Origin: Pseudomonadota bacterium
GTDB lineage: Bacteria > Pseudomonadota > Alphaproteobacteria > Caulobacterales > Hyphomonadaceae
Assembly: GCA_039817885.1 (NCBI GenBank)
Contig: JBCBUY010000003.1
Location: forward strand, 8,465 to 40,464
Length of the DNA: 32,000 bases
Direction of reading: 5' to 3'
The notes beneath the pieces were generated by a model. It worked only from the letters and a program-made list of their open reading frames with translations, had not been told where the DNA came from and made no database searches. Both the position numbers and the translations under genes were made by a program. Positions 1-32,000 of the stretch are shown piece by piece; position 1 is the first letter of the stretch, and every line of letters starts with the position of its first letter.

Positions 1-861
1 CTGGAAATGCTGGAAGCTCCCGGACAGGATCCCAGCGACATCGTTATCTGGCCTGAGGGCGCGATCCCAGCTTATCTCCTGCAATCGGTCAATGCTCTGG
101 ACGCCGTCAGCGCATTTGTCGGAGACCGCAAGCTGATTGTCGGAACGTCTCGGCGTCAACCGATACGCAATGACGAAGCCGGGCTCGATATTACCGGCGC
201 GCCGGCGCGTCCGGACGAGATACATTATTTCAATTCGCTTGCCGTGGTGGATCGATCGAGCGCCCGATCCGGGCCGATTGCGCTTTATGATAAGCACCGC
301 CTTGTTCCGTTCGGCGAACTGCCAGCGGTTGAGATTATCCCGCTCGGTCGATTGATCGAAGGCATATTGCCAGGCGCGCTGCAGCAAATGGTGACCCAGG
401 GTTTTAATGCTGGGCCGGGACCTGCGGTGGTCTATGCCGATGGCATTCCGCCTTTCAATGCCTTGATTTGTTATGAGGGACTTTATCCGAGCATTCCTCG
501 CCACAAGATCGCGAGGCCCCGTGCTGAATGGATGGTGATTATCTCAAATGATGCCTGGTTTGGGGTCGGGATGGGGCCAGCGCAACATTATGCTCAACAT
601 CGCTACCGGGCGATTGAGTCCGGTTTGCCCATCGCGCGTGTCGCGTCTTTAGGGGATACGGCGATGGTTGATGGGCTTGGCCGCGAAATGGCTCATGGTG
701 AACCAATCTCTGGAGATCCAATTGGCTGGAGATCGTCCGTTGTCAGAACACAATTGCCAGCGGCGCGCGCTGAAACTCTTTATTTCCGGCACGGAGACCT
801 GTTATTCGGCTTGTCGCTCGCGCTATTTTCTGTTCTGGCCTTTCTTGCCTGGCGGCGCTAA
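1..861 (+). CDS. lnt: Apolipoprotein N-acyltransferase, C-terminal part (5' end outside window)
   Basis: The reading frame is open from the window edge. It has CN-hydrolase motifs typical of Lnt (LICYEGLYP with the catalytic Cys, ISNDAWFG) and a terminal hydrophobic helix LFGLSLALFSVLAFLAW. Confidence 0.85.
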   Translation: MEMLEAPGQDPSDIVIWPEGAIPAYLLQSVNALDAVSAFVGDRKLIVGTSRRQPIRNDEAGLDITGAPARPDEIHYFNSLAVVDRSSARSGPIALYDKHRLVPFGELPAVEIIPLGRLIEGILPGALQQMVTQGFNAGPGPAVVYADGIPPFNALICYEGLYPSIPRHKIARPRAEWMVIISNDAWFGVGMGPAQHYAQHRYRAIESGLPIARVASLGDTAMVDGLGREMAHGEPISGDPIGWRSSVVRTQLPAARAETLYFRHGDLLFGLSLALFSVLAFLAWRR

Positions 862-895
862 TCTCTTCTAATTAGGATTGTATGGGTGACACTTA

Positions 896-1339
896 ATGTC
901 GGAAAGTAAACTTCCTAGCGGTATTGATCGCCATGTTGGACAGCGCGTGAGATGGCGGCGACGGGAATTACATCTGACCCAGGAAAAACTTGGCGAGCTG
1001 CTTAACCTGACATTCCAACAGGTTCAGAAGTACGAAAAGGGTGTGAATCGGATTTCGGCCGGGCGGCTGTTCGAGCTGGCTGCGGTGCTCGGTGTGCCAG
1101 TGACCTATTTCTATGATGGGGCGTCCCAATTTCTCCCGGGAAGAGCTGAAGGGGTGGCCGAGACAAAACCGAAAGAATCAGAGGTTCCGACGCTGAGCGC
1201 AGATGCCCTGGAACTTGTGGCCGCGTTTCAATCTATCAACGATCCCGCCCTGCGGCGATCCTTGCTTGAAATGGTCTGTTCGACAGCACGTGCTCTTGAA
1301 GACGAAACATCGGACGAAAGTCAGGACCAGCCCGCTTAG
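896..1339 (+). CDS. XRE-family helix-turn-helix transcriptional regulator
   Basis: 147-aa ORF with an ATG start. It has a Cro/C1-type HTH (LTQEKLGELLNLTFQQVQKYEKGVNRISAGRLFELAAVLGV) and an acidic C-terminal tail. Confidence 0.8.
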   Translation: MSESKLPSGIDRHVGQRVRWRRRELHLTQEKLGELLNLTFQQVQKYEKGVNRISAGRLFELAAVLGVPVTYFYDGASQFLPGRAEGVAETKPKESEVPTLSADALELVAAFQSINDPALRRSLLEMVCSTARALEDETSDESQDQPA

Positions 1340-1380
1340 CCCGTGCACATTTGGGCGCTTTGACACACGATCCATCCTCT

Positions 1381-2070
1381 ATGGCGAAACATCCACCCAT
1401 ACGGACATTTGGCCGAATCGGAGGCCGAGCGCTGTCCGGCCGTCAACAGCGGCTGATCGATCAGCGCTTGCCGGAGCTGTCAGTTCCCCTAGGGGACGAC
1501 AGATCAATCGATCCGAAGACCTTGTTTGACACCGAGGTCAAACAGGTTTGGCTTGAGATCGGGTTTGGCGGCGGCGAGCATCTTACGGGCCAGGCTGAAC
1601 GCCACCCTGACATTGGGCTCCTCGGCTGCGAACCCTTCATTGAAGGAATGGCGAAGTGCATTGGTCAAATCGAGGATGCAGGACTACAGAATGTCCGCTT
1701 GCTTATGGATGATGCAAGACACCTCATCAGGACGCTCGCAGCATCAAGTATCGACAGAATTTTCATCCTGTTTCCGGATCCTTGGCCGAAGAAGCGCCAA
1801 CAAAAGCGTCGCTTGATCCAGTCTGACGTTCTGGATGAGCTTGCAATGATCGCAAAACCAGGATGTCGGATCCGGTTCGCGACAGATGTCATCTCATATG
1901 CCGACGAAGCGCTTGATCGGCTTGTCCATCATGGTGCGTTCACGTGGTTGGCGGAACACCCTGATGATTGGCGGCAGTCTCCGGCCGATCATATTCAGAC
2001 CCGATACCAAACGAAACAATTGGGCGATTGCGCACCGGTTTGGTACGAATTTGAACGGAATTCAGAGTAA
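1381..2070 (+). CDS. trmB: tRNA (guanine46-N7)-methyltransferase
   Basis: SAM-binding EIGFGGGEH and the TrmB signature FPDPWPKKRQQKRR. The start is ambiguous: ATG at 1381 is preferred over the TTG at 1351 used by the ORF track. Confidence 0.85.
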   Translation: MAKHPPIRTFGRIGGRALSGRQQRLIDQRLPELSVPLGDDRSIDPKTLFDTEVKQVWLEIGFGGGEHLTGQAERHPDIGLLGCEPFIEGMAKCIGQIEDAGLQNVRLLMDDARHLIRTLAASSIDRIFILFPDPWPKKRQQKRRLIQSDVLDELAMIAKPGCRIRFATDVISYADEALDRLVHHGAFTWLAEHPDDWRQSPADHIQTRYQTKQLGDCAPVWYEFERNSE

Positions 2071-2138
2071 AAGTCAGGCAGCAGGTGACAAGTCGAGTGC
2101 CCGAGGCTATATAGAGAACAAGTCGAAGATATTTATCG

Positions 2139-2172
2139 GCGGCGGTTCCGGGAACGGGGCCGCCGCTTTTCA
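2139..2172 (+). terminator. Rho-independent terminator after trmB
   Basis: GC-rich stem GCGGCGGTTCC / GGGGCCGCCGC (about 11 bp including G-U pairs) with loop GGGAAC, followed by TTTTCATT. Confidence 0.6.
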
Positions 2173-2194
2173 TTCAAGGGCATACCAAAATCGC

Positions 2195-2764
2195 ATGATT
2201 GCCATGTCTGAACAGGAGAAACGCGTTCTCGACCTGATCCAATCTCAGGCGAGCGGTCTTGGCATGGAGATTGTCCGCGTGCGCCTGACCGGCGGCAAAC
2301 GGCCTGCCTTGCAGATCATGACCGAGAAAGCAGGCGGTGCTCCCACGGATGTAGAGGATTGCGCAGCTCTTTCGCGGGCTATGGCAACGGTTCTGGATGC
2401 CGCCGATCCAATCCCGGACGCCTATACGCTCGAAGTATCAACGCCCGGCATTGACCGGCCATTGACCAGACCGGGAGATTTTGCCCGCTGGATTGGTCAT
2501 GCAGCGAAAGTTGAGCTGGTCCGCCCGTTGGACGGACAGCGCCGTTTCAGAGGTATCATTACCGATGAAACCGATGGTAATATCAGGCTTCAACTGGATG
2601 ATGACTCTGAATTGGAGGCACGGCTTGAAGACTTCTCGAAGGCCTCGTTAATCCTCACGGATGATTTGATCGAAGCCGCCGCAGCACAAGCCGGAATGAC
2701 CGACACGGATAGTAATGATCAGCAAGGGGACGCTCACACCCCCGCTTCAGGAGAACAGACATGA
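2195..2764 (+). CDS. rimP: Ribosome maturation factor RimP
   Basis: RimP signature VSTPGIDRPL, position immediately upstream of nusA, and an ATGA stop/start overlap with nusA. The 292-aa track ORF is over-extended into trmB; the start is taken at ATG 2195 (alternative 2204). Confidence 0.85.
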   Translation: MIAMSEQEKRVLDLIQSQASGLGMEIVRVRLTGGKRPALQIMTEKAGGAPTDVEDCAALSRAMATVLDAADPIPDAYTLEVSTPGIDRPLTRPGDFARWIGHAAKVELVRPLDGQRRFRGIITDETDGNIRLQLDDDSELEARLEDFSKASLILTDDLIEAAAAQAGMTDTDSNDQQGDAHTPASGEQT

Positions 2765-4479
2765 GCAATATTGGCGTTTCCGCGAACCGGCAGGAAATTC
2801 TGCAAATTGCCCGGGCCGTCGCCGAGGAAAAAGGTATCGACAGAGGTATCGTGATCGAAGCCATGCAGGAAGCGATCGAAAAGGCCGCGAAGTCCCGCTA
2901 CGGACAAGAACATGACATCCGTGCCGTGATCGACATTGATAGCGGTGAGCAAACCCTCTGGCGCGTGCAAACCGTAACGCCCGATGAGGAAATCGAAGAC
3001 GCCGTTCAGCAAATCCCGCTGTCGGAGGCGGTCAAAATCGATGCTGACCTGGAAGTTGGCGACGAAATCAAAGAAGAGCTTCCGCCCTTTGATTTTGGCC
3101 GCGTGGCCGCCCAGTCAGCCAAACAGGTTATTCTGCAGAAGGTTCGAGATGCCGAGCGGGAACGTCAGTACAATGAGTACCATAATCGCGAAGGCGAAAT
3201 CCTCAACGGGATCGTTAAGCGCGTGGAGTATGGGCACGTCATCGTCGATCTTGGTCGCGCTGAAGGCATCATTCGCCGCAATGATGGCATCCCGCGCGAG
3301 AATTTCCAAAATGGCGACCGCGTTCGAGCATACCTTTATAAGGTGTCTCGGGAAGTCAAAGGACCACAGATTTTTCTCTCACGTGCCCATCCGGACTTCA
3401 TGAAGTCGCTCTTTGCGCAAGAAGTGCCGGAAGTCTATGACGATGTTATCCAGATCAAAGCGTGCTCGCGCGACCCTGGGAGCCGGGCGAAGATCGGTGT
3501 GATTTCTAACGATTCCTCGATCGACCCCGTCGGGGCCTGTGTCGGTATGCGGGGTGCCCGCGTTCAGGCCGTGGTTGGCGAGCTCGCTGGTGAGAAAATC
3601 GACATTATTCCGTGGTCGGTTGATGATGCGACCTTTATCGTGAACGCTCTGCAGCCTGCTGAGGTCTCCAAAGTGGTCCTCGATGAAGACGAGCAGCGCG
3701 TGGAAGTGGTTGTCGCCGATGATCAGTTCCCGCTTGCGATTGGTCGGCGCGGCCAGAATGTTCGCCTCGCTTCTCAGCTCACAGGCTGGCAAATTGACCT
3801 GATTACGGAAACTCAGGATTCCGAACGGTATCAGCGCGAATTTGCCGAGCGAACGGCTCTCTTCATGAAAGCGCTTGATGCCGAAGAGACTTTGGCACAA
3901 TTGCTGGCATCGGAAGGCTTCGAGACTGTCGAGGAAATTGCCTATGTTGCGCCCGAGGACTTTATGCAGATCGAAGGGTTTGACGAGGACATCGCTGCGG
4001 AGATCCAGGCGCGGGGTCGCGATTATCTAGAGAAGCTGGCCATCGAGCAGGATGCACGCCGCCGAGAGCTTGGCGTTGAAGACGCTGTGATGGAGCTGGA
4101 TGGCGTGACGCCCGGCTTTGCGGTCCGCCTTGGCGAGAATGATGTAAAGACCGTTGACGATGTTGCCGGCCTTGTGCCCGACGACATTACTGGCTGGCGG
4201 GAACCCGGCCCCGATGGAAAGCCCGTTTTCCAACAGGGTATCCTTCCAAAAGGCGAAATGCGGAAGGACGACGCGCAGATGTTTATCATGAAGGCACGCG
4301 TTATTGCCGGCTGGATTGAACAAGACGCTGTCGATGCGCTTCAGCAGGAAATGGCCGCTGAGCAAGTCGCTGAGGAAATGGATCTCACTGAAGAGGAACG
4401 CGCCCTACTCGCTTTGGGTGCACTCGGAAGTGAGGATGATTCGGAGGGCGGATCGGATGCCGCACCTCAAGCAGAATGA
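2761..4479 (+). CDS. nusA: Transcription termination/antitermination factor NusA (long form, 572 aa)
   Basis: S1 domain (GEILNGIVKRVEYGHVIVDLG), KH domains (AIGRRGQNVRLASQLTGWQIDL), and a GGAG RBS 8 nt upstream. Acidic C-terminal extension. Confidence 0.97.
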   Translation: MSNIGVSANRQEILQIARAVAEEKGIDRGIVIEAMQEAIEKAAKSRYGQEHDIRAVIDIDSGEQTLWRVQTVTPDEEIEDAVQQIPLSEAVKIDADLEVGDEIKEELPPFDFGRVAAQSAKQVILQKVRDAERERQYNEYHNREGEILNGIVKRVEYGHVIVDLGRAEGIIRRNDGIPRENFQNGDRVRAYLYKVSREVKGPQIFLSRAHPDFMKSLFAQEVPEVYDDVIQIKACSRDPGSRAKIGVISNDSSIDPVGACVGMRGARVQAVVGELAGEKIDIIPWSVDDATFIVNALQPAEVSKVVLDEDEQRVEVVVADDQFPLAIGRRGQNVRLASQLTGWQIDLITETQDSERYQREFAERTALFMKALDAEETLAQLLASEGFETVEEIAYVAPEDFMQIEGFDEDIAAEIQARGRDYLEKLAIEQDARRRELGVEDAVMELDGVTPGFAVRLGENDVKTVDDVAGLVPDDITGWREPGPDGKPVFQQGILPKGEMRKDDAQMFIMKARVIAGWIEQDAVDALQQEMAAEQVAEEMDLTEEERALLALGALGSEDDSEGGSDAAPQAE

Positions 4480-5116
4480 CGACCCCGCGGACATAACCGA
4501 GTCCGGCGTGCCCGTTCGCCAATGTGCGGTCATGCGGGAACGTCGGCCTCAAGCCGAAATGGTGCGCTTTGTGCGCGCCCCTGACGGTTCCGTTGCGCCT
4601 GATGTGGCGGCGAAGCTGCCTGGTCGTGGCGTGTGGGTAACCGCCTCGCAAGAGGCTATCTCGGAGGCCGTCAAAAAGCAGGTTTTTGCCCGTGGGTTCA
4701 GGGCTGACATCAAGGCGGCACCGGAGCTTGGTGATCTCGTAGAGACGCTGTTGATAAAGAGATTGCAGTCCATATTGGGGTTTGCGAAGAAGGCGGGCGC
4801 GATTGTTCTCGGCTTCGATCAGGTCAAATCTGCCCTTCAAAAACGACGGCCCGGCGTGATGATTTGTGCATCCGATAGTGCTGAAGACGGACGAAACAAG
4901 CTGTATTTCCTGGCGAAAAGCCTATATGGGGACACGGAATTGTCCGGTGCACTGACATCGGATGAATTAGGCATGGCCTTTGGTCGATCCCATGTGGTAC
5001 ATGCGCTCCTGGAAACGGGCGCGTTTTCCAGGAATTGGCAGGCTGATTATATTCGATTAACCGGGTTCAGGTCAGCGCCCGAAAACGAATGGTATTCCGG
5101 GACGCGGCAAACTTAG
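4457..5116 (+). CDS. YlxR/DUF448-type RNA-binding protein fused to an L7Ae-like domain
   Basis: RQCAVMRERRPQAEMVRFV...LPGRGVWV matches the YlxR motif pattern. GGAGGG RBS 8 nt before ATG 4457. It overlaps the nusA 3' end and occupies the canonical nusA-ylxR-infB position. Confidence 0.8.
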   Translation: MPHLKQNDDPADITESGVPVRQCAVMRERRPQAEMVRFVRAPDGSVAPDVAAKLPGRGVWVTASQEAISEAVKKQVFARGFRADIKAAPELGDLVETLLIKRLQSILGFAKKAGAIVLGFDQVKSALQKRRPGVMICASDSAEDGRNKLYFLAKSLYGDTELSGALTSDELGMAFGRSHVVHALLETGAFSRNWQADYIRLTGFRSAPENEWYSGTRQT

Positions 5117-5167
5117 CAGCGGTCGGCAGAGGTGCAGACCGCGGAAATATTTGGTATTTGATAGTCA

Positions 5168-7717
5168 ATGAGTGACACGACAGATAAAGGCAATACTTCA
5201 GGCGGTCGCAAACCGCTGACTGTCTCGCGTGGAAATTCCACCGGAACGGTGCGCCAAAGCTTCAGCCATGGCCGCACCAAGCAGGTTGTTGTCGAAAAAA
5301 AGAAGCGCCGCATGGTTGGGGGACCCGGTAAGTCCGGGGCTGGCTCCAAATCAGGGAAGGCGGACGCACCGGCGCTGTCCAAAAGCGCAGAACTCGCCAA
5401 AAAGCTCGGTATCACGGAAACCGAACTTAGGGCGCGTCAAGCCGCCCTAAAGGCTCGCAACGAGCAGGAAGCCAAGCGTGCGGCCAAGACGAAAGAAGAA
5501 GAAGAAGCGAGAAATCGCCTGAAGGAAGAGCAAGAGCGTAAAGTTCAGGCTCAGAAGGAACGCGAAGAAGCCGAAGCCCGGCGTAAGGCAGAAGAAGAAG
5601 CCAGAAAAGCAGAAGCCGAAGCGGCAAAGGCGGCCCCTCGTGCGCGCAGCAATGATCGCAAGCAGGCTGCCGGTACACCACGTAATGACCCTCCCCCTCC
5701 GCCGTCCTCGCTCGAAGCGCTAGGTGGGCGCGTCAAGAAGGATCGCGAGCAGCGCGATAATTTCAACAAAGGATCCGGCGGATCAAAGCCACGTGGCGAG
5801 CCGAAACGCCGCAAGGGCAAACTGACAATTGCAGCGGCCCTGGGTGACGACAGCGAACGGCAACGCTCATTAGCATCGGTGCGTCGTGCGCGTGAGCGTG
5901 AACGGGAGCGCCGCGTGAGTGGTGATGCCTCGGATACGGAAAAGGTCTCGCGAGAGATCCAGCTTCCAGAAACCATCACGCTCCAGGAACTCGCTGGGCG
6001 CATGAAAGAGCGCGTCGCAGACGTCGTGAAATTCATGATGCAACAAGGTGAGATGATGCGGGCGAACGACATCATCGACGCAGACACTGCTGAGCTTATC
6101 GCCGAGGAGTTTGGCCACTCAGTTAAACGTGTCGCCGAGTCTGATGTGGAAATCGGACTGGAAGGCGAAGAGGATGATCCCAAGGATCTGAAAGCGCGCG
6201 CACCGATTGTGACCATTATGGGTCATGTCGATCACGGCAAGACATCATTGCTGGATGCGCTTCGCAAAACTGATGTTGTGGCCGGCGAAGCTGGCGGGAT
6301 CACTCAGCATATCGGTGCCTATCAGGTGCAACTTGAATCCGGAGACCGGATATCTTTCCTGGACACCCCTGGCCACGCAGCCTTCTCGGCCATGCGAGCG
6401 CGGGGCGCAAATGTCACTGACATCGTTATCCTCGTGGTCGCCGCAGACGATGGCGTGATGCCCCAGACCCAAGAGGCCATCGCCCATGCGAAAGCCGCCG
6501 AGGTTCCGGTGATCGTGGCGGTGAACAAGATCGATAAGCCGGATGCGAACCCTCAGAATGTTTTGACCCAATTGCTGCAATATGATGTGCAAGTCGAAGA
6601 TATGGGCGGTGAAGTTCAATCCGTGAACGTATCGGCGATCTCAGGTGAAGGGCTCGATAAACTTACAGAGGCAATTACTCTGCAGGCTGAGCTTCTTGAA
6701 CTCACAGCGAACCCGAAACGCGCCGCCGACGGCGTGGTTGTCGAAAGCCAGCTTGATAAAGGTCGCGGCCCCGTCGCAACCGTCTTGGTCAAACGCGGCA
6801 CGCTTCAGCGCGGCGATATTGTTGTGGCCGGTGCGCAGTGGGGCAAAGTTCGGGCCCTCGTTAACGAGCGCAACCAGCAGATGAAAGAAGCGGGCCCCTC
6901 CCTTCCAGCCGAGGTGCTCGGCCTGGATGGCGCTCCAGACCCTGGAGAAGCATTTGTTGTTGTCGACACCGAAGCAAGGGCTCGCGAGATCACGGAGTAT
7001 CGCCAGAGACAAAAACGTCAGGCACAAGGCCGCGCAGGTGCCGCAGCCCGCGCATCTCTCGAAACGCTCCTGACACGCCTTAAAGACGGCTCGGTCGAAG
7101 CCTCCGAACTTCCTGTTGTCGTCAAAGGCGATGTGCAGGGTTCAGTCGAAGCCATTTCACAGAGCCTCGAAAAGCTATCGACGGAAGAGGTTCGCGCCCA
7201 CGTCATTCATGGCGCGGTCGGCGGTATCTCTGAAAGCGACGTGCTCCTCGCTCAGTCTTCGCAAGCTCCGATCTTTGCTTTCAATGTCCGCGCAAACAAA
7301 CAAGCCCGGGACCTTGCAGAAAAAGAAGGCGTGGAGATTCGCTACTATTCGGTCATTTATGACCTGATAGACGATGTGAAGGACACGCTGTCCGGCATGC
7401 TCGCACCGGAGAAACGCGAAACATTCCTCGGCTATGCGGAGATACTCGAAGTGTTCAACATTTCGAAAATCGGCAAGGTTGCCGGTTGCCGGATTACCGA
7501 AGGTACGGTGAAGCGTGGATGTGGTGTCCGTCTGCTGCGCGACGACACGGTGATACACGAAGGTTTCCTGAAGACGCTGAAACGCTTCAAGGATGAGGTG
7601 CCAGAGGTCTCAAACGGACAGGAATGCGGCATGGCCTTTGAAAAATATGAGGATATCCGTGTTGGGGACCGAATTGAGTGTTTCCAAGTCGAAGAAATTG
7701 AGCGCCGCCTCGAATAG
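5168..7717 (+). CDS. infB: Translation initiation factor IF-2
   Basis: GTPase motifs [17 protein letters not shown] and NKID. K/E/A-rich low-complexity N-terminal region. 849 aa. Confidence 0.97.
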
Positions 7718-7796
7718 GCGGTATCGGTACTAAGCCGACACCTTGAAAGGTTTAGAGAACGGAATATTCACTCCTGTTCGCTAGTTCTCAGCGGAC

Positions 7797-8354
7797 ATGG
7801 GCAGTGAAGTTATAAACTTGGCAAGGGATGGTGCGCGGCTGGATGTCTCCGGCAGTCTGACGCGTAAAGATCTGCAGCGTCTGACCAATATCTCTCGCTC
7901 TGGAACGGTTGGGCCAACAACAGTCTACTATGCGGGTGTAACAGCCCCCATCATTTCGGCCGGTGTCTCTATAACAACCCGGTCGGCACTTTCCGAACTC
8001 GGCTACGATAGTTACTGGGTGTTTCTGTTGTCAGCCATCGTCGCCGCATTTGCGGGCATAAGTTGGTATCTGATCTTTATGCGGTGGTCTTATCGTCAGA
8101 CCCATGGGCGCGGCAGCGAGGGCGACGCCATCACGCTCGCAGCGATTACAAAGGACGCCTTGATTATCGAACGCGGCCCCATTCGAACGGAAATCAAATG
8201 GACGGCCGTGAACACCATTCGCCGAGGTCGAAAGTTCATCGCGCTGATGATCGACGGCAGTGATACAGTCTTGATCCCCGACCATTGGTTTGGCAAGGAC
8301 AGAGCCAAGCGCGATGCCTTCCACCAGGCAATTGACGCGCACGTTCAACTCTGA
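7797..8354 (+). CDS. YcxB-like membrane protein (two TM helices plus a C-terminal PH-like domain), function unknown
   Basis: ATG start. Two hydrophobic helices (APIISAGVSITT..., YWVFLLSAIVAAFAGISWYLIFM) are followed by ...IKWTAVNTIRRGRKFIALMIDGSDTVLIPDHWF, which resembles the YcxB family as I recall it. Confidence 0.6.
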   Translation: MGSEVINLARDGARLDVSGSLTRKDLQRLTNISRSGTVGPTTVYYAGVTAPIISAGVSITTRSALSELGYDSYWVFLLSAIVAAFAGISWYLIFMRWSYRQTHGRGSEGDAITLAAITKDALIIERGPIRTEIKWTAVNTIRRGRKFIALMIDGSDTVLIPDHWFGKDRAKRDAFHQAIDAHVQL

Positions 8355-8366
8355 AAGCGCTGGATA

Positions 8367-8777
8367 ATGGCGAAGCGTCACCGCCAAGCAAAAAATCTTG
8401 AACCGAGCCAGCGGCAATTGCGGGCCGGCGAACTTGTCCGGCATGCGCTGGTCGACATTCTCGCGCGGGAAGAGTTTCGAGATCCTGCGCTGCAGAGCGT
8501 ATCGGTCACCATTGGTGAGGTCAGATGTTCACCCGATCTTCGTCATGCAAACGTGTTTTGCAGCCCACTTGGCGATCAAGATGCTGAGCATTCCAGAATT
8601 GTCGCGGAGGCCTTGAACAAGGCCGCGGCGTTTCTGCGGGGCCGCCTCGGAAGAGAAATAGAAATGAAGTTCACGCCTCAGCTACATTTTATTGCCGACG
8701 AGAGCTATGACGCGGCCATTGCGATGGACCGGTTATTGGCAAGTGACCCGGTGCGTAAGGATATTGGGGACGACTAG
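8367..8777 (+). CDS. rbfA: Ribosome-binding factor A
   Basis: The RbfA core VSVTIGEVRCSPDLRHANVF...FLRGRLGREIEMKFTPQLHF matches the family pattern. Confidence 0.9.
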   Translation: MAKRHRQAKNLEPSQRQLRAGELVRHALVDILAREEFRDPALQSVSVTIGEVRCSPDLRHANVFCSPLGDQDAEHSRIVAEALNKAAAFLRGRLGREIEMKFTPQLHFIADESYDAAIAMDRLLASDPVRKDIGDD

Positions 8778-8880
8778 CCCCCTTCATTGCTGAGCTCCGA
8801 CATATTGCTCGGTGAGCGATCTCATCCTAAATGATCCAGGAATGGCTGCACGGGACCTTGACCCCGTTGGAGACGAAACA

Positions 8881-10059
8881 ATGACTGACCCACGCCCCGC
8901 CTATGCAGGCGGGATCAATTCTCTTGGATTCAGCAAACCGCCGTCTGAAACGCGCGTCGTGGCTGCCATGTCCGGCGGCGTCGATTCTTCTGTCGTTGCC
9001 GCATTACTGGCGGACGAGGGCTATGATGTCGTCGGGATCACTTTGCAATTGTATGATCACGGCGCGGCGATCCAGAAAAAGGGGGCGTGCTGCGCCGGTC
9101 AGGACATTCACGATGCGCGCAACGTCGCCGATCAGATCGGCATTCCGCATTACGTCCTGGACTATGAAAGCCGCTTTCGCGAGCAAGTCATGGAGGACTT
9201 CGCCGATACCTATTTGGCGGGCGCAACGCCCGTGCCGTGCATTCGCTGCAATCAGTCGGTGAAGTTTGCAGACCTGTTGGCGACGGCGAAGGATTTGGGC
9301 GCGGACTGCCTTGCAACCGGCCACTATATCCGGCGCAAAGCGGGACCGGATCGCGTTGAGCTGCATCGTGCCCACGATGCCAGCCGCGACCAGTCTTATT
9401 TTCTCTTTGCAACCACCCCTGAGCAGCTCGACTATCTCCGATTTCCACTCGGCGACATGCCGAAAACGGAGGTGCGCCGACTAGCAGATCATTATGATCT
9501 GCCCGTCGCGGCAAAACCGGATAGCCAGGATATCTGCTTCGTCCCCGATGGGTCCTATGCGAAGGTCGTTGAATCGATACGTCCGGGCACGGGTCGCGCC
9601 GGCGATATTGTTCATCTGGACGGCCGGGTCCTTGGTGAGCATCAAGGCGTGATCAATTACACCATCGGGCAAAGACGGGGCCTTGGAGTGGCAACTGGTG
9701 AGCCTTTGTTCGTGGTCAAGATCGATGCGCGTCAGCGCCGTGTCTATGTCGGCCCCAGAGACGCGCTGCTAACAGCAGGTCTTGCAATCGGGGACATCAA
9801 TTGGCTCGGCGGAGGTGACTTTACAGATGCCGCTCGGGGGGAACGCCGGGTTCTCGCCCGTGTGCGATCGACACGCGAGCCCCTGCCGGCTTGCCTGGCC
9901 TTGGACGGCGAGGATGTCGTCATTCGATTTGATGGTGCCGAAGAAGGCGTGGCTCCTGGACAAGCCTGCGTGCTGTACGATGTGGAAGTGCCAAGCCGTG
10001 TCCTAGGCGGCGGATTTATCACGCGCACGATTAGCGCCTACTCCTCCGTTGCGGCGTAA
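8881..10059 (+). CDS. mnmA: tRNA 2-thiouridine(34) synthase MnmA
   Basis: PP-loop AMSGGVDSS and catalytic Cys contexts PCIRCN and SQDICF. ATG 8881 has a GGAG RBS 8 nt upstream; the track start (GTG 8812) and ATG 8842 are alternatives. Confidence 0.92.
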
Positions 10060-10313
10060 TCTTTTTTGTTGGACGGCGACTGCCTGAGCGGTCGCGAAAT
10101 CGTGCCGGTGCGGGATTCTGACCGATTTCACTCAAAATCGGCCTCGAATGCACCAATCCGGCACAGCTTTGCCAAAAAACTACAAACGCCTCGCGCCAAG
10201 ACATGTCGAATTTTCATCAAAACTGATCGATTGCCCTGAGCCTCGCCTTAAGCCGCGTCCTGTAATGTCCACTGCACGAGGGACAGAATACCCTTGCTTA
10301 TGAGGTGGACAAA

Positions 10314-10592
10314 ATGAGTGAGCAGAATGCTTTCATAATGAGTGTTTCGGGGCCAAATGGGCGTCCCCTGACACTGGAAGACCTTCCCGCACCCGGCACC
10401 AAGCGTTGGGTGACTCGCCGCAAGGCAGAAGTCGTCGCGGCTGTTAAGGGTGGGCTTCTTTCCCAAGAAGATGCGTGTGATCGCTACGGGCTGTCGGATG
10501 AAGAATTCTCCGGTTGGGTCCGGCTCTACACAAATCACGGCGCCAAAGGCCTTCGCGCGACCCGTTTGCAGCAATATCGCCGCGCCCAGTAA
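10314..10592 (+). CDS. sciP: SciP-like small CtrA inhibitory protein (DUF1153)
   Basis: GPNGRPLTLEDLPAPGTKRWVTRRKAEVVAAVKGGLLSQEDACDRYGLSDEEFSGWV...GLRATRLQQYR closely matches Caulobacter SciP as I recall it. GAGG RBS 8 nt before ATG 10314; GTG 10305 is the alternative start. Confidence 0.85.
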   Translation: MSEQNAFIMSVSGPNGRPLTLEDLPAPGTKRWVTRRKAEVVAAVKGGLLSQEDACDRYGLSDEEFSGWVRLYTNHGAKGLRATRLQQYRRAQ

Positions 10593-10610
10593 CGCCACCG
10601 CGACGTTCGG

Positions 10611-10626
10611 TTAAAGCCGCGTTTAC
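10611..10626 (+). promoter_or_regulatory. Near-consensus CtrA-type box TTAA-N7-TTTAC
   Basis: TTAAAGCCGCGTTTAC is one mismatch from TTAA-N7-TTAAC. It lies in the sciP/mini-fliF intergenic region, upstream of the flagellar-type operon. Confidence 0.3.
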
Positions 10627-10651
10627 GACGCTGGGCTTAGAACTCTAGGTC

Positions 10652-10674
10652 ATGATCAGACGGATTCTGATCAT
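10652..10674. repeat. Perfect 9-bp inverted repeat ATGATCAGA-N5-TCTGATCAT
   Basis: Read directly from the sequence. It ends 4 nt upstream of the GGGAG RBS of the 10693 gene, and the loop contains GATTC (GANTC). Its function (operator or RNA hairpin) is unknown. Confidence 0.6.
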
Positions 10675-10692
10675 TACCGGGAGTTCTAAACC

Positions 10693-11319
10693 GTGATTGC
10701 ATCAGCAAACAGAAGCGATACGGCCTTCAGCTGGATGACCGGCGCGTTGTTCGTATTGGCAGTTGGTGCTCTTTTTCTTCGCTTTGCGACAAACGATTCC
10801 GCCCAATATCAGCACACTCCATCGTCTCCTTATACGGCTCTGGCGGAAACCTTTGTCGGGGCGGGCAATGTGCGCGTCGGCGATACGGGATCGGGCGACA
10901 TTATTGTTCTTCTGAACACCGATCGCCAGGCTGGGCGGAATGACCCGGCTATCACCCAAGATATAACGGATATGATCGAGGCTATGGCCCCTGGCCGCTC
11001 TGTAACGATCAAAGACGCCCCTTTTTCAAGGACGTCTGCCATATCCTCCGAACCCATCTTCATTCTTGAAATATTGGCACTTATTCTGATGTCCGGTATT
11101 TCCGGCTGGCTGTTCATCGCCCTTCAGAGACGCCGCCAAATGGTCCCGGCGGACGATCCGGTTCCAGCGAACGATATCGTGCCGCGCCCTTCTGCCCTCG
11201 TGACAGCCTTGGCGAAGCCTGCTTCACCCATCGATAAAGCCGCTGATTTTGCTGAGCGCCAACCCGCGCGGACAGCAGATATCATTACGGGGTGGCTGAG
11301 TGATGAGGACAAACGCTGA
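10693..11319 (+). CDS. Miniature FliF-like protein (208 aa; 2 TM, single RBM3-like core, FliG-binding C-terminus)
   Basis: GTG start with GGGAG 9 nt upstream and an in-frame TAA two codons before it. TM1 is about residues 13-32 and TM2 about 121-144. FliF-like segments: VGAGNVRV, GDIIVLLN, RSVTIKDAPFS just before TM2, and the C-terminal ADIITGWLSDEDKR. Its stop overlaps the fliG ATG (TGATG). Confidence 0.7.
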   Translation: MIASANRSDTAFSWMTGALFVLAVGALFLRFATNDSAQYQHTPSSPYTALAETFVGAGNVRVGDTGSGDIIVLLNTDRQAGRNDPAITQDITDMIEAMAPGRSVTIKDAPFSRTSAISSEPIFILEILALILMSGISGWLFIALQRRRQMVPADDPVPANDIVPRPSALVTALAKPASPIDKAADFAERQPARTADIITGWLSDEDKR

Positions 11320-12239
11320 TGGGACTGCCAGCAACGGCAAACAAGGCAACCGCTGACGGCATATTGCGGTCAGCGCGACTTTTACGTGCCCTTGGTCCAC
11401 GCGCTGCTGAGGTGTGGGCCGAATTGCCGCCTCAAGATGCCGAGCGTATCCATCACGTGCTCGAAACCCTGCCCGAGAATGCGGCTGACGAGGCGCACGC
11501 CGTAAATGCGTTGCTGGATGAGCTTGAGACCGGCCGTGCCCCCAGCGATGCCGGGTCAATCTGGCGAAAACTGGCAACAGTGTCTCGCGAGCAACTCCTG
11601 TCTTTGTTGAAAGATGAACACCCGCAGGTCGTCGCGCTTATCCTCGGCCGGTTAACGCCAACGCAATCTGCTGACATTGTTCGTCATCTTCCGTCTCTTG
11701 TGGCCATAGATGTCCTGCAAAGGATGCTGCATATGAATCCTCCGCACGGTGTGGCCATGGCAGCTATCGAACAGGCTTTGGAAGAGCGTCTCGAGCGGTT
11801 CGATGACCGGATCGAAATGCGTGAGACCAGTCTGGCGCGCATATTTGATGAATTGGACCCGGAGGCGAGTAAGACGCTCCTGTCCGCCCTCCAAACGGCA
11901 GAACCCGCTGCCGGCCGCCGTATTCAAACTTTGATGTTTGGTTTCGAAGAGCTCGTAACGCTGCCGGCTGCGGGTATTCAAACGCTTTTGTCACGGCTCG
12001 ACCGTAGAACCCTGACCCTGGCCATGGTTGGTGCAGATGATGGCGTTGCGACGGCGCTCTTCCAAAACATGACGAGCAGAGCGAGAGATGTCCTGAAAGA
12101 GGAGATCGCCGCTCTTGGTGAGATCCATGCGGCAGCAGCCGATGCCGCACGTGCAGATATGACCCGGCTTGCACGCACTTTGATTGCCAGCGGCGATATC
12201 CTCCCCTCCGCATCAGGAACGGAGGATCTCGTAGAATGA
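11319..12239 (+). CDS. fliG: Flagellar motor switch protein FliG (short, 306 aa)
   Basis: EHPQ motif (DEHPQVVALILGRL) and C-terminal domain motifs (LMFGFEELVTL, LAMVGADDGVATALFQNMTSRARDVLKEEI). Start and stop are both coupled to neighbouring genes. Confidence 0.88.
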   Translation: MGLPATANKATADGILRSARLLRALGPRAAEVWAELPPQDAERIHHVLETLPENAADEAHAVNALLDELETGRAPSDAGSIWRKLATVSREQLLSLLKDEHPQVVALILGRLTPTQSADIVRHLPSLVAIDVLQRMLHMNPPHGVAMAAIEQALEERLERFDDRIEMRETSLARIFDELDPEASKTLLSALQTAEPAAGRRIQTLMFGFEELVTLPAAGIQTLLSRLDRRTLTLAMVGADDGVATALFQNMTSRARDVLKEEIAALGEIHAAAADAARADMTRLARTLIASGDILPSASGTEDLVE

Positions 12240-12628
12240 CCGGACGCAGCATCCAATCCCTCAGAGCGTTTCCATTTTCTCCTGAATTCGAGCCGCCAGG
12301 CACTGCGATTCCGCGTCCCGAGGCTCGCGGTGAGATGGTCTCGCTGCCGGTCGACGAACTGTCCGTTCTGCTAGAGCATGCGCGACAAGAGACGGCTCAA
12401 CTTGTTCACAAAGACTGCGACAAAACTCTGGAAAGACTACAAGAGACCACAATCGGCTTGCAGAAAGCTCTGCAATATATGCTTGAGCTTGCGGACCATC
12501 TCGACCGGGTAAAAATGGAAACCGATGATCGCAGCCGTGCCAGAGCTCTGATGGCCTCCGCTTGTCAGACGATTATCGACGGGCAAGGCGATTTGTTTGC
12601 ATCCTTGCCCGCATCGACGGATCGTTAA
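12236..12628 (+). CDS. FliH/FlbE-position protein, function unverified
   Basis: 130-aa ORF with an ATGA overlap onto fliG. It occupies the slot between fliG and fliN that flbE/fliH holds in Caulobacter-type operons. It has predicted helical segments but no motif I can recognise by eye. Confidence 0.5.
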   Translation: MTGRSIQSLRAFPFSPEFEPPGTAIPRPEARGEMVSLPVDELSVLLEHARQETAQLVHKDCDKTLERLQETTIGLQKALQYMLELADHLDRVKMETDDRSRARALMASACQTIIDGQGDLFASLPASTDR

Positions 12629-12652
12629 CACTTTGTTGCCAATCCTAGGCTG

Positions 12653-12919
12653 ATGAGCGTGCCAGAAAACCCTGCCCTTGCTAAAAGACTGATGGACGTA
12701 CCTGTTCAGGTCGACGTGGTCCTCGGAGAGGCACGAATGGCGATTGAAGACCTTCAATCCATGGCCTCGGGAGATATTGTTGCCCTGGAACGCCGCGCGA
12801 ACGAGCCGGTCGACATTTACGTTTCGGACCGGCTTATGGCGCGCGGCAAACTGGTCATCGCGAACGGCGAACTCGGCGTGACGCTAACTGAAATTATTGA
12901 CGCACCCGCGACAATCTAG
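12653..12919 (+). CDS. fliN: Flagellar motor switch protein FliN (SpoA domain only, 88 aa)
   Basis: SpoA/FliN core VPVQVDVVLGEARMAIEDLQSMASGDIVALERRANEPVDIYVSDRLMARGKLVIANGELGVTLTEII. Confidence 0.88.
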   Translation: MSVPENPALAKRLMDVPVQVDVVLGEARMAIEDLQSMASGDIVALERRANEPVDIYVSDRLMARGKLVIANGELGVTLTEIIDAPATI

Positions 12920-12924
12920 GTTCG

Positions 12925-15027
12925 CTACCAAACCTGAATGCGGTGATCGGGCGAGAGCCATAATGGATCATCTTCCGTGATGTCGAAGGCGGCGTACCAA
13001 CCGTCGACATGGGGCAGTATTCCGTTGACGCGTACCGATGGAGGGCTGTGCGGGTCGGAATAGGCAAAGTCGATGTTCACCGTCGGAAGGCGTTTTGCGC
13101 GGCGCTTCTGCGCATAGCTGATAAAGAATGCCTGGGCGTCATCCTTGGACAGCGTATCGGTTCCACCGGCCGCCCTGGCGAGTTCCAGCGCCCGAAATGC
13201 TATTTCCACACCCGCCAAATCGCTCAGGTTTTCTCCAAGCGTCAGGTCTGTATTCAGCGGAATGCCAGGGACGGCGTCAAACCGAGATAAGTGGTCTGAA
13301 AGTCTGGCCCCTTTGGCATCGAAGCGTGCTTTGTCGTCCTCGTCCCACCAATTCGAGATCTTTCCGCTCGGACCTCGCTTGGCCCCTTGGTCATCAAAAG
13401 CATGGCCGAGTTCATGGCCAATCGTCGTGCCCACCGCACCAAAGTTCACCGCCATGCTGGCCGATGGATTGTAATATGGCGGCTGAAGATATGCGGCCGG
13501 AATAACAATCGCGTTCAAGGTCGGCAGATAATAGGCCCCAACGCTTATGGGTGAGAAGAATATGTCGCTTATGCGTGTCTCGGAGTTCGCCGCCGCCTCG
13601 ATTGGATCTTCCGCCGGCATTTGAAGCCTCGACAATGCCGACCGGTGCCGCAGCTGCTGACGCGAATAAGCGTTGTAAAATGGACTTCCGCGTACTGGAA
13701 CAAATTGCTCGAAATTGTTCCAGCCAGGCGGTTCGCCGACGACCACCTGGATGGCATCGAGCTTCTCAATCGCTCTTTGACGCGTATCATCGCTGAGCCA
13801 ATTGGCATTTTCGATCCGCTCCCGATAGGCCAACAATGTCCAGTCGACGATTTTCTCGACCTCGTGGACGACGCTGTCGCTCAAATACCGCTCGACATAG
13901 GCTTGCCCCACCGGATCGGGCAGCAAATCAGTTGCTACCCGCCGGGCGCGCTGGCGTCTTGTCGGCAAGGCAGGCTCAACGCCGAGGCGGGCTGAGTCAA
14001 ACCGATGGACAATGCGCGCCGTTAGTTCATCAAGATAGGGGCCATAGGTCAGGCTAAACCGCAGGGTCAGATAATCCCGCCAGACGTCGACAGGTGTCGC
14101 GTTAAATGCGGCGATGAGACCCGGCAGCTCCTCTGAAACCCGAACCTGAATGATCGTATCTTCCGTGACACCTCTCGCCGCCAGAAAACGTCGCCAGGGG
14201 AAACCCGGATAGGCGGTGCCGAGATCATCTACCCCAAATACCTGTTCTGCACTGACGGGCTGTCGCCGGGATACCGCGTCGGGATAGAGGGCGGCCAATC
14301 GGCGTTCAAGATCGAGAACCGCGGCCACGCGTTCGGCGGTGTCAGAGCTCCAATCGACACGTTGGAGCAAGCGCTTTAGCTGGGCCTGCGCTCTCTCAAC
14401 TTGGTCGAGCGCCATGGGATCTGAGCGGAGATAGAGCGAGCGTGACTGTAGCAGCAGGTCGGCGGGTTCGATCGAGGCGACGTAGCCCTGCCCTTCTATT
14501 GGGTCCAATCTCAGCGTGATGCTGATCAGTCCGCCGGCATCGAGATTGTAACTGCCGAGTAGGGATGCGACATGGTCGTGGGTCTCAGCGCCCTCGATCA
14601 GCGACAGGAACGGCCCGACTGGCCTTAAGCCAACTTGTCGCCTGCTATTGTGATCAATGTGATTGCGGAAGATCGCAAGGAACTTCGCCTCATTGCTATC
14701 GGACGGCCACCGCGAGCGCCGGATCCTGCGAACGATCTCTTCTGCGCGTTCATCGGTCCGGCTCTTTGCCGTTTCGAGTGCACCGGCCTGCCATTTGCCT
14801 TTCTCAATAGACGTGGTGTCGTACCATGTCCCGTTCGCATGTCTGAAGAAATCGACACCGGGAGGTGTGTCGTGGTCCATGCCGGCCCAATCGATCCCGT
14901 GCAGGGCGCTTGCTTTTTGCGGTGCATCCAGCTGACGCGATGATCCGTCAAAGGACTCATCTGCGGCCGAGTTTGCCATCGCCATGACAAGCATGGCCGA
15001 GATCAGCCCTGCAAGTCGAGAAGTCAT
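12925..15027 (-). CDS. M13 family zinc metallopeptidase (PepO / endothelin-converting-enzyme-like), secreted
   Basis: HExxH (TIGHELGHAFDD), downstream GENLSDLAG motif, C-terminal ...RIQVW, and an N-terminal signal peptide MTSRLAGLISAMLVMAMANSAA. 700 aa. Confidence 0.92.
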   Translation of the reverse strand: MTSRLAGLISAMLVMAMANSAADESFDGSSRQLDAPQKASALHGIDWAGMDHDTPPGVDFFRHANGTWYDTTSIEKGKWQAGALETAKSRTDERAEEIVRRIRRSRWPSDSNEAKFLAIFRNHIDHNSRRQVGLRPVGPFLSLIEGAETHDHVASLLGSYNLDAGGLISITLRLDPIEGQGYVASIEPADLLLQSRSLYLRSDPMALDQVERAQAQLKRLLQRVDWSSDTAERVAAVLDLERRLAALYPDAVSRRQPVSAEQVFGVDDLGTAYPGFPWRRFLAARGVTEDTIIQVRVSEELPGLIAAFNATPVDVWRDYLTLRFSLTYGPYLDELTARIVHRFDSARLGVEPALPTRRQRARRVATDLLPDPVGQAYVERYLSDSVVHEVEKIVDWTLLAYRERIENANWLSDDTRQRAIEKLDAIQVVVGEPPGWNNFEQFVPVRGSPFYNAYSRQQLRHRSALSRLQMPAEDPIEAAANSETRISDIFFSPISVGAYYLPTLNAIVIPAAYLQPPYYNPSASMAVNFGAVGTTIGHELGHAFDDQGAKRGPSGKISNWWDEDDKARFDAKGARLSDHLSRFDAVPGIPLNTDLTLGENLSDLAGVEIAFRALELARAAGGTDTLSKDDAQAFFISYAQKRRAKRLPTVNIDFAYSDPHSPPSVRVNGILPHVDGWYAAFDITEDDPLWLSPDHRIQVW

Positions 15028-15052
15028 GTCTCAGCTCTATCCTCAAAATGGT

Positions 15053-15072
15053 CTCAACTTATATAAGTTGAG
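15053..15072. promoter_or_regulatory. 20-bp perfect palindrome CTCAACTTATATAAGTTGAG
   Basis: Verified base by base to equal its own reverse complement. It starts 26 bp upstream of the M13 peptidase start codon and ends 164 bp upstream of the ctrA ATG. Confidence 0.55.
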
Positions 15073-15156
15073 TGCATCTTGATCTCCAGGACAAATCAAC
15101 TCTCTCTCACAGCAACTGAACTCTTTAGTGTGTGTATTTACGAATTGGTGTGGCCG

Positions 15157-15213
15157 TTAACCTTTCCTAAAGTGTGGTCTCTTAACGTTTGAATGGTTAA
15201 CAGCTCGCCTTAA
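15157..15213 (+). promoter_or_regulatory. Cluster of TTAA(C) CtrA-type half-sites upstream of ctrA
   Basis: GTTAACctttccTAAAG (TTAA-N7-TAAA), then TTAAC at 15182, GTTAAC at 15196 and TTAAA at 15210, all within 80 bp of the ctrA ATG. Only the first pair has canonical 11-bp phasing. Confidence 0.3.
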
Positions 15214-15235
15214 AGGAAACGGTTAGGAGAGGAAC

Positions 15236-15937
15236 ATGCGCGTCCTTCTGATTGAAGACGATACCGCCGTAGCACGCAGCATAGAACTTATGCTCAAGGC
15301 GGCAGGTTTCAATATTTACACGACAGACCTCGGAGAAGAGGGCGTCGATCTGGGGAAAGTCTACGAGTACGACATCATCATCCTCGACCTCTCATTGCCA
15401 GATATCTCAGGCTATGACGTCCTGAAACAGCTTCGAATGGCCCGGATCAACACGCCTGTTTTGATCCTTTCCGGGAACCCGGATATCGAAGCGAAGGTTA
15501 AGACGCTGGGCTACGGCGCTGACGACTATCTCACCAAACCCTTTAACAAGGACGAGCTGATCGCCCGTATTACGGCAATTGTTCGGCGCTCCAAAGGGCA
15601 TGCGGAAAGCGTCATCCGCACGGGCGATATCCTTGTTAATCTTGATGCCAAAACAGTGGAAGTTGACAATGACCGCGTCCACCTGACCGGCAAGGAATAT
15701 CAGATGTTTGAGCTTCTTTCCTTGCGAAAGGGCACGACGCTGACAAAAGAAATGTTCCTCAACCACCTCTATGGCGGCATGGACGAGCCTGAACTCAAGA
15801 TCATCGATGTCTTCATCTGCAAACTGCGCAAAAAGCTCGCGCAGGCGACAGGTGGTGAACACCATATCGAAACGGTATGGGGCCGTGGATACGTACTACG
15901 CGATCCTAAGCCGAAGAAGGAAGCGCAAGCCGCATAG
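15236..15937 (+). CDS. ctrA: Cell-cycle response regulator CtrA (OmpR family)
   Basis: Near-identical over long stretches to Caulobacter CtrA as I recall it: MRVLLIEDD..., receiver Asp in [83 protein letters not shown]. Confidence 0.97.
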
Positions 15938-15970
15938 GTCGCGCTTCAATATTTTCAGAACAATAGGAAT

Positions 15971-15998
15971 GGGCGCGATATTGGTTCGCGCCTTTTCT
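15971..15998 (+). terminator. Rho-independent terminator after ctrA
   Basis: Stem GGCGCGA / TCGCGCC with a 7-nt loop, followed by TTTTCTGCTTCTT. Confidence 0.6.
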
Positions 15999-16053
15999 GC
16001 TTCTTGTTGGGACAGGGCTTGGTTCGTCAGGCTGCTTGGATCAGCTTGAACTC

Positions 16054-16749
16054 TTAGTCGATCGCTGTCTCAGACACGGAGTCGTCGGCTGGAGCGACAA
16101 CATCTTCTTTTGCTTCTGACTCCGCTGCTGCTCGTCCCCGCGACAGTGTCTTCATAACGCCGTCGTCTTGATCTACGGCTTCGGCCGCTGGCTCGGCGTC
16201 TACAGGCTTCTTCCGTGGGCGGCGCGTGCGAGGTTTAGGCGGATCTGCCGGCGCCTCCTCAGCTTTTGCGTCTGACGTCTCTTCAGCGGCCTCTGTATCA
16301 GCCGACGTTTCCGCGTTGACCTCAGCAGTGGACTGATCATCGCGCTTCCGACGACGGCCCCGACCGCGGGTTTGACGTCCATCGCCGCCATCCTCGGCCG
16401 CGGTTTCTGTGCTTGCTGTATTCGTGTCAGCTGCTGGCCCATCTGCGGCTGCATCCGCCGCAGCACCTTCTTCGGCCGCACCTTGTTGACGCTGATCATC
16501 GCGCGGCTTGTCTTTCGGCTGCATGCCGGCCAAGACGCGGGAGTAATGCTCTGCATGCTGCAGATAGTTCTCTGCGCTGACCCTGTCGCCGGACGACTGG
16601 GCATCCCGCGCATATTGCTGGTACTTATCGAGAATTTGTTGCGCCGACCCACGGATTTTCACGTCGGGGCCGTTGCTCTCGAAATGACGGTTGGGATTGT
16701 TGTTATTTCCGCCGCCCGATCGGCGACCGCGTCCGCGTTGGCGCTTCAT
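16054..16749 (-). CDS. DUF4167 domain protein
   Basis: N-terminal RGRGRRSGGGNNNNPNRHFESNGPDVKIRGSAQQILDKYQQYARDA...AENYLQHAEHY matches DUF4167 as I recall it. The C-terminus is Ala/Asp/Glu-rich and low-complexity. It lies downstream of prmC. Confidence 0.8.
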   Translation of the reverse strand: MKRQRGRGRRSGGGNNNNPNRHFESNGPDVKIRGSAQQILDKYQQYARDAQSSGDRVSAENYLQHAEHYSRVLAGMQPKDKPRDDQRQQGAAEEGAAADAAADGPAADTNTASTETAAEDGGDGRQTRGRGRRRKRDDQSTAEVNAETSADTEAAEETSDAKAEEAPADPPKPRTRRPRKKPVDAEPAAEAVDQDDGVMKTLSRGRAAAESEAKEDVVAPADDSVSETAID

Positions 16750-16955
16750 GATTTCTGATATCCCTGTTCTCGCACCCTATGGGCAAATGTCACCTAAATG
16801 ATGACCAGCAATAACCATGTCCTCTGCACTTATATGGGCAGATACATCTCAACGAAGGTGTTGCATGTTCGGCGGGGCCAATGATTTCCGAGGCCGCAGA
16901 CACCGACTGCTGGTTGCTGTCTACCGCGGACTGTCGGCTTCGCCAAGGCCTAATT

Positions 16956-17825
16956 CTATGATTTTGCAGATGGTGATCGCGCCGACAGAACTCTGTCATG
17001 GCCGGAGAGATCCCGTCGAACAGTTATCTCAAAAAAACCTGCTCGTTCCAGAAGCGAGGCAACCCCCTTTGCTTGATCATAGCCAATCTCCAGCACAATC
17101 GGCGTTCCAGGGCGAAGATGCGTTCGCGCCAAAGATATGATCTCGCGATAGGCCGCAAGGCCATCCTTGCCACCGTCCAGGGCTTCCGTCGGATCATGAT
17201 CGCGGACTTCCGGATCCAGTCCCCCTAGGTCTTCAGATCGAATATAGGGGGGGTTTGAAATCACCAGATCCGCATGGGCCCAGCTTCGCCAGGTCGACCA
17301 GGGATTGAACACTAGCTCCACCCTATCCTGTAGACCAAGGCGCTGGAAGTTCTCGTCTGCAAGCGCTGCCGCGGCCCTACTCTGCTCCACGGCAAGGCCC
17401 CGCACATCGCAGCGTTCGCTCAAAATAGCCGCCAGCAGGCATCCAGACCCTGTGCCGAGATCGGCGACATGAATCCCTTCGCCCTGGGGCAGCAGATCAA
17501 GTGCCTGCTCAACAGCAATTTCAGATTCCGGGCGCGGGACCAATGCGCGGGAGTCACACTTCATACTCAGTCCATAGAATTGCCGGTAGCCGACAATATG
17601 GGCATGGGGCTCCCGCGCGACGCGGCGCTTTAGAAAGGCGACATAGCGCTCGGCAATTCCGGTCTCCGATACTGGGTCCAGTTCGCGTGTTATCAGGTCA
17701 ACCGCAGAACAGTCGGCAGCAAGCGCTAGAAGCAATCGAGCCTCCCGAGCGGGCTGTTCGATACCGGCTCCCTTAAGAAGGCCGACGCCTTGTCGCATCA
17801 GGTCGCGATAGGTGTCTGTCGTCAT
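16956..17825 (-). CDS. prmC: Release factor glutamine N5-methyltransferase
   Basis: SAM motif DLGTGSGC and catalytic NPPY (VISNPPYI). Directly downstream of prfA. Confidence 0.92.
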   Translation of the reverse strand: MTTDTYRDLMRQGVGLLKGAGIEQPAREARLLLALAADCSAVDLITRELDPVSETGIAERYVAFLKRRVAREPHAHIVGYRQFYGLSMKCDSRALVPRPESEIAVEQALDLLPQGEGIHVADLGTGSGCLLAAILSERCDVRGLAVEQSRAAAALADENFQRLGLQDRVELVFNPWSTWRSWAHADLVISNPPYIRSEDLGGLDPEVRDHDPTEALDGGKDGLAAYREIISLARTHLRPGTPIVLEIGYDQAKGVASLLERAGFFEITVRRDLSGHDRVLSARSPSAKS

Positions 17826-17839
17826 CGGGTTTGACGGCC

Positions 17840-18913
17840 TCAGCCTTCCTCCATCGCCGCCAAGCGACGGGCTTGATCTTCGGCGATGAGCGCCACGACC
17901 ACATCGTCCAGCTTGTCGCCAGCAATGATCTTATCGAGGGCGTGGAGCGTGAGATTGATACGATGATCCGTCACCCGGTTTTCTGGATAATTGTATGTTC
18001 GCACTTTCTGCGACCGGTCGCCGGAGCCAACTTGTGATTTACGCGCTTCTGCTCGGGCTGAATCCGCCTCCTCGCGCTCTTTCTCATACAGGCGCACTTT
18101 TAACTGCTGCATCGCCTTGTCCCGGTTCACGTGTTGAGACTTTTCAGAACTGGTAGTGACAATACCGGTGGGAATATGCGTGATCCGCACGGCGGAGTCG
18201 GTTTTGTTGACGTGTTGTCCACCAGAGCCTGAGGCTCGATACGTATCAATGCGCAGGTCTTGCTGGCGAACTTCGATCTGAATGTCTGTCGGTGCCGGCA
18301 GCACGGCAACTGTTGCTGCAGACGTGTGGATACGCCCACCGCTCTCCGTCTCTGGTACGCGTTGCACACGGTGCACGCCGCTTTCCCATTTCAAACGACC
18401 GAACGCGCCCTCTCCTTCGACATTGGCGATGATCTCCTTATAGCCCCCAACATCCCCCTCAGTGACGGAGACCAGATCAACCTTCCACCCCTGAAGCTGA
18501 GCATAGCGCTGGTACATGCGATAAAGATCACCGGCAAAGAGCGCGGCTTCGTCACCGCCCGTGCCTGCACGGACCTCAAGAACAATGTTTGCAGCATCAT
18601 CCTGATCCTTGGGCAGAAGCAGCAGCTGCACTTCTTCTTCCAAACTGGGCAAGCGCGCCCGCAGATCGTCTAGTTCTTCGCGCGCGAGCTCTGCCATTTC
18701 AACATCGTCACCGGCGACGAGGGCTTCAGCCTCGACGAGACCCGCCCTTGCATCGGCCAGCTCCCTGGCCTTGTCGGCCACGGATTTGAGCTCGGCATGC
18801 TCTTTGGACAATGCGACGATCTCGTCGGTATCCGTCGCCACACCCATGCGCGCCTCGATTTCTTCGAAGCGATCTATCACCTGGGTCAGTCGAGTTTCGG
18901 ATACTGTTGCCAT
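17840..18913 (-). CDS. prfA: Peptide chain release factor 1
   Basis: GGQ motif ([21 protein letters not shown]) and a PxT recognition loop (RVPETES). 357 aa. Confidence 0.97.
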
Positions 18914-18937
18914 GGCTGGGCGTTTAAACCGGTTTTG

Positions 18938-19369
18938 CTAGGAGAGAAACACCCTCATGACTTCTAAGACGGTCATCACCATGAGGACGATCGAGCTCGT
19001 CAGGAAGAGGGCGAAGCGAACCATGACGCGATTAAACGTCGCCTGCACAAGAGAATGGACAACGCGCAGACCTACATATCCCCAGGCCAACATATTCAAG
19101 AGGCTGCTCTGGCCACCGGTGGCCGCTGCAAACAACATCAACGCATAAAAGACCGTTGGTTGCTCCATCAAGTGGTTATAGTTTTCGGCCGGCGAGTTTG
19201 AGCCTTTTGGCAATTTTGCCTTCCAGTCGCCTTTGGTGTCTGCAGCCTCCTGAGGGTCAATTCCAGCTTTCTGCATGGCCGGGATGCGCGTGGCGTACAA
19301 CCAAAGCAGCATCACCATGCTCCAGGCGATCAGGGCAAGAACTGGGCTCAAAAATTCTGTAATCGTCAT
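18938..19369 (-). CDS. MAPEG-family membrane protein
   Basis: 143 aa with four hydrophobic helices. The ENYNHLMEQPTVFYALMLF and GLRVVHSLV segments resemble bacterial MAPEG proteins. GAGGGAG RBS. Confidence 0.7.
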   Translation of the reverse strand: MTITEFLSPVLALIAWSMVMLLWLYATRIPAMQKAGIDPQEAADTKGDWKAKLPKGSNSPAENYNHLMEQPTVFYALMLFAAATGGQSSLLNMLAWGYVGLRVVHSLVQATFNRVMVRFALFLTSSIVLMVMTVLEVMRVFLS

Positions 19370-19427
19370 AAGGCGATACTCCCTCTTTTATCGTGGAGAT
19401 CCGCTTATAGCGCTTTGTCAGAAATTG

Positions 19428-19919
19428 CTAATCGCCGAGAACGTTCACAGACGGCAGACGGTGATAGGCAAACAAACCAAGTATGAAGCCTGGAAGCTCC
19501 AGCAGGGCAATCACCGCTACCTGCAACAGCAGCAAACCCCGAAGTACGCTGGTCGCCATCCAGTCCTGGGGCAAAGCTGTCAATGTCCCCCAAACGCAGG
19601 CCGCTGTCGCTGCAAACCCGCCAAGCGCCATCAGCAAGAATTGCGCTTTGGAGTTCTCGTTCTTGTCGAACCCGAACAGATAGACACTGGCCAATCGCTC
19701 CGGCACGCGGAATTTGGCACCGGCCATGGTTCCGACAATCAGGTGCCCCCATTCATGCAGGAGCCAGGCGCACACGCCAGCCGACAGGCCCAGACCCGCA
19801 CCCGCCATTTCGGCACTTATTCCGTCGCCCGCGCTTAGTTGGCCCGCAAACAGCCACGCTATGATCGTCACGGCCACAATAACGGCATCGCGTGCCGCAA
19901 ATTGACTGAACGCTCGCAT
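19428..19919 (-). CDS. Small polytopic membrane protein with an HExxH motif (putative metalloprotease-like)
   Basis: 163 aa, ATG start with a GAGG RBS, about 5 hydrophobic helices. HEWGH sits at the end of a helix (VCAWLLHEWGHLIVG). Confidence 0.55.
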   Translation of the reverse strand: MRAFSQFAARDAVIVAVTIIAWLFAGQLSAGDGISAEMAGAGLGLSAGVCAWLLHEWGHLIVGTMAGAKFRVPERLASVYLFGFDKNENSKAQFLLMALGGFAATAACVWGTLTALPQDWMATSVLRGLLLLQVAVIALLELPGFILGLFAYHRLPSVNVLGD

Positions 19920-19943
19920 TACTCGCCTCTCAAAGCGGCGCGA

Positions 19944-21242
19944 TTAACGCTCCGCCGTGTTAATTCCCTCTTGTGATGTAAAGCTTGCGTCCAAAAAGGC
20001 TAGGAAAGCATCAATATCAGCGCGGACAATGCCGTGGCCGCCTGGTCGAATATGGAAGGCGATATCAGCCGAAGGGTCAAAATCCTTCAGGCCAGGCTGC
20101 GTCAATCCTGAGCGGTCAAAGGTTCGCCAAGCTGGGCTTGCCCCCTGCGCTGCTCGAAATGCGCCATTGGGGTCGGACCAAACATCTCGGCGACCATTCC
20201 CCAACAGAACCCTGCGGGGGGCGTTGAGCGCGATCAGCATGTGTTGGTCGATGGGGATAGCCTCCTCATTATCGGCATAGGTCGCATAGGTCGGATCAAA
20301 CCAATGGGGATAATTCTTCGTGATCTGTTTTATTGTCTCTCCTGGCTTTTGACGGTTCAGCGACGCGCCGCCTGTTCCAGATTGATGAGAGATCACCAGC
20401 TCGATCCGGTCGTCCCAAGCGCCTGCGATCAAGGCAGATTTGCCATGGCGCGAATGGCCGAACACCGCTGTGCGAGCAGGATCGATACGCGGATCGGCGT
20501 CAAGAATATCGATGGCAGCAAAGTATCCTGCGGCCCAAGCCGCAACAGCTCCCGTGGGCTGACGACCATCACTGCCTGCAGGGAAGCGTTCCAGTGTTGC
20601 ACGGCCCGCCTCTGCCCTGTCAGGTACGATTTCCGCCGCATAGAAATTTGCGAAGGCGTAGCCACGATCGAGATAGTCATCCAGCGGCGCTTTCTGGATG
20701 TAGGACCCGAATATAAATGTCACGAGTCCCATTCCAAAGCCGCCCGGCCCTTCGCCCGTCTCAGGTGGGTTCTCAATGGATGGACCAGGAACAAGGTCAT
20801 ATTGCCGGAAAACTTGCGGATTGCTGCTAAATGTCTGGCCGATAATCAAGGGAACAGGCCCCTTGCTGAGCTTGGGAAACATCACTGCCAAATGAAACCT
20901 GATCGCCGTGTCGCCGCGTCCAATTTCAACAACGTATTCCTCAAGTGTTGCACGATCACCCATGAAGCGATCGTCGATCACTTTTTGTGACACGACATTG
21001 CTTTCAATACCGAGAGGGACAGGTCCAAACACGTGTTCTTCCAAGGCAAGCCGCAGTTCTGGGGCTTGGCCAAGCACCCACTCATCCTGGGACCCGACAT
21101 TAATGGCCGGTTGGGCCATCGGTTTGTTGTCCACTTCGAGGCTCGCATAATTCAGCCCCAGCATTGTGCAACTCGTCGCGACAGCGGCCAGGACACCTAA
21201 AAGTGGAACAAGAATAATTGTTCTTAGAATCTTCGACATCAT
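19944..21242 (-). CDS. Alpha/beta hydrolase, CE15 glucuronoyl-esterase-like, probable lipoprotein or secreted
   Basis: Nucleophile context VFGHSRHGKSALIAGAWD resembles the CE15 GCSRxGK motif. The N-terminal signal ends in VATSC. The track start at 21251 is TTG; ATG 21242 is preferred. Confidence 0.65.
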   Translation of the reverse strand: MMSKILRTIILVPLLGVLAAVATSCTMLGLNYASLEVDNKPMAQPAINVGSQDEWVLGQAPELRLALEEHVFGPVPLGIESNVVSQKVIDDRFMGDRATLEEYVVEIGRGDTAIRFHLAVMFPKLSKGPVPLIIGQTFSSNPQVFRQYDLVPGPSIENPPETGEGPGGFGMGLVTFIFGSYIQKAPLDDYLDRGYAFANFYAAEIVPDRAEAGRATLERFPAGSDGRQPTGAVAAWAAGYFAAIDILDADPRIDPARTAVFGHSRHGKSALIAGAWDDRIELVISHQSGTGGASLNRQKPGETIKQITKNYPHWFDPTYATYADNEEAIPIDQHMLIALNAPRRVLLGNGRRDVWSDPNGAFRAAQGASPAWRTFDRSGLTQPGLKDFDPSADIAFHIRPGGHGIVRADIDAFLAFLDASFTSQEGINTAER

Positions 21243-21659
21243 GCGTCGCAAATAGCGCGCTTATATCGTTTTGTCTCGCATGTTCACGCAATTGTTGGGC
21301 GTCTCACTGCCAAGCAAAGTTGGCCCTGCTTTCATTTTCAGTCGCCAATTTGCAACGACACTAATGACGCTCCTGCTTTGGAAACCTCGATTCAGCCCTA
21401 TGCGCAATATTCAATTATTTAATCCGTATACGGTCTTTAAACTCTTTGTCGTTTGCAAGCCCAATCTCTGAATCTGGGACGCGGTGATCGCTTTGCGAGC
21501 CGTCTCAAAAAAATGTGGTGGAGAGAACACAATCACGCAATCAAATTTGTCTTCAACAAATAGGGGCTTCCATTTCCGTTCACGAACTGTAACGGTTCCT
21601 TTTGTTGATTCGAATCCGAGTATGTGTGCACCGAAAATTATCGAGAGGGAGTTTCCCAA

Positions 21660-22001
21660 ATGAGCAAGCGTGACGAGCTAATCGAAAAGTATACGAAGCA
21701 GATGACCGAGAAAGTCGGCTTGAAAGTCGACAAGGCATTGCTTGAAGGCGTGACCAAAGCCTGCGGTCCAAGCATCTATAACAAAGACTCTTCGCAAGTT
21801 GCAGCGTCTGATGACAAAGAACTGGATCGCATCAAGAAGAACTTCTTGATCAAAAAGCTTGGCTTGAAAGATACACCGAAGCTGGACGAAGGCATTCAGG
21901 AAGTGATTGCAACTTATGGAAAGTCCACACGGCCGAAGTACCGCGCTGTGTTCTACTATTTGCTTGCAAAGCAATTCCGCAAAGCATCAGCTTTCAAATA
22001 A
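21660..22001 (+). CDS. DUF2853 family protein
   Basis: MSKRDELIEKYTKQMTEK...GPSIYNKDSSQVAASDDKELDRIKKNFLIKKLGL...RPKYRAVFYYLLAKQF matches DUF2853 as I recall it. GAGAGGGAG RBS before ATG 21660. Confidence 0.7.
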   Translation: MSKRDELIEKYTKQMTEKVGLKVDKALLEGVTKACGPSIYNKDSSQVAASDDKELDRIKKNFLIKKLGLKDTPKLDEGIQEVIATYGKSTRPKYRAVFYYLLAKQFRKASAFK

Positions 22002-22021
22002 GCTTCTGTACGGATTAAATG

Positions 22022-22056
22022 AAAAAGGCCGGGCATCATATGCTCGGCTTTTTTAT
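22022..22056. terminator. Bidirectional rho-independent terminator between DUF2853 (+) and the M13 peptidase (-)
   Basis: AAAAA, then stem GCCGGGCAT / ATGCTCGGC (9 bp, one G-U) with loop CAT, then TTTTTT. It lies between two convergent stop codons. Confidence 0.65.
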
Positions 22057-22058
22057 TG

Positions 22059-24164
22059 CTACCAGATCCTGACCCGATCCTCGGGCGACAAATACAGATC
22101 GTCGCCCGGCTGGACGTCGAAAGCATCGTACCATTCATCCATATTGCGGACGATGCCATTGACCCGAAGCGCCATCGGGGCGTGGACTTGAGATAAGATC
22201 CGCTTTCGAAGACCCTGCTCTGTTCGTTTGTATCGCCGGGCTTGGGCGCGCCCCAGGAAGAAGCGCTGCGGGCCCGTAAAGCCTTCCAATATCTCCGGCT
22301 CTTCGCCATCGAGGGACAAGAGATATGCGTGATATGCCATTGTTACGCCGGCAAGATCACCGATGTTCTCTCCCAATGTCTGCCGGCCATTTACGTTCAA
22401 GCCAGGCAATGGCTCATACTGGTTGAATTGAGCGACCAGCCGGTCCCCCAAAGCATCGAACGCCGCACGGTCTTCGTCTGTCCACCAATTCTCAAGCCGA
22501 CCATCCGCGCCATATCGCGACCCCTGATCATCAAAGCCGTGGCCAATCTCATGACCAATTACAGTTCCGATCGCACCATAATTCAATGCGGGATCTGCAA
22601 GGGGATCGAACATGGGTGACTGTATGTACCCTGCGGGAATGAACGCCTCATTGCGGGTTCGGCTATAGGACGCATTCACCGTTTGCGGGTTTCGTGTCCA
22701 CTCCCCCTGTTCCACGGGCCGGCCCAGCTTCTGCCGATTGAATGCCCGATCGGCGGCGCGCAAGCGACGCACATTGCCGAAGAGGTCATAAGCGCTGATG
22801 TCTACGTTCTCATAATCACGCCAAACTTCCGGATATCCAATCTGCCCGGACATTGCATTGAGTTTCGCAAGTGCAGCTTGCTTGGTCTCGTCCGTCATCC
22901 AGGTGAGGTTTGAGATACGGTTCCTATAGGCCGCCTTCACATTCTCGAATATCTCCGTCATCTGACGTTTAGAGTCTTCAGCGAAGTATCGCTCAACATA
23001 CAGCTTGCCGATTTCCTGACCGAGACGATTGTCGACAAAACTGATGGCGCGCCATTGCCGCGCTCTCGGAATGGTCTGGCCGTGCAGCGTGCGCCGAAAG
23101 AACCCGAAACTTGGATCAGCGAATTTTCGCGGCATGTAGACCGCATTGGCTGCCACATAGTGGAACAGGAGATAATCTCGCCATTGGCTGACCGGTGTGC
23201 TCTCGAACAGTCTCGCCAATTCCGGGAATGCTGTTTTTTCGCGAACGAGAATGTGTGGTGCATCCGACAGGCCGTCTTCGTCCAGAAGCACCGCCCAGGG
23301 AAAGTCTGGTGCAAACGCGACCAGCTCGCGTTTTGACATCGGATTAAAGGTCAGTTCCGCGTTGCGACGGTCAGCCCGTGTCCAATGCTGTTCAGCAATT
23401 GCCCGCTCAAGCGCGACGACGGCCTCAGCGCGCACTCGGGCGTTCTGTTCTCCCAGAAGCGTCAGGATCGTCTCTATATGGCCGGTATAGTCTGACCGAA
23501 TGGATTCAAGGCGTCGGCTCTGCAGAAGATAATAGGTGCGGTCTGGCAATCCCAGTCGTCCATGGCCAATGCGAAGAACATGTTCCGTCGGGTTTTTTGG
23601 ATCGATCCCGACGCCCGCCTCGAACAGGCTTGCGATACCCAATTCAGGGTCCGCCATGGCGCGCGCAACATCCTCATGGGATTGAACTCGGCGCAAACGA
23701 TCAAGATGTTCTTCAAAGGGGGTAAGCGCAGCAATCTCGATCCGTGCCTCGTCCATAAAGCTCTTATAGAGATCTCTTATGCGCTGCTCTGGTGTGCCCC
23801 GTGCTGCGAAAGACGCATCGATATCTGTAATGATCTCAGCAAGCCGGTCCCGCGTGCGATTTCGCATATCGACGGAAAAGCCTGTCCCAGAACTATCGCT
23901 CGGGATCGTCGCCGAAGCGAGCCAGCCGCCATTTGCGAAGATAAAGAAATCGTCACCGGGGCGGGTCCGCTTATCGAAGGCATCGAGAGGATATCCCCAG
24001 GGCTCGATCAGCGGACCTTCTGGCGCAACATACGTCACCTCGGTTGTCTCAACTGGTTGTGGTCTCTCAGTTGTCTCCCCCCGTCCGCAACTTGCCAGAA
24101 GGATGACAACCGTACAGAGCAGGAGACTACTTGAAGACTTACGCACACCTAAACCCTGCTGCAA
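22059..24164 (-). CDS. M13 family zinc metallopeptidase (PepO-like), lipoprotein
   Basis: VIGHEIGHGFDD, GENIGDLAG, C-terminal ...RVRIW, and a lipobox LLASC. The track start at 24164 is TTG; GTG 24146 (MRKSSSSLLLC...) is an alternative. Confidence 0.92.
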   Translation of the reverse strand: MQQGLGVRKSSSSLLLCTVVILLASCGRGETTERPQPVETTEVTYVAPEGPLIEPWGYPLDAFDKRTRPGDDFFIFANGGWLASATIPSDSSGTGFSVDMRNRTRDRLAEIITDIDASFAARGTPEQRIRDLYKSFMDEARIEIAALTPFEEHLDRLRRVQSHEDVARAMADPELGIASLFEAGVGIDPKNPTEHVLRIGHGRLGLPDRTYYLLQSRRLESIRSDYTGHIETILTLLGEQNARVRAEAVVALERAIAEQHWTRADRRNAELTFNPMSKRELVAFAPDFPWAVLLDEDGLSDAPHILVREKTAFPELARLFESTPVSQWRDYLLFHYVAANAVYMPRKFADPSFGFFRRTLHGQTIPRARQWRAISFVDNRLGQEIGKLYVERYFAEDSKRQMTEIFENVKAAYRNRISNLTWMTDETKQAALAKLNAMSGQIGYPEVWRDYENVDISAYDLFGNVRRLRAADRAFNRQKLGRPVEQGEWTRNPQTVNASYSRTRNEAFIPAGYIQSPMFDPLADPALNYGAIGTVIGHEIGHGFDDQGSRYGADGRLENWWTDEDRAAFDALGDRLVAQFNQYEPLPGLNVNGRQTLGENIGDLAGVTMAYHAYLLSLDGEEPEILEGFTGPQRFFLGRAQARRYKRTEQGLRKRILSQVHAPMALRVNGIVRNMDEWYDAFDVQPGDDLYLSPEDRVRIW

Positions 24165-24245
24165 CCGCGAGATTGTGGCTGACCAAACGCGTGTTGTCTA
24201 AGGTTCCTTCAGAGTATCGGCAAGAGTATTGCCGTTCATGACCAG

Positions 24246-25376
24246 CTAAAAGCCCTGCAGCGTTGCGTAACGATCCCTATGGAAACTCTCGCCGCCATAA
24301 AGCGTTTCCGCCACACGCGCCCGCTTGAGGAATAGGCCCGCATCATGCTCGTCGGTCATGCCGATGCCGCCATGCATTTGCACAGTCTCGTTCGACACAA
24401 GATGCAATGTCTCCCCAGCCCGCGCTTTGGCAAGACTGGCAAGCGCCGGCACGTTATTGCGGCCGGTATCGACAGCAGACAAGGCACCGGCCACGGCAGA
24501 CCGGGTCAGCTCGAGTTCCGTGAACATCAACGCAGCGCGGTGTTGCAGGGCCTGGAAGGATCCAATCAGCTGACCAAACTGTTTCCGAGTCTGGAGATAT
24601 TCGAGCGTCATCTCGAAGGCTGCACTGGCTGAGCCCAGCATTTCAGCGGCCAAGCCAATTCGCGCCCGATCCAGCACGGGCGAGAGAATGTCCCAGCCCT
24701 TGCCCGCCTCGCCGAGATTCGCAACAGCGTTCGCATTCTCAAAAGACAAATGTGCTGCGCCATGGGCGTCCAACGTGTTCAGCGTCTGTACACTCACCCC
24801 GTCTGCATCCCGGGGCACGAGGCAGAGGGTCAGCCCTTCTTCGTCGCCTGGCTTTCCGGCACTGCGGCCAACAACAATGAACATGTCGGCATGTTGGGCA
24901 TCGGGCACATAGCGCTTCGAGCCAGAGATCACCGTCTCACCGCCATCGGTCTTTGCTTCGGTGGCAATATTTGTGGGCGCATGATGGGTGCCCTCTTCCA
25001 GGGCGAGTGCGAACGTCGCCTCACCCATGGCGATCTTGGGCAGCCATTCCCCCGCAAGGTCAGCATCGCCCGAGAGCTGTATGGCGGACGCTGCAATCAG
25101 TGCGGTTTGCAGAAGCGGGGTGACTGCAAGGGTGCGGCCTTGAGCTTCAAGAATCTGTCCGAGCCCCACCAGGCCGAAATGCTCTCCGCCTGGCTCATCG
25201 GGGATGATCACACCGAAGAAGCCGAGCTCGGCAAGCTTCTTGCGCGTCTCGGGATCGACACCGTTCGCGCCGGCATCGCGCAGAGCGCGGAGGTGTGTGG
25301 TCGGCAATTCGTCTCGGGCAAAGGCGAGCGCGGTGTCCCGCAGCATTTGCTGGTCTTCTGTAAGTATGAAGGTCAT
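24246..25376 (-). CDS. Acyl-CoA dehydrogenase family protein (376 aa, probably the non-catalytic partner)
   Basis: ACAD fold pattern throughout (MTFILTEDQQMLRDTA..., ...MHGGIGMTDEHDAGLFLKRA). By-eye alignment places Ala at the IVD-type Glu position (VLDRARIG) and Gly at the MCAD E376 position (LYGGESF). Confidence 0.88.
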   Translation of the reverse strand: MTFILTEDQQMLRDTALAFARDELPTTHLRALRDAGANGVDPETRKKLAELGFFGVIIPDEPGGEHFGLVGLGQILEAQGRTLAVTPLLQTALIAASAIQLSGDADLAGEWLPKIAMGEATFALALEEGTHHAPTNIATEAKTDGGETVISGSKRYVPDAQHADMFIVVGRSAGKPGDEEGLTLCLVPRDADGVSVQTLNTLDAHGAAHLSFENANAVANLGEAGKGWDILSPVLDRARIGLAAEMLGSASAAFEMTLEYLQTRKQFGQLIGSFQALQHRAALMFTELELTRSAVAGALSAVDTGRNNVPALASLAKARAGETLHLVSNETVQMHGGIGMTDEHDAGLFLKRARVAETLYGGESFHRDRYATLQGF

Positions 25377-25380
25377 TGGA

Positions 25381-26601
25381 CTACTGATGCTCCCGGAGGC
25401 CGAGCACGCGCTTGGCGATCACGTTGAGGTTCACCTCAGACGTTCCGCCCTCAATCGAGTTGCCCTTGGCCCGCAGCATAGCCCGGGTGGCCCCCATAGC
25501 ACGTTTATCAAAGCCATCGCCCGACCAGCCAAGACCTTCGGTGCCGAGCGCCTCGACCGTCAGCTCTGTTTTTTCCTGGTTCAGCTTTGCCGCACAATAT
25601 TTCAGGATCGATGTGGTTGCGCCGATATCGTTCCCGGCTTTCGCTTCTTCTGTGCCGCGGCGAACAGTCAGCCCGAACGCCTTGTCGTACATCATATGTT
25701 TTGTGATGCGGGCGCGGAGGTCGCCATCGGACAAGGCACCAGAGCCGTCAGTGCCGAGGTGGTATTTGGCGATGTCGTGTAAGCCCATGGCCCCGGAGCC
25801 CGCACTGGTCGAGCCAAAGCCGCCAGCAGAAATCGACTGCCGTTCAAACTGCAACAGGCGTTTTGCGATGGTCCAGCCTTTGTTCAACTCGCCAACCATC
25901 TGCGCCTTCGGGACTTTCACATCATTGAAGAACGTCTCGCAGAACGGCGATGACCCGGAAATCAGTTTGATGGGGCGCGTCTCTACGCCATCAGTTTCCA
26001 TATCGAAGACGATGAAGCTGATGCCGTTATGTTTCTCGCTTGTGTCCGTGCGGACGAGGCAGAAGATCCAATCGGCATGGTCGGCATAGGAGGTCCAGAC
26101 CTTCTGGCCATTGATCAGATAATGATCGCCCTGGTCTTCACACTTGGTCTGAAGGCCTGCCAGGTCCGACCCAGCGCCTGGTTCGGAATAGCCCTGGCAC
26201 CAGCGGATTTCACCTTTCACGATCTGCGGCAGAAAGCGCTTCTTCTGTTCTTCATTGCCGAACTCGAGAAGCGCCGGGCCAAACATCCAGATCCCGAAGG
26301 AGAAGAGCGGCTCGCGCGCTTTGATGCGCTGCATCTCTTCTTTTAGTATCCGCGCCTCGTCTTTTGAGAGCCCGCCACCGCCATATTCGGCTGGCCATTC
26401 CGGGGCGGTCCACCCCTTCTCGCCCATTCGGGCGAGCCAGAGCTTTGCGTCCGGATTCTTGTATTCCTGGCCCCGGCCACCCCAAATGACATCGGCATCG
26501 CTCGTCATTGGCGTACGCATGGTGTCCGGACAATTCTCTTCGAGCCATGTGCGGGTCTCTGCCCGGAAAGCGTCAAGCTGGGCGGTGTCGCCATAAGCCA
26601 T
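25381..26601 (-). CDS. Acyl-CoA dehydrogenase family protein (406 aa)
   Basis: ACAD pattern (WCQGYSEPGAGSDLAGL, INGQKVWTS, IEGGTSEVNLNVIAKRVLGL). Glu is present at the IVD/LCAD-type helix-G position (LLQFERQS). Its stop is 4 nt from the downstream ACAD start. Confidence 0.9.
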   Translation of the reverse strand: MAYGDTAQLDAFRAETRTWLEENCPDTMRTPMTSDADVIWGGRGQEYKNPDAKLWLARMGEKGWTAPEWPAEYGGGGLSKDEARILKEEMQRIKAREPLFSFGIWMFGPALLEFGNEEQKKRFLPQIVKGEIRWCQGYSEPGAGSDLAGLQTKCEDQGDHYLINGQKVWTSYADHADWIFCLVRTDTSEKHNGISFIVFDMETDGVETRPIKLISGSSPFCETFFNDVKVPKAQMVGELNKGWTIAKRLLQFERQSISAGGFGSTSAGSGAMGLHDIAKYHLGTDGSGALSDGDLRARITKHMMYDKAFGLTVRRGTEEAKAGNDIGATTSILKYCAAKLNQEKTELTVEALGTEGLGWSGDGFDKRAMGATRAMLRAKGNSIEGGTSEVNLNVIAKRVLGLREHQ

Positions 26602-26707
26602 GGTGCAATGTCCTCTGAATGCTGGTTACGATCAAAGCCTACTCCCTTGCCGGGACGAGGCCAAGGCATCACGCAAGGGCAGATGACTGCAGACAGACGA
26701 CGAATGG

Positions 26708-27100
26708 CTATCCTTCGAGCGGGTAAGCAAACTCCTCTCTGTGGATCTTACCGGCCTCATTGACGTAATATGTTGCAACTTCTCGCATTTGTGTTCGCTC
26801 GCCGGTGTTCTTGTCCGTCACATCCATGCTGAAGATCACATTAAAGCGATCATTGCCATGGACGAATGGACCTTCGGCTTGCGAGGAATGCACTTCGTGG
26901 TTTGCAAACCACCATTCGTGCTTGCCCTTTATGGCGTCCAGACCAGGTGCCTCGGCACTGTCCTGGCCCGGCATCGGTACCGCTTCGGCAGAGACAGCGT
27001 CTGTTGCATAGAACTGATCGAGACACTCGGTGTCCCGTCCCTCATTGCAGAGTTCAACGAGCTGTCCGCCGATCTGCATCAATTCCTGTGGTGTCGCCAT
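26708..27100 (-). CDS. SnoaL-like / NTF2-fold protein
   Basis: 130-aa ORF from ATG 27100 with a GGGAGG RBS. Its size and pattern (LDQFYATDAVSAEA..., HEWWFANHEVH, ...EVATYYVNEAGKIHREEF) are typical of SnoaL-like domains. The 229-aa track ORF is over-extended. Confidence 0.65.
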   Translation of the reverse strand: MATPQELMQIGGQLVELCNEGRDTECLDQFYATDAVSAEAVPMPGQDSAEAPGLDAIKGKHEWWFANHEVHSSQAEGPFVHGNDRFNVIFSMDVTDKNTGERTQMREVATYYVNEAGKIHREEFAYPLEG

Positions 27101-27168
27101 ATCCAATCCTCCCATGATCTGATTTCGGAACGGCAATGATATCATGGGCGGGCTGAAATTGCAGTCCT

Positions 27169-27393
27169 TCAAAATCGACTGAAGGGCGATTGTTCGGGCC
27201 CGGTTTCGAGGCCGAGCAGATTCACCGCATTGACGAGAAACAAAAAGAACACGAACCCTGCAAATATCAGGACCAAGCGCCAGGATATTGCCCAAGGACG
27301 CAGATCCTCCTTGGGCAGACCTGCTCGCCAATTGGCGATGACGCACAGTCCGAGGGACACAACAAGGCCGACAATCGTCGCCGTCCATCCCAT
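27169..27393 (-). CDS. Small two-TM membrane protein (74 aa)
   Basis: ATG with a GGAGG RBS 8 nt upstream, starting 16 nt after the GT2 stop. It has two clear hydrophobic helices (TATIVGLVVSLGLCVIA; LVLIFAGFVFFLFLVNAV). Confidence 0.55.
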   Translation of the reverse strand: MGWTATIVGLVVSLGLCVIANWRAGLPKEDLRPWAISWRLVLIFAGFVFFLFLVNAVNLLGLETGPEQSPFSRF

Positions 27394-27409
27394 CCAAACG
27401 GTCCTCCGG

Positions 27410-28864
27410 CTAATAGTATGCTGCCGGGTCTAGTGATGGTGTGTTCGCCGTCAAGCCATGGGGCGTCTTCGCCCAACTATAGGGCGATCTGAAAAGCTCC
27501 ATAATGGCCCGAGCAGCGGCAAGCGACAGGAGCGGCCAATAGATCGGTAAGGTCAAAACAAGGACCCAACGATGCTGTCCTCTGCCCGGTGCTGCCAATG
27601 CGGCAATAGCGTTGACGATGTAGCCGAGCCCAATCACCGCCAAGCTCATGGCGCTGACCCCCATCCCTGGCAGCGCGAGACTAATGAGGCACCAAAGCAA
27701 TAAGGGGCCGTGCAGGCAGGCGGAGAGTATAGCGCCGGCCAGTAGCAACTGGATGGACAGATAGCGCCTCAAGCCAAGCTCGGCGGCGACCGCTGCCGGG
27801 TGCGTCATTAGGACGGCCCAGGTCTGCATATAGCCCTTGATCCAGCGAGACCGCTGAGCGGTCCAAATGCTCAGTCTTTCGGGAGCCTCTTCAAGTGTCG
27901 GTTGGGAGATCGACGAAATCTGCCACCCCAGCCGGGCGAACCGCAGGCCAAGATCGGCGTCTTCGGTCACGTTCCATGCATCCCATCCGCCAACGGCCTT
28001 CAACACGTCAACTCGGAAATGATTGCTCGTGCCGCCAAGGGCGATCGGAAGCTTGGCCCTGGCAAGAGCCGGAACGATGAGACCGAAATGAACATCGTAT
28101 TCCAGCCCCCATTGACCTGCCGTCCAGCTGCAGGCGGCATTGTGGGCCCGCAGCGGAGCCTGCACACAAGCAACGTCGTTTGACGCCTTGTGCTCGAACG
28201 CCATAACAGCCGCCTTCAGCTGGGCGGGGTGCGGACGATCCTCTGCATCATAAATGGTTAGATACTGTCCGCGAGCGCGCGACAATCCAACATTCAGGGC
28301 TCGCGGCTTGGTGCGCGGCACCCCATCGGGCAGCGCTAGGATTGACCAATAGCCCGGCATATTGGCCTTCCTCAAAGCCTGTCTGGTCGGGTGGTCCGTC
28401 TCTTCGGTCAGGAAGATCACGTCCATTTTCTCGATCGGGTAATCAAGGCGTTTGATGGCCTCAACGATGGTCGGCACAGAGGCCGCTTCGTCGAACAATG
28501 GGACAAGGACAGTATAGTCGGGCCAGGATCTGAGTGGCGGACAACTTGGTCGCCCCGTGTGCATGCCTGCCTGCCTCAGCCAGGTCGAGAGGATAAGCGC
28601 CCCGCGCAATACGATCATTGAGAAGAAAAAAGAGAGCAGGACGCCTGAGACGATACGGATCGTCAGCCCCGGTGCGACGAGTGCCAGAAGACCGATGGCG
28701 ACAAGGGTGCCCCATATCCACCGGACCCGGCCGTCCAGCCGCCGGCTTGACAGGAGTGGGGCGGACTCTGCGAGACCGTTGGCGGCCCGGTGGGTCTCAA
28801 CTTCGGAGACCGTTTCGACGCGCGCTATGCCTTGATTTGTCCTGACTGCATCCGCCCCAACCAT
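27410..28864 (-). CDS. Processive family-2 glycosyltransferase (membrane-embedded glycan synthase, BcsA/NodC/PgaC-like)
   Basis: VLVPLFDEA, YDAEDRP (DxD-type), NVTEDADLGLRF (TED motif), QRSRWIKG (QxxRW). There are N-terminal TM helices and several C-terminal TM helices. Confidence 0.88.
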   Translation of the reverse strand: MVGADAVRTNQGIARVETVSEVETHRAANGLAESAPLLSSRRLDGRVRWIWGTLVAIGLLALVAPGLTIRIVSGVLLSFFFSMIVLRGALILSTWLRQAGMHTGRPSCPPLRSWPDYTVLVPLFDEAASVPTIVEAIKRLDYPIEKMDVIFLTEETDHPTRQALRKANMPGYWSILALPDGVPRTKPRALNVGLSRARGQYLTIYDAEDRPHPAQLKAAVMAFEHKASNDVACVQAPLRAHNAACSWTAGQWGLEYDVHFGLIVPALARAKLPIALGGTSNHFRVDVLKAVGGWDAWNVTEDADLGLRFARLGWQISSISQPTLEEAPERLSIWTAQRSRWIKGYMQTWAVLMTHPAAVAAELGLRRYLSIQLLLAGAILSACLHGPLLLWCLISLALPGMGVSAMSLAVIGLGYIVNAIAALAAPGRGQHRWVLVLTLPIYWPLLSLAAARAIMELFRSPYSWAKTPHGLTANTPSLDPAAYY

Positions 28865-28932
28865 GGAAGGATGAAAGACATGTAACGCTCAAGCAACAAT
28901 CAACCAAAACGCGAATCTAATGCGCATTACGA

Positions 28933-29175
28933 TCAGGAATCATCCTCGCTCGACACTGGCACCTTGGACGGCTGAGACGGCTCCGCACCGAGATTCCCGG
29001 TCGCCTTGTCGATCACATCATCGGTCAGTGTCTTGGCAAGTCCGGGGTCGCCGGGTGTCGGTCCACGCCTATGGCCACCGCCCCACCAGCCCCCGCCTCT
29101 CCACAATCGCATCAAGATCAACAAGATGAGCAGGAGGATCAGGAAGACCAGTATGTATTTCAGGAGTAAGAGCAT
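28933..29175 (-). CDS. Small single-TM protein with a Gly/Trp-rich juxtamembrane segment (80 aa)
   Basis: ATG with GGAG upstream. Leu-rich TM (LLLLKYILVFLILLLILLILM) followed by RLWRGGGWWGGGHRRG and an acidic tail. The overlapping + strand ORFs look like Arg/Pro/Ser-rich shadow frames. Confidence 0.45.
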   Translation of the reverse strand: MLLLLKYILVFLILLLILLILMRLWRGGGWWGGGHRRGPTPGDPGLAKTLTDDVIDKATGNLGAEPSQPSKVPVSSEDDS

Positions 29176-29199
29176 ATCTCCAGCTCCAGGTGACCGCGC

Positions 29200-29445
29200 T
29201 TAGTCTTTGCTGCCCTTCAGGGATGCAAGTTCTGCTTCCAGCGCGTCGATCCTCTCAACAGCTGCTTGCAGCAGGGATTTTAGCACATCAATATCCTCGC
29301 GGGTCGCGAGATCCATATCCGCAACGAGGCGCGCTGCCTGGTTCTGAACAAGGGTTTGGGCCTCCTCACCGACGGACCTGGCCGCCCCCATGGCTCCAGT
29401 CATCAGACCGGCTAATTCATCGAGCAGTGGATTTTGAGCCGCCAT
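29200..29445 (-). CDS. ubiK: UbiK/YqiC (BMFP) family accessory factor
   Basis: 81-aa coiled-coil protein. NPLLDELAGLMTGA...VADMDLATREDIDVLKSLLQAAVERIDALEAEL matches the UbiK/BMFP pattern. AGGAG RBS. Divergent from lgt. Confidence 0.8.
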   Translation of the reverse strand: MAAQNPLLDELAGLMTGAMGAARSVGEEAQTLVQNQAARLVADMDLATREDIDVLKSLLQAAVERIDALEAELASLKGSKD

Positions 29446-29523
29446 GGCGTTACTCCTTCAAGCAATTGTCGCCTTTCTGTCCTACCAGATGGTATCAAAA
29501 CGCTTAAGGGAAAAGGCCTTCCT

Positions 29524-30468
29524 ATGATTGCATTTGCCGCGCTCGCTTTTCCCGAGTTCAGTCCGTATGTGTTCACTATTCCGGAATTGAACCTGTTCGG
29601 ACTGGAAATCGGCCCTCTGCCGCTTCGCTGGTATGCAGTGTCATACATTATCGGGTTGCTCGCAGGGTTTGCCTATGTGAACCGCATTATTCAGACGCCG
29701 GCGCTGTATGGCGGTCCACCGCCTGTTACGCGCGAGGATACGGATGATGTCTTCGTGTGGGTTCTTATCGGCATGATCCTGGGTGGCCGCGTTGGATACG
29801 TGCTGTTTTATCAACTGCCCTTCGAGCCTGAGCGCATTGCTGCAGATCCTTTGAGCCTCATCCGGGTCTGGGATGGTGGTCTGTCCTTTCATGGCGGCTT
29901 CATCGGGGTTTGCCTGGTCATCTTCCTTGTCGCGCGGGCTCGAAAGATCCCGTTGCTTAACTTTGCCGATCTCGGGGCGATGCTTGCTCCGATTCCCGTG
30001 TTCGCGGTGCGCGTTCTCGGCAACTTCATGAACGCCGAATTATATGGCCGTCATACGGAGAGTTCGCTCGGTATGGTTTTTCCGGAAGGGTATTCTCGGA
30101 ACGCCTCCGGACCACCAGCTGCCTGGGATGCGGTTGAAAAGACGTGGGTCTATCTCGGTACGGAAATGCCCCGCCATCCAAGCCAGATCTATGAAGGTGT
30201 CTTGGAGGGGCTTATCCCCTTCATGGTTCTGGGCGTCCTGGCCTGGCGGTACAAGATCCTCCAGCGGCCTGGCCTTGCGACCGGAATATTCTTCATCATG
30301 TACGGTATTGGCCGGACGATTGCTGAGAATTTCCGCGAACCCGATGCCCATATCGGTTTCTTGCCGGGCGGCATTACGATGGGTATGCTTCTCTCCTTGC
30401 CGATCTGGATTGCGGGCGCGCTATTCATCTGGACTGCCCTGCGCACCGAACCCGCAAAGGCAGCATAA
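29524..30468 (+). CDS. lgt: Prolipoprotein diacylglyceryl transferase
   Basis: Lgt motifs: RWYAVSYIIG, GGRVGYVLFY, WDGGLSFHGGFIGV, HPSQIYE. The start is taken at ATG 29524; the track ORF is extended upstream. Confidence 0.93.
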   Translation: MIAFAALAFPEFSPYVFTIPELNLFGLEIGPLPLRWYAVSYIIGLLAGFAYVNRIIQTPALYGGPPPVTREDTDDVFVWVLIGMILGGRVGYVLFYQLPFEPERIAADPLSLIRVWDGGLSFHGGFIGVCLVIFLVARARKIPLLNFADLGAMLAPIPVFAVRVLGNFMNAELYGRHTESSLGMVFPEGYSRNASGPPAAWDAVEKTWVYLGTEMPRHPSQIYEGVLEGLIPFMVLGVLAWRYKILQRPGLATGIFFIMYGIGRTIAENFREPDAHIGFLPGGITMGMLLSLPIWIAGALFIWTALRTEPAKAA

Positions 30469-30516
30469 CAGGCTCAGCCGTTCCCTTTCGGATGAAAAGT
30501 CCCTAAGTAGCGCTCC

Positions 30517-31329
30517 ATGAAATTCTGGAAGATGAACGGTGCGGGTAACGCCTTCATGATATTCGATGCGCGGGAGACCCCTTTTGCGCCGAGTGATGAG
30601 CAGATCCGCCAGATTGCCTCGGAAACGCATGCCGACCAGGTGATTGCCCTGGAGCGCGCGCCAACGCGTGATGTCTTCATGCGCATCTGGAACGCAGATG
30701 GTGGAGAGGTCTCAGCTTGTGGAAACGTCACGCGCTGCGTCGGCGAGCTCATGCTGGCTGAAACTGGCAAAGACGTCGTGACGATCCAGACTGAAGCCGA
30801 TGTCCTCAAAGCGCGACGGACAGGACACGAGGGCATGATTACTGTGGATATGGGCTCGCCCCTGATGGGGTGGGAAGACATCCCCCTCGCCGAAGCCATG
30901 GATGTGCGCGGTGTTGATGTCAAAATCGGTCCGATCGATGACCCTATCCTGTCGCGCCCAGCTGTCGTTTCGATGGGAAACCCCCACGCGGTATTTTTCG
31001 TCGACGATGTCGATGCTTACGATGTTCCAGCCGTCGGGCCGCTCGTGGAAGGCCACCCGCTTTTCCCAGAGGGTGTGAATGTGGGCTTCGGCCAAGTGCT
31101 TGATCGGGAAACAATTCGCCTCAAAGTCTGGGAGCGCGGCGCAGGCCTCACCCTTGCCTGCGGCACGGGCGCTTGCGCGGCGCTGGTCTGTGCCGCTCGG
31201 GCCGGGCTCACCGAACGCAAGGCCAGACTGATGCTGGACGGTGGAGATCTATATGTGCACTGGCGCGAGGAAGATGACCGGGTTCATATGACCGGGCCGG
31301 TGGAACTGGAACTGGAAGGCGAAATTTGA
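30517..31329 (+). CDS. dapF: Diaminopimelate epimerase
   Basis: N-terminal KMNGAGNAF and two catalytic Cys contexts (VSACGNVTRC and TLACGTGACA). 270 aa. Confidence 0.92.
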   Translation: MKFWKMNGAGNAFMIFDARETPFAPSDEQIRQIASETHADQVIALERAPTRDVFMRIWNADGGEVSACGNVTRCVGELMLAETGKDVVTIQTEADVLKARRTGHEGMITVDMGSPLMGWEDIPLAEAMDVRGVDVKIGPIDDPILSRPAVVSMGNPHAVFFVDDVDAYDVPAVGPLVEGHPLFPEGVNVGFGQVLDRETIRLKVWERGAGLTLACGTGACAALVCAARAGLTERKARLMLDGGDLYVHWREEDDRVHMTGPVELELEGEI

Positions 31330-31364
31330 TCCGTCTTGTCGATATCCGACAAGACAAGCGGATC
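31328..31364 (+). terminator. Long hairpin immediately after the dapF stop (possible terminator, no U-tract)
   Basis: A perfect 9-bp stem GTCTTGTCG / CGACAAGAC with loop ATATC, extended by GATCC / GGATC across a 4-nt bulge. No T-run follows, so its role as a terminator is uncertain. Confidence 0.4.
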
Positions 31365-31412
31365 CGGCCGGACTAGGTTGGCCAGGCAGGCAAGCTATAA
31401 GGACGCCGACCA

Positions 31413-31898
31413 ATGATAGCCGTGCGTATCATGTTACTTGCGAGCCTTGGACTGATCTTCTCTGGCTCCGCTTGGTCCCAAATCGATGTGGAGTTTGACG
31501 AGGATAACCGCCAACACGTCTCTCTTGTCCTAGGCGGCACCTCCATTCCTTCGGCAGATGAAACGGCGTTCACCATAGGGATCGACTACGAGTATCGCCT
31601 TAACCGTTTGATTGGCGTCGGCGCTGTTGTCGAGCATGCGGTCGGCGATATTGATGCGACGACCCTGCTCGCGGTTGCCGACATCCATATCTGGAAAGGG
31701 CTCGCTATTCAGGCCGGCCCCGGGGTGGAATTTGCCGATGAGGGGGAGACCACTGAAACGTTCGCCATCGGCCGCATAGGTGCCTTGTACGAAGTTGAGA
31801 TCGAAGAGCGATTCACCATCGCGCCTCAAGTTCATTACGATATCTCGAGCGGACCGGACGCGGTCGTGTTCGGTTTGGCACTTGGCGTTGCATTTTAG
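31413..31898 (+). CDS. Small outer-membrane beta-barrel-like protein, function unknown
   Basis: Signal peptide (MIAVRIMLLASLGLIFSGSAWSQ), alternating hydrophobic beta-strand pattern, and a C-terminal ...GLALGVAF ending in Phe. AAGGA RBS. Confidence 0.6.
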   Translation: MIAVRIMLLASLGLIFSGSAWSQIDVEFDEDNRQHVSLVLGGTSIPSADETAFTIGIDYEYRLNRLIGVGAVVEHAVGDIDATTLLAVADIHIWKGLAIQAGPGVEFADEGETTETFAIGRIGALYEVEIEERFTIAPQVHYDISSGPDAVVFGLALGVAF

Positions 31899-32000
31899 GC
31901 TATAAATGCAGCCAAGCTCAGCACTCCCCAATTCAGGTGGATTGTCCTTCCCACCTCTTGCGGCTTAAACTGCCGGCTCTGGGGACAATAAGGGACGCAC

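Follow-up and report, generated by a model that had tools for sequence, protein, structure and literature searches.

A shortened FliF relative heads a putative four-gene miniature rotor operon next to sciP in Hyphomonadaceae

INTRODUCTION

About 34 copies of canonical FliF make up a ring, which encloses the export gate and serves as the template for the C-ring. In a 32,000-nucleotide stretch of DNA from a member of the Hyphomonadaceae (the window), the distance from the sciP stop (10592) to the fliG start is 726 bp, which raises the question of what occupies the place of fliF. A sequence-only reading had proposed that this gap holds an intact ORF of 208 codons encoding a FliF reduced to a single ring-building motif (RBM). 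The ORF is present exactly as described. We refer to it as mini-fliF and to the set of genes that it heads as the module:

10305..10592, + strand: sciP, CtrA inhibitor (NF051866, 125.4 bits, cutoff 100; PF06627)
10693..11319, + strand: mini-fliF, 208 aa, FliF paralogue without RBM1, RBM2, and beta-collar
11319..12239, + strand: short fliG, 306 aa (Pfam FliG_M and FliG_C clear, FliG_N partial)
12236..12628, + strand: X, 130 aa, positional counterpart of flbE/fliH; its start overlaps the fliG stop in ATGA
12653..12919, + strand: short fliN, 88 aa, SpoA domain only (PF01052, E 8e-23)

The start codon of mini-fliF is GTG. The good ribosome-binding site and the stop overlapping the fliG ATG that had been noted for it are both there, the former as GGGAG at 10679-10683, 9 nt upstream of the GTG, and the latter as a TGA (11317-11319) overlapping the ATG at 11319-11321. 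In NCBI the product is named "hypothetical protein," as are all family members with an NCBI name, and the partner FliG is named "FliG C-terminal domain-containing protein."

RESULTS

Profile comparisons relate mini-FliF to the RBM3 core and C terminus of FliF

When the mini-FliF of the window was searched alone against the Pfam and NCBIfam models, no match at all was obtained. PF08345 (YscJ_FliF_C) and the NCBIfam fliF model did not match it, and PF01514 (YscJ_FliF) matched neither this protein (E up to 10) nor any of 36 family members; PF08345 was found below threshold in 5 of the 36, with a best E of 2.7e-4. A profile of three mini-FliF sequences found nothing in the PDB. The assignment to FliF, which thus failed for the single sequence, succeeded with the family profile, whose top four PDB matches in HMMER were all FliF and colinear. 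Comparison of the family with an 11-sequence alignment of canonical FliF by hhalign gave a probability of 96.3% and an E value of 1.5e-9, with a second, colinear match at the RBM3 entry. The aligned span comprised the two RBM3 halves flanking the beta-collar, TM2, and the C-terminal FliG-binding helices. Used alone in hhalign, the tail matched the extreme C terminus of the FliF alignment (probability 94%, E 1.3e-7), RBM3 half 1 matched columns 246-270 (E 5.5e-4), and RBM3 half 2 matched columns 345-416 (E 9.6e-4). The RBM2 region of FliF reached an E of only 0.03-0.11, and the TM segments alone gave no significant match to the FliF alignment. Taken individually, the matches of the periplasmic domain to FliF are marginal. 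When the six-frame ORFs of all fetched loci were searched with the family HMM, mini-FliFs and canonical FliFs were the only matches.

The five segments that had been paired by eye with Salmonella FliF were all recovered by the HMMER family profile and hhalign: the VGxGNVR motif aligned with FliF 240-269, IIVLLN with rlSVaVvvN, the helix preceding the last strand with its FliF counterpart, the PFS/PFA motif upstream of TM2 likewise, and the C-terminal DPxxxAxIIxxWL with the extreme FliF C terminus. The proposed lack of RBM1, RBM2, and the beta-collar was likewise borne out by the missing PF01514 match and by the RBM3 halves, which are contiguous in mini-FliF (residues about 45-69 and 58-112) and separated by columns 271-342 in the FliF alignment. 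As judged from sequence, mini-FliF is a real, conserved, and drastically shortened relative of FliF.

Predicted structure of mini-FliF

In the AlphaFold model of the monomer (pLDDT 81.6), TM1 and TM2 flank an alpha-beta-beta-alpha-beta domain, and a helical hairpin follows TM2:

10726..10785, + strand: TM1, about residues 12-31, the hydrophobic stretch FSWMTGALFVLAVGALFLRF in AlphaFold helix 2-38
10828..11019, + strand: periplasmic alpha-beta-beta-alpha-beta domain, residues 46-109 (AlphaFold pLDDT 78-94)
11053..11127, + strand: TM2, about residues 121-145, in AlphaFold helix 121-150; aligns with FliF TM2 in hhalign
11227..11313, + strand: cytoplasmic helix-turn-helix, residues 179-207 (AlphaFold helices 179-189 and 191-207, pLDDT 82-92)

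The model agrees with the topology that had been predicted, i.e., TM1, a single periplasmic core, TM2, and a tail. The periplasmic part comprises residues 33-120, about 88 residues, with helices at 46-55 and 85-98 and strands at 60-64, 70-75, and 104-109. Its folded domain is equivalent to the FliF RBM3 core minus the beta-collar. In TM2, E126 is nearly invariant, and a basic QRRRQ stretch follows this segment. HMMER aligned the helix-turn-helix tail with four FliF chains of solved structure. The tail contains AAxxAxxxPxxTAxIIxxWL, the motif with which the C terminus of FliF binds FliG, although the evidence for mini-FliF is from the motif only, without binding data; P191, A195, and W201 are invariant or nearly so.

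A Foldseek search with the model gave no matches at E below 1e-3. FliF and PrgK RBM fragments were present in the list, yet not selectively, and unrelated folds, among them the C-terminal domain of MamM, ranked beside the FliF fragments. The alpha-beta-beta-alpha-beta fold is generic.

The short form is conserved in a sizeable family

By an exhaustive search of representatives, the mini-FliF family was found to comprise at least 35 representatives at 50% clustering, all 194 to 240 aa long; a word-indexed protein search returned only three (with the ORF) or six (with the 36-member alignment). When searched against genome contigs, a profile of the 10 closest members found only three MAGs. Eight independent loci, down to 27% identity, have the order sciP, mini-FliF, FliG (295-316 aa), X (121-147 aa), and FliN (88-94 aa), with sciP directly upstream of the module in all eight. 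Among relatives, dN/dS was about 0.24 for mini-FliF, 0.14 for FliG, 0.24 for X, and 0.04 for FliN, values that indicate purifying selection on the operon. The single-RBM form, which had been regarded as an unusual minimal FliF, is therefore real but not a one-off, since it belongs to a sizeable family and the whole operon is shortened.

It could still be argued that the ORF is what remains of a deleted and now decaying fliF, or that an unrelated protein with two TMs happens to be encoded there, and the absence of a family match for the single sequence and its annotation as a hypothetical protein would fit such an origin. The 35 or more clusters, which diverge to about 25% identity, have, however, kept their length and topology, dN/dS is low, mini-fliF is translationally coupled to fliG, and the match to the FliF profile is specific. 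Conservation and profile data effectively refute this explanation. In agreement with the earlier argument against pseudogene decay, the relatives share the short form and not a full-length fliF.

The partners of mini-FliF are shortened as well

In the short FliG, the FliG_N match covers only profile positions 4-53 of 104, and the score against TIGR00207 is 123 bits, under the cutoff of 227. By these scores, the FliG of the window represents a divergent subfamily and not the TIGR00207 equivalog. A family of 43 short FliGs is clearly separated from canonical FliG, the two being 30-33% identical, and the short FliGs are some 45 residues shorter in the N-domain and linker. The EHPQ...R motif of FliG contacts FliM, and the torque-helix charges contact MotA. 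EHPQ...R, the MFxF hinge, and the torque-helix Arg and Glu-Glu are at least 90% conserved in the 43 short FliGs. As the truncated N-domain is the expected receiver of the mini-FliF tail, docking could differ from the canonical mode.

X carries two motifs that are conserved among seven aligned homologues, FxFxxxF at the N terminus and DGQGDLF at the C terminus. Neither Pfam nor the PDB contained a match to X, its profile gave only coiled-coil noise, and BLASTP against an FlbE-like protein gave nothing. An hhalign match to the FlbE-like N terminus was weak (E 1.3e-3 over 46 columns); the spacing from FxF to the AR.E motif is common to X and Marinovum FlbE. With 130 aa versus 217 aa, X lacks the C-terminal domain. 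The short FliN scored 88 bits against TIGR02480, above the cutoff of 84.

The module is colinear with the canonical fliF operon and coexists with it in Hyphomonas neptunium

The operons of the closest canonical FliGs have the order fliF (543-569 aa), fliG (358-360 aa), a 217-aa gene, fliN (114 aa), flbD, and flhA. The module is colinear with this Caulobacter-type operon, with lengths of 208, 306, 130, and 88 aa versus about 550, 360, 217, and 114 aa, and it appears from gene order and lengths to be a shortened copy of the class II fliF-fliG-flbE-fliN operon. flbD and flhA, which come next in the canonical operon, are absent from the operon of the window. No gene for fliM or motAB was seen in any module locus, and about 10 kb of further contig downstream of the window contained no flagellar genes. 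By locus-tag numbering (CC_0903, CC_0905), the Caulobacter fliF operon also adjoins sciP.

H. neptunium possesses a canonical set, with HNE_0242 as fliF, HNE_0244 as fliN, and HNE_0246 as fliG, and the module, with HNE_1390 as sciP, HNE_1391 as a hypothetical protein, HNE_1392 as a putative FliG, and HNE_1393 as a hypothetical protein (PMC7200025 supplements). The presence of canonical fliF, fliG, and fliN beside the module means that in this species the module is a paralogous second set and not a degraded sole FliF. Of the proposal that FliF had been reduced to one RBM in the fliF slot, the short form stands, but it is not the sole MS-ring gene in H. neptunium.

The same data bear on a split MS-ring, in which mini-FliF would be the sole FliF of the window organism and build a working flagellum together with a separate SctJ-like protein providing RBM1 and RBM2. 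Injectisomes do divide their inner ring between two proteins (PMC4768692), and mini-fliF occupies the ancestral fliF position. We nevertheless consider this arrangement very improbable, as the whole operon is shortened, including the C-terminal half of FliH, flbD and flhA are lacking here, the rod-holding beta-collar is missing, a full FliF is encoded elsewhere in H. neptunium, and no candidate partner gene (SctJ-like RBM1/RBM2) was seen in any locus.

With both sets present in H. neptunium, the module products could instead join the normal flagellar motor as accessory or alternative subunits and form no structure of their own. Pairs of mini-FliF and FliG, for example, might become part of the canonical MS/C-ring, cap it, nucleate it, or titrate it, or might also serve as a cell-cycle-timed assembly factor or brake. 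The short FliG retains the FliM-contact motif and the MotA-contact torque-helix charges, and since the module contains neither fliM nor motAB, it is the canonical set that would have to supply these partners. Moreover, FlhF-like and MinD/FlhG-like genes follow the module in Hyphomonas MAGs, and a CtrA-like box (see below) ties it to the flagellar and cell-cycle regulon. On the other hand, all four proteins have their cognate partner next door and were apparently shortened together, which suggests a self-contained complex. Short and canonical FliG are just 30-33% identical, and mini-FliF lacks the beta-collar and RBM1/2, which in cryo-EM structures of the MS-ring make the FliF-FliF ring contacts. 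An accessory role is therefore unlikely in our judgement, without being negligible.

A CtrA-like box and a leader hairpin precede mini-fliF

The spacer between sciP and mini-fliF contains two elements:

10611..10626, + strand: CtrA-like box TTAAAGCCGCGTTTAC, TTAA-N7-TTTAC, at a conserved position in the spacer
10629..10695, + strand: leader hairpin (-33.4 kcal/mol, z -6.0)

At one position only, the box departs from the CtrA consensus of H. neptunium, TTAA-N7-TTAAC (PMC7200025). TTAAA and TTTAC are invariant in all eight loci, whereas the remaining spacer diverges. In the window, an exact TTAA-N7-TTAA does not occur, and with one mismatch there were four matches versus 3.6 expected, i.e., no enrichment, so that the case for the box rests on its positional conservation across loci. 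As inferred from its sequence and position, it is the probable promoter element of the operon.

In the outer stem of the hairpin, the GGGAG Shine-Dalgarno sequence is paired with 10637-10646; the inner stem is formed by a 9-bp inverted repeat without mismatches, 10652-10660 pairing with 10666-10674. The consensus structure of four loci has 14 pairs, and compensatory changes are seen in six of these. Folded singly, more distant loci give a similar structure, but the leader covariance model did not reach them, and the hairpin had no match in Rfam. We predict from these models that the hairpin sequesters the ribosome-binding site of mini-fliF.

These regulatory features could be taken to mean that the module is a platform for polarity or cell-cycle signalling, a rotor-derived membrane scaffold that marks a pole or reports to CtrA/SciP and neither rotates nor engages stators. 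Linkage to sciP is tight and found in all loci, ctrA lies close to the module (15236-15937 in the window, and likewise close in Hyphomonas MAGs), FlhF/FlhG-like placement factors adjoin it in Hyphomonas, the CtrA-like box is conserved, a leader that sequesters the Shine-Dalgarno sequence is present, and HNE_1391-1393 appear in one supplementary regulon table (file 17) of a study of DivJ/PleC/DivK. Yet the conserved torque-helix Arg and acidic pair of FliG are hard to explain without a stator-like partner, and the sciP linkage is ancestral, being shared by the Caulobacter fliF operon, and hence need not imply function. We regard a pure signalling platform as rather improbable.

DISCUSSION

The homology of mini-FliF, its architecture, synteny, and conservation, and the coexistence with the canonical set in Hyphomonas are established by these data. 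The explanation that we favour, with somewhat more confidence than doubt, is that a shortened FliF heads a rotor-like or landmark-like module on an inner-membrane platform; oligomerisation, FliG docking, and the cellular role are inferred. Mini-FliF, made up of an N-terminal cytoplasmic stub, TM1, one RBM, TM2, a cytoplasmic linker of about 30 residues, and the two-helix tail, is encoded by the first gene of the translationally coupled mini-fliF, short fliG, X, and short fliN operon. Its single RBM would oligomerise it into an inner-membrane platform, probably a ring, and its tail would co-fold with the shortened N-domain of the adjacent FliG. The short FliG, with FliM-contact motif and torque-helix charges kept, may then organise FliN, to which X would probably attach via its FliH-like FxF N terminus, the outcome being a C-ring-like cytoplasmic assembly.

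In canonical FliF, the export gate lies within RBM1 and RBM2, and the rod is held by the beta-collar. Since the module has neither these parts nor the half of FliH that binds the ATPase, the assembly cannot export or carry an axial structure. The most likely role inferred for mini-FliF is thus that of an inner-membrane platform, probably a ring, docking a C-ring-like assembly without an export gate, and the module is rotor-like or landmark-like, not a flagellum, with its role in the cell remaining an inference.

A more specific version holds that the four genes build an autonomous new envelope structure, a small mini-FliF ring in the inner membrane with a C-ring-like FliG/FliN cup under it but without export gate, rod, and filament, acting as a free-running or signalling rotor. 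It would operate under CtrA/SciP cell-cycle control beside the ordinary flagellum in Hyphomonadaceae and related marine alphaproteobacteria, and since the stator-facing charges of FliG are kept, the ring could be turned by MotAB-type stators or sequester them. We put this forward only tentatively.

A hat-like inner-membrane structure (PMC9380563) was also considered as a candidate and dropped, as it is present in many species without the module.

Among known systems, canonical FliF of Salmonella and Caulobacter (about 540-570 aa; PF01514 and PF08345) is the closest. In both proteins two TMs bracket a periplasmic ring-building motif, and the VGxGxVR entry, PF(A/S) before TM2, and the C-terminal DPxxxAxIIRxWL FliG-binding helices are shared, as are the position of the gene directly upstream of fliG, overlapping it, and, by synteny, the Caulobacter-type linkage to sciP. 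Unlike canonical FliF, mini-FliF is without RBM1, RBM2, and the beta-collar insertion of RBM3 (~110 residues), has 208 aa instead of about 550 aa, stays under curated Pfam/NCBIfam thresholds, and coexists with a true FliF in H. neptunium. The short FliF of Chlamydiaceae has about 330 aa, two RBMs (one RBM2-like and another), no SpoIIIAG-like domain, and a fused FliG-M-like domain (Bergeron 2016, PMC4768692). It is likewise naturally reduced, with two TMs and a shortened RBM periplasm outside a complete flagellar context, but mini-FliF keeps the RBM3 core only and has separate, co-shortened FliG, FliN, and FliH-like partners. SctJ/PrgK, SctD, and SpoIIIAH/SpoIIIAG, the single-RBM ring formers of related machines, are also TM-anchored proteins with small periplasmic alpha-beta-beta-alpha-beta modules, which in their case form rings; none of them has the FliF C-terminal FliG-binding motif or is encoded with fliG, and the profile similarity of mini-FliF is specifically to FliF RBM3.

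Full-length rotor paralogues in complete flagella are represented by fla1/fla2 of Rhodobacter sphaeroides and FliG1/FliG2 of Borrelia. These duplicates resemble the module in that a second set of rotor genes exists beside a flagellum-building one, but the module has only shortened components and is without export and axial parts. A literature search for short, second, or paralogous FliF, for non-flagellar FliG-, FliF-, or FliN-like proteins, and for the HNE locus tags brought up no account of the module, and the four-gene miniature rotor operon appears to be unstudied.

If our interpretation is correct, mini-FliF is the smallest natural FliF, with one RBM and a FliG-binding tail. Defining the family would mend the annotation of its members as hypothetical proteins. 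H. neptunium is genetically tractable, and cryo-ET of this species has already been published, so that the module (HNE_1390-1393 and the next gene) is directly testable there. Mini-FliF offers a natural experiment that asks which parts of FliF are enough to oligomerise in the membrane and to recruit the C-ring, and what is gained by having the beta-collar and RBM1/2. The module would be a case in which rotor and switch genes were retained, shortened together, and maintained by selection without export and axial components, a point that bears on the exaptation of flagellar modules, comparable to the origin of injectisomes.

Location and gene content of the mini-fliF module

The mini-fliF gene lies at 10693..11319 on the + strand and has 208 codons and a GTG start, as the sequence-only reading had placed it. 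That reading's figure of 726 bp between the sciP stop and the fliG start was also correct. The mini-fliF TGA (11317-11319) ends on the A that begins the fliG ATG, so that the overlap proposed earlier, and with it the translational coupling, was confirmed. The features of the locus are the following:

Upstream: nusA, infB, rbfA and mnmA; these names rest on the sizes of the genes and on synteny with the homologous locus L001, which has Pfam annotation
10305..10592: sciP, upstream of mini-fliF; NCBIfam CtrA inhibitor SciP, 125 bits against a cutoff of 100
10611-10626: CtrA-like box TTAAAGCCGCGTTTAC in the spacer from sciP to mini-fliF
10629-10695: leader hairpin between the box and the mini-fliF start; -33.4 kcal/mol, z -6.0
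Downstream of mini-fliF: short FliG, 306 aa; FliG_M and FliG_C clear, FliG_N partial (profile positions 4-53 of 104)
12236-12628: X, an ORF of 130 aa whose ATG overlaps the fliG stop; no family
Last gene of the module: FliN, 88 aa; TIGR02480, 88 bits (cutoff 84)
15236..15937: ctrA, 233 aa, downstream; NF045991, 411 bits
Downstream of the module: prfA, prmC and two M13 peptidases

Outside the module the window contains housekeeping genes; no further flagellar genes were found within it, nor in ~10 kb of additional contig beyond it. The two M13-family metallopeptidases, of ~700 aa each, are paralogous and lie less than 10 kb apart (12925-15027 and 22059-24164, both on the - strand). A DUF4167 protein (16054-16749, -) adjoins prmC and prfA, and two ORFs (19428-19919, -, 163 aa; 31413-31898, +, 161 aa) have no Pfam match.

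Mini-FliF is a highly reduced FliF variant

As a single sequence, mini-FliF had no match in Pfam, the search that the sequence-only reading had called for, or in NCBIfam, and a profile of three mini-FliF sequences had no match in the PDB. When 1.84 billion cluster representatives were searched exhaustively, 35 relatives emerged, each 194-240 aa long and aligned over the full length. In the 36-sequence alignment G56, P191 and W201 are invariant, and E52, R61, L73, F111, E126, A183, A187 and A195 are nearly so; E126 is a glutamate near the periplasmic end of TM2 (11053-11127). When the PDB was searched with the 36-sequence profile, the top four matches were four distinct FliF sequences (E 0.022-0.3). 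HMMER alignments to Salmonella FliF were colinear (positions 42-71 with FliF 240-269, and 77-206 with 396-558), and all five pairings with this protein previously made by eye were reproduced. PF08345 matched below threshold in 5 of the 36 family members.

The family was then compared by hhalign with an alignment of 11 FliFs, 2 from Caulobacter-type loci and 9 from plasmid or chromid records. At full length, residues 58-207 of mini-FliF (family-profile columns 62-208) matched FliF columns 343-558 with a probability of 96.3% and an E value of 1.5e-9, and a second, colinear match paired residues 45-69 with columns 246-270. The cytoplasmic tail alone matched the extreme C-terminus of FliF (probability 94%, E 1.3e-7), and the periplasmic domain alone matched the two RBM3 halves bordering the beta-collar (E 5.5e-4 and 9.6e-4); the match to RBM2 reached only E 0.03, and the TM segments alone were not significant against the FliF alignment. 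Searched against all six-frame ORFs of the fetched loci, the family HMM recovered the mini-FliFs at E 1e-49 to 1e-67 and, as a control of specificity, 7 of the 11 canonical FliFs at E 2e-6 to 2e-3, and nothing else.

AlphaFold, supplied with the 36-sequence alignment, predicted a structure (pLDDT 81.6) with a helix (2-38), alpha (46-55), beta (60-64), beta (70-75), alpha (85-98) and beta (104-109) elements, a helix (121-150) and a helical hairpin (179-189 and 191-207). A Foldseek search of the PDB with this model was not discriminating: nothing was found at E <1e-3, and FliF RBM fragments (8wkq, 8z5x) and PrgK were listed alongside unrelated alpha-beta-beta-alpha-beta folds.

The family profile thus supports the FliF-like reading in both the PDB and hhalign comparisons, although the single sequence matches no model. 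Mini-FliF is a FliF-derived protein in which TM1, the core of RBM3, TM2 and the tail that binds FliG remain, whereas RBM1, RBM2 and the beta-collar have been lost, in line with the reduced architecture proposed earlier. As it fails the PF01514, PF08345 and NCBIfam FliF models and lacks the beta-collar, it is a new, highly reduced FliF variant and not a FliF equivalog.

All four genes of the module are shortened

Every fetched locus showed the gene order sciP, mini-FliF, FliG (295-316 aa), X (121-147 aa) and FliN (88-94 aa), so the short form is kept in relatives. Identity with the window mini-FliF is 45-52% in three relatives, 33% in L008 and 27% in L005; the module is also present in the Hyphomonas MAGs L009-L011. 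A search with the window FliG returned a tight group of 301-316-aa FliGs at 38% identity or more, clearly apart from canonical FliGs (357-360 aa, 30-33% identity). The canonical FliGs nearest to it are encoded in operons of the Caulobacter type, made up of fliF (543-569 aa), fliG (358-360), an FlbE-like gene (216-217 aa), fliN (114-115), flbD and flhA. The module thus follows the gene order of the first four members of such an operon, each of them shortened (208, 306, 130 and 88 aa). The reduction therefore concerns the whole operon and not only the single gene recognized earlier. In Caulobacter sciP is CC_0903 and fliF CC_0905 (homology tables, PMC7200025), and judged from this locus-tag numbering the linkage to sciP appears to be ancestral.

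Across 43 short FliGs the EHPQ...R motif, the MFxF hinge and the torque-helix Arg with an acidic pair (here Glu-Glu) show conservation of at least 90%. The short FliGs lack about 45 residues of N-domain and linker. X has an N-terminal aromatic motif, FxFxxxF, in common with FlbE-like proteins, to which its hhalign similarity is weak (E 1.3e-3), and a similar spacing from this motif to an "L..AR.E" helix; it lacks their C-terminal half and ends in an invariant Q.I.DGQGDLF motif. This motif stands where FlbE/FliH have the half that binds FliI, and it may be a contact site for an unidentified partner. F12, F14 and F18 of X are invariant, and neither its N- nor its C-terminal motif matches a known family.

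Between two relatives, dN/dS was lowest for sciP (0) and FliN (0.04), followed by FliG (0.14) and by mini-FliF and X (0.24 each). The short genes are therefore under purifying selection and form a maintained system rather than decaying debris, as the earlier reading had argued for mini-fliF.

Full-text literature searches found no description of the mini-FliF family. Members named by NCBI are all "hypothetical protein", and the automatic IMG pipeline assigned two to FliF/YscJ. Among described proteins, a short FliF of chlamydiae comes nearest; it has about 330 aa and two RBMs and is fused to a FliG-M-like domain (PMC4768692); mini-FliFs are shorter, keep a different RBM and have separate, co-shortened FliG, FliN and FliH-like partners.

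Putative regulatory elements around the module

In 8 of 8 spacers (window, L001, L004, L005, L006, L008, L009 and L010) TTAAA and TTTAC are invariant, and the remaining spacer sequence diverges. The box, TTAA-N7-TTTAC, has one mismatch to the H. neptunium CtrA consensus TTAA-N7-TTAAC (PMC7200025), and this departure is itself conserved. One-mismatch CtrA boxes are not enriched across the window (4 observed, 3.6 expected), so that the case for a CtrA-like box rests on its positional conservation across loci. Another one-mismatch box, TTAACCTTTCCTAAA (15157-15171), lies 65 nt 5′ of ctrA, which is in a low-GC stretch (0.50), and is possibly autoregulatory.

The sequence-only reading had credited mini-fliF with a good RBS. 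GGGAG (10679-10683) lies 9 nt 5′ of the start and is paired in the outer stem of the leader hairpin. As this pairing is part of a conserved structure, the RBS is probably a regulated one. The structure is common to the four closest loci, and 6 of its 14 pairs carry compensatory changes. In distant loci, folded singly, the sequence is different and the fold similar, with the same layout of anti-SD, inner hairpin and SD. Rfam contains no family for it. The element is also a palindrome at the DNA level and could be an operator. Upstream of sciP, long blocks at 10060-10304, such as CCAATCCGGCACAGCTTTGCCAA and GACATATCGAATTTTCATCAAAACTGATCGAT, followed by CCTTAAGCCGC, are conserved in the window, L006, L001 and partly L005; this is probably the sciP promoter/regulatory region.

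The module coexists with a canonical flagellar system in Hyphomonas

The H. neptunium motility island HNE_0239-0276 contains fliL, fliF (HNE_0242), fliN (HNE_0244), fliP, fliG (HNE_0246), motAB, fliI and rod genes (supplementary tables, Leicht et al. 2020, PMC7200025). Separate from it are HNE_1390 (sciP), HNE_1391 ("hypothetical"), HNE_1392 ("putative FliG") and HNE_1393 ("hypothetical"), next to HNE_1389 (COG3173) (PMC7200025). A COG3173 neighbour is likewise present in L009 and L010, and the proteins that correspond in position to HNE_1391 in the Hyphomonas MAGs have 220 aa and scored 165-174 bits with the family HMM (E about 1e-50). Together, these data show that in H. neptunium the module accompanies a complete canonical system; it is a paralogous second set, at least in Hyphomonas.

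Three further genes follow 3′ of the module in the Hyphomonas MAGs, coding for a GTPase of the SRP type that resembles FlhF (TIGR03499, 78 bits, which is below the cutoff), for an ATPase resembling MinD/FlhG and for CtrA:

L009: 11830-14535
L010: 13070-15720
L011: 5272-7985

In L010 and L011, fliN is separated from the FlhF-like gene by one for an acyltransferase. In the window the FlhF-like and MinD/FlhG-like genes are absent after fliN, an opposite-strand M13 peptidase is found instead, and ctrA is 2.3 kb 3′ of the module.

Possible assembly and function

Established FliF structures assign the housing of the export gate to RBM1/2 and the holding of the rod to the beta-collar. Since neither these parts nor flhA, flbD or the half of FliH that binds FliI is present, the module cannot form a secretion-competent basal body. 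We somewhat favour the interpretation that it builds its own inner-membrane platform for a C-ring-like assembly and not a flagellum, its function being inferred. The single RBM would oligomerize mini-FliF, whose two C-terminal helices would co-fold with the shortened FliG N-domain, analogous to published FliF-C/FliG-N complexes; the short FliG would recruit FliN, to which X would attach via its FliH-like N-terminus.

The short FliG retains the charges that face the stator and the EHPQR motif that faces FliM, which suggests that it still meets partners resembling MotA and FliM; in Hyphomonas only the canonical set could supply these. The proteins might serve the normal motor as accessory or alternative subunits, which we consider unlikely. 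Still less weight is given to a pure polarity or signalling scaffold, to a split MS-ring and to debris. A shortened, paralogous operon of this kind would surprise motor specialists, and while its function is wholly inferred, the module is directly testable in H. neptunium, a cultured, motile and genetically tractable species.
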